Shown here one piece after another: positions 1 to 64,000 of a stretch of DNA of 64,000 nucleotides; within the stretch, counting starts at the first letter, position 1; every line of letters begins with the position of its first letter. This DNA is from Candidatus Altimarinota bacterium. Its GTDB lineage: Bacteria > Patescibacteriota > Gracilibacteria > 1-14-2-50-48-13. Made by a program: the position numbers and the translations under genes. Location: contig JBKBWQ010000001.1 in the NCBI GenBank assembly GCA_046314355.1, positions 32,001 to 96,000 of the forward strand, read 5' to 3'. Under the pieces are notes generated by a model that ran no database searches, had not been told where the DNA came from, and saw only the letters and a program-made list of their open reading frames with translations.

Positions 1-32
1 TGAATAATAATGAAGGGAATAATATTAAACAC

Positions 33-1076
33 ATGCTTGAGATTTTTGTGAAGGATCCTGAAGAAGTGATGCCGGGAGTGTATCCGGAAGTATTACTTCA
101 TAAGCCAGAGAGTTTATACCGAAGTATTCAAGTACTTGGAAAAAGTTCTTTATTTAGTATGTCAGCCGATGAATTTGAAAGACAACGGGCAGCTGCCAAT
201 ACTCCTGCATTAAAGGAACGTTTATGTAAAAAGCTTATAAAAAGCGTCACAGATTTTGATGCTTTTTCAAATACTCTCTGTAATGATATGAACTATACGC
301 TTTATTCTAGATTATTTTCCAAGGATGCTAGCATAAAAGAAATGGATGCATTTAATATGGATTTAAAAGCAGAATTTGATAAGGAACGGGATTACAGAAT
401 GATGGCATGGAAAGATGATATTCAGTATTCTTACGGACTACAGTCTCTTGCGGATAACAATGATGTGGAAAATCTCGCTGAACCAAATAAATTCCAGCAG
501 GCAAATCTAGATACGCTTACCTATGATAAACTTGCTGAATATATTTTTCCTGCTTTGCTTGGGCACTTTTGTCCGGAAAAAGAGGTGCTGATCGGTACTG
601 ATTACTGTGATAGTAAAGGAAATGATATCTATGCCTGGGATAAAACAACACCCACAAAAGTAACTGCTTATGACCTTACCACCGCTTCAGGAGAATTTTT
701 GAATAAGAAAATTGAGAATAATCGTAAGTATGCTCATAAAAATAGAGAAGCTGCTGGAAATTTTCTTACTATCATGGAAGCAGCTGAAGGTCTTGATCCT
801 GACAAAATTCAGATTGAAAAAAAGATTACTACCCTTGATGGACCTCTATGGAAGGAATTTATGTGGGGAGTGTTACAGCTTGTCTTAAAGAACCAGTTTT
901 ATACGCCTGGAACAAATGTGCTTAATGAAGAAGCAGTGAATAATGCTTATAAAGCAGCAATGAAAGATGTAAAACAAATAAGCGGGGTACAAGTACCTCC
1001 GCTTAATCAATATTTAGATCAGACGCTCTCAGGATCTTTAAATCCTAGAGCTGAAAATCTGAGTTTTGCTTCTTGA
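33..1076 (+). CDS. Hypothetical protein (347 aa, possibly 5'-extended beyond the window)
   Basis: Long ORF with genome-like codon usage; no recognisable motif. Confidence 0.7.
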   Translation: MLEIFVKDPEEVMPGVYPEVLLHKPESLYRSIQVLGKSSLFSMSADEFERQRAAANTPALKERLCKKLIKSVTDFDAFSNTLCNDMNYTLYSRLFSKDASIKEMDAFNMDLKAEFDKERDYRMMAWKDDIQYSYGLQSLADNNDVENLAEPNKFQQANLDTLTYDKLAEYIFPALLGHFCPEKEVLIGTDYCDSKGNDIYAWDKTTPTKVTAYDLTTASGEFLNKKIENNRKYAHKNREAAGNFLTIMEAAEGLDPDKIQIEKKITTLDGPLWKEFMWGVLQLVLKNQFYTPGTNVLNEEAVNNAYKAAMKDVKQISGVQVPPLNQYLDQTLSGSLNPRAENLSFAS

Positions 1077-1297
1077 GGACTTAATGTCCTCTTTGTTTCA
1101 GACAACACGGTATCTCCGCCATGTCTTTCTCTTTTTGTAGAAGTTTGCACCTCTACTAATTTTCCATCTTTCCCTTTATAGAGTGAAAGAACTATCGTTC
1201 CAACTCTCTGTCCACGGAAAGCACTTCCTATACCGTCTACGTTGTCCTGCTCTGCGAGAGCTAGGTCATTGTCTACGATATATGTCTCCTGAGACAT
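1019..1297 (-). CDS. Small hypothetical protein (92 aa)
   Basis: ATG ORF preceded on the minus strand by AGGAG-like SD and a TTGACA...TAGAAT promoter-like pair; 3' end overlaps the convergent gene. Confidence 0.55.
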   Translation of the reverse strand: MSQETYIVDNDLALAEQDNVDGIGSAFRGQRVGTIVLSLYKGKDGKLVEVQTSTKRERHGGDTVLSETKRTLSPQEAKLRFSALGFKDPESV

Positions 1298-1483
1298 ATT
1301 TTTTCTCCTTATTACATTTATACGGCTGTATTCTAGCTAATTTTTAAATATTGTCAATTTAAATAAATATTGTTTATTGTTAATTTTTTCATGAAAAGTA
1401 TAGATTTTCCTCTTTATTCTTTCTCTAGACATTAAAACGCTCTTCAGACTATAATTCTATATCTTTAGGATTACACTGAATAT

Positions 1484-2710
1484 ATGGAACCACTAGCTTT
1501 CCGGATGCGTCCGAAATCTCTCGATGACGTAATTGGGCAGAAACATTTGCTCGTAAAGGGCAATCTTCTTTACGATGCGGTATCGCAGGATAGGCTTTTT
1601 TCGTTTCTACTTTGGGGACCTCCGGGTACTGGAAAGACATCGCTAGCTTCTGCCATTGCGCATCAGACAAAGAGTAAATTTGTCCGTGTGAATGCAGTAT
1701 CTTCAGGAGTAAAAGATCTTCGTGAGATCGTGAAAGAAGCGCAGATGGAGATGACGACGCTGTTTCAGAAAAGAACGATTTTATTTATAGACGAGATACA
1801 CCGTTTCAATAAATCCCAGCAGGATTTTCTGCTGCCTTTTGTAGAGCATGGAGTCCTTACTCTCATTGGAGCGACGACAGAGAATCCTTCCTTTGAGGTA
1901 AATGCTGCCTTACTCTCACGAATGAGAGTGTTTGTACTGAAGGATCTTACTGAAGAGGCTTTAGTAGGGATATTGAAAAAAGCTTTAGAAAAGGATAGTG
2001 AAGCTAAGAAATATGCAGAAAAAATAACTGATGAAGACTTGGCATTTATTGCCAAGATTAGTTTTGGAGATGCGCGTTCTGCTTTGAATACTCTTGAACA
2101 ATTATTCCCGTATGCGGAGGAACTATCAGAGAGTAATAAAACAGGTATTGAGAGAGAAGAAGTCCTTGCTGAACTTCTAAAATCAAAGGTGCTCCGCTAT
2201 GATAAAAACGGAGAAGAACATTACAATATTATTTCTGCGCTTCATAAGAGTATGCGCGATAGCGATATAGATGCTTCGATTTATTGGGTAGTACGAATGA
2301 TGGAAGCTGGCGAGGATCCGAAGTACATCGTGAGAAGAATGATACGCTTTGCAACAGAGGATATTGGATTAGCTGATCCTCAAGCGCTGGTGCAGGCTAT
2401 TGCTGTGAAAGAAAATATTACTTTTGTTGGTATGCCGGAATCAGGTACCGCGCTTGTACAGCTCGCTGCATATTTAGCGAAAGCTCCAAAAAGTAATGCT
2501 TGTTATACAGCATACAGTAAGGCGAAGGAGATTATTGAAAGAACAGGACCGTTAGGAGTTCCATTACATATTCGAAATGGTTCTACAAAGTTGATGAAAA
2601 ATCTTGGCTATGGAAAAGGATATAAGTATGCTCATGATTTTAAAGAGGCAAAAGTTGAACAGGAGCATTTTCCTGAGGAGTTGAAGGGGACGAGGTTGTG
2701 GGAAGAGTAG
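1484..2710 (+). CDS. rarA: Replication-associated recombination protein A (RarA/MgsA AAA+ ATPase)
   Basis: PLAFRMRP N-terminus, Walker A GPPGTGKT, IDEIHRFNKSQQD, GATTENPSF, ISALHKSMR, GYGKGYKYAHD. Confidence 0.95.
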   Translation: MEPLAFRMRPKSLDDVIGQKHLLVKGNLLYDAVSQDRLFSFLLWGPPGTGKTSLASAIAHQTKSKFVRVNAVSSGVKDLREIVKEAQMEMTTLFQKRTILFIDEIHRFNKSQQDFLLPFVEHGVLTLIGATTENPSFEVNAALLSRMRVFVLKDLTEEALVGILKKALEKDSEAKKYAEKITDEDLAFIAKISFGDARSALNTLEQLFPYAEELSESNKTGIEREEVLAELLKSKVLRYDKNGEEHYNIISALHKSMRDSDIDASIYWVVRMMEAGEDPKYIVRRMIRFATEDIGLADPQALVQAIAVKENITFVGMPESGTALVQLAAYLAKAPKSNACYTAYSKAKEIIERTGPLGVPLHIRNGSTKLMKNLGYGKGYKYAHDFKEAKVEQEHFPEELKGTRLWEE

Positions 2711-2742
2711 AGATTTTTCTTCACCTTGCCGGTGGGGCGTCA

Positions 2743-2993
2743 CTTTTGTGACCAAAAGGGAACCAAAAGTCTTGGGAAAGGAGAAAAGCGTCTGGCAGAG
2801 GGGGTGTTTTCTAAAAGTAATCAGACGCTTCTCCTCCCCCAAACCCCCTGGGAAGGTGTGGTCTACACGTGGCTCATGGGCTGCACGGCTCTTTGAGCGA
2901 TGTACCTGCGGTACATGTCATAGGCTCAAGGGGGGGGAGAGTCTATGAGCTATCCCCCTGAGAAGGGGGATACAGGGGGTTTGAGCCCGAGAA
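2743..2993. repeat. Structured intergenic repeat element, copy 1 (REPIN/MITE- or ncRNA-like)
   Basis: Shares ordered blocks with 10492-10768: CTTTTG..CCAAAAG, AGGAGAAAAGCGTCT...AGACGCTTCTCCT, TACATGTCA, CTATCCCCCTGAGAAGGGGGA, TTGAGCCCGAGAA. Confidence 0.85.
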
Positions 2994-3248
2994 CTCTCAT
3001 CGCTGCCCGCGTGATCCAGCGCACTATAGTATTGAAGTAACATATTCGATGTTAATTTTGATCCTTATTCTTCAGACTCTCAAATCAGAACTGCAGGTTC
3101 CGTACATATAAATTTCATGGATACTATTGCTCGAGTCTAAATTAGTTATTGAAAGTTATAAACCTAACAGTCTCTTTCATTCCTTCTCTTCACATTTTTC
3201 TCCCCTTCGTGTACTATATCTCTACGTTACCCTTTTCTTACCCGCTCT

Positions 3249-3974
3249 ATGAAACGCACTCAACTTCTCTCCGCACTTGGTATTCTCGCGATCGTACTTA
3301 TCGGTATTTTTACATCATGGAGCTTCTTCAAGGCTCAGGCAATGTGTAAGGAGAGCACCAATGAGGCATTATGTGTAAGTGATAAGGCAGTAGTAAATAA
3401 TGATGTGAAGATTTGTAATACGGCGAGTACTGACCTTGCAAAGGAAGGATGTGCTCTGAGAGCTGTACCTGCGCTGGCAAAGGATGAAGCTGTCTGTAAT
3501 AGTTTCACCTTTGAAAAGGGAAAGAATATTTGTCTTGAGTATGTAAAGAAAATTACTTTGGCAAAGAATAAGCAGACTCCGGCATCGTATCGATATTTTG
3601 ACTACGCCCAGAAGAAGGTAGTGGTTACTTTTGCTGATGGTTCTAAAAAGGAATTTGATACAAATATCGCAGATACTGATGATAAAAAAATCCAGGGACT
3701 TTCCTTTAGACAGAGTTTGAAAGATAATGAAGCTATGCTTTTTACCTATGAACAGCCTCGATTAGTGAGATATCATATGAAGGATATGCTCTTTTCTATA
3801 GATATTATCTATACGGATAAGGATGGAAAGGTACTGAATGCTTTCCGGTCACTTCCGTCATGTGTCGTATACACTGGCGAGTGTGCGGTCTATGGCAGCT
3901 CTAGCAGTGATGTAGTAAACGTACTTGAGATACTTCCGCAAGGAAAAGACGCGGTAAAGATAGAGATAAAATAA
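3249..3974 (+). CDS. Membrane-anchored DUF192-domain protein with Cys-rich N-terminal region
   Basis: N-terminal TM helix; C-terminal ADT...GLSFRQSL...MLF...MKDMLFSIDIIY...VLEI matches DUF192. Confidence 0.75.
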   Translation: MKRTQLLSALGILAIVLIGIFTSWSFFKAQAMCKESTNEALCVSDKAVVNNDVKICNTASTDLAKEGCALRAVPALAKDEAVCNSFTFEKGKNICLEYVKKITLAKNKQTPASYRYFDYAQKKVVVTFADGSKKEFDTNIADTDDKKIQGLSFRQSLKDNEAMLFTYEQPRLVRYHMKDMLFSIDIIYTDKDGKVLNAFRSLPSCVVYTGECAVYGSSSSDVVNVLEILPQGKDAVKIEIK

Positions 3975-3990
3975 TACAAATACTTTATTG

Positions 3991-4022
3991 ATAGAAAAAG
4001 ACCAGCAATGGTCTTTTTCTAT
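3991..4022. terminator. Intrinsic terminator
   Basis: ATAGAAAAAGACCA-GCAA-TGGTCTTTTTCTAT perfect hairpin after the stop at 3974. Confidence 0.8.
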
Positions 4023-4030
4023 ATTTTCTC

Positions 4031-4059
4031 TTGCCCTGAAAGTGCATCTCAAGTACCAT
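4031..4059 (+). promoter_or_regulatory. Sigma70-like promoter for the ileS leader
   Basis: TTGCCC-17 bp-TACCAT directly upstream of the T-box-like leader. Confidence 0.5.
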
Positions 4060-4074
4060 ACTAGTGTAATAAAA

Positions 4075-4349
4075 AGCGCCATACCGGCTATCACCCGGGA
4101 ATTCAAATTATTGATGCGCTGAAAGAAAAGCCATGAACCACTCGCACGCGCTCGGGTACATGGTAAGACCTTTCCGGAGTTTATGTCTCTCCGTGAACAA
4201 AAAAATTAAGTACAGCTCACTGGTGGTACCTCAGTGTACCATTCGCTATCGCTCAGGTACACTGCACGCATATAAGCTTGCTTGCAGTGTACCCGAACGA
4301 AGTGAGTGGTTCACTGCCAGAAGCAAAGATTTCAGATCTTTGTTTTTTT
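4075..4349 (+). ncRNA. T-box riboswitch (Ile, AUC specifier; ultra-short Stem I type)
   Basis: CCGG-CTATCAC-CCGG hairpin with ATC at 4090-4092; Stem II GAAAG/CTTTC with internal loop; Stem IIA CGGAG/CTCCG; CTGG-TGGTACC at 4220-4230 pairing with CCAG 4317-4320; terminator hairpin plus T-run 4321-4349; lies directly upstream of ileS. Confidence 0.7.
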
Positions 4350-4352
4350 ATT

Positions 4353-4429
4353 GTCATTCTGAACTTGATTCAGAATCTAAAAATTCTGACTATCAATGTT
4401 CTTAGATTCCGGGTCAAGCCCGGAATGAC
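4353..4429. repeat. GTCATT...AATGAC palindromic REP-like doublet
   Basis: GTCATTCTGAACTTGATTCAGAATCT (4353-4378) and inverted partner AGATTCCGGGTCAAGCCCGGAATGAC (4404-4429), each a hairpin. Confidence 0.7.
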
Positions 4430-4487
4430 ATGCAGCTAGCAGTCTCATCGCGTTGACGCGACTTACTTACTCAATTACTTGAGCCAT

Positions 4488-7400
4488 ATGTACAAACAAC
4501 CAAATCCTAAGCAAAATTTTCCGTCGCTTGAAGAGGAAATCATCAAATTCTGGGAAAAGGAAAATATTTTTCAAAAATCCGTAAGTCAGCGTGATGCTGC
4601 AAATGAATATACATTTTATGACGGACCTCCCTTTGCGACGGGACTTCCTCACTATGGTCACATATTGGCGAGTACGATCAAAGATATGGTACCTCGTTAT
4701 TGGACGATGCGCGGAAAAAGAGTAGAAAGAAGATGGGGATGGGACTGTCATGGTCTTCCTGTGGAGTATGAAAAGGAAAAGGAATTAGGTATCAGCTCTA
4801 AAAAAGGTATCGAAGAATTCGGTATAGGAAACTTCAATGAAGCCTGCAGATCTACGGTGCTCCGCTATGCTCATGATTGGAAAAAATATGTTTCTCGTCT
4901 CGGAAGATGGGTAGATATGGACAATGATTACCGTACAATGGAGCCATGGTTTATGGAATCACTTTGGTGGGTATTTAAGGAATTATCAAAGAAAGATCTT
5001 GTCTACGAAGGTGAGAAAGTACTTCCATATTGTATACGATGTGCTACGGTGCTTTCCAACTTTGAAGCAACTCAGGGGTATGTAGATCGTCAGGACTCTT
5101 CTGTAACTGTAAAATTCCGCGCACGAGGTTTCCAGTTTACTGATGATACACCTATCTATTTCCTCGCCTGGACAACTACTCCTTGGACATTACCAAGCAA
5201 CCTAGCTCTCGTAGTAGGTCCAGATGTTACATATTCTTTGATAAAGGATCATGCTTCAGAGGAACTCTATATTCTTGGTGAAGAAGCTCTTGCTAGATAT
5301 TACAAAGTAAAGGACGGAGAAGAAGTGCCGTATACTGTGCTGAACACTTATAAAGGAAGTGAGCTTGAGGGTATACGGTATGAGCCGATATTTGATTACT
5401 TTAAAGAAAAAGAAGCTGAGGGTGCCTTCAAAGTATTTACAGCAGATTATGTAACTACAACAGATGGTACTGGTATAGTTCATCAGGCGCCATATGGTGA
5501 AGATGATCACAGACTTTTGACTGAAAAAGGAATAGGGATCGTACATGCGGTAGATGATTCTGGTATTTTCAAAGATGAAGTGACTGACTATAAAGGTCAG
5601 ACTATTTTTGAATCTAACAAGAAGATCCTCTCAGATCTGAAGGAAAAGGGAAAAGTGATCAGAATAGATACTACTATGCATAGTTATCCTCATTGCTGGA
5701 GATGTGATTCTCCGCTTATGTATATGCCTATTTCTACGTGGTTTGTAAAAACTACGCAGATCAAAGAAGACCTTTTGAGTAATAATAAAAAGATTACCTG
5801 GGTACCTTCAAATATCAAAGAAGGTCGTTTTGGAAAATGGCTTGAAAATGTCCGTGACTGGGCTGTATCTCGAAACCGTTATTGGGGTACACCTCTTCCT
5901 GTATGGAAATGTACAGACTGCAAACATGTGAAAGTGCTTGGAAGTGTAGAGGAACTCTTTAAGTCTGCACCTGGAAAGATTACTAAGCTCACTCTTGTAC
6001 GTCACGGTGAAGGGACTCACAATACTGCTCATGTGTGGAGCAGCAGTCTTGATGATACGTATTCGCTTACTGAAAAAGGAAAAGCTTCAGTGAAAGAAAC
6101 GGCAAGAAAATATCTTAAGCAGGCAACAACTATGTATGTTTCACCTCTTCACCGCACTCAGGAAACTGCTCAAGTCATCGTAGAAAATATTGATACATCT
6201 CCGAGGGTAACGATAGATGAGCGTTTGAGAGAAATGAGCTTTGGAGTATGGGAAGATAAAGATACAAGAGATCAGGATATACAAAAGGATCTGCAGGAAT
6301 GGAAAAATCATAAGCAGGATGGTAGCAGTTGGGATATCCCGAGATGCAGCGGTGCAGAATCCTATGCTGATCTTGAAAAAAGAGTTACATCCTTTTTAGA
6401 AGAAATTCTTGAAAAGCATAAAGGTGAAAGTGTAACTATTGTCTCTCATGGAGCTGTACTGCGGGTACTTACAAAACTAGTGAAAAGTCTTACTTCCCGT
6501 GAAGGTTTGTTAAAACTCAAAACACAGCCAACTGCCTCTGCTCAGAATTTATATATAGACACAACTACTGGAAAAGAATTTGATCTTCATAAACATTTTG
6601 TAGATGATATAGAAATCCCCTGTGATATGTGCGGATCACCTGCAAAGAGAATCCCCGAGGTCTTTGACTGCTGGTTTGAATCAGGATCTATGCCGTATGC
6701 TCAGAATCATTTTCCGTTTGAAAAAATGGAATACACTAAGAATAATTTCCCTGCGGATTTTATTGCTGAAGGACAAGATCAGACAAGAGGATGGTTTTAT
6801 ACACTACATGTCCTTGCTACCGCACTCTCAGATGGTAAGTCAGGTCTTGGGATGAGTAACCCTGCGTTCCAGAATGTAATCGTAAATGGAATCGTGCTCG
6901 CTGAGGATGGAAAAAAGATGTCAAAACGTCTCAAGAACTATCCTGATCCGATGCATATTTTTGAAACATACGGAGCGGATGCTCTTCGTTTCTATATGAT
7001 GAACTCTCCTGTAGTACAGGCTCAGGATCTCAGATTTTCTGAAAAGGGTGTAGGTGAGGTGGTAAAGACAGTGCTTCTTCCTCTTTGGAATACATATTCT
7101 TTCTTTGTAACCTATGCATCTCTTGATTCATGGACAGCAGAGACGCATGTCCAAAAGGGTGATTTGCATAAGTTGGATAGATGGATACTCTCTGAGCTCA
7201 ATACTATGATCAAAAACTATAACGCGCGAATGGAAGCGTATGATCTGAAGGGAGCAACAGATCTCATAACTGATTTCCTTGATAACCTTACAAACTGGTA
7301 TATCCGAAGATCTCGAAGACGTTTCTGGAAAAGCGAAAATGACAATGACAAATACGGTGCATATGCGACTCTTCACCAAGTGATTATAAAAGTGTGTCAG

Positions 7401-8249
7401 ATACTTGCTCCTGTTACACCGTTTATCACAGAGGAAATCTATAAGAATCTTGTACCAAATGCGCTCTCAGTACATCTTTCTGATTTTCCTGAAGTAGATG
7501 AAAAGGCAATTGATGAAGATCTTAATAAAGAAATGCATCTTACACGTCAGATAGTACAGCTTGGTCACTCTATACGTGCACGTGAAAAGGTAAAAGTACG
7601 TCAGCCTCTTTCAAAACTTGAAGTGGGACTTCCTGAGCATACACATGCAGAGTTCTTTGCAGATCAGTTGGAAGTCATTAAAGAAGAACTAAATGTAAAA
7701 GAACTTCACTTCGTACAGGATCCAAGTGAACTTGGTAAGCTTGTCGCAAGACCAAACGCCCGAGTACTTGGACCTCGTTTCGGAAAGGCAGTACAAGATA
7801 TCATTCGTGAAGCAAAGGCTGGAAATTTTGAAAAGCTTTCCAATGGAAATATCCTTGTTCTTGGTAATGAAATTACTCCTGATGAAGTGGAGTTAGGTTA
7901 TGAAAGTAAAGAAGGACTTTCCACTGAGAGTGAAGGAGGAATGGTAGTGGCGCTTGATACTTCTATTACACCTGAACTGAAGCTTGAGGGATATGCGCGG
8001 GACCTGATCCGACTGGTGCAGGATATGAGAAAAGAAGCAGATCTTCAGGTGTCAGACCGTATAGAAATCCACGTGAATTTTCTCAATGATCCGGACTTAC
8101 TTGAAGCACTTGAAACATTCAAGGAATATATCTGTAGGGAAACCCTTGCAACTCAGCTTCATATTGCTCATGAAGGTAAAAATCTTCTTCATCAAAAAGA
8201 GGTTGAACTAGAGGAAATAACCTTTATGATACGTATATGTAAAGCATAA
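4488..8249 (+). CDS. ileS: Isoleucine--tRNA ligase, type 2, with inserted histidine-phosphatase domain
   Basis: FYDGPPFATGLPHYGH, GWDCHGLP, AWTTTPWTLPSN, SRNRYWGTP, DQTRGWF, KMSKR; internal RHGEG...LREMSFG...VSHG domain. Confidence 0.97.
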   Translation: MYKQPNPKQNFPSLEEEIIKFWEKENIFQKSVSQRDAANEYTFYDGPPFATGLPHYGHILASTIKDMVPRYWTMRGKRVERRWGWDCHGLPVEYEKEKELGISSKKGIEEFGIGNFNEACRSTVLRYAHDWKKYVSRLGRWVDMDNDYRTMEPWFMESLWWVFKELSKKDLVYEGEKVLPYCIRCATVLSNFEATQGYVDRQDSSVTVKFRARGFQFTDDTPIYFLAWTTTPWTLPSNLALVVGPDVTYSLIKDHASEELYILGEEALARYYKVKDGEEVPYTVLNTYKGSELEGIRYEPIFDYFKEKEAEGAFKVFTADYVTTTDGTGIVHQAPYGEDDHRLLTEKGIGIVHAVDDSGIFKDEVTDYKGQTIFESNKKILSDLKEKGKVIRIDTTMHSYPHCWRCDSPLMYMPISTWFVKTTQIKEDLLSNNKKITWVPSNIKEGRFGKWLENVRDWAVSRNRYWGTPLPVWKCTDCKHVKVLGSVEELFKSAPGKITKLTLVRHGEGTHNTAHVWSSSLDDTYSLTEKGKASVKETARKYLKQATTMYVSPLHRTQETAQVIVENIDTSPRVTIDERLREMSFGVWEDKDTRDQDIQKDLQEWKNHKQDGSSWDIPRCSGAESYADLEKRVTSFLEEILEKHKGESVTIVSHGAVLRVLTKLVKSLTSREGLLKLKTQPTASAQNLYIDTTTGKEFDLHKHFVDDIEIPCDMCGSPAKRIPEVFDCWFESGSMPYAQNHFPFEKMEYTKNNFPADFIAEGQDQTRGWFYTLHVLATALSDGKSGLGMSNPAFQNVIVNGIVLAEDGKKMSKRLKNYPDPMHIFETYGADALRFYMMNSPVVQAQDLRFSEKGVGEVVKTVLLPLWNTYSFFVTYASLDSWTAETHVQKGDLHKLDRWILSELNTMIKNYNARMEAYDLKGATDLITDFLDNLTNWYIRRSRRRFWKSENDNDKYGAYATLHQVIIKVCQILAPVTPFITEEIYKNLVPNALSVHLSDFPEVDEKAIDEDLNKEMHLTRQIVQLGHSIRAREKVKVRQPLSKLEVGLPEHTHAEFFADQLEVIKEELNVKELHFVQDPSELGKLVARPNARVLGPRFGKAVQDIIREAKAGNFEKLSNGNILVLGNEITPDEVELGYESKEGLSTESEGGMVVALDTSITPELKLEGYARDLIRLVQDMRKEADLQVSDRIEIHVNFLNDPDLLEALETFKEYICRETLATQLHIAHEGKNLLHQKEVELEEITFMIRICKA

Positions 8250-8257
8250 TTTCTTCC

Positions 8258-8497
8258 ATGATACAAGTAGGTCTCTTTATTATATGGGGTATAACACTTA
8301 TAAGCTGGCTGGTAATAAATATTCTTACCTACCGCCAGCTTATGACTGTCGTCGCTCTCCGCACTGAGACAAAATGGTGGTTTATTGCTCAAGTAGTATT
8401 TAGTCTTCTCTTTTTTATTATTGCATTTGCTTCGATTATTCTTATCGCACCATTACTGCAGACATCAGTACCAGTAAGGTCTGGTGAGTTTTTTTAA
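8258..8497 (+). CDS. Small two-TM membrane protein
   Basis: 79-aa ORF with two hydrophobic segments, tightly spaced between ileS and the next gene. Confidence 0.65.
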   Translation: MIQVGLFIIWGITLISWLVINILTYRQLMTVVALRTETKWWFIAQVVFSLLFFIIAFASIILIAPLLQTSVPVRSGEFF

Positions 8498-8524
8498 GAA
8501 ATCTTATTTTTTAATGCTACATCT

Positions 8525-10483
8525 ATGAAAAGCGCTCTGACATTCCTCAAAGTCTTTGGGTTATACTTCTTACTTTCTTGCGCTCTTCTGGGATTTTCAC
8601 CAATTTTGCTGCCTTTACTGCGTTTATTTTCCTTCGATCCATATCCTTCATATTCAGTAAATTTTATACACGGGATTATTCTTGTTGTAGCAGGAGCGCT
8701 GAGTGTAGGACTTGGATACTTGCTGTATGGAAAAAGCGTCAATGATGAAAAATTTGAAAAATATGCAACTTTCTGCGGAGTTGTCTTTATTTCTCTGTGT
8801 ATACAGGGATTAGTACAATTCTCCACTCCATTTTTTGCGGACTCAAATGATAGCTTCTATCATGCAAAGATGGCACAGATGATTTTAGATAATGGGATTG
8901 TACAGCAATTCCCATGGCTGTACTTTACTACGCTCAATCAGAATTTTGTTGATCACCACTTTCTTTTTCATGTGATTCTTATTCCATTTATCCAGATTGG
9001 AAAATTGTTTACACCTGGAGATGTGAATGCTGGGATCATTCTTGGTGCTAAATCGGCTATTGTACTTGCCATATCACTTTTTACAGGAGCTTTTTATCTT
9101 CTTCTTCATCATTTCAAAGTACGTATTTGGCCTGTTTGGATAATGCTTCTTCTCGCTGTACCGTATGATTTCTTCTTCCGTATGCACATGGTGCGTGTGC
9201 AGAGCATTTCTCTTCTTGTAATGCTGCTTGGACTCTGGGCATTATTTGAACAGAAATATAAACTCCTTGGAGTACTTTGTTTTCTCTATGTGACCCTTTA
9301 TGGAGGATTTTTCTTCCTTCCTATTTTTGTGGGTATATATTTTGTAGTACATTATATTAGAAATAGAGAGTTTTTATGGACGCCGCTGCTCTGGGCATTT
9401 GGAGGTATGGCACTTGGATTTCTTACAAGCCCATATATGCTTAAGACGCTCGGCTTTCTGCAGCAGCAGGTATTTGAAACAGGCCTTGGTTATGCGAAGA
9501 ATGATCTGAATGTAGGTGGAGAGTGGAGACCCTATGACACTTGGTATATTTTCCAAATGGGAATAGTAACTTTCACAGTACAGTTTCTAGCTATTACATG
9601 GGTATTTATAAAAGGACTAAAGCAGAATACTAAATCGATTACTGTATTTCTGATCTCACTCTTTTTCCTCATTCTGATGTGGAAGTCAAAGAGATTTGTA
9701 GAGTATTGGCCGGCATTTGCTATCCTCTCTTCTGCATATCTTCTGAGAGATGAGTTTACAAAGATATCTCTCAAGATTTCTCATCTTATTACGCTCACAG
9801 CGAGTTTTGCTGCTCTTGCATTGCTGGGTAACGTTGTTACTTCAAGCAAGATTTTTTCTCAGATATCTACGCAGCCTGGAAGTCCAGCGATGAAAGGTAT
9901 GTTTGCGGCGTTTATATTTATAGTACTTTTTGTGAGTATTGGTATTTTTCTCTACCAGGAGAATAAAAAGAAGGAACAAAAATATTCTGTCTTTGCAACT
10001 ACGGGATTGGCATTGGCTTTTGTCTTACTGCCTATGGTATCGTATCAGAACTTCCAGCTTGTAGAGCGTGATATCAGCTCAGAGACTCAGCCAAATCCGC
10101 AAAGTGCCTATATACGTGGGGCTGAAAATATTATGAATTGTATTTTAGTACAGGGGCAGGCTCAAAAGGGAGATATTGTTATGACCGATGACTGGGACGT
10201 GTTTCCTCTTTTCTTTTTCTATAATAGTGTAAATAACTATATTTTAGGACTGGATCCGGTATTTATGTATAAGCTGGATAAAAATCTTTATACGCAGTTT
10301 GCCAATATTACGATCGGAACGGAGCGCGATAATCTACCGGAGAAGATAAAGAATACCTTTAAGTCAAAGTTTATTGTTGTGGATAAATATCACAATAGTT
10401 TTAAGGGAAATATAGAAGAGTATCCTGATGCGTTTAAGAAGCTTTGTGATAATCCGGAGTTTACTGCATATAAGGTGCAGTAG
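8525..10483 (+). CDS. Polytopic GT-C-fold glycosyltransferase-like protein (STT3/AglB-like)
   Basis: Many TM helices; DSFYH, VGGEWRP, KRFVEY and soluble C-terminal VMTDDWD motifs. Confidence 0.6.
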   Translation: MKSALTFLKVFGLYFLLSCALLGFSPILLPLLRLFSFDPYPSYSVNFIHGIILVVAGALSVGLGYLLYGKSVNDEKFEKYATFCGVVFISLCIQGLVQFSTPFFADSNDSFYHAKMAQMILDNGIVQQFPWLYFTTLNQNFVDHHFLFHVILIPFIQIGKLFTPGDVNAGIILGAKSAIVLAISLFTGAFYLLLHHFKVRIWPVWIMLLLAVPYDFFFRMHMVRVQSISLLVMLLGLWALFEQKYKLLGVLCFLYVTLYGGFFFLPIFVGIYFVVHYIRNREFLWTPLLWAFGGMALGFLTSPYMLKTLGFLQQQVFETGLGYAKNDLNVGGEWRPYDTWYIFQMGIVTFTVQFLAITWVFIKGLKQNTKSITVFLISLFFLILMWKSKRFVEYWPAFAILSSAYLLRDEFTKISLKISHLITLTASFAALALLGNVVTSSKIFSQISTQPGSPAMKGMFAAFIFIVLFVSIGIFLYQENKKKEQKYSVFATTGLALAFVLLPMVSYQNFQLVERDISSETQPNPQSAYIRGAENIMNCILVQGQAQKGDIVMTDDWDVFPLFFFYNSVNNYILGLDPVFMYKLDKNLYTQFANITIGTERDNLPEKIKNTFKSKFIVVDKYHNSFKGNIEEYPDAFKKLCDNPEFTAYKVQ

Positions 10484-10491
10484 GGCTTTTT

Positions 10492-10768
10492 CTTTTGTAA
10501 CCAAAAGAAACAAAAGTTTTGGGGGAGGAGAAAAGCGTCTAGCAGGATTCCGTGAGATCTACATGTGATCAGACGCTTCTCCTACCCCAAACCCCCAGGG
10601 ACGGTGAGGTCTAGATAAAGACTCGAGTTACTAGTTACTAGTGACTGTCACTAGCCACTAGTAACTATGCACCCTGACATGTAGCTGAGATACATGTCAG
10701 GGCTCGGGGAAGGCCTATGAGTGCCTATCCCCCTGAGAAGGGGGACCCAGGGGGGTTGAGCCCGAGAA
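10492..10768. repeat. Structured intergenic repeat element, copy 2
   Basis: Same block order as 2743-2993, with different loop sequences and a heptamer-repeat insert. Confidence 0.85.
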
Positions 10769-10984
10769 AATATGAACTGCGGGATCCAAACACAAAAGTT
10801 TCGGAAATGCTTTCACTTAAGCCAAAAATAATAAAGAGTAATTTTATTGCGTCGCATTATGGTACTGCCCTTATTTCTGTCAATTCCTTTTCCCCGCATT
10901 TTCCATATATATCTGTAAAATAAATTGAGTTTCCTGTAAAAAGCAGGTACTATCTTTACCGTTCTATTCATATAACCCGATTGC

Positions 10985-13810
10985 ATGGCAGGACTTTTAC
11001 AAAAACTATTTGGGGATCCGAATGACAAAGAGATTAAGAGATTACGACCTACTGTTGATAAAATTAATACACTTGAAATAGATCTTCAGGCTCTCTCTGA
11101 AGAGGAGCTAAAAGCTAAGGTTGCTTCTTTTCAGGCTGACATAGCTGAGTACGTTGCTTCACAGAGAGAGAAAGTAGAGACTCTTGAAAAGAGACTTGAA
11201 GAGGATGAGGTTGTAGAGAATCTTGACCTAAAGAAAGAGATCAAGATGAAATATGATCATGAGTATGAGAAACTAAATACTATGTATCAGCAGAAACTTG
11301 ATGATATGCTTGTGGATGTATTTGCCGTTATCAAAAACGCTTGCCGAAGACTTGTGGGTACTACTTACGAGGTTCGTGGAAGCGAGGTTACGTGGAACAT
11401 TGTTCCGTTTGATGTACAGATGATTGGTGGAATGGTGCTGCATGCAGGTCGTATTTCAGAGATGCGTACGGGTGAAGGTAAGACCTTTGTGGCGACTTTC
11501 CCGGTTATTTTGAATGCTCTTACAGGTAGAGGAGTGCATCTGATTACAGTAAATGACTATCTTGCGCAGCGAGATGCTGAGTGGATGGCTCATCTTTATG
11601 AATATCTTGGTCTCTCTGTTGGTGTGATCCATGCGGGGATGTCTCTTGATCAGAAAAAGGAAGCGTACGCTAAAGATATTACTTATGGTACAAATAACGA
11701 GTTCGGATTCGATTATTTGAGAGATAACATGGCAGTAGATGTAGCTCAAATGGTACAGCGCGGACTGAACTTTGCGATTGTGGATGAGGTTGACTCAATC
11801 TTGATCGATGAAGCGCGTACACCTCTTATCATCTCTGCTCCGGCGGATGAATCCACTGATAAATATTATCAGTATGCAAAATTAGTAGACCAGCTCGAAG
11901 AAAATACTCACTACAATATTGATGAAAAACAGAAGACTGCCACTCTCAATGAAGTAGGTATTACCAAGATGGAGCAGCTTCTAGGAGTAGAAAACATCTA
12001 TACAGAAGGAGGCTTTAGAGAAGTGCATCATATGGAGCAGGCACTCAAGGCAAAGGCGTGTTTTCAGAAGGATGTGGACTATGTGGTGAGTCCTGAAAAT
12101 GAAATCGTAATCATTGATGAATTTACCGGACGTATGCTTGCAGGTAGACGGTACAGTGAAGGACTTCATCAAGCTATTGAAGCGAAGGAAAATGTAGAGG
12201 TACAGAGAGAGAGTATGACACTCGCAACAGTGACATTTCAGAATCTTTTCCGTCTTTACAACAAACTCGCGGGAATGACTGGTACAGCTATGACAGAGGC
12301 TGAGGAGTTTGGAAAAATCTATAAACTCGAAGTAATTGCAATCCCTACGAATAGAAATGTAATTCGTATTGATAAACCAGATGCTATCTTTGCTACGGAG
12401 AAGGGAAAGTATCAGGCGGTAGTAAATATAGTGAAAGAACGACATGAGAAGGGACAGCCGATTCTTATTGGTACTATTTCTATTGAGAAATCAGAAGCCT
12501 TAAGCCGAGAGCTTGAAAAAGCTGGAATACCGCATACCGTATTGAATGCAAAATTTCATGAACAGGAGGCGGAGATTGTAGCTAAAGCAGGTGAAAAAGG
12601 AGCGGTAACTATCGCGACTAATATGGCAGGACGAGGAACGGATATCAAACTTGGTGAAGGTGTTACGGATCTTGGCGGTCTCTGCATTATAGGTACTGAG
12701 CGACATGAATCACGACGTATTGATAATCAGCTCAGAGGACGAGCAGGACGACAGGGAGATCCTGGAGAAACACAGTTCTACGTGAGTATGGATGACGATC
12801 TTATGCGTATTTTCGGTGGAGATCGTATGAAGTCTATCATGCAGACCTTGAAGGTACCTGAAGATATGGCTATTGAAAACAGCATGATCTCTTCACAGAT
12901 TGAACAGGCACAGAAAAAAGTAGAAAACCACCACTTTGACACGCGAGAGCATATTGTAAAATATGATGATGTGATGAATAAGCATAGAGAAATTATTTAT
13001 GCTCGAAGAAGAAGAATTCTTAAGCATAAAAACCTTAAGGCAGAAGTAGTGGAGATTATCAAGCAGGAGGCGTCACGTTTAGTAATAGAACAGACTTCTA
13101 AGCCAGATGCTGCAGATTGGAATTATAAAGAGTTATCTGAAATTGTAAGTACACTTCATAAGGATGAAACAGCAGGAATGACTCCTGAGTCTCTTGAAGA
13201 TTCCTTTGGAAGAGATGCTATTATAGATAAGGTAACTGACTATCTTTTGAAAGCCTATCACGCAAAGGAAGCACTACTTCCAGATGCAGATACGATGAGA
13301 AGAGTGGAGCGTGGAATATATCTTAGAGCCATTGACGTACTTTGGATGGAGCACCTTGAAAATATGGTATATCTTCGTCAGGGAGTTGCTCTTCGAGGGT
13401 ATGGACAAAGAGATCCACTAGTGGAGTATAAATCAGAAGCATTCGTATACTTTGAGAAAATGCTCAGAGAGATTGATAAGAATGTAATGAATACACTCTT
13501 CCGTATGGATATGAACCAGTTTGTACCTCAGCCACAGGTAATCCAGCTAAATGCTGAATCTTCTGACCTTATCACAAATCAGTCAGAGATTGAAAAAAAT
13601 CTTACTGAAGAAGACATGACTGTCTATGACAATAAGGTAAGCATGGCAGGAATTCAGAAGAAACAGGTACAGGTCATCCAGGCAGGTAGTGGTGGAATGA
13701 GCTTTAAGACTGGTGAACCAAAGAAGAAAGCTGAAGAGCAGGGTAGAAATGATGACTGTAACTGCGGATCTGGGAAGAAATATAAGAAATGTCACGGAAA
13801 AACTGAGTAA
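10985..13810 (+). CDS. secA: Preprotein translocase subunit SecA
   Basis: MRTGEGKT, TVNDYLA, GTNNEFGFDYLRDN, IVDEVDSILIDEARTPLIIS, ATNMAGRGTDI, C-terminal GRNDDCNCGSGKKYKKCHG. Confidence 0.98.
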   Translation: MAGLLQKLFGDPNDKEIKRLRPTVDKINTLEIDLQALSEEELKAKVASFQADIAEYVASQREKVETLEKRLEEDEVVENLDLKKEIKMKYDHEYEKLNTMYQQKLDDMLVDVFAVIKNACRRLVGTTYEVRGSEVTWNIVPFDVQMIGGMVLHAGRISEMRTGEGKTFVATFPVILNALTGRGVHLITVNDYLAQRDAEWMAHLYEYLGLSVGVIHAGMSLDQKKEAYAKDITYGTNNEFGFDYLRDNMAVDVAQMVQRGLNFAIVDEVDSILIDEARTPLIISAPADESTDKYYQYAKLVDQLEENTHYNIDEKQKTATLNEVGITKMEQLLGVENIYTEGGFREVHHMEQALKAKACFQKDVDYVVSPENEIVIIDEFTGRMLAGRRYSEGLHQAIEAKENVEVQRESMTLATVTFQNLFRLYNKLAGMTGTAMTEAEEFGKIYKLEVIAIPTNRNVIRIDKPDAIFATEKGKYQAVVNIVKERHEKGQPILIGTISIEKSEALSRELEKAGIPHTVLNAKFHEQEAEIVAKAGEKGAVTIATNMAGRGTDIKLGEGVTDLGGLCIIGTERHESRRIDNQLRGRAGRQGDPGETQFYVSMDDDLMRIFGGDRMKSIMQTLKVPEDMAIENSMISSQIEQAQKKVENHHFDTREHIVKYDDVMNKHREIIYARRRRILKHKNLKAEVVEIIKQEASRLVIEQTSKPDAADWNYKELSEIVSTLHKDETAGMTPESLEDSFGRDAIIDKVTDYLLKAYHAKEALLPDADTMRRVERGIYLRAIDVLWMEHLENMVYLRQGVALRGYGQRDPLVEYKSEAFVYFEKMLREIDKNVMNTLFRMDMNQFVPQPQVIQLNAESSDLITNQSEIEKNLTEEDMTVYDNKVSMAGIQKKQVQVIQAGSGGMSFKTGEPKKKAEEQGRNDDCNCGSGKKYKKCHGKTE

Positions 13811-13814
13811 GAGT

Positions 13815-13850
13815 AAGAAACCCCTGGAATCTAGATGTCAGGGGTTTCTT
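13815..13850 (+). terminator. Intrinsic terminator after secA
   Basis: AAGAAACCCCTG...CAGGGGTTTCTT stem followed by T-rich sequence. Confidence 0.8.
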
Positions 13851-13874
13851 TAATAATATCTTTTTTTTTGTTCT

Positions 13875-14402
13875 ATGGAATCAAGATGGCATTATGAACG
13901 CACTCCGGATAATAAAGCACGCTTTATCTTGGGTGAACCTGGAAATAAAACGCTAGTGTGTATAGGAGTAAACCCAAGTACAGCGGAACCTGAAAAGCTG
14001 GATAATACTTTGACTACGGTGCGTAGATATGCCTATAGCCTTGGATATGATTCTTGGATGATGCTCAATCTCTATCCTCAAAGAGCTACCAATCCAAATG
14101 ACATGCATATGGATATGAACCAGCTCTATCATTCATCAAATCTCGCAGCTATTGAGAAACTCTTCAAGGAGCGTGAGTGTGATATTTGGGCAGCATGGGG
14201 AACACTTATCAAAAAGAGAGAATATTTAACTAAGTGTCTGCTGGATATTCATGCTCTTTCAGTAAACTCAAAAGTGCAGTGGTATACAATTGGCAAACGT
14301 TCTATACAGGGACATCCTCACCATCCGTTATATTTAAAGAAAGACCTTACGATGGATATTTTTGATCTGGAAGAGTATATTGAGAGACTGATGAGAAACT
14401 GA
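13875..14402 (+). CDS. DUF1643 domain protein
   Basis: IGVNPSTA...DNT, NLYPQRATNP, AAWG, HPHHPLY motifs. Confidence 0.85.
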   Translation: MESRWHYERTPDNKARFILGEPGNKTLVCIGVNPSTAEPEKLDNTLTTVRRYAYSLGYDSWMMLNLYPQRATNPNDMHMDMNQLYHSSNLAAIEKLFKERECDIWAAWGTLIKKREYLTKCLLDIHALSVNSKVQWYTIGKRSIQGHPHHPLYLKKDLTMDIFDLEEYIERLMRN

Positions 14403-14435
14403 TATACTAGTTTATTGTAAATAATCATCAACAAT

Positions 14436-14975
14436 ATGCATATTGTCCTCTCGTCGCTCGATTCAGACCTTGCTTCTATAGTAGAAAATGTAGCACACCG
14501 CTACGTAGATTTCGTAGACCGTTTTGAGATGGCGGATGAGTTTCTGAATGCACCTGATCTTCCTGTTACACCTGAATCTTTACTTTTAGCTGTCACACAA
14601 GGAGCGCAGTCTGCATGGAATATAGAGATCACACTTAGTGTTGCAGCTACACAAGGTATACTATCTCTTCCTGGAGAGGAGAATCATGCTTATCTGATTT
14701 CTGCTGCTGCTATTTTTGATGGAGAAGACACTTACGCAGTATTTGGACAATCAGTATTGCTCCCAAAAAATATAAGTGAACTTTTTTTGAAAAAAGGCTA
14801 TAGCATAGCCCAGGTAGAAGAAGTTTTTCCTACACTATTCTCAGCAACTGGAATGGAAGGAGATACGTACCTTGTCTCTCAGCTTACGAGAGGGTTGATG
14901 AGTTATGCTCAGTTTATGGAAAGCGCAGTATCAGGTGCTTTCATAGCATATATGAATAGAGATCGCTTTCAGTAA
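14436..14975 (+). CDS. Hypothetical protein, possibly a diverged YjjX/DUF84 (ITPase-like) homolog
   Basis: Length and C-terminal LTRG...AVSGA pattern resemble YjjX; conserved motifs are degenerate. Confidence 0.4.
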   Translation: MHIVLSSLDSDLASIVENVAHRYVDFVDRFEMADEFLNAPDLPVTPESLLLAVTQGAQSAWNIEITLSVAATQGILSLPGEENHAYLISAAAIFDGEDTYAVFGQSVLLPKNISELFLKKGYSIAQVEEVFPTLFSATGMEGDTYLVSQLTRGLMSYAQFMESAVSGAFIAYMNRDRFQ

Positions 14976-15081
14976 GCCCTTAAAAAGATCTGTACTTGAT
15001 ATAATAAAAAAATAATCTTTAACGCTATTGCATCTTTTTTTGGAAGGGATATAATCCGCCAAACTATTTCTCCAAGAATAT

Positions 15082-15729
15082 ATGGCATCAGATAATATTG
15101 AAAAGAGCTCGGAAGATCGCTTAATAGAAAGAACACCTTTGATTGAGTCTTCACGGATAAAAAATTTCATCAATATGGTTGGAGAGAAACTACGCAACTT
15201 ACTGCAGTCACCTCCATCTACAAAAGAGCATGAAGAATATATGCTGCGTAACATGCATAAGTGGAAAGCATTTTCTTTTGATCCTATTTTTGAGAGACAC
15301 CAGCTTCTGAATGACTTTCAGACACTTATTGATTTTACAGATGACAGTTTAAACAAGAAATGTCCTGGTCTAAATAGTGTCTTGAACGCTCTCATGAGTA
15401 AGAGAATGAGAGATCATCTTAGATTTAATAGAGTGATTAATACACAAGAACAGATACAGATTGAAAATAAATTGCTTATGGAGATAGTAAGTAGTGTCTA
15501 TTTTCAGATGTACGATAAGCTAACTGATGGAATGTATAATGATACTCCACAGCTTAAAAAATATCAGCATGAATATAAAGATGCTGAAGAAATTCTCTAT
15601 TGTTGTCTTAATAAAAAGTTTGACTCTATTCCAAAAAAGCATATCTCTCTTTGGAGCTTATGGGAGAAGTATGGTATTACTGATATATTTGCAAAACCTA
15701 AAGAGCTGCCTCCGGAGAAGCAGCTCTAA
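15082..15729 (+). CDS. Hypothetical protein (215 aa)
   Basis: ATG ORF filling the intergenic space, with an upstream TATAAT. Confidence 0.7.
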   Translation: MASDNIEKSSEDRLIERTPLIESSRIKNFINMVGEKLRNLLQSPPSTKEHEEYMLRNMHKWKAFSFDPIFERHQLLNDFQTLIDFTDDSLNKKCPGLNSVLNALMSKRMRDHLRFNRVINTQEQIQIENKLLMEIVSSVYFQMYDKLTDGMYNDTPQLKKYQHEYKDAEEILYCCLNKKFDSIPKKHISLWSLWEKYGITDIFAKPKELPPEKQL

Positions 15730-15734
15730 GATAT

Positions 15735-16094
15735 TTACTCCTGTTCATCAAGTTTCTGCTTTGCTTCAATAGTATTCACTGGTCGAGCCATAAGAATAAG
15801 CTTTACAATAGCCCATGCAACAAGCCAGTATATAAGCATCGCAAGAAGTGTAGACCATTCAAGTACACTTCCGCTTACGCTATTTGCTGGAAATACTGCG
15901 AGGAATGGAGCGGCGAGCACACCTGAAGTATCATAAATGAATCTTGTAAAACCTGCGGCATCATTTGCATCAAGAAGTTTGAGTACAAACCTAAGCAGCA
16001 AAAGTGATTCGATAAGTCCAAGTACGTACCAAACGACCTGTGTTCCACGGAAAAGAGGTCGGATCTGTGAAGTGCGGTTTTCCTGATATTCCAT
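15735..16094 (-). CDS. YggT-family membrane protein
   Basis: LLLLRFVLKLLDAN...FIYDTS...LAAPF...EWSTLLAMLIY; start placed at ATG 16094. Confidence 0.8.
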   Translation of the reverse strand: MEYQENRTSQIRPLFRGTQVVWYVLGLIESLLLLRFVLKLLDANDAAGFTRFIYDTSGVLAAPFLAVFPANSVSGSVLEWSTLLAMLIYWLVAWAIVKLILMARPVNTIEAKQKLDEQE

Positions 16095-16170
16095 AGAAGA
16101 GAAGAGTAAGTAGTATAATCCACAAGTATCTCTTCTTTTGATCAAACTGTCAAATTTTACTGTTATAAAA

Positions 16171-16204
16171 ATATAAAAGAGTCTAAAAATAGACTCTTTT
16201 ATAT
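16171..16204. terminator. Intrinsic terminator after ppa
   Basis: ATATAAAAGAGTCTA-AAAA-TAGACTCTTTTATAT. Confidence 0.7.
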
Positions 16205-16223
16205 AACGTTTTTAACACTGCAA

Positions 16224-16760
16224 TTATGCACTAAACTTTTTCTTATGATCTTCCACTCCAGTTGTAATTTTCTCAAAGGCAGCTTCCTTTGTATTAAATC
16301 CTTTTACATCTACTTCCTTATTCTTGATCTTCTTGTAGTTTGAGAAGTAGAAAAGAATTTGTTTTCTATACTGTTCAGGAAGATCCTCTATTACCTGTAC
16401 TTCATTCAGTCTTGCATCATCTGCAGGAACACAGACAATTTTGTCATCTTTCTCTCCGCTGTCGATCATCTCGAGAAGCCCGATCACACGGCAAGGGACC
16501 ATCACTCCCATCTGAATAGGATTTGTACAGATCACAAGTGCGTCAGCAGGATCATTGTCATCAGAGTTCCAGCACTGTGGGATAAATCCATAATTCGTTG
16601 GGAACGGCATTGGAGCATAATTCACACGGTCTAGAAGAAATATGCCTTTTTCGTGATCATACTCATACTTCATATTTGATCCTTCTGATATCTCAATGAT
16701 TACATTTACTTCTTCAGGAAGCTTATCTCCAGTAGGAATTGAATGGTATAGACTCTCCAT
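16224..16760 (-). CDS. ppa: Inorganic pyrophosphatase (family I)
   Basis: IIEI...KYEYD...LDR...PTNYGFIP...DNDPAD...MIDSGEKDDK; start placed at ATG 16760. Confidence 0.93.
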   Translation of the reverse strand: MESLYHSIPTGDKLPEEVNVIIEISEGSNMKYEYDHEKGIFLLDRVNYAPMPFPTNYGFIPQCWNSDDNDPADALVICTNPIQMGVMVPCRVIGLLEMIDSGEKDDKIVCVPADDARLNEVQVIEDLPEQYRKQILFYFSNYKKIKNKEVDVKGFNTKEAAFEKITTGVEDHKKKFSA

Positions 16761-16898
16761 GACAATAGAACAAAATATAAAATTTATGTACTGGTAGTGT
16801 AGCGAAAAGCACCCTAAAGTCAACGTTCGCAGGAACTGTTGTAACTTTATAATTACAGTACCCGCTTGGCAAAATATCAGGTGTGTGTAAAGTCATGC

Positions 16899-16964
16899 AT
16901 GTGGATCAGAGATGAGCTACATATCCCGGGGGTGGAGAGGTGCATCCCCGGGGCTAAACTTTTT
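16899..16964 (+). ncRNA. Candidate small non-coding RNA (two hairpins)
   Basis: ATGTGG-A-TCA-GAGA-TGA-G-CTACAT hairpin, then CCCGGGGGTG/CATCCCCGGG stem and T-run; promoter-like TTGGCA...TAAAGT upstream. Confidence 0.35.
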
Positions 16965-17031
16965 AAAAATGAAATGAAATTGTGATATAATAGAATAAAA
17001 TAAATTTAAATCAAATCTGCCCCTCCATCTC

Positions 17032-20000
17032 ATGAACATACAAAGAATCTTCGTAGGACTCTTAGTTGGTCTGACCTTTGTTGCAATATCAGTCACAGAT
17101 ATTACGCAATTATTTAACGGTGTTAGTCTTACAAGAGCAGCTGCTCCTGGTGAAACAATCATTATTCCTAATAATGGTCAAAACCACTCTATTATCTATG
17201 AAAATTCCATTGCGTTTGATAGTAATGGTTTTGCAGGTATAGCAGTAAAAAATAGGCAGACAGAAGGAATGCAGTACATACATTGTCAGGACATGGACTG
17301 TAGTTCTAAGAGTGTAGTGACAGTAGATAATACCAATAATACAGGAATAACTAATTCTGTTGCTATTGGATCTGATAATTTTGCAAGGCTGGTATATGAC
17401 GAGAATCCAGGAGGAATTATCAGGTTTGCCCGCTGTTTAAATATAAGCTGCAGCAGTAAGACAATTACAAATATCGGGTCCGGCTATCCTAATAAAACTC
17501 AAATCTATATGGGAGCGGACGGATATGCACGAATTGTTTATGATAATGGAGATATATACTTTGTGCAGTGTACTTCTGATGACTGCAGTACACGTACTAC
17601 GGTAAGTGTAGGTACAGGATCATCCCCTTCATTTGTATTGAAAAGCAATAATTACGCTCAGATTACATTTCAAAGTAATACTAGTGAACTAACATTTGTG
17701 AACTGTTATTCATCTAACTGCGGTTCAAAGGATGTGAGTGTTGTAGATACAAGTGCAGATAATATTTCAATTAGTCATGGAGGTGATGGTAAGGCTATAA
17801 TTAGTTATAGAAAAACAGGAGGAGCAAATGATCTCATGTTCGCACGTTGTACTGAAGATTCTTGTTATACTCCGCAAATAGTCACCATTGATAGTGCTAA
17901 TAGTGTAGGTAATATGAGTAAAATAGGAAAAGGATTTGATGGATATGCACGTATTTCATATTTAGATTCCACAACAGGTTTAATAAAATATGCCGCATGT
18001 AGAGATTTTACTTGTACTACGACAAACATTATTTCCATTAATACGCCAAATACTAATCCTACGCTCTTTCAGGGGATGGCAGTAGCTCCGGATGGCTTCT
18101 CTCGAATCGTGGGGTATTCCTTTGGAAGCTCAGGAGGAAATCTTGTGAATTATATTAGATGCTTTAATAGTACATGCAGCGCCAATGATGATCCTTTAGC
18201 ACCTACAGATTTGTTTAGTAATAACACTCCTCCGGGTGCTCAGGGAGGGGAGATAAATCCTGAAGATTTACATAGCGGAAATATATCTTTTTCAGCAGTG
18301 TATCATGACCCAGATGGAGATAATGGAAATAAATATCAGCTCCAAATCTCTACTGAACAACAGTTTGCTACAACGTTCTACGACAGTGGCGTAGCTGGTA
18401 CAAATATGACTAATGTCGCCGATGGAGCGAGAACAGTGAATATTACTCCGGCTATAGGTTATGCTGCGAACAAGACTTATTACTGGAGAATCCGTTTCTG
18501 GGATGTAAATGGAAATATTGGATTTTACAGTGACAGGCAGTTTTTTACAATACCAGATACTACTTCCCCATACCAACAGGGATTACCTAGTAGTTTGCGA
18601 GGTGCTGTCCAAGCGAGTGGTGCCGTTGATGCTGATGGATTTATGCGGTATGTCGCCTATGATCAATCTCTTGGCGGCTATGCCCATGTGCTATGTACTA
18701 ATGCACTTTGTAATAACCCTACCGTTACTCTTATCAATGCTCCATCAGAGCAGGGAGGACAAAGCGTCAATATACTTGTAGGATCCGATAATCTTTCAAG
18801 GATTGTCTATAATGGTCTTGGTTCTGGACCTTCTACTATTGAATATGTCCAGTGTTACTCTCCTGATTGTTCAAGCAATGCAGCGCATACTTTTCTAAAC
18901 CATGCCACGCAGCTGAGGTTTGCCCTAGATAGCAATGATATGCCTAGGATACTTGCTGGTAGTACTCAAAATGGCACTTTAAAATTTATCGAATGTACAG
19001 CTCAGGATTGTTCTTCTTCTAACATTACAACCCTTCCAGGCATTGCATTGAGTTTTTCAAATTATATGACTTTGGGTCTAGTAATGGGACTGGATGATTT
19101 TGGAAGAATAGTATATGGGGAAGATAATGCTACCTCAAAACCTTACTTTATCCAATGTCTTAATAGTGAGTGTAGTCAGCAGAACACAACAGAACTCGAG
19201 AGTAATAATTTTGAGTTTTATAATCTAACTATGGATATTGGAGATGACGGATTTGCGAAGATTATGATCCCAAACTACTCCGCTCATGAACTCTATTATT
19301 ATTCTTGCAGCTCAGATGATTGTAGTACAAATACCAAATATAACTTAGGAAGCATTACAAATCTTCTAGGGTTTGATATAGGTTCCAATGGCTTTCCGAG
19401 ATACACTCTTTTTAACGGAAGTGAGCTCACGTACAATGTATGTACGGGCAGCGGTTGTGTGACTCCTCAAACCATATCAGTAGCAAATATACCTTTTGCA
19501 AGTGGAGGTATGCAGCTTGATCTTAATGATAAACCTCATTTCTGGTTTTTAGATTCTTCACTTGAATTCCAGCATCTATATTGTACAAGCTCTACCTGCA
19601 GTACAAATGCTGCGCCATCATCACCAAGCGGTCTTTATGCGAATATAGTTGTTGAAACTGCGCAGAGTGGTCGTACGGATCCTAATGATCTTTCTTCCAA
19701 TCAGATCGTATTTAGTGCTGTATATAATGATCCTGATTCCACTGATACTGCTTCAAAATACCAGCTGCAGATTGCAGACGACAATATGATGACAAATATT
19801 ATTTATGACTCTAGTGAGGCTGATCTTGGTTTATCCCTTGCGGTAGGAGAACGTGTGCCAGACATTATTACTACTTATACATTTCAGGAAGGACAACAGT
19901 ATTACTGGAGGATAAAATTTTATGACAATACTGGTACAGAAGGTGCGTATTCTAGTATATCTTCTTTTGCATATGTAGATTTGATAAGCCCTTTTGCCTC

Positions 20001-22320
20001 AAGCGTCCCTCCGGATGCGGATACCCTTGTTGCAATTGATTCAAATGTTACACTCTTGTTTGAGGATGCCGAGACGGGAGTAGACAGTGCTACTATTGAT
20101 GTTTCCATAGCAGGAGTAGACGCGGTTCTAGATGGTATCTGTCAGCCAGGATATAACTGCAGCATTACTGCTCAGAATACCGGATATCAAGTATCTATCA
20201 ATCCTGATAGTAATTTTGCACCGAATTCGACAATAACTGTAGACTTTAGTGTTTCGGATAATGCAGCAGTACCAAATGTGATGACCAATGGGCAAATCTC
20301 TTTTTCAACAGCAGGCACACCCGACACCTCTGCCCCTGTTGTTGGAGCACAACTACCCGCTGTAAATGCTATAAATGTAGTGCCGTCTACTCCTATAAGT
20401 TTTGAAGTAACGGATATAGGAGGGGTGGATCAGACTTCCATAGAAGTTCAGATTACCTCTACTGCAGCAGTGACTGCAGGTGTTTGTCAAAGCGGATTTA
20501 CTTGTGAGATCGTACCAATCACCAATGGATATAAGGTAACAATTCAGCCTGCTAGCTCTTTTGCAAATGCCCAGACAGTCAGTGTATCATATGATGTTGC
20601 AGACCTTGCATCGTCTCCGAATACTTTTTCAGGCACTTGGTCATTTACAACAAGTAGTCCTGCACCGATAATTCCTGGCGCAAGCACAGGCAACGGAGGC
20701 GGGGGAGGCTCTAGCTCAGCTCCATCTACACCTTCGGAGCCTAGTAATCCAAATCAAAATACGATTACTCCTTCTGACAACCAAAATAGTAATGCAGTTG
20801 CCAATGTAAATAATAATTCAGCTCTGCAGAATACGAATACGAATCAGTCGAATCAGCAGGTGAATAGCAATTCAAATACTTCAAATACGAATTCCAATAT
20901 TGTAAATGTGAACAGCAATGCTTTAAGTGAAAACATAAACCAGAATACACCTCAGGCATCAAATTCAAATGCAGTTTCTAATGTAAATCAGAATGGAAGT
21001 TCACAAGTAAATCAAAATACTGCTCAGCCTTCTGGATCTACTATAGTTAATAATACCCGTAGTTCTGGAGTGTCTTTCAATGGTGAGACTAATTTTGATA
21101 CTATTCCTTCGAGTACAAATACTAGTACAGTCTCTCTTTCTCCTGACTTCATTGGTGTGGCTACGCATACTTCGGCTCCTTTAGTGCCAGTGACTACTAC
21201 AGAGCAGGTTCCTTCTACATTTATTCCTGTTGAAGAGAGTACTGTGGCAGCATCTCTTAAAAAAGATTCAGATGGAGACGGAGTAAGTGATGATGATGAG
21301 AGATTATTATTTGGTACTGATCCTCTACATGCGGATACAATGTCTGAAAAGAGTACTGTCTACATAGCGAATCTGCCTGATAATACAGTCATGAACGAGA
21401 CTGCTCCTGCAGTATTGGGATCTACAAAACCAAATCACACAGTACAGTTGTATGAGGTTCTTGCCGATGGAGAAAAGCGTCTCTTAGGAAAAACTCAGAG
21501 TGATAGTAAAGGAATCTATAAAGTGAAACCTGAAACTGCACTCTCAGAGGGAATGCATATTCTCCAAGTAGGAGTCACAAATGAAAATGGAGCAGAAATA
21601 GAAAGTATAACAAAAAAGATTATTGTTGATACCGTCTCTCACGTTGACTTACCAGTACTGAAAAGTGTTTGTGCGCAGGCAGGTTTTATCAAAATTAAAG
21701 GACAAAGTTCTTCAGGTACAGTGATCCAGGCAATATTTGAGAGTCCTATACAGACAGCGCTTATCAAAGTAGAACAATCAGATGGAACATTTACAATGAG
21801 TTCTCCTGCGGCTTATGAAAAAGGTACCTATACGGTCACTGTAAATGCCATGGATGCATCTGGAAAGCGTTCTAAAGATGTAATTGTACAGATTAATATC
21901 GGAGATGATGACTCTTGCATGCAGTCACATCAGTCTATTCATGCAGCTGCTGATGAGGGTTCTTCAGGAGGAGTGCTTAAGTTCCTTCTGCTTCTATCTT
22001 TAGTAATGATCATTGCAGGTATCTTTATATTCACTCAGGATACTGTGGTTTATAAATTATCTGAGGCTGAGTTAAAGCACGTTCTTGCCACTGGTGAGTA
22101 TACTGTTGCCAACGAGCCATTTACGTTGTTCTCTCCTAGATTTATAGGATTTCTCAACATGTATGATAAAGGAAAAACGGCTTTTGGAAGAATCACGAAA
22201 CGTGAAAATCATGGAAGTACGGCAATATATCATTTCAGCATTTTAGAAAATACTTCGTATAAGGGGAAAACAGTTGTTGACGGATCATATATTTCTTCCC
22301 GCAATTTCAGACATATGTAG
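17032..22320 (+). CDS. Large secreted/membrane-anchored surface protein (Cys-pair repeats, Ig/FnIII-like domains, N/S/Q-rich linker)
   Basis: N-terminal hydrophobic segment; repeated G..RI.Y...Y..C....C units; duplicated FSAVY.DPD...KYQLQI...YYWRI domain; DSDGDGVSD...GTDP Ca-binding-like motif; near-C-terminal TM. Confidence 0.85.
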   Translation: MNIQRIFVGLLVGLTFVAISVTDITQLFNGVSLTRAAAPGETIIIPNNGQNHSIIYENSIAFDSNGFAGIAVKNRQTEGMQYIHCQDMDCSSKSVVTVDNTNNTGITNSVAIGSDNFARLVYDENPGGIIRFARCLNISCSSKTITNIGSGYPNKTQIYMGADGYARIVYDNGDIYFVQCTSDDCSTRTTVSVGTGSSPSFVLKSNNYAQITFQSNTSELTFVNCYSSNCGSKDVSVVDTSADNISISHGGDGKAIISYRKTGGANDLMFARCTEDSCYTPQIVTIDSANSVGNMSKIGKGFDGYARISYLDSTTGLIKYAACRDFTCTTTNIISINTPNTNPTLFQGMAVAPDGFSRIVGYSFGSSGGNLVNYIRCFNSTCSANDDPLAPTDLFSNNTPPGAQGGEINPEDLHSGNISFSAVYHDPDGDNGNKYQLQISTEQQFATTFYDSGVAGTNMTNVADGARTVNITPAIGYAANKTYYWRIRFWDVNGNIGFYSDRQFFTIPDTTSPYQQGLPSSLRGAVQASGAVDADGFMRYVAYDQSLGGYAHVLCTNALCNNPTVTLINAPSEQGGQSVNILVGSDNLSRIVYNGLGSGPSTIEYVQCYSPDCSSNAAHTFLNHATQLRFALDSNDMPRILAGSTQNGTLKFIECTAQDCSSSNITTLPGIALSFSNYMTLGLVMGLDDFGRIVYGEDNATSKPYFIQCLNSECSQQNTTELESNNFEFYNLTMDIGDDGFAKIMIPNYSAHELYYYSCSSDDCSTNTKYNLGSITNLLGFDIGSNGFPRYTLFNGSELTYNVCTGSGCVTPQTISVANIPFASGGMQLDLNDKPHFWFLDSSLEFQHLYCTSSTCSTNAAPSSPSGLYANIVVETAQSGRTDPNDLSSNQIVFSAVYNDPDSTDTASKYQLQIADDNMMTNIIYDSSEADLGLSLAVGERVPDIITTYTFQEGQQYYWRIKFYDNTGTEGAYSSISSFAYVDLISPFASSVPPDADTLVAIDSNVTLLFEDAETGVDSATIDVSIAGVDAVLDGICQPGYNCSITAQNTGYQVSINPDSNFAPNSTITVDFSVSDNAAVPNVMTNGQISFSTAGTPDTSAPVVGAQLPAVNAINVVPSTPISFEVTDIGGVDQTSIEVQITSTAAVTAGVCQSGFTCEIVPITNGYKVTIQPASSFANAQTVSVSYDVADLASSPNTFSGTWSFTTSSPAPIIPGASTGNGGGGGSSSAPSTPSEPSNPNQNTITPSDNQNSNAVANVNNNSALQNTNTNQSNQQVNSNSNTSNTNSNIVNVNSNALSENINQNTPQASNSNAVSNVNQNGSSQVNQNTAQPSGSTIVNNTRSSGVSFNGETNFDTIPSSTNTSTVSLSPDFIGVATHTSAPLVPVTTTEQVPSTFIPVEESTVAASLKKDSDGDGVSDDDERLLFGTDPLHADTMSEKSTVYIANLPDNTVMNETAPAVLGSTKPNHTVQLYEVLADGEKRLLGKTQSDSKGIYKVKPETALSEGMHILQVGVTNENGAEIESITKKIIVDTVSHVDLPVLKSVCAQAGFIKIKGQSSSGTVIQAIFESPIQTALIKVEQSDGTFTMSSPAAYEKGTYTVTVNAMDASGKRSKDVIVQINIGDDDSCMQSHQSIHAAADEGSSGGVLKFLLLLSLVMIIAGIFIFTQDTVVYKLSEAELKHVLATGEYTVANEPFTLFSPRFIGFLNMYDKGKTAFGRITKRENHGSTAIYHFSILENTSYKGKTVVDGSYISSRNFRHM

Positions 22321-22335
22321 CGCTGTTTCGTAAGG

Positions 22336-22376
22336 ATAAAAGCCTTTCTCATATACCTTAAGAGAAAGGCTTTTAT
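22336..22376. terminator. Intrinsic terminator
   Basis: ATAAAAGCCTTTCTC...GAGAAAGGCTTTTAT. Confidence 0.8.
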
Positions 22377-22393
22377 AAAAATACTTTTTTTTC

Positions 22394-22444
22394 TTGCCAA
22401 TGAAAACGAATGGTATGTATAATGGTGATGAAAATATTACCATT
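22394..22444 (+). promoter_or_regulatory. Promoter with overlapping inverted repeat (candidate operator)
   Basis: TTGCCA-18 bp-TATAAT; AATGGTGAT-N6-ATTACCATT at 22421-22444. Confidence 0.5.
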
Positions 22445-22461
22445 TTTCTTCCCAACTGCCT

Positions 22462-23094
22462 ATGATGATTTACACCTCAGCAAGACCCGTACAGACACAG
22501 ATGATTATAAAGACCACCTCAGACCGCGTTTACCGTTTTCTAAGGGACTATTTTAATACTACAGGATATGCTCCCACAGTAAGGCAAATCATGCGGTATA
22601 TGGGACTAGGTTCTACAAATAGTGTCTACAAACACCTTAAAAAACTTGAACGTGAAGGAAGGATTTCCCGTACGACTACTGGAAAGATTATCCTTGGAGA
22701 ATCAAGCAGCCAAGCTCTTCCATTTCTTGGAGGTATTAAGGCAGGATTTTCCGCACCCGCTGATGAAGCAGGAATGGACGTTCTTTCTCTTGATGAATTT
22801 ATGATTCATCATCCAGAGCGGACATTTCTTCTTACAGTCCGGGGAGATTCTATGCAGGATGCAGCAATTGTAGAAGGGGATTACGTTCTGGTTGAGAGAG
22901 GTGCCGCTCCTCACCATGGGCAGATTGTAGTGGCTGCTATCGATGGCGCATTTACCCTAAAGTACTTTATGAAGGATCAGGGAAAGACTTTTTTGAGAGC
23001 TGCTAATCCAAAGTATCCTGACTTTTATCCCTCTGAGGAGCTGCAGATTGTAGGAGTAGTGATTGGGGTTATGCGGAAGTGCTTTCGTTCATAA
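22462..23094 (+). CDS. LexA/UmuD-family S24 peptidase with N-terminal LexA-type wHTH
   Basis: GYAPTVRQI...S.NSVYKHLKKLE..G; Ala-Gly site IKAGF; catalytic VRGDSM and FTLK. Confidence 0.9.
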   Translation: MMIYTSARPVQTQMIIKTTSDRVYRFLRDYFNTTGYAPTVRQIMRYMGLGSTNSVYKHLKKLEREGRISRTTTGKIILGESSSQALPFLGGIKAGFSAPADEAGMDVLSLDEFMIHHPERTFLLTVRGDSMQDAAIVEGDYVLVERGAAPHHGQIVVAAIDGAFTLKYFMKDQGKTFLRAANPKYPDFYPSEELQIVGVVIGVMRKCFRS

Positions 23095-23106
23095 TATCCA
23101 TGTCTC

Positions 23107-24348
23107 ATGTATTCTGATACATCCAGCTGTATATTTCATGTAGATGCTGATTCTTTTTTTGCATCAGTTGCAAGAGCAAGGGATCCTTCTCTCTCAGATA
23201 AACCAGTCTGCGTGGTGGCAGGAGAGAGAGGGTGCGTCCTTGCTGCTACCTATGAAGCCAAGAAGCTCGGTATACATACAGCAATGCCCTATCACCAGGC
23301 AATAAAAATACTGCCACTATATAAAGCTTATTATGTACCTGCTCACTTCAGAGACTACGCACAATATTCTGATATGATGTTCCGAATACTCAGGGAGTAC
23401 TCTCCGCAGGTGGAAGAGACCTCTATAGATGAAGGGTATATGGATATGACTGGATGTGAAAAAATGCATGGAAAAAATTATTCTCAGATCGCTCAAATGA
23501 TACAAAGACGTATCAAACGTGACCTAGGGTTGCCGGTATCCTTTGGTATCGCATCCACAAGAATTCTGGCAAAAATAGCTTCAAAGAAATCCAAGCCCTT
23601 TGGAGTATTGAATATTTATCAGCAGAATATTAGAGAGTTTCTGGCAGGTACAACATATGAAGATGTACCTGGAATAGGAAGAAAAAGTCAGGCTCTTCTG
23701 ACGAGAAATGGTTTTCATACACCTCTGGAATTCTCGCTCACATATGAATCTATGTCACGCAGCCTCCTTGGGCAGCCCGGGACAGTACTTTGGAATGAGT
23801 TAAATGGACGATTGAGAACTCCAGTAGCTCTCAGTCATAGTATACCAAAATCACTGTCCAGAATAAGATCCTTCAAACTTACAAAGGATGTTTCATTTCT
23901 CAGATCAGAATTTATCCATCATGTACTGTTATGTACTTATAAGCTCCGTAAAAAAGGACTAGTTGCGAAACGTTTTTTATTTTATTTCAGAGATGCCAAT
24001 TATGAACGTCCAGGTAAAGAATATTCAGAAGAAATGCCGCATAATAGTGCTTTTAAATTTCTTAGTCGCTCTCTTCCAGATTTTCTACGTATCGCTGGGA
24101 GCGTAAATGCACGTTCTGTGGGAGTAGTATTTGTAGATCTCATACAAGACAAGGGAAGACAGCCCTCTCTTTTTGCTGAAGACAACCTTATCTTTAGACA
24201 AGAGGATTTTCTCAAGGCAGCAGACAAGATAAATGAAAAATTTGGGAAGTATACGGTGATCCCTGCATCGCTTGATGCTAAGATATTTTCAAGGGAGCCT
24301 TGGACGGTGGAGCTCTTGAGCGTGCCGTACCTTGGAGAAGTAAAATAG
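23107..24348 (+). CDS. Y-family DNA polymerase (DinB/UmuC-like)
   Basis: HVDADSFFAS, AATYEAK, SIDEGY, LAKIAS, VPGIG; clamp-binding QPSLF. Confidence 0.92.
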   Translation: MYSDTSSCIFHVDADSFFASVARARDPSLSDKPVCVVAGERGCVLAATYEAKKLGIHTAMPYHQAIKILPLYKAYYVPAHFRDYAQYSDMMFRILREYSPQVEETSIDEGYMDMTGCEKMHGKNYSQIAQMIQRRIKRDLGLPVSFGIASTRILAKIASKKSKPFGVLNIYQQNIREFLAGTTYEDVPGIGRKSQALLTRNGFHTPLEFSLTYESMSRSLLGQPGTVLWNELNGRLRTPVALSHSIPKSLSRIRSFKLTKDVSFLRSEFIHHVLLCTYKLRKKGLVAKRFLFYFRDANYERPGKEYSEEMPHNSAFKFLSRSLPDFLRIAGSVNARSVGVVFVDLIQDKGRQPSLFAEDNLIFRQEDFLKAADKINEKFGKYTVIPASLDAKIFSREPWTVELLSVPYLGEVK

Positions 24349-24350
24349 GC

Positions 24351-24594
24351 AAAAAAAACCAGCGAATTGATCATATATTCTATCGGCGTTAGGAACGAGT
24401 CGATATGTAGCTCTTAGAGCATGATGCTCTAAGGACAGTGAATATAGATAATTCTGCTGGTGCGGCACTCTTTTTAAAAGATTGTGCCAATATTCCTCTC
24501 TGAAAGGAAAAAAAGAGAGGATGAAGAATTTTTGTGTATGGATCAAAATAAATTGTCACGAGCAGGTTTTACCCTGCTCGTTCTAAGAAGATCC
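24351..24594 (-). ncRNA. Candidate structured ncRNA (~245 nt)
   Basis: Several nested stems, a minus-strand TTGACA-16-TAGTAT promoter at 24628-24601 and a U8 tract after the last stem; no credible ORF. Confidence 0.5.
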
Positions 24595-24708
24595 GAGGGA
24601 ATACTAGGACTTTTTTAAAAAATGTCAACTATTCTTGCCGTAGGTAGAAAAAATGGTAAAAATGTATAACGTATGTTACAATACTAAGATATATTTTCAT
24701 ACATACAT

Positions 24709-26895
24709 ATGGCATCTCTAGAGGAAACACTAAATGCAAAAAGACAGGCTGCTGAAGAGACTAAACAAAGTCTTCAGGAGACTTTAAAGATAAAACGTGC
24801 AGAAAAGATGAAAGAGCAGGAAGACAACTTGAGGATAGAAATTGCATCTTTGGAATCGCATATTCTTGAACTTAAAAAAGCAGTAGAAAAAAATGCTCTT
24901 CCAAGAGCTTCAGAAGATCTAGAGAAAGAAGTAAATGAAAAGAATGAAGGAGTGCTCACAATGAAAAATGAATTGAAAGAAGTCCTCAGCAGTATAAAAA
25001 AGTTGTATGAAGATAATCGTGATTTGCTCCCAAATTTAAAAAAACCTTCTGACCTGAGACATCATAAAGAGTATCAGAATACGGATGAAATCCAGAATCT
25101 TATGGAAACATACAATGGTTTCATAAGTAAAATTACAGAGAAGAAAGCTGTAAAAGAAAAACTTAGTGAAGCGAAAAAAATAGAAGAAACTTTACCAACT
25201 CGTGAAGAAGCAGAAAAAGATCTTTATGCACAGATTGAATTAGCAGAAACAGCAGTACTGCTTCTCAAAGAACAGCTTCCTGAAGAAAAAGTAAAAAAGC
25301 AGTCTGAGCTGGCAGCTCTTCTCGAGGATAAGGTGAGTGCTATGTCAAATTATCCGCAGCATATAATTAAAAATCTTAAGTTCTGGCAAGGTGCATCTCT
25401 AAAAGACATGGAACAAATGCTTCCGGAAGAATATTTTGTATACCTTGAAAAAGATGGGTACGGCAGGGATTTTGTCACTAATGCCATGAAAGAAGCAGTA
25501 CAAAATGTGATGAAAAAATATAATATTTCAAAAGAGATGGCTGAAACAAGGGCATTTATAGAGGAGACAGAATATACGGAGAAAGATAGAGAAATAATTA
25601 GCGAAAGAGGTAAAAAAATAATAAAAGAAATGGAAGAAGTAAATGATCTTCTAAAGGAAGAAATTAAAAAAAATAAAGTTGATACAGACTATAGTATGTC
25701 ATCTGACCCTATGACTACCTACTTCATTTCACTTGATCTCTTTAAAGGGTATATCAATAACTATAATGGCGGTACAAAGTCTTTTCTTGAACAAAAATTT
25801 CGTGAGCTGAAGGATATACTCTATGGCAATACTCAGCAGAATGTTCCTAAAAAAAGCAGTATAGAAAATACCTTCTCAGGATTAGAGAACTTGCTAAACG
25901 AAATAAAGACTGCACATGAGCAGAATAATAAAGAACATCCTTTATTTATAAAAAATGCTTTAAACGACGATAAAAATGTGACACGTAATTATTTACAAAA
26001 AGAATATGCATACTTAAATGAGAACTTTACTACACCGGCTCAAAGCACAAATTGGTATAAAGATGCCAGAGAAAAAGGAAAAAATAGACCTGCAATCCTT
26101 GCAGAAGTAGAAAAGATTGAACAAAACATTAATGGTTTTACAAATAAGATGGAAGATGAATTCTCCAAACTCCCTGAGTATCTTGATACTGCCAAAGAAC
26201 AAGACGAACTGGAACAAAAATTTGGGAAGGATCTAGTCTATGAGGAAAAGCAGCTTCAAGAGAGTCTACAGCATTCTAAAAAAGCTTTAGGAGAAATGAT
26301 AAAACTTCAAGAAACTTTGAAGGAGGTAAAGAATGTCAAAGTAAGGATTGGATCCTATGGTTTTGAAGTGGCAGATCCTGTCATCAGCTGGAATTTTGAT
26401 GAAGCTGAAAAAAAGGAAAGAGACTTGCAGCAGAATCGTCTGAAGATTGAACAGAGAAAAGTGTCTTTTTTTCAGAGAATCTTTGGAGGGGAAAAGAAAA
26501 AGGCTCTTGAGCTTCAGGAAGTGGATGCATCACTTGTAGAAATAAAAAATGAGAAAGAAGAAAGAACTAAAAAAATCACTAAAGAAAATAAGGAGAGAAA
26601 GAGAGTAAAGGAACTGATTGAGCCAATAAGTCAGTATGTGACTCCAGAATTTTTAAGAAGCAAACTACATAACTTAGATCTCAACGAGGCACACACCATT
26701 GATGAGATTATGAAGGCACTAGAAAATTTTTATACTGAAAAAGCTTCTGAGAATTTTGCCAGTGAAAAATCTGAGGCACTAAAAAAGCTGAATGGGATAA
26801 ATGAAGAGAAGAGACATATCAAAGAAGATCTAGATAACTATGAGCGTAGTAAAGAGTATTTAGAATTTGAATATGCAGTAAAAAGAATGTATTAA
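24709..26895 (+). CDS. Large E/K-rich coiled-coil hypothetical protein (728 aa)
   Basis: Long ORF with heptad-like charged composition; no catalytic motif recognised. Confidence 0.8.
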   Translation: MASLEETLNAKRQAAEETKQSLQETLKIKRAEKMKEQEDNLRIEIASLESHILELKKAVEKNALPRASEDLEKEVNEKNEGVLTMKNELKEVLSSIKKLYEDNRDLLPNLKKPSDLRHHKEYQNTDEIQNLMETYNGFISKITEKKAVKEKLSEAKKIEETLPTREEAEKDLYAQIELAETAVLLLKEQLPEEKVKKQSELAALLEDKVSAMSNYPQHIIKNLKFWQGASLKDMEQMLPEEYFVYLEKDGYGRDFVTNAMKEAVQNVMKKYNISKEMAETRAFIEETEYTEKDREIISERGKKIIKEMEEVNDLLKEEIKKNKVDTDYSMSSDPMTTYFISLDLFKGYINNYNGGTKSFLEQKFRELKDILYGNTQQNVPKKSSIENTFSGLENLLNEIKTAHEQNNKEHPLFIKNALNDDKNVTRNYLQKEYAYLNENFTTPAQSTNWYKDAREKGKNRPAILAEVEKIEQNINGFTNKMEDEFSKLPEYLDTAKEQDELEQKFGKDLVYEEKQLQESLQHSKKALGEMIKLQETLKEVKNVKVRIGSYGFEVADPVISWNFDEAEKKERDLQQNRLKIEQRKVSFFQRIFGGEKKKALELQEVDASLVEIKNEKEERTKKITKENKERKRVKELIEPISQYVTPEFLRSKLHNLDLNEAHTIDEIMKALENFYTEKASENFASEKSEALKKLNGINEEKRHIKEDLDNYERSKEYLEFEYAVKRMY

Positions 26896-26959
26896 TCTGA
26901 TAGTAGTCAGAATATGAAAAAAGGTATACACTAAAACCACTAGTCTATATCTTTTTCAT

Positions 26960-27673
26960 ATGGAAATTTTTATACCAGGTAATTCCCGCGGGCATGCGAA
27001 TCATGGCTGGCTCGATAGTTATCATACCTTTAGTTTTGCAGATTATTATGATCCTAAAAGGGTTAATTTTGGAGCTTTAAGAGTACTAAATGAAGATGTT
27101 ATAGCTCCAGGAATGGGGTTTGGCACTCATGGACATGATAATATGGAAATTATAACGATACCTCTTACTGGTAGTCTTGCACATAAAGATAGTATGGGAA
27201 ATAGCTCCAGTATTATTGCAGGAGAAGTCCAGGTAATGTCTGCAGGTACAGGAGTGAGACATTCTGAATACAATGCCTCAGAGAAAGATCCAGTACATCT
27301 GCTGCAGATTTGGGTATTTCCTAGAAAAAGAGAGGTAGCGCCGAGATATGATCAAAAGTTATTTGATGCAGATAAAACAAATACCTGGCAGCTGCTTGTA
27401 AGTGCTGATGAGACAGAAGGAGCTTTGATGGTGCACCAGGATACATTTTTCTCAATGACCCGTATGGATGAAAATACGTATTTAGAATACAAGGTTAAAA
27501 AGGAAGGAAACGGTGTATTTTTTATGCTTCTCAATGGAAAAGTAAACATAGGAGATCATGCCTTGGAGGAAAAAGATGCTTTTGCTGCAGATGATAAGAC
27601 TGCGTATACAATACAAGCACTCGAGAAATCTCAAGTGCTTGCGATAGAAGTACCGATGGAAGTGAAATGGTAG
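26960..27673 (+). CDS. Pirin-family protein (YhhW-like)
   Basis: RGHANHGWLDSYHTFSFADYYDP, GFGTHGHDNMEI, MSAGTGVRHSE, LLQIW. Confidence 0.93.
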   Translation: MEIFIPGNSRGHANHGWLDSYHTFSFADYYDPKRVNFGALRVLNEDVIAPGMGFGTHGHDNMEIITIPLTGSLAHKDSMGNSSSIIAGEVQVMSAGTGVRHSEYNASEKDPVHLLQIWVFPRKREVAPRYDQKLFDADKTNTWQLLVSADETEGALMVHQDTFFSMTRMDENTYLEYKVKKEGNGVFFMLLNGKVNIGDHALEEKDAFAADDKTAYTIQALEKSQVLAIEVPMEVKW

Positions 27674-27677
27674 TACT

Positions 27678-29009
27678 TTAAACAGCTGCTATCTTAGGAG
27701 TGCGGTAGAAAAGTATAAATATAAGCCATGAAAATGCGATGACGATACTTGCAACGATAATAGGAGCTGAAGGTGTAAGTGATGCTGCAATATATCCTGA
27801 GAGTACTGCAGGTATTGCCTGAGCAAGTGCCTGCACGCTTGAGTTAATACCCAGTATCTCTCCCTGTATTTTTGCATCGGCGCTTTTACTGATAAGAGCG
27901 GTCATATTTGCTTGGGAGAGTCCCATAGAAATTGCAAAGAACGGTACTACAAGTACCGGAAGAAGCATATTTCCATGTACAAACCAATAGAGTGTATCGG
28001 TACTCGCAAGAGTCCATCCAGTAACACCATGTATTGAAAGTGGATTCATAAATCCCTGTATGCCGATGAATATTCCTGTCAGTAAGAGAGTCCATCTCAT
28101 GATATTTGATTCACTGAATTTTTTTGCAAAAGCTCTAGTGACGAACATTTGTGTAATCACAATCCAGAGACCGATGTAGGCAAAATAATCTCCTATATTT
28201 CCCTGCGAGATCTGAAAATTTGTAAGAAAGAATACTGCTGAGAAGGTCGTGAAGAATGTAAATCCTCCCTGAAAAAAGAAATTTACGCTGAGAAGTGGTC
28301 TAAGTCCTTTGAGATTCAGTGCTTTGGCAATATTATGAAAGGATTTACTCCAGTCAATTTTTTTATCTTTATCTTGATGAGTATTAGTCTCTGGAAGAGA
28401 AGTAAATACAAAGAGAGAATTAAGTGCGCTTAGGATGGTTGCGAGTATAAATGGAGTAGTCGCATCAAAGCCTGCGAATACTGCAGGATCGGAAAGTTTA
28501 CCTCCAATATACGGTCCCATAATAAATCCTAACCCAAAGGCAGCTCCGATAAGACCAAAGTTCTTTGCGCGGTCTTTAGGTTCTGTAATATCACTTATGA
28601 CAGCTTGAGCCACTGCAATATTTCCTCCTGTAATTCCATCAAAAATTCTGGAAATAAAGAGAAGAGGAATATTTCTGGTAAAGATCGCATATGCAAAAAT
28701 AATGTAAGAAAGCGCTGTCCCGGCGAGCGAAATACCTAGTACTGCTTTTCTTCCAAATTTGTCTGAAAGCTGTCCTAGAATAGGAGTTGCAAGAAACTGA
28801 GCAAGAGGATAACTAGCAGTAAGGTACCCGAGTAAGATGAGACCTTGTGCAATGCTCCATCCATTAGGAAGAAGGTAATATTCTGATCCAGGGTTTGCAA
28901 GAAGCTGCGGAATGACTGGAATGAGTATTCCAACTCCCAGCATATCAATAAAAATGGTAAAAAAGACAATCAGCAAAGATGTTTTTGGGGAATTCTTGGA
29001 AGATGACAT
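27678..29009 (-). CDS. MFS transporter, TetA/DHA1 family
   Basis: Motif A GQLSDKFGRK; SRIFDGITGGN; GAAFGLGFIMGP; about 12 TMs. Confidence 0.9.
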   Translation of the reverse strand: MSSSKNSPKTSLLIVFFTIFIDMLGVGILIPVIPQLLANPGSEYYLLPNGWSIAQGLILLGYLTASYPLAQFLATPILGQLSDKFGRKAVLGISLAGTALSYIIFAYAIFTRNIPLLFISRIFDGITGGNIAVAQAVISDITEPKDRAKNFGLIGAAFGLGFIMGPYIGGKLSDPAVFAGFDATTPFILATILSALNSLFVFTSLPETNTHQDKDKKIDWSKSFHNIAKALNLKGLRPLLSVNFFFQGGFTFFTTFSAVFFLTNFQISQGNIGDYFAYIGLWIVITQMFVTRAFAKKFSESNIMRWTLLLTGIFIGIQGFMNPLSIHGVTGWTLASTDTLYWFVHGNMLLPVLVVPFFAISMGLSQANMTALISKSADAKIQGEILGINSSVQALAQAIPAVLSGYIAASLTPSAPIIVASIVIAFSWLIFILFYRTPKIAAV

Positions 29010-29044
29010 GTACAGAAACTTAAGAGATACAGTAGTATCGAGAA

Positions 29045-29797
29045 CTATACGCTGTCTTTCCTATTTTTCCACTGTTTTTCTTCAATTTTTGCTAGAACAA
29101 AGTTTTTCTGCGCAGTATCCAGCTGGGCATCATTTGCCATTTCTATCAGTACAGTGGTTGATGTTTCATCATTTTCCACCAATGAGCGTATCAAATACTT
29201 ATCGTAAAAACCTGAAGCTTTGAGAAGAGCATAGGTTTTTAAATTTATCTTTGAACACTTTGCTATGGTTGAAATAATAAATGATGATTTAGAAAAGTGT
29301 TTGTGATGCAAAATCTTATGAAGATGTCTTTCCTCCGGATCCATTTCCTCCAAAAAATCGTGAATATCCTCTTCGGTGCAGAGGTTCGTATTTAATACTT
29401 GACTGAAGAGTTGGATGTTGTGATAAACTGATTGATAAAATAGTAGGCTTCCAATATCGTTATCCGTAAGTTTCTTTGATTTAAGCAGTTTTCTAATTTG
29501 ATAGGCATTCATTTCTAATTTTTCTACCAATAGACTGTAGTCAATTTTTTCTTGAGGATTAAGTTCAATAAGAAAATTGATGCATGTATTAACAGATGAA
29601 CGAATAGCATTCTTTAAATGCTCTTTATTAATCTTTTCAAGACTTCTCTGCTGGAGAGAAAGATCTTCTACTAGTGCATGTAGCTTTGAGGAAATTGATG
29701 CAAGTAAATCGTTCTGCAGTTTTTTATTATGGTAAGCAAAAGTACATGGCTTATCATCCTCAGGTAATTCATCAAACTTGGTTGTATCTATAGCCAT
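29045..29797 (-). CDS. Hypothetical protein
   Basis: ORF directly downstream of 29802-30665; start placed at ATG 29797. Confidence 0.65.
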   Translation of the reverse strand: MAIDTTKFDELPEDDKPCTFAYHNKKLQNDLLASISSKLHALVEDLSLQQRSLEKINKEHLKNAIRSSVNTCINFLIELNPQEKIDYSLLVEKLEMNAYQIRKLLKSKKLTDNDIGSLLFYQSVYHNIQLFSQVLNTNLCTEEDIHDFLEEMDPEERHLHKILHHKHFSKSSFIISTIAKCSKINLKTYALLKASGFYDKYLIRSLVENDETSTTVLIEMANDAQLDTAQKNFVLAKIEEKQWKNRKDSV

Positions 29798-29801
29798 ATT
29801 A

Positions 29802-30665
29802 TTATGAAAAATTATCAATATCATTATTGTCTTCTATACATTTTTTTACATATTTCTTTTTTAATGCCATCCTATCTTCAAAACTTAGGACCAATTTTGA
29901 ATTCAGCACAAGTTCTTCATACTCTTCTTCAGATAGAGTAAGCGATACAATACAGCTTACAAGAAATTCTTTTCTCTTTGCAGTGGTCAGGTCAGAATCA
30001 TTTTGAATAAGAAAAGTGTAGACCTCTTTCGCCATAAATGTATTTGTAAGCAATGCTTTAACAAATTTCTGAAAATCTATTTTAGTTTTTAGGTAATGAA
30101 AGACTTCTGGAGATATATACACTTCTTCTGCGATAAAAATCATCAGCTCTGGTGTAGAAAATCGGCTTTGAACAATAGTTTTAATCTGTTCAAGTGTAAT
30201 TGAAGCATAGTTAATAAACTCCATAACTCTCTCTAAGTTCATTTCTCTATGTTCGAGTACCTTTGCTAGTAAAGAAAAATTTTCTTCATGCACGATCATA
30301 ACTTCTCTAAGTACTAAAGAAGTAATATTATGAATTTTTGACTGTAGCAATTTTTCAATAACCTCCTCAGGCATAGAAGGATAATTTCTGATTGCATCAA
30401 TAGTTTCCTCTGAAGTATGAGGAGTAGTAAGTATACTGTTATAAGTATCTTGCTCAAGTTTTGCTACTGCTTCTTCTTCGAGCTTCAATACTTGTTGGGT
30501 TTTCTTATCTGATACTACATTCTGAGATCTATCTCTTATGCACTCACTTAGTAATTTCTGAAAATCTTCAAACTCTATGATCTCATCTGTTTCAGAGGCT
30601 GGAGCTGTATCTCCTGTTTCATTATTCTCAGATTTTTCCCATGAATTATTTTCATCAATATCCAT
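29802..30665 (-). CDS. Hypothetical acidic helical protein (287 aa)
   Basis: ATG ORF with an upstream TTGACA...TAATAT on the minus strand. Confidence 0.7.
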   Translation of the reverse strand: MDIDENNSWEKSENNETGDTAPASETDEIIEFEDFQKLLSECIRDRSQNVVSDKKTQQVLKLEEEAVAKLEQDTYNSILTTPHTSEETIDAIRNYPSMPEEVIEKLLQSKIHNITSLVLREVMIVHEENFSLLAKVLEHREMNLERVMEFINYASITLEQIKTIVQSRFSTPELMIFIAEEVYISPEVFHYLKTKIDFQKFVKALLTNTFMAKEVYTFLIQNDSDLTTAKRKEFLVSCIVSLTLSEEEYEELVLNSKLVLSFEDRMALKKKYVKKCIEDNNDIDNFS

Positions 30666-30814
30666 ATATGCATGCTAATAAAATTTGCGATATATTAACC
30701 CTAAAAAAAATAGTGTCAATAATTTTGAATTAATGGCTTTTTTAGCCTTTTCAGATTGACTTTTATATAGAAAAATGTAAGCTCACGGTACTATTTTTTG
30801 TACACTTATATCGC

Positions 30815-32614
30815 ATGCAGTTTCGAAATATTGCTATTATTGCCCATGTTGACCACGGCAAGACGACTTTAGTAGATGCTATCCTGAAACAGGGAGGAGC
30901 TTTTAGAGAAAACCAGGAGGTGGAAGTTTGTGTTATGGACTCAAATGACCTGGAAAAAGAAAGAGGAATTACAATTTATGCAAAAAATACATCTATCCTG
31001 TATCAGGGATGTAAAATGAATATTGTTGATACTCCTGGACATGCGGACTTTGGATCTGAAGTTGAGCGTATCTTGAAGACTGTTGACTGTGTACTTTTGC
31101 TTGTGGATGCCTATGAAGGACCTATGCCTCAGACACGATTTGTACTTAAAAAATCCCTTGAACTTGGTATCAAGCCTATCGTTCTTATCAACAAGATCGA
31201 CAAGCCAATGGCACGACCAGATGAGGTTGTGGACATGGTATTTGATCTCTTCGTAGAACTTGGAGCAAAGGATGATCAGCTTGATTTCCCATATATCTAT
31301 ACTATTGGACGAGATGGGGTTGCAAAGAAAACTCTTGATGATCCTTCTACGGATCTTACACCTCTCTTCCAGCTTATTATGGATAAGGTTCAGATCGCTG
31401 AATCTCAGGTAGATGTACCTCTTCGAATGCAGCCATCTAATCTTGGGTATGATAACTATCTTGGACGACTCGCTATTGGTCGAATCTACGAGGGAACTAT
31501 CAAGACAAATATGTCTGTAGTTGTAAAGAAAGAAGACGGAAGTACAAAGAGAGCTCGAATTACAAAGCTCTTTACCTTTGAGGGACTTAATCGTATCGAG
31601 GTTCAGGAGGCATATGCCGGAGATATCTGTGTACTTGCAGGAATCCCTGATATTTATGTGGGAGATACTATCTGTGAGATAGAGACAGCTGAGAGTCTTC
31701 CTGCTATCAAGGTAGATGCACCGACTGTATCCATGAACTTCATGGTAAATAATTCACCATTCGCCGGAAAAGACGGTAAGTTTGTAACTACACGACATAT
31801 CAAGGAACGTCTCGAGAGAGAGCTTGAGACAAACGTAGGACTTCGAGTAGAGGCTTCCACTGAGACTGATTCATATAAGGTATCAGGGCGAGGAGAAATG
31901 CATCTCTCAGTACTTATCGAGACTATGAGACGTGAAGGATTTGAGCTTCAGGTATCACGACCTGAAGTAATTTATAGAGAAGAGAATGGCAAGAAGCTTG
32001 AGCCAATGGAATTTGCAGTGATTGAAGTACCAGAAGAGTCTAGTGGAGCAGTGATTGAAAAACTTGGAAAGAGAAAGGGACTTATGAAGGACATGAAGCA
32101 GGAGAATGGAATAGTACGTATGGAATATGAGATCCCTACACGAGGACTCCTCGGATTCCGAGCAGAGTTTATCATGGATACAAAGGGTGAAGGACTTCTC
32201 TATCATAGCTATTCTCATCATGATGAGTTCAAGGGAGTTATCGGCGGAAGAACTGTAGGATCTCTTATTGCAGGTCTTCAGGGAATCGCAGTTGCTTATG
32301 CACTTTGGAATCTTCAGGAGAGAGGATCTATCTTCATCAACCCTCAGACTGAGGTCTATGAAGGTATGATTATCGGAGAACATTCCAAGGGATCTGACCT
32401 TGTGGTAAATCCTACAAAAGAGAAGCAGCTCACCAACGTACGAGCATCAGGTACGGACGAGGCGATCAGACTTATACCGCCTATAATCATGACACTCGAA
32501 AAAGCTCTTGAGTATATCGAGGATGATGAGTACGTAGAGGTTACACCAAACTTTACACGAATCCGAAAGAAGTATTTGAAGGAGAATGATAGAAAGAGAT
32601 TCGGGAAGAAGTAA
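30815..32614 (+). CDS. typA: Translational GTPase TypA/BipA
   Basis: [56 protein letters not shown]. Confidence 0.97.
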
Positions 32615-32643
32615 GGGGCTCGAGTAATTAGGGCACAATAATT

Positions 32644-32683
32644 AAATAACTAAGTAATTAATCAATTACTTAGTTATTTTTTT
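32644..32683. terminator. Bidirectional terminator between typA and mscL
   Basis: AAATAACTAAGTAATT-AATC-AATTACTTAGTTATTT plus T-run. Confidence 0.65.
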
Positions 32684-32721
32684 ATGAAAAACTCTAATAT
32701 ATCTCCAGAATAATTACTTTT

Positions 32722-33162
32722 TTACTTCTTTTCCTTTTTACCCTGCTTCTTCAACAAATCCCGTATTTCCGTCAGCAACTCCTGATCCTTCGTTACCTTC
32801 ACCTCTTTTATTTCTTCTTTCTTCTTTTCCTCATGACGCTTCAGTCTATTTACGATCTGTATTATCAAAAATATCGTAAACGCAATAATCGCAAAGTCAA
32901 ATACGGTCTGGATAAAATTTCCGTAATTTAATGTTACGGCATCTGTTACTTTACCTGCACTACTTACACTTGCCTGTTTGATGACGAGTTTGAGATCTGT
33001 GAAGTTTACTCCACCCAGGAGGAATCCGATAGGAGGCATTACCATATCTGAGACAAGAGAGCTTACTATTTTTCCAAAGGCACTACCGATGATGACACCG
33101 ACTGCAAGATCTACCACATTACCTTTGATGGCGAATTCTCTGAACTCCTTTAATATATTCAT
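32722..33162 (-). CDS. mscL: Large-conductance mechanosensitive channel
   Basis: EFREFAIKGNVVDLAVGVIIG.AFGKIVSSLV; LLTEIRDLL. Confidence 0.97.
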   Translation of the reverse strand: MNILKEFREFAIKGNVVDLAVGVIIGSAFGKIVSSLVSDMVMPPIGFLLGGVNFTDLKLVIKQASVSSAGKVTDAVTLNYGNFIQTVFDFAIIAFTIFLIIQIVNRLKRHEEKKKEEIKEVKVTKDQELLTEIRDLLKKQGKKEKK

Positions 33163-33283
33163 ACTGAGAAAATTTATAATAATGTGTACAGCCTAGCAGA
33201 TTTTAGAAATTAAAAAAGTAAAAGTATTTTCCAATATTGCGCTTTTTACGTATACTCATTCATACAGTTATTATCTTTCTTTT

Positions 33284-34807
33284 ATGCGCTATCTTTCTCT
33301 CTTCGTATTTTGCAATGGTATGGCTATCATGGCTCTTGAAATGGCAGCTGCCCGTTTTCTTGCTCCCTATTTCGGAAGCTCTACTATCGTCTGGGCAAAT
33401 ATTATTGGTGTTATTATGGCAGCGCTTGCGTTGGGATACAGTCTAGGTGGAAAATTTGCTGATAAGCATCCGAAATTTTCTTACTTCTACGGGATTGGTA
33501 TTCTTGGTGGTATTCTGTTGAGTGTGCTTCCTCTTTTTGTACAAGTGCTTCTTAACCCTATTACAGGAGCCATTCTTACACTTCCTCTCTGGGAAATACT
33601 TGGTTCTTTTATCATGTCAGTACTCTTTTTTGGTATCCCTGTGACTTTTCTTGCTATGCTCAGTCCCTACGCGGTAAGGCTTGCGAGTCATGAGGTATCA
33701 AGTGTAGGTAGTAAGGCAGGTAATCTCTATTCCTGGTCTACAGTCGGAAGCATTCTAGGAGTATACATCAGTACCTTCATTACTATTCCATTTGTAGGTG
33801 TAAAAGAGACAATGTGGATTTTTGCATTGCTCATACTTTTCTTAAGTATCTGCGGTCTGTTGATCTTAAATAAGGGAAAAATCGGAAAATTATGGATGGT
33901 GTTACTAGTACCTATTGTATTTTCTATACTTAATGCAGCAGTCACTATACCAATATCTGCGAAAGTACTTGTGCAGAAAGAAAGTCTTTATCAGCATATT
34001 AAAGTACTTGAGAATGAAAACAATGACCGTTATTTAGTATTTAATGAAGGCGGCGGGATCCAGTCAGTTTATAATCCTAATAAACTGCTTTCAGGATTTT
34101 ATTATGATTCATATCCTTTGTTTACCTTACAGGAGGGGTGGCAGAATAAGAAAGATCTCAATGTCCTGATTATTGGTTATGCCGGAGGTACTATAGGAAA
34201 ACTATTTCATGCAATGAATATGCCGGGGCAGAATCTCCATATTGATGGAGTGGAGATTGATGAAGAAGTGACTGATATAAGTAAAAAATATATGGCTGTA
34301 ACAGATGCGGAACGGCAAATCTATACTCAGGATGGTCGTACATATCTGAAAAGCACTGATAAAAAATATGACATTATTATCGTAGACGCATATACAAGAG
34401 AGCATTATATTCCTCCTCACCTTATTACAGAAGAATTCTTTAATGATGTTTCAGAGCATCTTACCTCTGATGGACGCGTACTATTTAACATCAATGCAAA
34501 GAACCGTGATTCAGTGCTTCTGAATACTACGATCAATACTTTACATCAAATATTTCCTGAAGTTGAACTTATGCCCATTAAAGGATCATACAATTACATC
34601 CTTACAGCGGGATCGAAGAAAATAGTATTTCAGAATGAAGTACCACAGTACCTTTCTGAAGATATTGGTGCTCTGTTTCTCAATATAAAAACAGCACTCA
34701 TCTCTGCTCCTAAAGAGCAAAATGCTGGTATTTTTACAGATAATAAAAATGCCATTGAGCATATGACAAATAATGATATTTGGGATGTCTTTTTTGTTCA
34801 AAAATAG
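33284..34807 (+). CDS. Fused membrane domain / spermidine synthase-like methyltransferase
   Basis: N-terminal TM block (MALE..AAR.LAPYFG), then IIGYAGG, VEID, DGR, YDIIIVDAY...PPHLIT.EFF. Confidence 0.85.
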   Translation: MRYLSLFVFCNGMAIMALEMAAARFLAPYFGSSTIVWANIIGVIMAALALGYSLGGKFADKHPKFSYFYGIGILGGILLSVLPLFVQVLLNPITGAILTLPLWEILGSFIMSVLFFGIPVTFLAMLSPYAVRLASHEVSSVGSKAGNLYSWSTVGSILGVYISTFITIPFVGVKETMWIFALLILFLSICGLLILNKGKIGKLWMVLLVPIVFSILNAAVTIPISAKVLVQKESLYQHIKVLENENNDRYLVFNEGGGIQSVYNPNKLLSGFYYDSYPLFTLQEGWQNKKDLNVLIIGYAGGTIGKLFHAMNMPGQNLHIDGVEIDEEVTDISKKYMAVTDAERQIYTQDGRTYLKSTDKKYDIIIVDAYTREHYIPPHLITEEFFNDVSEHLTSDGRVLFNINAKNRDSVLLNTTINTLHQIFPEVELMPIKGSYNYILTAGSKKIVFQNEVPQYLSEDIGALFLNIKTALISAPKEQNAGIFTDNKNAIEHMTNNDIWDVFFVQK

Positions 34808-34868
34808 GACATACTTGTCTACTTCCAGTAACGGTCTCTTAGTTTATCTCAGATATTAGTGTACGTGG

Positions 34869-35717
34869 TTATAAGACCAATTCATACATACGCATAAAGA
34901 CACAGATTGCTCCTACTGCTGTATTAACCCAAGGAAATAACCAATAGAACCTCTCTAGACTTTTTTCCGAAAAGAAAAAATTTAAAACCATCAGTACGGG
35001 ATATATACCTAAAAGCAGTCCTATCCAGGATGAGAATAAACTAACTATATAAGCACTGCCTATATAACAAAGTGTACAGAAGATCAGAGTTCCATTTTTT
35101 CCTAGAAAAGTCGCTATAGTATTGAGAGAAGCATTTTTGTCTACTTGTATGTCAGGAATGGCAGAATATGCATGCATTCCCATACACCACAGTACTCCAG
35201 CGGCAACTATGAAAGCGGGAGGCAGCATGTGTGTAGAAAGATAATATCCGATAATTCCCGGCACTACATACAGACTATTGAAAAGTGTATCTATCAATGG
35301 AATGGCTTTTGCACGGATTGGTGTAGCGCTATAAAAAGCTGAGAGAAAAAGAAATATTAGAAAAAGAGATCCCAGTACTGGACTATAGAAAAGTGAAGTG
35401 AGTATTATACCTACTGTGATAGCTATACTAATCCAGCTTTTCAGCAGTGCATGTTCTTCTTTGATTACCAATGCTTCTTTAGTGTGTTTTTTTGGATTAT
35501 TTTTGTCGGTATCGTAATCAAAGATATCATTTATGCCATATACGAAAAGATTCGCTGGAAATGTAAACCAGAGAAAAAAGAAGATCAGCGAGGAAGTCTG
35601 AAGCAGGTTTAAAGAAGGTATTCCGTATATAACTCCAAGCAGAAAAGTTCCGGCAAGGTATGTCCAGAATCTTGGACGGGAAATTTTGAGAAGTTTAGCT
35701 AGAAGTTGTAGCGTCAT
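34869..35717 (-). CDS. UbiA-family prenyltransferase, lycopene elongase (CrtEb/LyeJ-like)
   Basis: SRPRFW.Y, PANLFVYGINDIFDYDTD..NPKK, YS..PIRAK..P..D, HAYSAIPDI..D; last gene of the crt operon. Confidence 0.85.
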   Translation of the reverse strand: MTLQLLAKLLKISRPRFWTYLAGTFLLGVIYGIPSLNLLQTSSLIFFFLWFTFPANLFVYGINDIFDYDTDKNNPKKHTKEALVIKEEHALLKSWISIAITVGIILTSLFYSPVLGSLFLIFLFLSAFYSATPIRAKAIPLIDTLFNSLYVVPGIIGYYLSTHMLPPAFIVAAGVLWCMGMHAYSAIPDIQVDKNASLNTIATFLGKNGTLIFCTLCYIGSAYIVSLFSSWIGLLLGIYPVLMVLNFFFSEKSLERFYWLFPWVNTAVGAICVFMRMYELVL

Positions 35718-36720
35718 GACTATAAGTATCAATAAGTTTTTGAATTACCTCCGAATCATCTAGTCCGAGAAGACCCATTTTTACTCCTGCAATAAGTAGA
35801 AAATCATTAATATCTACTTGTATATCTTTGAGGATTCCCACTTCGTGAATTTTAGCAATAATTTCTTTTTCGTCATCTTCTGAGAGTATGGTTTGCAGAA
35901 CATACGCTTTTTCCACTCGCGCTTTTAACTCTTCAGATAAATGAGGGAGTACATCAATAAGAATTGGAGTCATTTTTGCTCTCATAATATCTCCACAACG
36001 ATCAGAATCTGCCATTCTTTTCTTTGTACCGATAATCTCACTCATATCATCATAGAGTTGATATGCAATACCGAGATTATCTGAAAAATCTAAAAGATAA
36101 TCTAAAGAAATTTTATGAGAATGTTCTGCATCAGTATAATAAGCTGCAATAATGAGGGGAAAATAAATGGAATATTCTGCAGTTTTCTTCTTATAGAAAC
36201 TGAGAGTCTCCGCTGTTGTAGGAGTCTTTGCTGAAGTAAATTCAAGTATTTGTCCATTTGCGGTATTAGAGCAAATTTCTAATGTCTTTTCTTGAATAAT
36301 TCTAAGTGTTTTATCTGAAGCTCCCTGACTAATGCACTTGAGAGCTTCCGTATAGAGAAGATCTCCTAATACTAAAGCAAGTGCACGTCCTGCTGTCTCG
36401 GATCTTCCTTTTGCAAAATATGCATGAAGAGTAAGTTTATCACGACGCATCTCATCATTATCCATAATGTCATCATGGATAAGAAAAAAATTATGGATTA
36501 GTTCAATTCCTGATGCTATATGTAATGTTTGTTCATTGATCGTTCCTCCCCAAATGGAGCATGCCTCTAAGAAAAGAAGAGGACGCACTTGTTTGCCGCC
36601 TTCGAGAATATAGGATTTTAAATAGTGGTATTCTTCAGGATATGGTTCAAGAATTCTATCAATTAAAGCAGAAAAATAGGTATCAAAAGATTTCTTTAAA
36701 TCTGCGAGAGGTATTTTCAT
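35695..36720 (-). CDS. crtE: Polyprenyl (geranylgeranyl) diphosphate synthase, CrtE-like
   Basis: GGK..RP, FARM LIHDDIMD...RR, GQ, KTA.YS, second motif YQLYDD. Confidence 0.8.
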   Translation of the reverse strand: MKIPLADLKKSFDTYFSALIDRILEPYPEEYHYLKSYILEGGKQVRPLLFLEACSIWGGTINEQTLHIASGIELIHNFFLIHDDIMDNDEMRRDKLTLHAYFAKGRSETAGRALALVLGDLLYTEALKCISQGASDKTLRIIQEKTLEICSNTANGQILEFTSAKTPTTAETLSFYKKKTAEYSIYFPLIIAAYYTDAEHSHKISLDYLLDFSDNLGIAYQLYDDMSEIIGTKKRMADSDRCGDIMRAKMTPILIDVLPHLSEELKARVEKAYVLQTILSEDDEKEIIAKIHEVGILKDIQVDINDFLLIAGVKMGLLGLDDSEVIQKLIDTYSHDATTSS

Positions 36721-36732
36721 GTGAAAGTGAAA

Positions 36733-37569
36733 CTATGCGTGAAGTAATAGGTGCAGAAAGTTGCACATCATGCGTCTTCTGCTGCTCTTTATTTTTCTCT
36801 GGAACACTACCAGCGGATTTTTTTCTATCTCGAGGAGTGTATCATAATACGTAAATGCCGCAAGTCTTACGGCAATACGGCAAGAAAAGGGGAGATAGTC
36901 AAATCCCTTATTTGCTGTTTGTTGTATATCTTTTGTTCTTTGTATCTCAAATTGAAGTAAAGAAAGTATCTTCTTTTCATCTAGAAAATGTCCATTCCAC
37001 CACTCCTCCTCCGTAATACCAAACTTTTTCAAATCCTCAAGCGGCATATATATTCTCTCCCGCACGCTATCTTCTTTTATGTCTCTTATAAAATTTATGA
37101 GCTGCATGGATTTTCCAAGTGCCTGAGCATACACCAAACCCTCATTTTTAATTCCCATAAGCTTCGACATCATGAGCCCAATGACTTCTGCTGAACCAAA
37201 AATATAAGTTTCTACTTCAGGATAAGTGTCATAAGTCTTTTTCCATAGATCCATCTCCATTGAATCAAGAAAAGCATCTACCCACTGTTTTTCAAAATCA
37301 AACTTATGGGCAAGCTTTGTAAAAGTAAGGATCACTATATTTGTGCTTTTACCTGTACTCCAGCAGTTTTCAAACTCACTTCTAAATTGTTTCAAAGCAC
37401 TTCTGGGATCTTCACTAGGATTATCTACTATTTCATCTGCAAGCCTTACAAAAGCATACAGAACATATACGTTATGGCGTATTTGGCGGGGAAAAAGCAG
37501 TGTAGAGTAATAGTATGTCTTACTATGAGCTTTAAATATATTTTTGCAGAGTTTAATTTCTTCGGACAT
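36733..37569 (-). CDS. crtB: Phytoene synthase
   Basis: SKTYY, LYAFVRLADEIVD, F..SMEMDL, LG.SMQLINFIRDIKED...RIY.P. Confidence 0.92.
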   Translation of the reverse strand: MSEEIKLCKNIFKAHSKTYYYSTLLFPRQIRHNVYVLYAFVRLADEIVDNPSEDPRSALKQFRSEFENCWSTGKSTNIVILTFTKLAHKFDFEKQWVDAFLDSMEMDLWKKTYDTYPEVETYIFGSAEVIGLMMSKLMGIKNEGLVYAQALGKSMQLINFIRDIKEDSVRERIYMPLEDLKKFGITEEEWWNGHFLDEKKILSLLQFEIQRTKDIQQTANKGFDYLPFSCRIAVRLAAFTYYDTLLEIEKNPLVVFQRKIKSSRRRMMCNFLHLLLHA

Positions 37570-39037
37570 ATTTTTTGATTTGTTGTGAAGTGAGCTGAGA
37601 ACTTATGAGACACATAGGTACTCCAATTCCAGGAATCGTATTTGCTCCTGTGTAAAAGAGATTATGTACTTTATTACTCTTATTTCTAGGCCGGAAAAAA
37701 GCTGTTTGAAAGAGTGTGTGTGCAAGTCCTAGAGCAGAGCCCTTATGACTATTGTATTTTTTCTTAAAATCCGAGACAGTAAAGATTTTTTTAATATGAA
37801 CATGATTTTCAATACTTTCTCCCAGCCATTCTTCAAGCATAGAAATGATTTTTGACTGATAGAGAGTCCTAATGGTCTCATCATCTTCTAAGCCGCTTGC
37901 GACGGGGACAAGTACAAATACATTTTCTCCGTAATGCGGAGCAACAGTATCATCTGTCTTTGATGGACAGCCAATATAGATGGAAGGATTCTCGGGCCAT
38001 TCCGGCTGGTCAAATATCTCAGCAAAATGTTTCTGCCAGTCACTGGCGAAGAAGAGGTTATGATGCTGAAGTTTTGCGAGCTTTTTATTAAGACCTAAAT
38101 AGATAATAAAGGCGGAAGGTGATTGTGTGCGTTTTTTCCAGTATGTTTCAGAGTACTGCTGATATTTTTTTGGAAGCAGACGTGTTTCTGTAAAATGGTA
38201 GTCTCCATTAGACAGTATGACATCTCCTTTTACATATGTTCCATTTGTAAGCATGATGCCTGATGCTTTCTTTGTACCTGGATCAATGCATATTTTCTCC
38301 ACAGATATATTTGAGTGAAGTTTTGCTCCAAATTCCTTTGCAAGTTTTATGAGTGCGCAAGGGATTTCATACATTCCACCTTTGGGATACCATACTCCCA
38401 TATTGAAATCTATGTGGGACATGATGTTGTAAAGTGCAGGTGTATTTTTGGGAGACCCACCCAGGAATACAAGAGTATACTGCATGATCTGCTGTATTCT
38501 TTTATCCTTAAAGAATCGTGATACATATTTATCCATGTTTTCAAAGACATGAAGCTTGCTGCCCTCTATGAGGAGCTTTTTATTGAAAAAGCTAAAGATA
38601 GAAGAGTAATTCTTATATACAAAATCCTTCATGGCAATGTGATAAGACTCTTCACTTCTTTGTATGAATTCTTTTAACTTTGCTTTTGAACCTTTTTCCC
38701 AAGATTCGAACAAATCACCAAGCTCATCAATATCCGTCGAAATATCATAGTAAGTCTTGTCCTCAAAAAATACCCGGTAACTGGGGGTAAGCTGCTGGAG
38801 TGATAAATAATCTTCAATGTTTTTCCCAACGGATTTGAAGAATTTTTCAAATACATCAGGCATGAGATACCAGGATGGTCCCATATCAAAGCGGAATCCA
38901 TCTTCAGAAAAGGTATTCGCTCTGCCTCCAAGATTCTCATTTTTTTCAAAAAGCTCCACGTCAAAGCCTTCTTTTGCGAGCTGTACTGCGCTTGCAAGTC
39001 CTCCGATCCCTCCCCCAATAATAAGAACTTTCTTCAT
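37553..39037 (-). CDS. crtI: Phytoene desaturase
   Basis: IIGGGIGGL FAD motif, GGRA, GFRFDMGPSWYLMP, WYPKGG, GLAHTLFQT, PGIGVPMCLIS. Confidence 0.93.
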   Translation of the reverse strand: MKKVLIIGGGIGGLASAVQLAKEGFDVELFEKNENLGGRANTFSEDGFRFDMGPSWYLMPDVFEKFFKSVGKNIEDYLSLQQLTPSYRVFFEDKTYYDISTDIDELGDLFESWEKGSKAKLKEFIQRSEESYHIAMKDFVYKNYSSIFSFFNKKLLIEGSKLHVFENMDKYVSRFFKDKRIQQIMQYTLVFLGGSPKNTPALYNIMSHIDFNMGVWYPKGGMYEIPCALIKLAKEFGAKLHSNISVEKICIDPGTKKASGIMLTNGTYVKGDVILSNGDYHFTETRLLPKKYQQYSETYWKKRTQSPSAFIIYLGLNKKLAKLQHHNLFFASDWQKHFAEIFDQPEWPENPSIYIGCPSKTDDTVAPHYGENVFVLVPVASGLEDDETIRTLYQSKIISMLEEWLGESIENHVHIKKIFTVSDFKKKYNSHKGSALGLAHTLFQTAFFRPRNKSNKVHNLFYTGANTIPGIGVPMCLISSQLTSQQIKKYVRRN

Positions 39038-39049
39038 TACAAGTGTTAA

Positions 39050-39307
39050 TTATTTCTTCTTGCTTCCCCAGCGCCACTCTGGCTTTTCACCGGTTCTATA
39101 ACAGATAAGAATAAGTAAAATAGTCAGTATAAGAATTTGTAAAAATGCACCATAAGGTAGAGTTTTTTCTATCTCCGCATTCCGCGTCACTGGAATAAGT
39201 ATGGCAGCAAGCAAGACAATATAGCCAATAAGAATACACCACCCTTGCCAGCTTGCTGGCGTCCATCCATAGCCGTATGTCTTGTTTTTGAACCAAAGGT
39301 GCTTCAT
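39050..39307 (-). CDS. Small membrane protein (WF..K.YG.GW.P.SWQGW type)
   Basis: Two TMs; 12 bp upstream of crtI; start placed at ATG 39307. Confidence 0.7.
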   Translation of the reverse strand: MKHLWFKNKTYGYGWTPASWQGWCILIGYIVLLAAILIPVTRNAEIEKTLPYGAFLQILILTILLILICYRTGEKPEWRWGSKKK

Positions 39308-39557
39308 AGAACATGTGAAAATCTTTTCGCTCACTATAATCTTTTTTAGATAGAAAATGAAGAGGAAAATATGCATTGATATCTCTATCAATTTGAAATA
39401 CTAACAGCATTATGTCTTGTGAGTGGCTATCTACATACTGTGCCTTATTTTTCATGAGTACATTATGTGTATGGATAGATACTATTTTTACGTTGTTTTG
39501 ACAATAATAGGGAAACCGCTACCATTTGGATCATATCTTATTACCTTCCTTCCTTTT

Positions 39558-39842
39558 ATGGAAACAAAGTCACAGGCTCAGTTTAATGCAGAGTTCAGTG
39601 AAAATATTTCACGTCTTTTCATCTTCCGGTTTCTCTGGATGTACATCTGGATTTTTCCTCTAGCAGTTTGGGGACTCTGGATCGGGATTATTTCTTTTCT
39701 TCAGTTCTGGTATATGCTCTTTACTGGAAAACGACACAGAGGGTTCTGGGATAGGACTGTGCGGTTTACAAAGTATGTCACTAAATGGGGTGCATATTTG
39801 AAATATGTAACTGATGAGCGTCCGCAGCTTATTGAGGATTAA
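39558..39842 (+). CDS. DUF4389-like membrane protein
   Basis: SRLFIFR...QFWYMLFTGKR...Y...TDERP; start placed at ATG 39558. Confidence 0.7.
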   Translation: METKSQAQFNAEFSENISRLFIFRFLWMYIWIFPLAVWGLWIGIISFLQFWYMLFTGKRHRGFWDRTVRFTKYVTKWGAYLKYVTDERPQLIED

Positions 39843-39852
39843 TAGGTAATAG

Positions 39853-39883
39853 AAAGACCCCTTCATCAATGAGGGGTCTTTTT
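39853..39883. terminator. Bidirectional terminator
   Basis: AAAGACCCCT...AGGGGTCTTTTT between convergent genes. Confidence 0.75.
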
Positions 39884-39905
39884 AGATACTACAACCTGGT
39901 ATTTT

Positions 39906-40568
39906 TTAAGATTGCTTGGGATAATTATCCATCTTCCACGCTATATGCGATATGGTGCGTCCCACAGCCAGATGCTTCTTTTCATAATATGTTTGTATCG
40001 CTAGCGCTCCATCAGGTGTGCCTTTCTCATATATATCTTCCTGATTGTCCACGATCTCAAGTCCTAAATCTTTCAATGTCTCTTTTGTATATTCATAGAG
40101 ATCCCGATCATCTGTCTTCAAATGTACAATTCCTCCTGGACGGAGTATCGGAACGTACCGCTCAAGGAATCTCGGGGATGTAAGGCGTTTTTTTGCATCG
40201 CCTTTGAGAGGATACGGATCAGGAAATGTTATCCATATTTCATCGACTTCACTTTCTCCAAAGTACTCAAGTAGATGATCTATATATCCCTGTAAGAAGC
40301 GTACATTTTTAAGTTCTGCCTGCAGTGCATTTCCAGCTCCTTTCCAGAGACGTGCACCTTTAATATCCATTCCGATAAAACTATTATCAGGATATATCTT
40401 ACCTAAGGAAAGAGTGTAGTCTCCCTTGCCGCATCCAAGCTCTAGAATAATCGGATAATGATTCTCAAACACTCTTTCTCTCCATTGTCCCTGAATACCC
40501 TTTGGTTCAAAAAGGACATTTGGAAAAGTTTTTAGTTCTTCGTAGCGCTTGAGTTTTTTGCGGGGCAT
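39906..40568 (-). CDS. trmB: tRNA (guanine-N7)-methyltransferase
   Basis: LELGCGKG, IGMDIKGARLW, EIWITFPDP, KRLTS, LKTD, T.YE; start placed at ATG 40568. Confidence 0.93.
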   Translation of the reverse strand: MPRKKLKRYEELKTFPNVLFEPKGIQGQWRERVFENHYPIILELGCGKGDYTLSLGKIYPDNSFIGMDIKGARLWKGAGNALQAELKNVRFLQGYIDHLLEYFGESEVDEIWITFPDPYPLKGDAKKRLTSPRFLERYVPILRPGGIVHLKTDDRDLYEYTKETLKDLGLEIVDNQEDIYEKGTPDGALAIQTYYEKKHLAVGRTISHIAWKMDNYPKQS

Positions 40569-40698
40569 AAAGTAGCAAATAGTGTATAGCATTAGCAATA
40601 GTAGAATTTGAGAGAGAAAAGTAAATAGAAAATGCAGATGGTGTGATTGAATTTTTTCTAAACTTATCTATTGTAGGTATATATTTCTTATCTATTTT

Positions 40699-41529
40699 AT
40701 GCAGCAGCTTCATTCATTTCTTGCCGCAGACGGTCTTGAGCTTCACGGACTTCTTCATACTTCTGGCTCCAAAAGCTGCGTCATACATATTCATGGATTA
40801 GGAGGGAATTTCTATAAGGATTGGTATACACCTGCTATGGTCTCTCTCTATAAAGAAAAAGGATATGATTACTTTACATTCAATAACCGTGGAGCTGACT
40901 TTGTAAAACGTATGAAATATCCCAAGGAGGATCGTCAAAGATGGCTTGGATATAGCTATGAAATTTTTGAAGAGTCAGTATATGATATTGAAGGAGTGAT
41001 AGAATATCTGAAATCTCTAGGATACACTTCCTTTATTCTGCAGGGGCATAGCAGCGGATGCCAAAAGGCGCTTTTTGCGATTACGCAGAAAGAGTTTAAA
41101 GAAGTACAAAAATTGATACTACTCTCCCCATGTGATGATAGGGGACTTTACCTGAGAGACTGGAGTGAAGAAGGACTGGAAAAGAGACTTGAACTTGCTT
41201 CTAAACATTTAGATACGCTTATTACAGATCCTGATTTTTTTATGGGGATGCCGATATCAGGAAATACTTTCTTAAGCCACTTTGCAAAGGGAAGTGCCTT
41301 TGATTGTTTTCATTATTACGATGAAGATCGTACATTTGCTGAATTAGAAAAGAATCCTTTACCGACACTTGTACTCTTTGGAAGCGACGATTATGTGATA
41401 GACTTTAAAAATATTGAGCGGGTTTTTGCTGAGCACAATAATTACGATCTTCATATCATTGAAGGAGCCGGACACAAATATGACGGCTTTGAGAATGAAC
41501 TCAAAACCGTCATATCATCTTTTTTATAA
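40699..41529 (+). CDS. Alpha/beta hydrolase (DUF1749-like)
   Basis: HIHGLGGNF, NNRG, nucleophile GHSSGCQK, C-terminal GAGH. Confidence 0.85.
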   Translation: MQQLHSFLAADGLELHGLLHTSGSKSCVIHIHGLGGNFYKDWYTPAMVSLYKEKGYDYFTFNNRGADFVKRMKYPKEDRQRWLGYSYEIFEESVYDIEGVIEYLKSLGYTSFILQGHSSGCQKALFAITQKEFKEVQKLILLSPCDDRGLYLRDWSEEGLEKRLELASKHLDTLITDPDFFMGMPISGNTFLSHFAKGSAFDCFHYYDEDRTFAELEKNPLPTLVLFGSDDYVIDFKNIERVFAEHNNYDLHIIEGAGHKYDGFENELKTVISSFL

Positions 41530-41536
41530 GTATATA

Positions 41537-43471
41537 CTATTGTATATAGTCTACCCATTTTCCAGCTACTTCCTTAAGTCCGAGATCATTGACTAGTCTC
41601 GTTTCTTCAGCATTCTGTCTATAGAGATTCGCTGATTTTTCTGAGAGAAGTTTTTCAAAGAAAAGCTTATAAAGGTTTGGCCCTGGAAGGAATCCTGTTT
41701 CCTGAGACATATATTGTTTAAACTGAAGTGCAAATGTTTCAGAAAGGGTATTATTTTCTTCATATTGAGGTATCGCGTAGTATACAGGAATATCTTTTAT
41801 TCCCTTAAGGAGAGCAATATTCTCTTTTATTGATACAAAGATCTTTCTCATCTCATCAAGATTACTCTTTGCATTCTCAGGAAGAGTACTCGCACTCACC
41901 TGAATTAGAATACCTGTAGGCATCAGCTGAGCATAACGGTCTTTGAGACCAGTCTTAGCTCCTCCGATGTATTGAGCAAATTTATCAAGGGTAAGAGAGA
42001 GCGGCATACCTTCATTGAGTATAAATACGGGGTATCCTTTTTTCTGAGTAAGTTCTGCTGTTAGACTTGATGTCATACCATATAAGAGCCGAGTCTGATC
42101 TTTACATGCAGTCTTAAGAAAAGCTGCGGTCTCACATTCCTTGGTAGGCTGTGCTTTGCCTCTTCCCTGAAGCTTATCTGCTCCGATCTCGTCGCTCCAT
42201 GCTTCACCATCATATCCAGTGAGTGTGCCATCTCCTAAGGCAATATAGATGTCTCCGATGCCGATAGTTCCTACTTTACTTCTTTTTACAATTTCCTGTG
42301 TTGTATTATCCGCATCAGTACTTTCAAGTATAAGTCTTGATATAAGTGTATATTCACCCTTAGGCAATTTTGAGAAATAGCCATACCATGTTGTTTTTGT
42401 ACTTTTGACTGGAGTGAGTACTTTCTGTGATTCAGTAGTAGCTACGATGCTTCCTTCTTTATTATAGAGAGTAAACTGTGTATAGTATTTCTTTTCCTGA
42501 AGGAGAGCACCGCTTGCGTTGACTACTCCTTGAGGTAGGATACTTTCCGCTTTGATCTGGAGAGTAGGCTCTGTTTGAATATAAGGAACAGATAGTTTTT
42601 CAACTGTTGATTTTCCCTGAGAAGAAGTTGTATATGAAATCTCACGCATAGCTTTACCAGGCGTCTTTACATCTATGGCAGGAGAAAGAATCTTAAAAAG
42701 TGGATCTGTATTATTTTCCTCTGAATAAATCTCCAAAGGATCAGCCTTCTTTTCAAAGGTATCCTGGATTGCAGCTGCAGGGTACATTTCACTAGTACCT
42801 CCAATACTCATACATCCTGGGATCGCAAGGATATTGTAGCTTCCGGCTGGAAGGTTTACAAGAGAGAGGGAGCCGTCTAGAAATAGATCTTTTGTGACCT
42901 CACTCGTACTGCCAAAAGGGCTGCTGTGTACAATATAATGCATAGGCACAGCTGCTGGAGAGGACTGAATATAGTATTGGACAAGTAGTTCTCTCTGAGC
43001 CGCAGGTGTCATAAGAGCTCCGCTTGAAGAAAGGACTGAAGGGGAGATAGGACATGCTCTATCCGCAAAATCTTTTAAAAAGAGCGGGGCATTGACTTTC
43101 GCTTTTACATTTAGAAGATCCTGGTACGTATTTACCTGTGAAAGACCTAGAGATATATATGTATTGCTGCTGGTAATCATTTGTCCTTCCTGAGGTGCAG
43201 AGGAATTCATCTTCACGGTCTCGGCGAGAAGACTAATGCGGTCCTCAAACATCTTCATAAGAGGTTCCATATGTTTCATAAAGCTATCTGAAAGCTCAAG
43301 AGCACCAGTCTCTTCCTGAGCACTGGAGTGAATACTTCCTGTAGAAGTCTTTTGTACGAGACTTGAAGCTCCGCTATTTTGATTGATGTTCCATGTGGCA
43401 AATGCAAGGATAGAAAAGAGTATCGCAAGCGATCCGACAAGGAGCAGGAATTTTTTGTTTGAGAATTTCAT
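41537..43471 (-). CDS. Secreted/membrane-anchored protein with a degenerate SGNH-like C-terminal domain
   Basis: N-terminal TM; IYIALGDGTLTG and ILNEG resemble SGNH blocks I/II. Confidence 0.6.
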   Translation of the reverse strand: MKFSNKKFLLLVGSLAILFSILAFATWNINQNSGASSLVQKTSTGSIHSSAQEETGALELSDSFMKHMEPLMKMFEDRISLLAETVKMNSSAPQEGQMITSSNTYISLGLSQVNTYQDLLNVKAKVNAPLFLKDFADRACPISPSVLSSSGALMTPAAQRELLVQYYIQSSPAAVPMHYIVHSSPFGSTSEVTKDLFLDGSLSLVNLPAGSYNILAIPGCMSIGGTSEMYPAAAIQDTFEKKADPLEIYSEENNTDPLFKILSPAIDVKTPGKAMREISYTTSSQGKSTVEKLSVPYIQTEPTLQIKAESILPQGVVNASGALLQEKKYYTQFTLYNKEGSIVATTESQKVLTPVKSTKTTWYGYFSKLPKGEYTLISRLILESTDADNTTQEIVKRSKVGTIGIGDIYIALGDGTLTGYDGEAWSDEIGADKLQGRGKAQPTKECETAAFLKTACKDQTRLLYGMTSSLTAELTQKKGYPVFILNEGMPLSLTLDKFAQYIGGAKTGLKDRYAQLMPTGILIQVSASTLPENAKSNLDEMRKIFVSIKENIALLKGIKDIPVYYAIPQYEENNTLSETFALQFKQYMSQETGFLPGPNLYKLFFEKLLSEKSANLYRQNAEETRLVNDLGLKEVAGKWVDYIQ

Positions 43472-43550
43472 ATGTGTTTTTACGAATCAAATTGAAGGTA
43501 TCGAGTAAGTATAACATAGAAGGGGGAAAATGAAAAGGAGGGGGGAAGGA

Positions 43551-43716
43551 AGTAATTGAGTAAGAAGGGGAATTAGGTAAGAAAGTAATTGGGGCTCGTT
43601 ATTGGGCTCTTATCATTGGACGCAATAATTGAGCTCAATTATTCGAGCCTAATTATGTGCCCCAATTATTGAGCCCAATAATTTTCGCCCAGTTATTGAG
43701 TCTATTTCCCGAGCCT
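43551..43716. repeat. Degenerate short tandem repeat array (8-mers, then inverted 12-14-mers)
   Basis: Units like AATAATTGGGCTC / GAGCCCAATTATT around the perfect palindrome AATAATTGAGCTCAATTATT. Confidence 0.7.
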
Positions 43717-43775
43717 CTCATTGACTTCTTCTCATATTTTTAGTATATATACACTACGTTCATATAAGTTCCCTC

Positions 43776-44594
43776 ATGGAATCCCAAATTCAGTTAAAAA
43801 CTATACTATTTTATATTGCAGTAGGCATCCTTGCTCTGTCTTTCATAGGGCTTGCTGTATATATCAATAATTCTCTTGTCGCGCGTCCTGATACAGGAAA
43901 TAGTGCTATTCAGGCTGTATTTTTAGATGTACCTACTGATGCACCTTATGCCAAAGCGGTGTTCGAGCTTAAAAAACAGGGAATATTACAGGGATATCCT
44001 GATAATACGTTTCGTCCTGAAAAAATTGCTTCCCGTGTAGAGGCACTTAAAATGCTTCTTGAATCCTCAGCTCTTGAGAGAAGTGATGTCATTCCATCTT
44101 ATGAAAGGTATATGGAAAACGAAAAAGTTGGAGATTTCATTGTCTTTAATGATATTCCTAAAGACTCATGGTTTGCTCCATATATTCTAAAAGCTTCCCG
44201 TCTCAATATGATCTCAGGAAATCCGGATGGTGCATTCGTAGCTACGAAGCCGGTAAACTATTCTGAGTTTCTGAAAATGATGCTTCTCTTGGAGAGAGAT
44301 AGTATTTCTGAAGATGAGGGAAAGACATCTCCATTCCCAGGAGTAGATCCAAATCAATGGTACACCCCTTACTTCGCAAGAGCAAAGGCTTTAAAGCTGC
44401 TCCCTATTGATGGAGAGACAGAAATGAATCCTTCTGAAGAACTCTCACGAGGAAAAATTGCAATGCTTCTCTACACTGCACGAGTTCTCCGTACAAAATC
44501 CAGTGAAAATATGAACGGCGGAAAAAATATGCAGGAACTAGATAGAATGAGAACGTATCTGGAAGATCCTACTGCAAGCGGAAGCACATTGTAA
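43776..44594 (+). CDS. S-layer homology (SLH) domain protein
   Basis: FLDVP...Y..AV..L...GILQGYPDNTFRPE...SR.EALKM; three SLH-like repeats. Confidence 0.88.
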   Translation: MESQIQLKTILFYIAVGILALSFIGLAVYINNSLVARPDTGNSAIQAVFLDVPTDAPYAKAVFELKKQGILQGYPDNTFRPEKIASRVEALKMLLESSALERSDVIPSYERYMENEKVGDFIVFNDIPKDSWFAPYILKASRLNMISGNPDGAFVATKPVNYSEFLKMMLLLERDSISEDEGKTSPFPGVDPNQWYTPYFARAKALKLLPIDGETEMNPSEELSRGKIAMLLYTARVLRTKSSENMNGGKNMQELDRMRTYLEDPTASGSTL

Positions 44595-44606
44595 CATGGA
44601 CCTTCC

Positions 44607-44649
44607 GAGCCTATCCCCCTGACAAGGGGGACCTAGGGGGTTTGAGCCC
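44607..44649. repeat. Partial third copy of the structured repeat element
   Basis: GAGCCTATCCCCCTGACAAGGGGGACCTAGGGGGTTTGAGCCC matches the 3' module of 2743-2993 and 10492-10768. Confidence 0.8.
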
Positions 44650-44673
44650 AGATCTAAGTTTAGGCTCTCAGCT

Positions 44674-45036
44674 CTAAGCCCAGCCTCTTTCCTTGAGTGC
44701 TGGATGGTCAAGTCCCAAATAATGTCCAATCTCATGCATGAGTGTTTTTGTGATCTGTTCCATCACATGATTTCCATGCAGTCCAAATTGTTCTATGATG
44801 GGACGTGCATACACTACAATATCTGGAGGAGTAAGATTGCTTCCGTCAGAGGCAGCAAGTGAGACCCCAAAAAAATCTCCATATCTATCATGTTCTGGTG
44901 AATCCCAAAGTACTCTGATATGTGTTCGTTTAATCATATCTCTAAAAGCAGGAGATTCTTTTTCGAGGATCTCTTCAAAGGCTGTATCTACAAGTGTTTC
45001 TATGTGAGCGAGTTCAGTTTGCTGATGTTCAGTCAT
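44674..45036 (-). CDS. Zincin-like metallopeptidase (DUF1025-type)
   Basis: G.F.GV...PPDIVVY..PI...T..HEIGHYLG.D. Confidence 0.85.
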   Translation of the reverse strand: MTEHQQTELAHIETLVDTAFEEILEKESPAFRDMIKRTHIRVLWDSPEHDRYGDFFGVSLAASDGSNLTPPDIVVYARPIIEQFGLHGNHVMEQITKTLMHEIGHYLGLDHPALKERGWA

Positions 45037-45096
45037 AGGATAGGTGTATGGAAAAAATGTACAATATTATTTTACACTATAATGCTGTAGTTTTAC

Positions 45097-45127
45097 AAAA
45101 AACTCACCTTGGTTTGGTGAGTTTTTT
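45097..45127 (-). terminator. Terminator of the atp operon
   Basis: AAAAAACTCACC...GGTGAGTTTTTT directly after the atpC stop. Confidence 0.75.
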
Positions 45128-45129
45128 CT

Positions 45130-45540
45130 TTATTCCTTTATATCCTGCATCTGCTTCACAAGCATAATCCTTTCTTCCTCCATGAACTTCAGCTGAGATT
45201 TAGAGAGATCATCTCCTCTTCGGAGAGCTTCTTCCACATAAGCTAAATATGCTGCAGCTGAAACATGGGAGATCTCTTCAATTGGTTCGCAGGCAATAAG
45301 GAGCACTTCACAATTATTTGTAGTATTTGTGAAGGTAACTAATCCTCGTCTTCCAATATATTCATCTGATCTATCCTGATTTTTTACGAAAATACGCGTA
45401 TAGGCAACTGAACCTAGAAAATCAGCATGATGTCCCAGAATAGTAATCTGACCCGTCTCTGTTTTTAGACTGATGCTTTCTGCATTTCCTTCAAATACAG
45501 TTTTATCAGGAGTCTTTATAGTAAGTGTAAATTGTGACAT
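45130..45540 (-). CDS. atpC: F-type ATP synthase epsilon subunit
   Basis: TPDKTVFEG...G.ITIL.HH; follows atpD. Confidence 0.85.
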   Translation of the reverse strand: MSQFTLTIKTPDKTVFEGNAESISLKTETGQITILGHHADFLGSVAYTRIFVKNQDRSDEYIGRRGLVTFTNTTNNCEVLLIACEPIEEISHVSAAAYLAYVEEALRRGDDLSKSQLKFMEEERIMLVKQMQDIKE

Positions 45541-45549
45541 TGAAAATTA

Positions 45550-46959
<1,410 letters not shown>

Positions 46960-47853
46960 TTAAGATGCAATAGCTTCTCCAGCTGCTACAATCTCCGCAA
47001 TCTGCTGGGTAATTGCCTGTTGTCTGGTTTTATTATAAACAAGTGTAAGTTCTCCTACTTTCTTTTCAGCGGCTTCAGTAGCGCTCTGCATTGCTACCAT
47101 TCGACTTGAGTACTCAGAAGCCTTTAGTTCAAAGAATGACTGAATGAACGCAGACTGAATGAGTTGCTCATAGAGTGTATCAAGTACAGATTCTTTAGAT
47201 GGTTCGTAAAGTACATCACGGTCAAGGATAATCTCGGGTTTTTGCTTACTTATCATATCTTTTTTAAAGGAAGATATCATCTCCTCTGAAAAAGGTAGAA
47301 ATGTCTTAAGTCTCGGATAGAACGTAAAAGAGTTGTGATAATGGGGAACTACAAAGAGAATTTCCTTTGTTTCTTCAGAGTTCCACAGATTTAACAGCTC
47401 ATCAACGATACCTAGGGCATCAAGCGTCGTCAGATCCTCTGAGAGTCCTACAAAACTTTTCTGTACACTTACTCCAATAGATCGTGCATATTCTGTAGCC
47501 TTTTTACCAATGGTAATCAGTATACGCTGTTCAGGCGGTAGCTCATTCCATTTATTGGACTGAAAAAGTGCTTTTTCAAGCTGAGTATTGAGCCCTCCGC
47601 AGAGACCTTTATCTGAGGTATAGAGCACAAAAACGCTTTTACCTTCCTCGCGGATCTCACTAAATATAGTGCTCGCTGAATTCTGCATGTTTTCTTCCAG
47701 CATATGTAGCAAAGAAAGTACATATGATCTTGTAGAAAGAGCTTTCCTTTGAAAATTACGCATCTTGCTTGCTGCTACCAGCTGCATAGCTTTTGTAATC
47801 TTCTTTGTGCTTTTTACACCCTCGATTTGTTTCTTTACTTCGAGTAGGGACAT
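46960..47853 (-). CDS. atpG: F-type ATP synthase gamma subunit
   Basis: KITKAMQLVAASK, TSDKGLCG, ASE.SSRM.AM, RQ.AIT. Confidence 0.96.
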   Translation of the reverse strand: MSLLEVKKQIEGVKSTKKITKAMQLVAASKMRNFQRKALSTRSYVLSLLHMLEENMQNSASTIFSEIREEGKSVFVLYTSDKGLCGGLNTQLEKALFQSNKWNELPPEQRILITIGKKATEYARSIGVSVQKSFVGLSEDLTTLDALGIVDELLNLWNSEETKEILFVVPHYHNSFTFYPRLKTFLPFSEEMISSFKKDMISKQKPEIILDRDVLYEPSKESVLDTLYEQLIQSAFIQSFFELKASEYSSRMVAMQSATEAAEKKVGELTLVYNKTRQQAITQQIAEIVAAGEAIAS

Positions 47854-47858
47854 GAGTT

Positions 47859-49373
47859 TTAAGCGTTATGAAAAAATGATTCGAGAGCTTTTTTCAAAGC
47901 TGCCTTTATCTCGTCTGTATATTCTTTTTTAGTTTCCATCTCTTCGGTAAGTGCTTTATGTTCCATTTCCATATAGGAGAGCAGATCCTGTATCTTTCTA
48001 GTACAATCTTCAGGTGCAACTGCATCTAGATATCCATCTGTAGAAGCAAGTAGAATAGTAACTTCCTGCCACAATGCATATGGAGAATTCTGCTTCTGTT
48101 TCATCGCTTCCACTACTCGTCTTCCTCGTACAAGCTGAGACTTTGTAGATTCATCTAGTTCTGATGCAAACTGTGAGAATGCCTCTAGTTCATAATACTG
48201 CGCAAGGTTCAATTTTGCTGTACCTGCTACTTTTTTCATGATCTTTGTCTGAGCTGATCCACCTACTCGCGATACAGAGATACCTACATTGATCGCAGGT
48301 CTGATACCTTTGTAAAAGAGATCTGCCTCAAGAAATATCTGTCCGTCTGTAATAGAAATTACATTCGTCGGAATATATGCTGATACATCTCCAGCCTGAG
48401 TTTCAATGATTGGAAGGGCAGTTATACTACCTCCTCCATGCTCATCGTTCATCTTTGCAGCTCTCTCAAGGAGTCGGCTATGAAGATAAAATACATCTCC
48501 AGGATATGCTTCTCGACCCGGTGGTCTTCGAAGTAGGAGAGACATTTCTCTGTATGCAACTGCATGTTTTGAAAGATCATCAAAGACAACGAGTACATCT
48601 TTTCCCTGATCCATAAAGTATTCAGCAATGGCCATACCTGCAGCAGGAGCAAGATATTGAAGTACTGCAGAAGATGCAGCTGATGCAGAAACAATAGTCG
48701 TATATTCTAGTGCTCCCTTTGATTTGAGAGTCTCATAGACCTGGGCAGTCTTAGATTCTCTCTGGGCGATGGCAACATAAATACAGATCATATTCTGACC
48801 TTTCTGATTGAGAATTGTATCTATTGCTACAGCGGTTTTTCCTGTCTGTCGGTCACCAATGATAAGTTCTCTCTGACCTCGTCCCACTGGGATAAGTGAA
48901 TCAATGGCAAGTATTCCGGTCTGGACCGGCTGATGTACTGATTTTCGTGAGATTACTCCTGGTGCTATTTTTTCAATTGGCATACTAGTTTTTGCCATTG
49001 CAAGTTCTTTACCATCAAGAGCTTTACCTAATGGATTCACCACTCGACCTATAACTTTTTCATCTACAGGAATACTCAGTGTATGACCGTTTGAGGTAAT
49101 AAACATTCCTTCTTTAATCTCTGTACTATTCTGAAGAACTACAGCAAAGGCAGCATCTTTTTCAAGATTGAGCACAAGTGCCTGAATATCAGTACCTTCA
49201 ATGGTAACCACTTCATTCATCTGAAGGTCGTATAGGCCCTTGATGTGGATAACTCCGTCTTTGTAGGACTCTATGACGCCCTGTCTTTTTTTCTCGGTAT
49301 TCTGAGAAAGCGTATCATTATCAAGTGCCTCCGATATGGTTTCTAAAAATGTATGTAAGGATTTATGAACCAT
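47859..49373 (-). CDS. atpA: F-type ATP synthase alpha subunit
   Basis: [41 protein letters not shown]. Confidence 0.98.
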
Positions 49374-49376
49374 AAC

Positions 49377-50009
49377 TTAAGCTTGTTTGTAAAGTAAGTG
49401 TGAAAGATTCATTACTCGTCCGTACCAAGAGTGATCTTCTGTGCGGCCGTCTACGAGTATACGCATTCCTCCGATGAGTTTTTTGTTCACTGCAAAGGTT
49501 GGAAAAGCATAGGTATACTTTGAGAGCATATTTTCCCGTATTTCGTGTTTATCTTTATATGTGAGATGTGTAGGTGTCTGTACGACAATATACGGTACTT
49601 TCGTATATATTCCTATAAATTTTGATACTGCCTGTGAGATTTCCTGTTCTGATCTGAGATGTATGATCTCTTTCACTGAAGCACTTATGGCGCTATCAGT
49701 TGTCGATTCCTTAAAATCATGTAATACAGAGGGGAGATCCTGCACAAGAAATGAGAAAAATGTTTTCAAAAGAGAATTCTGCTTACTATCTTCATTTGGA
49801 GAGAGTAGAGAATGTAGAAAGTTTTTTAAGTCATTCATAAAATCTTCTTCTGACACTGCGAGCAGATATGAGCTTAATGCAGGATAAAGACTAAAATCTT
49901 TTTCGAGCAAAGCTTTTTTCTCTTCAGCAGCAGCTGGAAAAAAATCAGGATTCTTCCTTAGAAAAAGACAGATATCTTTTATGACTGATTGTGCCAAGGC
50001 ATGTACCAT
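49377..50009 (-). CDS. atpH: ATP synthase delta subunit (atypical N-terminus)
   Basis: Position between atpF and atpA; C-terminal VNKKLIGGMRILVD...D.S OSCP motif; start placed at ATG 50009. Confidence 0.7.
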   Translation of the reverse strand: MVHALAQSVIKDICLFLRKNPDFFPAAAEEKKALLEKDFSLYPALSSYLLAVSEEDFMNDLKNFLHSLLSPNEDSKQNSLLKTFFSFLVQDLPSVLHDFKESTTDSAISASVKEIIHLRSEQEISQAVSKFIGIYTKVPYIVVQTPTHLTYKDKHEIRENMLSKYTYAFPTFAVNKKLIGGMRILVDGRTEDHSWYGRVMNLSHLLYKQA

Positions 50010-50026
50010 TGTGTATAAAAGAATCT

Positions 50027-50524
50027 TTAAGATGTATACTCTTTCCAAGCGTCCTTCACACTACTCTCCACTACATCAGCAGGAACCTTGTTCTGCAGAA
50101 CGTAAAATATTACTTTCTGCATAGTTTTAATAGTTTCCTCTTCCGCAGCTTTAAGAATAGTATGTTTTTCCTCTTCTATCTGAGCTCTTGCTTCAGATAG
50201 AAGTCTTTCTCTTTCTGTTTCCATTTCAGCGAGAAGTGCATTGTGCTTCTCTGTAAAGGAAACCTGCACCTGTTCCGCCTGGATACGGATTTTTTCAGTT
50301 GCTTCTTCTTTTTCTCTTCTCATCTCTTCAAGTTTCTTTTGAAACTCAGATTTGAGTAGGTCGGCCTCATTAATGTTGCCGACTATCAAATTTTTTCTTT
50401 CATCAAGAAACTTTAAAAGAGGCTTGTATAAAAGCCAAGTAAGCAGTACCAACAGGACGCCTATATTGAGCAGATAAAGCCCAATACTGACAAAATCTAT
50501 TCCTAATTTGGAAAGTGCTTCCAT
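50027..50524 (-). CDS. atpF: F-type ATP synthase b subunit
   Basis: N-terminal TM, LYKPL..FLDERK, coiled coil. Confidence 0.9.
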   Translation of the reverse strand: MEALSKLGIDFVSIGLYLLNIGVLLVLLTWLLYKPLLKFLDERKNLIVGNINEADLLKSEFQKKLEEMRREKEEATEKIRIQAEQVQVSFTEKHNALLAEMETERERLLSEARAQIEEEKHTILKAAEEETIKTMQKVIFYVLQNKVPADVVESSVKDAWKEYTS

Positions 50525-50528
50525 TTAA

Positions 50529-50798
50529 TTATTTAACAAAGAAGATAATAAGTGACAGTACGAGAGCGAAAATTGCCGTAGACTCACAGAGAGCCATCGC
50601 AACAATCATTTTTGGAAAGATGCTGTCAGCAGCCTCAGGGTTTCGTCCCATAGCTTCCATAGCTTTTGATGCAATCCATCCTTCAGCGATAGCCGGTGCA
50701 ACTACACCTATTGAGATTGTCATTCCTGTTGTAACGATTCGAACTGCGTCAAGATTACTTGCGATACCTGCTACTGCACTTGTAGTTTCTACTACCAT
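50529..50798 (-). CDS. atpE: F-type ATP synthase c subunit
   Basis: Helical hairpin with RNPE loop and essential Glu in ESTAIF. Confidence 0.95.
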   Translation of the reverse strand: MVVETTSAVAGIASNLDAVRIVTTGMTISIGVVAPAIAEGWIASKAMEAMGRNPEAADSIFPKMIVAMALCESTAIFALVLSLIIFFVK

Positions 50799-50836
50799 AG
50801 GATAATAAATTATGAGTAAATATATTTATAACTATC

Positions 50837-51640
50837 TTAATGACTTGAGTGATGTGCTGCCTGTACTGTCTGAGCCATAAATAATATGGATAAGAAGGTA
50901 AAGACAAATGCTTGTATGAGCCCTACAAATATTCCTAGAGCTAGGAACGGCATAGGAAGAATAAACCATGTGAACGGTGCCATGATGGATGCAATAACGG
51001 CTACCATCATTTCTCCCGCAAAAATGTTTCCAAATAAACGGGCAGAGAGGGATACTGGACGTGCAAATTCTCCAATAATTTCCATAATTCCTATAAAGAA
51101 ATTAATGAAGGCGTTCATGATATCTCCAAAGCTTCGCGCTTTCCAGAATCCTTCAACTCTGATAAAAGCACCGATATGTTTGATCGGATGAATCGTGAGA
51201 GCAATAATATGTGCTCCAACTACAGTGATAAGACCTAGTGCCAGAGTCTGACTCCAGTCTGACGTGGAGACTCTAAATAGTGGGAACGTATGTCCGTCAC
51301 TATTTACAAAGGTACTATTGATAAGCGGGATGATGAAGAAAAGATTTGCCATCAAAAGGTACAAAAAGTACGTCATGATAAGTGGCAGAAATTTTCTAGC
51401 TCGCTCCTCAGATCCATATGCATCCTTCAATGTCCCTAAGAAGAAGTTCACAAGCAACTCAAGCACAATCTGGATTCTGCTTGGGATAACTGCAAAGTTT
51501 CTTCTGATAATGAGAGCCACAATTACAAGCAACACAGTCACAGTAAAAGATGCCAACACGCTGTTAGTGATGTGCAAAAAACCAAAATCAAATACGATAT
51601 TTGAAGGCAGTTCAGGTCTGTGAAAGGGATTATTTGTCAT
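50837..51640 (-). CDS. atpB: F-type ATP synthase a subunit
   Basis: SLSARLFGNIFAGE (essential Arg); IQAFVF.FL. Confidence 0.95.
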   Translation of the reverse strand: MTNNPFHRPELPSNIVFDFGFLHITNSVLASFTVTVLLVIVALIIRRNFAVIPSRIQIVLELLVNFFLGTLKDAYGSEERARKFLPLIMTYFLYLLMANLFFIIPLINSTFVNSDGHTFPLFRVSTSDWSQTLALGLITVVGAHIIALTIHPIKHIGAFIRVEGFWKARSFGDIMNAFINFFIGIMEIIGEFARPVSLSARLFGNIFAGEMMVAVIASIMAPFTWFILPMPFLALGIFVGLIQAFVFTFLSILFMAQTVQAAHHSSH

Positions 51641-51890
51641 TGCTGCGTGTCATGGATGTGAATGTGATGTAGACCATGTACATTGAGAGTACAAAAGCAA
51701 GAATTATACCAGTAGCTAACCCAAGAGGTGCTATCTTGAAGTGTTTATCCACGAGATATCCTCCACTAGCTAAAATAGCAAGCGGAATCAAGGTAAGCAA
51801 AATCACCCTGTAAGTTATCTCAAAATGATTTTGAAATATCAAGGCTGGTAGAGATCTTTTTTTTGGATCAGAATCAGTCGTGGGCATCAC
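51630..51890 (-). CDS. AtpZ/AtpI-like small membrane protein
   Basis: First gene of the operon; GGYLVDKHF...P..L..G pattern; GTG start. Confidence 0.7.
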   Translation of the reverse strand: MMPTTDSDPKKRSLPALIFQNHFEITYRVILLTLIPLAILASGGYLVDKHFKIAPLGLATGIILAFVLSMYMVYITFTSMTRSNDK

Positions 51891-52226
51891 TATATGTTAT
51901 CTAGACCCTATTAAACTATAGAGGATCGATCTCTATTGGGTCATGGGATTTGTAACGTGTTTTGGAGGAAAAAGCAAGTGCTATAAATGAAATCTGTCCT
52001 GGCACTATTTTAAATATTATCAAAAAACCTATTGTGATGGCTTTAGCACTTCTGAAAAGCTTTTTTTGATTTATTTGATATTTATGGTGTGAAATTGCTT
52101 TACAAGAATAAAAATTTAGGTAGATTAACTACCTATCATTCAATTTGTCGAGATTGGAATGATGGGAGATTTTTGAAAATAAGATCAGTTTATAAAAAGT
52201 ATTATGCGTGAAAAGGAGGATTTATC

Positions 52227-53543
52227 ATGCTGTCATATATAGCTTTCTTATTAATATTAATTTTAATTGCTCAATTTCATGATCAAAAGAAACAAATAAA
52301 TATTGTTTTTGTTGGATTCATTATTGAAACAATACTATTTATATTTTTTAAGGGTATGCATGCATGGATTCATCATTTTGGTGAATACAGTAGATACATG
52401 TTATTTATTAATCTAGCTCTGTTACTCCCTGGCTTTGGAGTCTTAGCACATTATTTTGAAGAAAGTGGTGTTGCAAAAAGGATTGCAAAGTTTGTGACCA
52501 GTGATGGTCAGCTTTTGTGGATTGTATTTGGGTTATCTATATTGTTAGATAACATTGCAGCAGCCTTAATTGGATGTGTATTCTTGAAAGCGCGTTACGG
52601 TCAACCACCTTTTAAATTGTTGGTTGGCTGTATTGGAGCATCAAATTTAGGAGGAGCTGCAAGCTTTATAGGCGACACAACAACTGTAATGCTGTATCTC
52701 TCCGGAGTCTCACCGCTTGTCCTTTCAAAGGCATTTGCAGCAAGTATTCCGGCTCAATGGCTCTTAGTGAAATATGTTTCAAAACATGAAGCACAACCAA
52801 TTAAATTGAGCAGGAAAGAACCAACTCCTTTAAAGGTAAGAAACTTCGCACCTTTACTAGGCATTCCAGGTTTAATTCTCGGCAATCAATTTCATGACCA
52901 AGCTGGTCTAGGATTAATTGTCGGTATTACACTAGGTTTAGTATTAGCAAAAGTAAGAATCTCTAAAAAACTTATTCTTGATGCTGTACCGTCTACAGTA
53001 TTTCTTTTACTATTAGTAGCCTCAGCTGAATCTGTTCCTTTGGAACCAATTAAGGCATTAATGGTAGGAAAAAATACAAATGCTGTCGCAATAATAACTG
53101 GAATATTATCAAGTTTCTTTGATAATATTCCACTGACTGCACTATGTATTGCTCTTAAGGACTTTGACTGGTCCTTGTTGGCATATTGTGTAGGATATGG
53201 TGGCTCTATGATGTGGTTTGGCTCAAGTACAGGGATTGCTGTAGTCAAAGAATTCAGAGAAGTTGGAAACACTAAAAAATGGATTAAACCATTTTTTGTA
53301 TTACTAGGAATTTATTTCTCAGGGGTACTCTCATATCTTCTAATATGGCATGGAATTATTCCGACTTTGGAAGGATTCTTCCAGGTTGTTGTGGGGAGTA
53401 TGATTTTATTAAGTGTGGTAAGTGTGGCATTTGCAGGAATACTCTATATACAGTTTAGACTTGCAAAAGCTGGGAAAAGATATTTTCCAGGAAATAAAAT
53501 TTTTCGTAGCTGGTTAGCCGAATTAAAAGCTGACTGGCATTAA
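52227..53543 (+). CDS. NhaD/IT-superfamily Na+/H+ antiporter-like transporter
   Basis: S.LLDNIAAALIG, SN.GGA.S.IGDTTT.M, S.FFDNIPLT, YCVGYGGSMMWFGSS.G. Confidence 0.75.
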   Translation: MLSYIAFLLILILIAQFHDQKKQINIVFVGFIIETILFIFFKGMHAWIHHFGEYSRYMLFINLALLLPGFGVLAHYFEESGVAKRIAKFVTSDGQLLWIVFGLSILLDNIAAALIGCVFLKARYGQPPFKLLVGCIGASNLGGAASFIGDTTTVMLYLSGVSPLVLSKAFAASIPAQWLLVKYVSKHEAQPIKLSRKEPTPLKVRNFAPLLGIPGLILGNQFHDQAGLGLIVGITLGLVLAKVRISKKLILDAVPSTVFLLLLVASAESVPLEPIKALMVGKNTNAVAIITGILSSFFDNIPLTALCIALKDFDWSLLAYCVGYGGSMMWFGSSTGIAVVKEFREVGNTKKWIKPFFVLLGIYFSGVLSYLLIWHGIIPTLEGFFQVVVGSMILLSVVSVAFAGILYIQFRLAKAGKRYFPGNKIFRSWLAELKADWH

Positions 53544-53556
53544 AACTGATCTTATT

Positions 53557-53590
53557 AAAAACCCCTGAATCAAAATAATTCAGGGGTTTT
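53557..53590. terminator. Bidirectional terminator
   Basis: AAAAACCCCTGAAT...ATTCAGGGGTTTT between the convergent antiporter genes. Confidence 0.75.
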
Positions 53591-53598
53591 CTTTTTGA

Positions 53599-55365
53599 TT
53601 AATCCAAAAACCTTATCGGTATATTCATCGTCTTGAAATGCTCAAGTCTAAAGTCCAATACTCTTCGCCCTACAAAGATCACAGATAACTTCTTCTCCTC
53701 GTTGGAAAGTTTGGCAACGTTCTCTTCGAGCAGTCCTCTGTGATGTACGATGGAGAGGTTTACCTGAGGGAGTCCTTCATTGTGATTTTTTGCATTATAA
53801 TCTGCTGCTGCTACTGTTGCGTTCTTTGTGATCTCATTTGCTTTCTCCTGGGTATACTTGTCCTCCATACAATTGAGTATAAGAAGCTCATGAATATTGT
53901 GCTTCATACACCATTCCATAGCAACGGGGAGTCTTCTTTCATATGAATTACCACGGGTAGCTAGTACTGCGCTTTGCTTCTTCAGTACTACTTCATCCTC
54001 ATCATTATTTTCAATTTTATCAGCTACACCAAGTACCTTCGCTACAAGCGGAGTAAGAGGCGGCTGAATGATAAGGGTACAAAGGATCACCCACATACCG
54101 ATAGGAAGTAATCCCTCGATACCAGTAATACCGCTACTCACTACAGTTACGAGGAGTACAGCAGGGATCGCTCCTGTCTCACGTACAAATGAGATGAATA
54201 CAAGGTCCTTCCATTTTAACTCTTCGTTTTTAAAGAGCTTAAATGGAGCAAGACTTACGAATACTGCAATAGGTCTAATAATGAACATGAATATAAATGC
54301 AGCTACTAGACCGATTCCGGCATAGGAAATCATCGCTGCAGGATCTACGAGAGCTCCTAACAATAGAAAGATAAATGGCTTTAGGAAACCATCGATTGTT
54401 CTATTAAAGAAATGTTCTGTTTCCTTTAAATGTTCCGAAAGAATAAGTAGAAGTCCCGCAATGAACGCTGCAAGATATCCAGATCCACCGAAAAGAAGTG
54501 CTACTGTAAATACAATAATCGGAATGAAAAGAAAGAAAGCTGCATCTGCTTCGTTCTCAGATCCCTGTTTTTTCTTGAATTTTACAAAAAGCTCTAAAAG
54601 TCCCCATCCGAAAATACCGAAAATAACTCCGAATAAAATCTGCATTCCTAGAATACTCGCCGTCTCTCTAGAGAAGAGTAGACCAAAGTTTGCAAGCATA
54701 TCTGTCTGGAAAACAACTCCAGTACTTGCCATTGTAAGAAACGCAATAGTCAGGAGTGTGCCTGTTACGTCTGTCATCGCGCTCTCTGAGATAATGATAT
54801 CCTTTGTATCTCTATTCTTGAAACGAAGAACTTTAAGCACCGGAATGATTGCAGCAGGATCAGTTGAAGCAAGTATTGCTCCAAGTAATACTACTGTTAC
54901 TGCTGTAAGCGGAGACCCAAGCAATCCTGATATGGGAAGTAAGCTTCCTGAAAATAGAAGTGCCGTGAGTCCAAGTCCAATGAAAGAAAGTGAGAGAATT
55001 TTCCAAAACAGTCTTTTAAAGTTTTTGAAGGGAACCTCCAGACCTCCTCCAAAGAGGATAAGTGTAGCTCCAAGTCCCACGATAGTACTCAAAACTTCCT
55101 GATTACCCGTAATACTTCCTAAAAGCGGACGTGCTGCGATACCAAAGAATATGGCAACTACGAAAGAGGGAAGTATTGTCTGCGAAGAGACATAAATCAC
55201 CAGAGCACTAAGACTAAGCATCAATGACATCTCAAAGAAAATGAGAAGCATTTCTGCCTCACCATTATGGTGAATAAACTCATGAATAGCTGTATTCTGT
55301 TGTCCAAGGAGTACTACTAGAATAAGGGACACAGCTATGCCAAGATACGGAAGGAATTTACGCAT
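53599..55365 (-). CDS. CPA1 (NhaP-like) cation:proton antiporter with C-terminal soluble domain
   Basis: ILFGGGL, LASTDPAA, SESAMTD, SGYLAAFIAGL, IRP. Confidence 0.88.
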   Translation of the reverse strand: MRKFLPYLGIAVSLILVVLLGQQNTAIHEFIHHNGEAEMLLIFFEMSLMLSLSALVIYVSSQTILPSFVVAIFFGIAARPLLGSITGNQEVLSTIVGLGATLILFGGGLEVPFKNFKRLFWKILSLSFIGLGLTALLFSGSLLPISGLLGSPLTAVTVVLLGAILASTDPAAIIPVLKVLRFKNRDTKDIIISESAMTDVTGTLLTIAFLTMASTGVVFQTDMLANFGLLFSRETASILGMQILFGVIFGIFGWGLLELFVKFKKKQGSENEADAAFFLFIPIIVFTVALLFGGSGYLAAFIAGLLLILSEHLKETEHFFNRTIDGFLKPFIFLLLGALVDPAAMISYAGIGLVAAFIFMFIIRPIAVFVSLAPFKLFKNEELKWKDLVFISFVRETGAIPAVLLVTVVSSGITGIEGLLPIGMWVILCTLIIQPPLTPLVAKVLGVADKIENNDEDEVVLKKQSAVLATRGNSYERRLPVAMEWCMKHNIHELLILNCMEDKYTQEKANEITKNATVAAADYNAKNHNEGLPQVNLSIVHHRGLLEENVAKLSNEEKKLSVIFVGRRVLDFRLEHFKTMNIPIRFLD

Positions 55366-55429
55366 ACGAGAAGATTAAAAATAGCTAGGATATATTATGC
55401 TCTTTTTTCTTCACATCAACGGAAATTAT

Positions 55430-56608
55430 TTATTTTTTATCTAAAGCGTTAATCTCATGCATTATCTCCTGTGCCTCATCAGTATGTAGTACCCAAATAT
55501 CTGCAGTAGAGTCTTCCTTTTTTATATTAGAAGGGGCAATGTTTGCGTTATTTTTCTTTGTATCAATTACAATTCCTAATGCCTCAAGTCCAGAGATGAT
55601 TTTTTCCCTCAGGTAAAAGGATGCTTCACCGGTTCCTGCTGTAAATACAATTGCGTCGCACCCTCCCAAAGCTGCTGTATACCCTCCAATATATTTTTGA
55701 ATATGATACACATAAGATTTAATGGCATTTTGACAGAGATCATTGCCTGCATTTGCTTGCTCAATGATGATTCTCATATCAGAGATGCCGCCTGTAAGTC
55801 CTTTTAGGCCTGACTCATAGTTGAGAATATTTTCTACTTTTTCTATAGCTTCATGAAGAGTGAGATTCTCCTCCTGATGCTTTAGAAGTTCTATAACAAC
55901 CCCTGGATCCATATCTCCGCCTCGTGTACGCATGATGATTCCTTCTAGCGGAGTAAGCCCCATGGACGTATCAAGACTTTTACCGTTTTTAATTGCTGTA
56001 ATACTTGAACCACTGCCGAGATGACAAATAATAATTCTACCTGGAAGCTTTTTTTTATAAAGAATAGTGAGCTGTTTGAGAATTGACTGACATGAAAGTC
56101 CATGAAAGCCGTATTTTCTTATTCCAAAGTTATTTTCAAAAGCTTTAGGAAGCGCATAATTAGCTATGTACTCAGGTATGGAACTATGAAATGCCGTATC
56201 AAACGAAGCATAAATGGGAGTATGTGGAACTCTACGAAGAAGTTTTTCTATAATTTTTATTGCTGGCGGATTATGAAGAGGAGCAAGACTGCTGATCTTT
56301 TTTAAATTTTTGAGTACTTCCGGAGTTATTCTTGTGGTTTTCTTGAATGTAGGACCTCCATGTACTACACGTATGCCAATAGCTGCAAAATCTTTCTGAG
56401 ACACTATTATTTTCTGTTTTTTCAATGTTGAAAAAATCATTTTGAGAGGATCAAGAGCTTCCTCTTTCGTGAGACATTTTTCACTTCCCTGACAGAGGAC
56501 ACACGAGTACGGTCCTGAATGCTCAAGAGTCCCTGATAAAATCTCTTTTTTATTTGAATATACTGCAAATTTTGTACTGGAACTTCCAGGGTTAAGGACA
56601 AGTATCAT
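55430..56608 (-). CDS. ackA: Acetate kinase
   Basis: LVLNPGSSSTK, RVVHGG, APLHN, FDTAFH, YGFHGLS, DTSMGLTPLEG; start placed at ATG 56608. Confidence 0.93.
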   Translation of the reverse strand: MILVLNPGSSSTKFAVYSNKKEILSGTLEHSGPYSCVLCQGSEKCLTKEEALDPLKMIFSTLKKQKIIVSQKDFAAIGIRVVHGGPTFKKTTRITPEVLKNLKKISSLAPLHNPPAIKIIEKLLRRVPHTPIYASFDTAFHSSIPEYIANYALPKAFENNFGIRKYGFHGLSCQSILKQLTILYKKKLPGRIIICHLGSGSSITAIKNGKSLDTSMGLTPLEGIIMRTRGGDMDPGVVIELLKHQEENLTLHEAIEKVENILNYESGLKGLTGGISDMRIIIEQANAGNDLCQNAIKSYVYHIQKYIGGYTAALGGCDAIVFTAGTGEASFYLREKIISGLEALGIVIDTKKNNANIAPSNIKKEDSTADIWVLHTDEAQEIMHEINALDKK

Positions 56609-56622
56609 ATAGTGTTGTTTTA

Positions 56623-58965
56623 TTATTCCCACTTCCATTCAGTGATCCACTCAGGATCAGTACCGAATTCTGTGATATAAGCTCTATGGGAGAGAAGAAG
56701 ATTTTCGATCTCTTTTCTTGCTACATCGCAGGTTCTGGAAGGTGCAAGGTTCTGTTCCTTCATAATTTCGAGTGCATCCATGATGAGATGGTATCTGCTG
56801 GTCTGATTTCTCACATGCATATCAAAAGGTGTCGTCGTAGAACCCTCTTCCATATATCCATGAATATGGAATCTAGAAGGCGCCTCCTTAGTATCAAAAA
56901 TGAGATGTTTTACATCTGCTGTATATCCGTGATAGTTGAAAATTACGTGTTTATCAGGAGTAAAATATGAATTAAACTCTTTATTCGTAGTAAGAGATCT
57001 TGGATCTGAAACACCTAGTGCAGTCATTTCAGAGACGTTTACATACCTTGTCTTGATTTCAGGGAATCTCTCTCTAAGCCATTTGACTGCAGCAAGAGTC
57101 TCTGTTGTCTGATAGAATCCTGCACTTGCGAAGACGATATCAGGATTCTTCTTACTTGCAAAATCCCAGATACCAATACCCGTTTTTACCTGTTTTCGGG
57201 CTTCATCAAGACTAAGCCACTGTAGTGCTTCCTGTTTGCAGGTAACAATTACATTAATACAATTTGTATCAGTAAGACACTCTTCCATTACTGCGATAGT
57301 ACTATTCAGATCTACAGGGAAGTACACACTTGCGAAGTTTCCATTTTTTTCAAGAATATTACTTACAAATCCAGGATTTTGATGAGAGAAACCGTTGTGA
57401 TCCTGTCTCCATCCAAGACTTGCAAGTAAATAATTGAAAGATGGAACTGGCTTTCTCCATGCGTATTCACGTGAAGCTTTTAGAAATTTTCCATATTGAT
57501 CGCACATGCTTGAGACGATCTGGATGAAAGCTTCATAGGAAGAAAAAATCCCGTGCCGTCCTGTAAGAACGTATCCCTGCATCATTCCCTGAAGCGTGTG
57601 TTCCGAGAGCATTTCTACGGTTCTACCATGTGGAGAGATGGATACATCATGCTGAAGAATTGGCCATTGAAAAGCTCTAGGTGCTGCTTCATAGACAGCA
57701 TCGAGTTTATTTGAAGTGGTCTCATCAGGACAGAAAAGCCGTGCGGAAGTAGGATTATTTTTGATAATATCTCTAAAATAGGTTCCTGCTCCTTTTGTGG
57801 CAAAACCGATATCATGACCTCTTTTTCCTAGAGGGAATGCATAGTTTTTGAGTTTCGGAAGTTTCAATGCTTTTCTGATTTCTCCGCCGAAGGCATGTTT
57901 ATTGTTTCCCATTCGTAGCTTTTCGGGAGGCAGCATGGCAAGGATATCCTTTGAAAATCCTTTTTTAGCATCATAAAGTTCTTCAATCTTGTAGCTTTTC
58001 AGCCATTTTTCAAGGGCTTTAAGTTCTGTGGGATCGTTTTTTGGATCGTGTACTACTATCTGATGTGAGAGATTATTATTTTCAATATCTTGTCCATGAA
58101 GTGTTTTGATCCCAGTCCATCCCTTCGCACTTCTTAGGATAACCATCGGCCACTGAGGTTTAAGTACATCCTTTTCGGTACGTGCCGTAGTCTGAATAGC
58201 TTTAATCTCTTTATATGCAGCATGCATTGTCTCAGACATTATTGCATGTGGATCTTTTGCTTTGAAAATGTCTACGAAGTGAACTTTGTATCCGTATCCT
58301 TCATAAAGCTTTGTAAGTTCCTTATCACTCATTCTTCCTGTGATAGTTGGACCTGTAATCTTGTATCCATTTAAATGAAGAATAGGAAGCACGGCTCCAT
58401 CCTGCTTAGGATCGAGAAACTTATTACTATGCCAAGCAGCGGCTGTAGGACCAGTCTCAGCTTCACCGTCTCCGATGATACATGCGGCGATAAGATCAGG
58501 GTTATCCATCACTGCGCCGAAAGCTGTAGAAAGACTATACCCAAGTTCACCTCCTTCAACGATCATTCCAGGAGCACCAGGATTGGAGTGACTTGGAAAT
58601 CCGTATGCTTGCGAGAATTTGTGAATTAATTCTGAAAGACCTTTGTAGTTATATGGAAGATTTTTGTAATATTTTGTAAGTGTTTTCTCTAAGAAAAGAC
58701 TAGCCTGAATAGCAGGGAATCCATGGCCGGGACCCAGGATAAACATCATGTTTGCATTGTTTTCTTTGATGATTTCATTGAGATGCATCCATGTAAAATT
58801 GATACCTGGTACCGTACCCCAATGTCCAAGAAGGCGAGCCTTGATATGCTCGGGTTTAAGCGGCTCTTGTAGGAGAAAGTTATCTTGAAGGAAAATCTGC
58901 GCGGCAGCTACGTAGTTTAGTGCCCGGAAATATTCAGGAAAATGAGAGGAAGAGGATGGTTTCAT
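56623..58965 (-). CDS. xfp: Phosphoketolase (XFP)
   Basis: RLLGHWGT.PG, GPGHG, EGGELGY, GDGEAETGP, LHLNGYKI, PDET.SN, LSEH, WRQDHNGFSHQ.PGF. Confidence 0.96.
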   Translation of the reverse strand: MKPSSSSHFPEYFRALNYVAAAQIFLQDNFLLQEPLKPEHIKARLLGHWGTVPGINFTWMHLNEIIKENNANMMFILGPGHGFPAIQASLFLEKTLTKYYKNLPYNYKGLSELIHKFSQAYGFPSHSNPGAPGMIVEGGELGYSLSTAFGAVMDNPDLIAACIIGDGEAETGPTAAAWHSNKFLDPKQDGAVLPILHLNGYKITGPTITGRMSDKELTKLYEGYGYKVHFVDIFKAKDPHAIMSETMHAAYKEIKAIQTTARTEKDVLKPQWPMVILRSAKGWTGIKTLHGQDIENNNLSHQIVVHDPKNDPTELKALEKWLKSYKIEELYDAKKGFSKDILAMLPPEKLRMGNNKHAFGGEIRKALKLPKLKNYAFPLGKRGHDIGFATKGAGTYFRDIIKNNPTSARLFCPDETTSNKLDAVYEAAPRAFQWPILQHDVSISPHGRTVEMLSEHTLQGMMQGYVLTGRHGIFSSYEAFIQIVSSMCDQYGKFLKASREYAWRKPVPSFNYLLASLGWRQDHNGFSHQNPGFVSNILEKNGNFASVYFPVDLNSTIAVMEECLTDTNCINVIVTCKQEALQWLSLDEARKQVKTGIGIWDFASKKNPDIVFASAGFYQTTETLAAVKWLRERFPEIKTRYVNVSEMTALGVSDPRSLTTNKEFNSYFTPDKHVIFNYHGYTADVKHLIFDTKEAPSRFHIHGYMEEGSTTTPFDMHVRNQTSRYHLIMDALEIMKEQNLAPSRTCDVARKEIENLLLSHRAYITEFGTDPEWITEWKWE

Positions 58966-59097
58966 AGACTTAAATCTAGAGATAGAATCTGTCTTTTAAG
59001 TATACCACGTAAGCCTTTTTAATACAAAGAACTATAATAACTTATTGTGATTTAATCATAGTATCGAATATTGCTTCATTTCATAAGTAAACAAAAA

Positions 59098-59919
59098 TTA
59101 ATTTACAAACTGCATATTATATTTCTGAATCAGTCCAGTAAGGATTATAGCAACTTCCCCTTTTGTGATAGAGTTTCCTGCGTTCAGCCTCTTAGATTCA
59201 TCTTTTAGTATATTGTTTGAAACAAGAATATACACATATGGAGCATACCAATCTTGTACTGAGACGTCAGTGAAATATACGTAAGTATAGTCTGAGTGCT
59301 GACTTTTCCATAAGGCGAATGATTGTGATATTTGTGATGGTGAATATTTGGCAGAAGCGATGAGTTTTAGGGCTTCTGCTTTTGAGAGAGTTTTATTTGG
59401 TCTAAAGGTGCGGTCTGAATAACCGCTGATCAATTTGCTCTCATACATGCTCATCACTGCAGAATAAAAACTATCTTTCTCTGAAATATCGCTGAAGGGA
59501 TTGAGGCTGGTTCTATCTGCAGTCGGTATTGAAAATGTTTTCGCAAGCAGAGAAGCTATCTCTCCTCTATTCAAAGGCTGATCTGGAGTGATAATACGGT
59601 CAGATGATTCGGGAAAAATATTCGCAGCTAACAGTAGCATGAGTGCGTATCTAGCTGGATGTGTCTCTGAAAGATCTGTGGGAATATATGGAGTGACACA
59701 GTCGGGAGGACAATAGGATAGTTTTTTTGTTTCCTCAATAACTGCTCCTGTACCAGAGATACTGTTGTCATTAACATTGACTTCTGCTGAACTTCGCAGA
59801 TTTTGTGAAGGAGTTTGTATAAGACTACTTTCTAAAAACCTTCCTCCAAGAAATGCAGGTCCAGAGGCAACCGCAATGATAAATACTCCTAGTACAATTT
59901 TTTTTGTTTTTGTGGTCAT
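59098..59919 (-). CDS. SLH-domain protein
   Basis: N-terminal TM; FSDI...ISGYSDRTFRPN..LSKAEALK; FTDV...WYAPY. Confidence 0.85.
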   Translation of the reverse strand: MTTKTKKIVLGVFIIAVASGPAFLGGRFLESSLIQTPSQNLRSSAEVNVNDNSISGTGAVIEETKKLSYCPPDCVTPYIPTDLSETHPARYALMLLLAANIFPESSDRIITPDQPLNRGEIASLLAKTFSIPTADRTSLNPFSDISEKDSFYSAVMSMYESKLISGYSDRTFRPNKTLSKAEALKLIASAKYSPSQISQSFALWKSQHSDYTYVYFTDVSVQDWYAPYVYILVSNNILKDESKRLNAGNSITKGEVAIILTGLIQKYNMQFVN

Positions 59920-60025
59920 ATGGCGAAAAATAATTACTTCACATAATTATACACTAGTTCATCCCCATGCCTTTGTATTTTTTCTCTTTTCCCGAAGCAA
60001 CTTTCATGTAGAATACATCTCGTAC

Positions 60026-60112
60026 GGGCAAATGGCGAAATTGGTAGACGCACTAGCTTCAGGTGCTAGCGGTAGCAATACTGTGAGAGTTCGAATCTCT
60101 CTTTGCCCACCA
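60026..60112 (+). tRNA. tRNA-Leu(CAG)
   Basis: Acceptor GGGCAAA/TTTGCCC-ACCA; D-loop GG; anticodon arm CTAGC-TTCAGGT-GCTAG; long variable arm; GTTCGAATC. Confidence 0.95.
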
Positions 60113-60259
60113 TTCTTCGCTGCTAGACGCAGCTACGAATGGCACGGCCATCATGGAATTATTTCGCAAGCGAAATGACTATAAGATGCACGAAGAAGAA
60201 TGTCCCTCGTAGCCTGCACCTGAACATAAAGGTTGTAGTTATTTGTGGCGTAGAGGGAC
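60113..60259. repeat. REP-like palindromic doublet downstream of the tRNA
   Basis: CTTCGC...GCTACG..TGGCACGGCC and the inverted-type unit TGTCCCTCGTAGC...GCGTAGAGGGAC. Confidence 0.5.
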
Positions 60260-60417
60260 TCCCAGGCTTAAAGAATAGATGTATATTGGTGCGCTGTGAG
60301 TCTACTCAGGCTCTTTTCAAAACACACCGTAAAAAATTTATCCCTCACTACTAAGTACTCTCACTATCACTCACACTCCGAGCCTATTCATGTATAACTT
60401 TGATTCTCATCACAAAC

Positions 60418-60450
60418 AAAAAAAGCTCTTCAGTATTGAAGAGCTTTTTT
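60418..60450. terminator. Bidirectional terminator
   Basis: AAAAAAAGCTCTTCA-GTAT-TGAAGAGCTTTTTT. Confidence 0.8.
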
Positions 60451-60458
60451 AAACGAAT

Positions 60459-60854
60459 CTATTTATTGAATAGAGGCTTATACTTATCCCAGTTTCTCCA
60501 AAGGAAGTAGATATTCAACACAAGTAGTAAGTCTGCCATGATTGCTCCTGGTGTAAATAACCCTGAGTCAAGAAATGCATGGAATCCTACGATATTTACT
60601 GTAAATGGGAGCAAAAGTAATGCAGCGAGTGCTTCGCGGCGGATCCATAGACATACTACTACAGCGGCAAAGACGATGGCTTCGATAAACATTATATATT
60701 TACTGTCCATAAGCAGTTTGATGAACGCAAACGCTTCAGGAGTACCGTACATGTCAGCAGTTGGTGCAGGGAATATGCCTGTAACACCTAGGATAGGCAT
60801 GATGAGGAGCAATGAAAGGAGTACTTTGCAGATAATGTCGATGACTTTTTTCAT
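60459..60854 (-). CDS. DoxX-like membrane protein
   Basis: Four TMs; LLLLPFTVNIVGFH motif; start placed at ATG 60854. Confidence 0.7.
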   Translation of the reverse strand: MKKVIDIICKVLLSLLLIMPILGVTGIFPAPTADMYGTPEAFAFIKLLMDSKYIMFIEAIVFAAVVVCLWIRREALAALLLLPFTVNIVGFHAFLDSGLFTPGAIMADLLLVLNIYFLWRNWDKYKPLFNK

Positions 60855-61023
60855 AGGAAAGATGAGGTAATAATATTGCTCAAATCCTAGCGTAAAATCG
60901 TGAAATGACAAGATTTTTCACTGTTATAGATTGAAAAGATGCTCTTTTATTGAGATAATTATAAAGTAGTATTACAGTTAGATAGATCTCATATATCTCA
61001 TTTATTAAGTAGTAAATAATCTT

Positions 61024-61476
61024 ATGGAACAAGATATAAAAATACTCTACAGCTCTCTCCTCAATGCTTGGAATGCTCAGAATGCTCTAGGTTTTTCAGA
61101 ACTTTTCCTGGAAGACGGAAATGTAATCGGCTATGACGGCAGTCCTTTGAATGGTAAAAAGGCTATTTTCGAAGAGCTTGAACGTATTTTTTCTCATCAT
61201 CCTACATCAAGATTTGTGTATAAAATTTGGGAAATTCGTGAGATAAGTTGTGACACAGTACTTTTAAGATCAGTAGTGGGAATGGTTCCGCGCAGTAATT
61301 TAAACCTTATAGAATCTGTAAATGCTCTGCAGAGTTTGATTGCAGTTCAAAAAGATGGAGAATGGAAGATTGCATTATTCCAGAATACACCTGCTGCTTT
61401 CCATGATAGACCAGAGGAGGTTGCTTCCCTAACTGCTGAACTGAAAGAAGTTATTTTATTACAAATACAAGTATGA
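61024..61476 (+). CDS. SgcJ/EcaC-family NTF2-like protein
   Basis: AWN..A..F..LF..DG..IG.DG...G; W.I..FQNTPA.FH.RPE. Confidence 0.8.
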   Translation: MEQDIKILYSSLLNAWNAQNALGFSELFLEDGNVIGYDGSPLNGKKAIFEELERIFSHHPTSRFVYKIWEIREISCDTVLLRSVVGMVPRSNLNLIESVNALQSLIAVQKDGEWKIALFQNTPAAFHDRPEEVASLTAELKEVILLQIQV

Positions 61477-61988
61477 TCACTCTCTACATTGCTCAATCCA
61501 TTGATGGTTACATAGCGACTCCTGATGGTTCCGTAGATTGGCTTTCGCCCTTTGAAGGACTTGAAGAGGATTATGGGTATAAGGTTTTTCTAGATACTGT
61601 AGATACTCTGATCATAGGTAGAAAGACCTTTGATCAGATTGTTTCCTTTGGTGTCTGGCCGTTTTTTGATAAAAAAGTATATGTACTCTCGAGAAATAAT
61701 GCTCCAGAGAATATACCTGAAGGTGTAACTTTCTTTAAAGAATTTGAGGAAATAAAAAAAGTAATGGAGGTTTCGAAGGGTAATGCCTGGCTTGTAGGTG
61801 GAGGAGAAATTATCAAATTATTTCTCGAATCTTCATCTATTGATGAATTAATCCTTTCTACAATTCCGGTCATGTTAGGAGATGGCATTCCACTTTTCCC
61901 AAAAGGATCTTATAAAGGTAACTGGAGTTTTTCGGAAATAAAGACGTATAAGAACGGTCTCATAACAGCTATCTATAATAAATCCTAG
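61473..61988 (+). CDS. Dihydrofolate reductase / RibD C-terminal family protein
   Basis: YIAQSIDGYIA, GRKTF, WLVGGG, IDE..L..IPV.LG.GIPLF; ATGA overlap with the upstream gene. Confidence 0.88.
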   Translation: MITLYIAQSIDGYIATPDGSVDWLSPFEGLEEDYGYKVFLDTVDTLIIGRKTFDQIVSFGVWPFFDKKVYVLSRNNAPENIPEGVTFFKEFEEIKKVMEVSKGNAWLVGGGEIIKLFLESSSIDELILSTIPVMLGDGIPLFPKGSYKGNWSFSEIKTYKNGLITAIYNKS

Positions 61989-62051
61989 AGAACATTTTTG
62001 TTTTTAAGAAAAGAGGCGTATGCTAGAGGATGATATTTTTTCAAATATATT

Positions 62052-62969
62052 ATGGATAGATCAAAATATAACCCTCTCACGGAAGAAGAAAGATATATTA
62101 TAGAAGATAAAGGAACAGAAGCTCCATATAGCGGTGAATACGAAGAATTTTTTCAGCAGGGAACTTATATTTGTAAAAGGTGTAATACGCCTCTCTACCG
62201 GTCAAAGGATAAGTTTAAAAGCGGATGCGGATGGCCGAGTTTCGATGATTCCATTTCAGGACGCGTTACTGAAACAACGGATGCCGATGGGAGAAGAACT
62301 GAAATTACATGTACCACATGCGGGGCACATTTAGGACATGTATTTAAAGGAGAAGGTTTTACAGAAAAAGATACAAGACACTGCGTAAATTCTCTTTCCA
62401 TGAAATTTATTCCTGAGAAATTAAACGATGCTGAAGAAGAAACTGCAACATTGGGAGGAGGATGTTTTTGGTGTGTTGAAGGCACACTTAGTCTTTTAAA
62501 AGGAGTGTTGAAAGTAGAATCTGGATATAGCGGAGGCAAAAGAGAGAATCCAAGCTATGATCAGGTTTCAACCGGTGCTACTGGACATGTCGAAGTTGCA
62601 CAAGTCACTTTCGATCCGCGCATAATAAATTTTAGACAATTACTTGAAGTGTTTTTTACAATTCATGATCCTACAACTTTAGATAGACAGGGAAATGACA
62701 TAGGAACTCAATATGCATCTGCTATTTTTTATCATTCGTCTGAACAGAAAGAAACTGCTCTGGAAGTCATACAAGAACTCAACGATCAGGATATTTGGGT
62801 TGCTCCTATTGTTACAAAGGTACTGCCTCTTGAAAAATTCTGGAAAGCAGAAGAATATCACCAAGAGTATTTCAAAAATAATGCTTCACAGCCATACTGT
62901 AAAATTGTCATTGACCCGAAGGTGAAAAAACTAAGAGAGAAATGGAAGGACTGGTTGAAAGATAGTTAA
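62052..62969 (+). CDS. msrBA: Bifunctional methionine sulfoxide reductase MsrB-MsrA
   Basis: MsrB: GTE.PY.G, CxxC, SGCGWPSF, HLGHVF, RHCVNS; MsrA: GGGCFWC, TGH.E, AEEYHQ.Y. Confidence 0.95.
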   Translation: MDRSKYNPLTEEERYIIEDKGTEAPYSGEYEEFFQQGTYICKRCNTPLYRSKDKFKSGCGWPSFDDSISGRVTETTDADGRRTEITCTTCGAHLGHVFKGEGFTEKDTRHCVNSLSMKFIPEKLNDAEEETATLGGGCFWCVEGTLSLLKGVLKVESGYSGGKRENPSYDQVSTGATGHVEVAQVTFDPRIINFRQLLEVFFTIHDPTTLDRQGNDIGTQYASAIFYHSSEQKETALEVIQELNDQDIWVAPIVTKVLPLEKFWKAEEYHQEYFKNNASQPYCKIVIDPKVKKLREKWKDWLKDS

Positions 62970-63169
62970 AAGAATTTAGCTCTAGTTCCGAAAATATAGA
63001 GATAATACCTTCTATAAATGTATATTGGAGTTGAGAAGCGACAGAATGGTACTGATATTTTTAAGCAACTGCTCTCAAAATTTAAAAGTCTCTAGTTATA
63101 TCTTTGTCAGTTATTGTCTTAAGTTTTTGAAGTGCTATACTACTGATATATTCTTTCACAGTTAGCGTT

Positions 63170-63706
63170 ATGAATAACTTACAAAAGACTGCTGCTTCGT
63201 TTGCTGCACTCATGCTTTTGACTGCATGCGGTACAGTAGAAAATGCTAACCAAAATGTTCTTCAAGTAGAAACAAGTACAGGTACTACTCTCAATGAAAA
63301 TAGTATGGATCTTGTGAATGCAAATACAAATAGTAATGTGAACTTAAATCTTAATACAAATATAGCTGTACCCGTACAGTCTGAGTATGTCAGGAATCTT
63401 TCATTAGTACAGAATCAGACAGTGGAAAGTCCTTTGGTAATAAGCGGTGAAGTAAAGGGATGGTATTTTGAAGGATCTTTTCCAATAGAGATTCAAGATG
63501 CAAACGGAAAAGTACTTGCAATTGTACCTGCACAAGCAAAAGGTGAGTGGATGACTGAGAACTTTGTGCCGTTCAGTGCTTCACTAAATTTCTCAGCACC
63601 GACAACTGCTACAGGAAATGTTGTACTCAGAAAAGACAATCCGTCAGGACTTCCTGAAAACGATATGTCCTATACTGTTCCTGTAAAATTTGTAGGAGCA
63701 CAGTAA
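63170..63706 (+). CDS. Lipoprotein with Gmad2 Ig-like domain
   Basis: Lipobox LTAC; Asn-rich linker; SPL.ISG...WYFEGSFP...G.WM...VPF...DNPSG. Confidence 0.8.
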   Translation: MNNLQKTAASFAALMLLTACGTVENANQNVLQVETSTGTTLNENSMDLVNANTNSNVNLNLNTNIAVPVQSEYVRNLSLVQNQTVESPLVISGEVKGWYFEGSFPIEIQDANGKVLAIVPAQAKGEWMTENFVPFSASLNFSAPTTATGNVVLRKDNPSGLPENDMSYTVPVKFVGAQ

Positions 63707-63717
63707 TATGAAATTAT

Positions 63718-63752
63718 AAAAAAAGAGGAGTCTTATGAGACTCCTCTTTTTT
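63718..63752. terminator. Bidirectional terminator
   Basis: AAAAAAAGAGGAGTC-TTATGA-GACTCCTCTTTTTT. Confidence 0.8.
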
Positions 63753-63755
63753 GTT

Positions 63756-64000
63756 TTACTGCGTAATCATCATGCTTCCTGATCCGTTCATTTTGTCCTG
63801 CATCTTGATGTATTTTACATCCTTAGCTCCCCGCATTTGAAGCCCCTTCTCCTTTGGATTTGCATCAATGTCCTTCATCATATGGACTCTCATAAAAGTA
63901 CCTGCTGCCGCTCCTAGAAGACCTAAGATAAGGAGAGTAATAATAAGTCTGAGCTGTGTTTTCTTGTCAGAATACTTGAAGCACCAGACGAAGAGAAGGA
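63756..64000 (-). CDS. 3' part of a membrane protein running off the window end
   Basis: Open minus-strand frame ...LLFVWCFKYSDKKTQLRLIITLLILGLLGAAAG...SGSMMITQ* ending at the terminator. Confidence 0.55.
   Translation of the reverse strand, partial: LLFVWCFKYSDKKTQLRLIITLLILGLLGAAAGTFMRVHMMKDIDANPKEKGLQMRGAKDVKYIKMQDKMNGSGSMMITQ

Follow-up and report, generated by a model that had tools for sequence, protein, structure and literature searches.

A putative convergent small RNA gene next to dinB in an uncultivated bacterium from a hot spring

In the genome of an uncultivated hot-spring bacterium, the spacer that follows the Y-family polymerase gene dinB folds on its minus strand into a chain of hairpin domains, with a promoter-like site at one end and a run of U at the other. 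The question raised by this locus is whether the spacer encodes an RNA of its own, belongs to the transcript of its neighbours, or consists of structured DNA without present function. We addressed this question within a stretch of 64,000 nucleotides (the window), for which a preliminary description had proposed an undescribed noncoding RNA, a very diverged housekeeping RNA, or a regulator linked to an SOS-like cassette. The best reading, which we put forward tentatively and with a confidence somewhat short of even, is a single-copy small RNA (sRNA) gene of approximately 245 nt, encoded on the minus strand just past the 3' end of dinB and specific to a genus or species, which converges on dinB and diverges from an orphan gene encoding a protein of 728 aa. 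The promoter-like site, hairpin domains, and U-run that had been described are all present in the sequence. Furthermore, a second, independent assembly contig of the same sample, which does not amount to independent DNA, spans 23900-25100 with zero differences, indicating that the region is not mis-joined.

Both flanking genes are encoded on the plus strand. The product of dinB (23107-24348) matches PF00817 (1.9e-46) as well as DNA polymerase IV models (approximately 1e-56), and directly upstream of it lies lexA (22462-23094, plus strand; PF00717, PF01726, and TIGR00498 at 1.2e-43). The dinB stop codon occupies 24346-24348, while the candidate 3' end falls at 24351. Given the orientation of the two flanking genes, the convergence on the Y-polymerase gene that had been proposed holds, and to it can be added a divergence from the next gene (24709-26895), whose 728-aa product is rich in lysine and glutamate. 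This protein has no family in Pfam, NCBIfam, PADLOC, or PHROGs and zero relatives in the genome contig collection searched, and its structural look-alikes in a protein atlas all have TM < 0.25. The GC content of the gene is only mildly lower. Upstream of it, an extended -10-like motif, TGTTACAAT, can be read by eye at 24674-24682, which was missed by the promoter scan. Between dinB and this gene, the sole plus-strand terminator-like site (24455-24467; 5 bp including 3 G-C, then CTCTTTTT) is weak and located inside the candidate, so that, judging from the coordinates, a dinB transcript would overlap at least its fourth domain. The candidate would probably be a cis-antisense RNA whose sequence overlaps that of the dinB 3' UTR.

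Folded domains and their flanking signals

Folded as a 250-nt minus-strand RNA, the region reaches -81.6 kcal/mol, compared with -44.7 +/- 4.1 kcal/mol for 200 shuffles, none of which is as good (z -8.99). Four hairpin domains occupy 24358-24594 and are unchanged when the flanks are included in the fold. Domain 1 (D1, 24540-24594) had been described as a GGATC/GATCC closure around an inner repeat, and that inner repeat was found at 24558-24581 (ACGAGCAGG/CCTGCTCGT). As RNA, the GGAUC/GAUCC closing helix contains a 9-bp G+C-rich hairpin with a 6-nt loop. On the minus strand D1 reaches -22.7 kcal/mol (z -5.27; 0/200 shuffles as good), with the MFE structure holding a 0.81 share of the ensemble, and on the plus strand -18.3 kcal/mol (z -4.17) with a share of 0.24. 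It is followed by an A/C/U-rich linker of 18 nt (24522-24539), which is unpaired in both the MFE and centroid structures and, on these models, is a candidate seed for base pairing.

The two hairpins that had been named next were also recovered as inverted repeats, each of which folds better than most shuffles. Hairpin 2 (H2, 24494-24521; inverted repeat TCCTCTCT/AGAGAGGA) forms 8 bp between UCCUCUCU and AGAGAGGA, 100% complementary, around a 12-nt U/C-rich loop, with z scores of -2.89 on the minus strand (3/200 shuffles as good) and -3.1 on the plus strand. Hairpin 3 (H3, 24464-24488) is closed by GGCAC.../...GUGCC around an inner A-U helix and reaches -9.7 kcal/mol (z -3.32; 2/200 shuffles as good; z -3.25 on the plus strand). 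Domain 4 (D4, 24358-24461) agrees with the branched domain of about 100 nt described at this position, being a 104-nt three-way junction closed by the inverted repeat ACCAGC.../...GCTGGT. Its lower helix comprises approximately 21 bp with bulges, one of its arms is made of 9 perfect bp around a 3-nt loop, and the other has 5+4 bp; a further inverted repeat, CTTAGAGCAT/ATGCTCTAAG, lies at 24413-24433. The arm that had been drawn as TATCGGC/GTCGATA does exist, but in the fold internal loops split its pairing into 5 bp and 4 inner bp. D4 reaches -36.6 kcal/mol (z -6.23; 0/200 shuffles as good) on the minus strand and -38.2 kcal/mol (z -5.0) on the plus strand.

The plus strand of the whole region folds at -80.6 kcal/mol (z -5.90). 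G-U pairs account for only 3 of the 78 pairs in the minus fold and 4 of the 73 in the plus fold, the rest being Watson-Crick, and since the pairs are nearly all of the latter type, the structure gives no strand signal. Few G-U pairs together with a near-equal plus fold form the pattern that would be expected from DNA palindromes or from young sequence. When compared among 2372 GC-corrected intergenic window folds, the candidate region scores z -2.29 and -2.24, just outside the best 40; it is evidently structured, yet not extreme for its genome.

A promoter scan of 24000-25000 returned exactly one site, the minus-strand TTGACA-16-TAGTAT (24628-24601) of the preliminary description, a sigma-70-type promoter-like sequence with a 10/12 match. 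Shuffles of the same kilobase contain a mean of 2.5 sites, but at a looser 9/12 threshold. The site ends 6 nt upstream of the first helix, and transcription is predicted from it to start near 24594-24595, 6 nt past the -10 element. An independent sRNA gene should have its own promoter signal directly upstream of its structured part, and such a signal, if one of sequence only, is found here. Across the genome, sites matching at >=10/12 occur at 1.57 per kb of intergenic DNA vs. 0.28 per kb of coding DNA, and a gene start lies at most 300 nt ahead of 204 of the 296 intergenic sites. Restricting the count to sites with a perfect -35 and >=10/12 leaves 78 in 188 kb of intergenic DNA vs. 22 in 1431 kb of coding DNA, with 60 of the 78 facing a gene start at <=300 nt and the other 18, the candidate's included, not doing so. 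In kind, the candidate's promoter-like site is one of those that mark genuine starts of genes in this genome, while the 18 orphans among the strong sites suggest that some may be chance occurrences or may serve unannotated genes. An imperfect palindrome of 36 nt (24599-24634; arms 24599-24620 and 24613-24634, 22 nt, 77% complementary, with a TTTTTT/AAAAAA centre) covers the site from -10 to -35 and may be an operator. Visual comparison with the inverted repeat that precedes lexA shows nothing equivalent at the candidate's promoter-like site.

The U8 run that had been placed after the branched domain is present as well, at 24357-24351 on the minus strand and counting 8 U when the last helix pair is included. 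It directly follows D4, lies 3 nt from the dinB stop codon, and is the putative RNA end. The terminator scan did not call this 3' end a terminator, because the stem adjoining the U-run closes a 104-nt branched domain: no local hairpin is found within 45 nt (-2.2 kcal/mol), and the preceding helix is the long lower helix of D4. Many intergenic T8 runs of this genome (42/76) likewise lack a local hairpin, so the U-run is a suggestive signal only. Genome-wide, 8 folded domains longer than 60 nt adjoin an intergenic T8 run, and D4 is the most stable of them (-34.9 kcal/mol). The candidate's putative terminator is atypical. On the plus strand, only an A-run precedes D4 and no T-run follows it, which makes the terminator-like layout specific to the minus strand. 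Both the promoter-like site and the U-run belong to the minus strand, and together they delimit the structured stretch exactly.

Known RNA families and relatives

An Rfam 15 scan of the whole window at gathering score returned only a tRNA at 60026-60109. At E <= 10, the interval 24200-24800 yielded 5 junk matches of 14.7-21.1 bits, vs. gathering scores of 49-96. The candidate matches no family, and the clean scan of 24200-24800 agrees with the initial impression that it has no tRNA, SRP, RNase P, or tmRNA signature. The genome encodes its RNase P RNA elsewhere (C1:1260698-1261138, 149 bits), as it does its tmRNA (C1:790733-791154, 105 bits with the Rfam model); ARAGORN did not find the tmRNA that the Rfam model finds. 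The 6S, small SRP, and large SRP models found nothing genome-wide at E <= 1, and the small SRP model found nothing in any of 31 class genomes, which leaves the SRP and 6S RNAs unaccounted for by Rfam models, a side result that may prove useful more widely. At the candidate locus, the SRP models RF00169, RF01854, and RF04183 (helix-8 core) gave no match, either locally at E <= 10 or genome-wide. A loose helix-8 pattern search of the genome gave nothing convincing. A weak SRP-like match to RF04183 lies elsewhere (C1:1611939-1612037, 19.2 bits).

Within its own genome the candidate is single-copy, as judged by blastn, a covariance model, and nhmmer searches with each domain. Homologues were sought by sequence and by R1, a covariance model built from the candidate's single sequence and of limited reach, and none was found: the DNA search gave 0/60 relatives, and R1 gave 0/3 family genomes at E <= 10, 8 weak matches among 100 class genomes (best 22.7 bits), and 2 weak matches among 150 phylum genomes. 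In the two R1 alignments that were read, the matches are bought by large deletions, the best one swapping 92 nt of D4 for 4 nt. The weak matches were rejected as chance from these two alignments, with a 20.3-bit match in genome G155 falling outside them. Phage and plasmid records contain no match to the candidate. A look for sequencing runs that contain the stretch turned up no RNA run, only a DNA run that may be its source. Genome size is small, at 0.7-2.0 Mb, in those members of the phylum that were sampled. A full-text search of the literature found no RNA of this kind described beside dinB, which is weak evidence that none has been published, given that the sequence itself is unsearchable there.

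The distribution of DinB is no more helpful for the proposed link to the SOS-like cassette. Searches with this protein found 9 loci among metagenome contigs, all at 30-42% identity, and 22 loci among genome contigs, all distant. Of 40 relatives, 15 have a DinB match, the only close ones being G001 (44%) and G003 (43%). Neither of these two closest lexA-dinB loci carries the element: in one, the 197-nt spacer that follows dinB is unstructured (z -1.4), and in the other there is no spacer. The suggested synteny with lexA-dinB is consequently missing from these two loci, and a regulator linked to the cassette finds no comparative support. The sole argument for such a link is the physical overlap with the probable dinB 3' UTR.

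Sequence signals, thermodynamic structure, single-copy status, and the absence of a known family are directly established for this locus. Among the interpretations offered initially, the undescribed noncoding RNA is the best reading and is favoured by the lack of an Rfam match and by a promoter-like site of the kind that marks gene starts. It is nonetheless unproven, no homologue having been found among the genomes searched, and what it describes is an ordinary sRNA candidate.

Alternative readings

Among the alternatives to an sRNA gene, the one that survives best, unlikely but deserving serious attention, is that the spacer has no present function and consists of palindromic DNA in decay, for example the remains of a mobile repeat or of former terminators, in a variable region next to an orphan gene. 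Its motifs would then be AT-rich coincidences picked from many windows. The genome is certainly rich in structured palindromic DNA, with a MITE-like family at 9 loci and another repeat at 67, and several of its spacers fold better than the candidate. Like these MITE- and REP-like repeats, the candidate is strongly folding intergenic DNA with near-perfect inverted repeats, its stems being perfectly Watson-Crick with few G-U pairs. Unlike the dispersed repeats, the whole element and each of its domains occur once, and neither flanking direct repeats nor a phage or plasmid match is present; the single copy and the lack of direct repeats rule out a dispersed repeat or MITE. The element is missing from all relatives searched, its 728-aa neighbour is an orphan too, and orphan promoter-like sites and T8 runs are not rare, all of which would suit a nonfunctional spacer. 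However, decay should erode helices, whereas the four domains together still reach z -9, and the promoter, first helix, last helix, and U-run are in register on one strand.

Somewhat less probable again is that the hairpins belong to the lexA-dinB mRNA, where they would form its 3' UTR or a structured spacer in a co-transcript of dinB and the 728-aa gene and would shield the 3' end from exonucleases or act as processing sites, with the minus-strand promoter-like site being due to chance or only weakly active. The spacer is likely to be transcribed on the plus strand regardless, since both flanking genes are on this strand and dinB lacks a strong terminator. As presented above, the plus fold is nearly as good as the minus fold, D4 is slightly more stable on the plus strand, and the pairs are Watson-Crick almost throughout. 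In addition, a 19-nt stretch (24535-24553) is 84% complementary to 24689-24707, just before the start codon of the next gene, but this long-range pairing is absent from both the MFE and centroid folds. It is also difficult to reconcile a plus-strand element with the lack of a plus-strand T-run after any of the hairpins, there being instead an A-run before D4, or with the usual terminators of this genome, each of which consists of one long, perfect hairpin bordered by A- and T-runs rather than of four domains. Moreover, such a reading leaves a well-placed minus-strand promoter-like site unexplained, and the structure after dinB is not conserved in the two closest relatives.

The remaining alternatives fare considerably worse. 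The symmetry of the structure between strands, palindromes that are perfect over 9-10 bp, and the 36-nt palindrome over the promoter-like site could all point to an element that functions as DNA, providing sites for dimeric proteins or forming hairpin or cruciform DNA for recombination, transfer, or a single-strand origin. This is improbable, as no recombinase, relaxase, replication, or transposase gene is found among the neighbours, the contig has its GC-skew extremes near 300 kb and 1070 kb and not at 56 kb, the position of the locus, and the inverted repeat upstream of lexA is not repeated at the candidate by eye; the candidate's palindromes also differ from each other, so no motif is repeated as the sites of a protein would be. 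A retron msr-msd region does not fit the neighbourhood either, which consists of dinB and the 728-aa gene with no reverse-transcriptase gene directly downstream on the same strand.

Still less probable is an mRNA for a small protein. No credible coding frame had been seen in the candidate; a 56-codon GTG frame does exist (24559-24389), with a 33-aa TTG sub-frame inside it, and to this extent the original statement requires correction, although the frame has neither relatives nor a coding signal. Its best per-genome E value among 100 relatives is 0.002, which is at the chance level, it has no PHROG, and it crosses three stable hairpins. A AGAGAGGA stretch is located a few nt upstream of the internal TTG, but Shine-Dalgarno motifs are rare in this genome (GGAG precedes 64/1273 frames vs. 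a 3.9% background), so this motif carries little weight.

In 6S and SRP RNAs, the 5' and 3' ends pair into one long rod, which in 6S RNA has a central bubble. A very diverged SRP or 6S RNA is the least probable reading of all, despite a similar size range (RF00013, RF00169, RF01854, RF04183) and the failure of Rfam models to detect either RNA in the genome, as the candidate has four side-by-side domains in its MFE and centroid structures without paired ends or an end-to-end rod, matches the SRP and 6S models not even at E 10, is not conserved in relatives as a housekeeping RNA should be (0/3 family genomes, and chance-level R1 matches among the 100 class and 150 phylum genomes), and shares its genome with a weak SRP-like candidate at another location. 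With RNase P RNA and tmRNA also encoded elsewhere, the suggestion of a very diverged housekeeping RNA can largely be set aside.

The probable overlap with the dinB 3' UTR

Base-pairing sRNAs with Rho-independent termination are typically 50-300 nt long, start from a sigma-70-type promoter of their own, keep a seed unpaired among their hairpins, end in a 3' stem with a U-run behind it, and are restricted to few taxa. The candidate sRNA gene matches this general layout in its promoter signal, length, seed-like linker, 3' stem with U-run, and narrow range. It departs from typical sRNAs in that its 3' stem closes a three-way junction and no target stands out: the longest complementary run to translation-start regions is 14 nt, a length also reached by 10 of 30 shuffles.

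Turning to how such a gene might function, we infer its transcription, both of its RNA ends, and each of the following steps. RNA polymerase with a sigma-70-type factor would start near 24594 from TTGACA-16-TAGTAT, and the transcript would fold co-transcriptionally into four independent domains, namely D1, hairpins 2 and 3, and the three-way-junction D4. The long lower helix of D4 together with the U-run would then terminate the bulk of transcripts at 24351-24357, leaving 3 nt to the dinB stop codon. As dinB has no convincing plus-strand terminator before the RNA gene, the lexA-dinB mRNA would have to enter it, and the RNA would be perfectly complementary to the dinB 3' UTR and act in cis. The resulting duplex could alter how the operon mRNA is processed or how stable it is, transcription from the two sides could interfere, and read-through of the atypical terminator could yield antisense RNA across dinB. 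The 18-nt linker and the U/C-rich loop could also pair in trans.

A studied parallel in layout can be found in S. aureus, in which sbrB, a small transcription unit, is located downstream of lexA on the other strand and gives rise, through leaky termination, to a lexA antisense RNA (PMC8745188). There, an intrinsic terminator lies beside the 3' end of an SOS gene, and its imperfect termination results in antisense RNA over that gene (PMC8745188). The candidate would likewise be a small opposite-strand unit downstream of an SOS gene, convergent on it, with a putative terminator beside the gene's 3' end (24351 vs. the stop codon at 24346-24348). Unlike sbrB, it neighbours dinB, the last gene of the lexA-dinB pair, rather than lexA itself, its transcription and read-through are predictions, and its RNA would be longer, with four domains, the last of them a branched domain of 104 nt and not a simple hairpin. 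The likeness is one of layout only.

The most elaborate version of these ideas would have a lineage-specific multi-domain RNA, its three-way junction doubling as the terminator, encoded back-to-back with a translesion polymerase gene and tuning lexA-dinB, through convergent transcription and a 3'-UTR duplex, and thus damage-induced mutagenesis, with the promoter palindrome targeted by a repressor of its own. We regard this version as speculative and doubtful. For now, the sRNA candidate is a single-genome prediction with neither a family nor a conserved lexA-dinB link, and what it offers is a target for a metatranscriptome check, not a discovery. If the tuning version were true, it would constitute a new SOS-linked riboregulator in a small-genome, uncultivated lineage. 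If the sRNA gene itself is real, it would be among the very few proposed for a small-genome, uncultivated hot-spring lineage and would illustrate how a convergent RNA gene can overlap the 3' end of an SOS operon.

The structured stretch downstream of dinB

The candidate, a structured small-RNA stretch of ~245 nt on the minus strand (24351-24594), lies in a 360-nt spacer (24349-24708) flanked by two plus-strand genes: dinB (23107-24348, stop codon 24346-24348), which is preceded by lexA (22462-23094, plus strand), and a gene for a 728-aa protein (24709-26895) belonging to no known family. Folding of the minus strand begins at ~24594 with D1 (24594-24540), a GGAUC/GAUCC closing helix around a 9-bp G+C-rich hairpin, followed by an unpaired 18-nt linker, hairpin 2 (24521-24494), seen in both the fold and inverted repeats, hairpin 3 (24488-24464), seen in the fold, and D4 (24461-24358), where a lower helix of ~21 bp leads to a three-way junction. 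Directly after D4 comes a U-run (24357-24351) whose far end is 3 nt away from the stop codon of dinB.

The 250-nt minus-strand fold reached -81.6 kcal/mol where shuffles averaged -44.7 +/- 4.1 (z -8.99), the same four domains remained when flanks were added, and a separate assembly of the same sample covered the region with zero differences. The multi-branched structure of the preliminary description is therefore confirmed as an observation. Tested one by one against shuffles, D1 and D4 have high significance whichever strand is folded; that of hairpins 2 and 3 is only moderate. G-U pairs are few on either strand (3 of 78 pairs on the minus, 4 of 73 on the plus), and structure alone thus gives no strand. 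In a G+C-corrected fold survey of the 1.69-Mb genome (2372 window-strands, 389 ORF-free stretches), the locus scored z -2.29 and -2.24, just below the best 40, which include rRNA, RNase P RNA, long perfect terminators and two dispersed palindromic repeat families.

Promoter- and terminator-like signals

The promoter claimed upstream of this fold was recovered by our scan as the sole sigma-70-type promoter-like site in the surrounding kilobase (24628-24601, minus strand; TTGACA, 16-nt spacer, TAGTAT; 10/12 match). Signals of this type are meaningful in this organism because they are enriched in ORF-free DNA and mostly face gene starts: sites matching at least 10/12 have a density of 1.57 per kb in ORF-free DNA, against 0.28 per kb in ORFs, and 204 of 296 intergenic examples have a gene start no more than 300 nt ahead. 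Of such sites, those with a perfect -35 number 78 in intergenic versus 22 in coding DNA; 60 of the 78 face genes, and the 18 orphans include that of the candidate. An imperfect 36-nt palindrome (24599-24634) spans this site precisely from -10 to -35 and may be an operator. Separately, TTGCCA...TATAAT lies 5' of lexA (22390-22450) with inverted repeats, noted by eye, around and after the -10, which could be the LexA box of the lineage.

The U-run signal is only partly meaningful in this organism. Of the 76 T8 runs in intergenic DNA, 34 have a local hairpin before them and 42 lack one; when the 115 nt upstream were folded, 36 runs abutted a domain no longer than 60 nt, 8 abutted a longer one and 32 had no adjoining domain. 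The domain of the candidate is the most stable of the 8 long ones (-34.9 kcal/mol). The U-tract originally described is present and adjoins the dinB 3' end; the terminator scan did not call the 3' end of the candidate, a local hairpin is absent within 45 nt, and the end is not a textbook terminator. Elsewhere, the hairpin core GCGTCAAACGC (or GCGTCGAACGC) occurs inside terminator-like stems at no fewer than three unrelated loci of the contig (e.g. 1286577, 565365 and 29479). Shine-Dalgarno motifs are rare genome-wide: with crude starts (the first start codon of each frame), GGAG was counted upstream of 64/1273 long frames versus a 3.9% background, and its positions peak slightly at -12 to -10.

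Relatives and competing readings

The candidate could instead be palindromic DNA left over without function in a variable part of this repeat-rich genome, a reading that is unlikely though by no means negligible. Two dispersed palindromic families occupy 9 and 67 loci; the candidate, like every one of its domains, is single-copy by DNA, per-domain and R1 searches (R1 being a covariance model built from its one sequence and fold). Direct repeats flanking it, matches in phage and plasmid records, and an adjoining reverse transcriptase, defence or mobile gene were not found, nor does it lie at a GC-skew extreme. The first family is a MITE-like palindrome of ~85 nt whose terminal inverted repeats are long (4155-4464; contig 36155-36464), with related copies at 9 loci, e.g. 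contig 1258988. The second (~43603; contig 75603, and 66 other loci such as contig 744626-744875) reiterates AT-rich words of ~12 nt around GAGCTC/GGGCTC cores and folds very stably. Another strongly folding spacer (10484-10883; contig 42484-42883; -110 kcal/mol per 250 nt) contains palindromes that are long and perfect. Immediately upstream on its minus strand is a strong but orphan promoter-like site, TTGACA-16-CATAAT (contig 42856-42883), and the spacer may be a second sRNA-like unit. The 728-aa gene has a G+C of 0.30-0.36 versus 0.38 for the genome; its lysine- and glutamate-rich product matched no family in four libraries and no relative in a database of genome contigs, and its structure was predicted with low confidence (pLDDT 0.56).

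No relative of the candidate was found. DNA searches of 60 related genomes returned none, and R1 gave no match at E <= 10 in 3 family genomes, 8 weak matches in 100 class genomes (best 22.7 bits) and 2 in 150 phylum genomes. Both class alignments examined depend on large deletions, with 4 nt standing for 92 nt of D4 in the best. Protein-anchored searches yielded only distant dinB genes; for the 728-aa protein they yielded nothing. Where the two nearest dinB orthologues lie (44% and 43% identity), the lexA-dinB pair is retained; one pair is followed by an unstructured 197-nt spacer (z -1.4) and an unrelated gene, the other by a convergent gene with zero spacer. Conservation of the link to an SOS-like cassette that was first suggested is therefore unsupported. 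A search for RNA sequencing runs containing the stretch found none.

A plus-strand mRNA element, either a dinB 3' UTR or an intercistronic structure, is distinctly unlikely. The plus strand also folds better than shuffles (z -5.90), with an A-run preceding D4 and no T-run after it, so the terminator-like layout is minus-strand-specific. Protein-binding or hairpin sites acting at the DNA level are very improbable. A small-protein mRNA is more doubtful still: the preliminary description saw no credible coding frame, and a 56-codon frame does exist, but genome and PHROGs searches found it no relatives. Least credible is a diverged SRP or 6S RNA, since the candidate lacks their end-to-end rod and is not conserved, even though, at E <= 1, the 6S, small SRP and large SRP RNA models of Rfam found no match anywhere in this genome, which is 98% complete; the very diverged housekeeping RNA first proposed is likewise unlikely. 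Rfam placed no credible family on the candidate at gathering score or E <= 10, in keeping with its being called undescribed and free of SRP, RNase P or tmRNA signatures, and located RNase P RNA and tmRNA at other loci. The 422-nt tmRNA (contig 790733-791154, 105 bits) was missed by ARAGORN and lies ~2.6 kb from a distant second dinB paralogue (29% identity; contig 787000-788139). The small-SRP model matched none of 31 genomes of the class, which may have a diverged SRP RNA; the Bacteroidales small-SRP model gave a single weak match (19.2 bits; contig 1611939-1612037, minus strand, L071 1501-1599).

A possible convergent RNA unit

Tentatively, we favor a minus-strand small RNA gene that is a unit of its own. 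The signals resembling a promoter and a terminator share a strand and line up with the outermost helices of a strong thermodynamic fold that is present in one copy with no coding or known-family signal. Several points count against this reading: G-U pairs are nearly absent, no homologue was found, the terminator is atypical and the AT-rich genome has many orphan motifs. There is also selection bias, the preliminary description having chosen one coincidence among many windows.

Each functional step of such a gene is one that we infer from sequence. Transcription would start near 24594 and mostly end at the D4 helix and U-run. The lexA-dinB mRNA would overlap at least D4, because past dinB the plus strand offers just one terminator-like site, a weak 5-bp hairpin that lies inside the candidate (24455-24467). 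This overlap would place the RNA in perfect antisense to the dinB 3' UTR and set up convergent transcription, and read-through of the atypical terminator would produce antisense RNA over dinB. A trans-acting role via the unpaired linker is possible; no trans target scored better than shuffles. Text-based searches of full-text literature did not turn up any RNA of this sort described next to dinB. A studied precedent for the layout comes from S. aureus, where the small sbrB unit lies opposite and downstream of lexA and read-through of its terminator yields a lexA antisense RNA (PMC8745188). The signals of the candidate are coherent and would not surprise a specialist; it is possibly a lineage-specific sRNA or cis-antisense unit rather than a new class.
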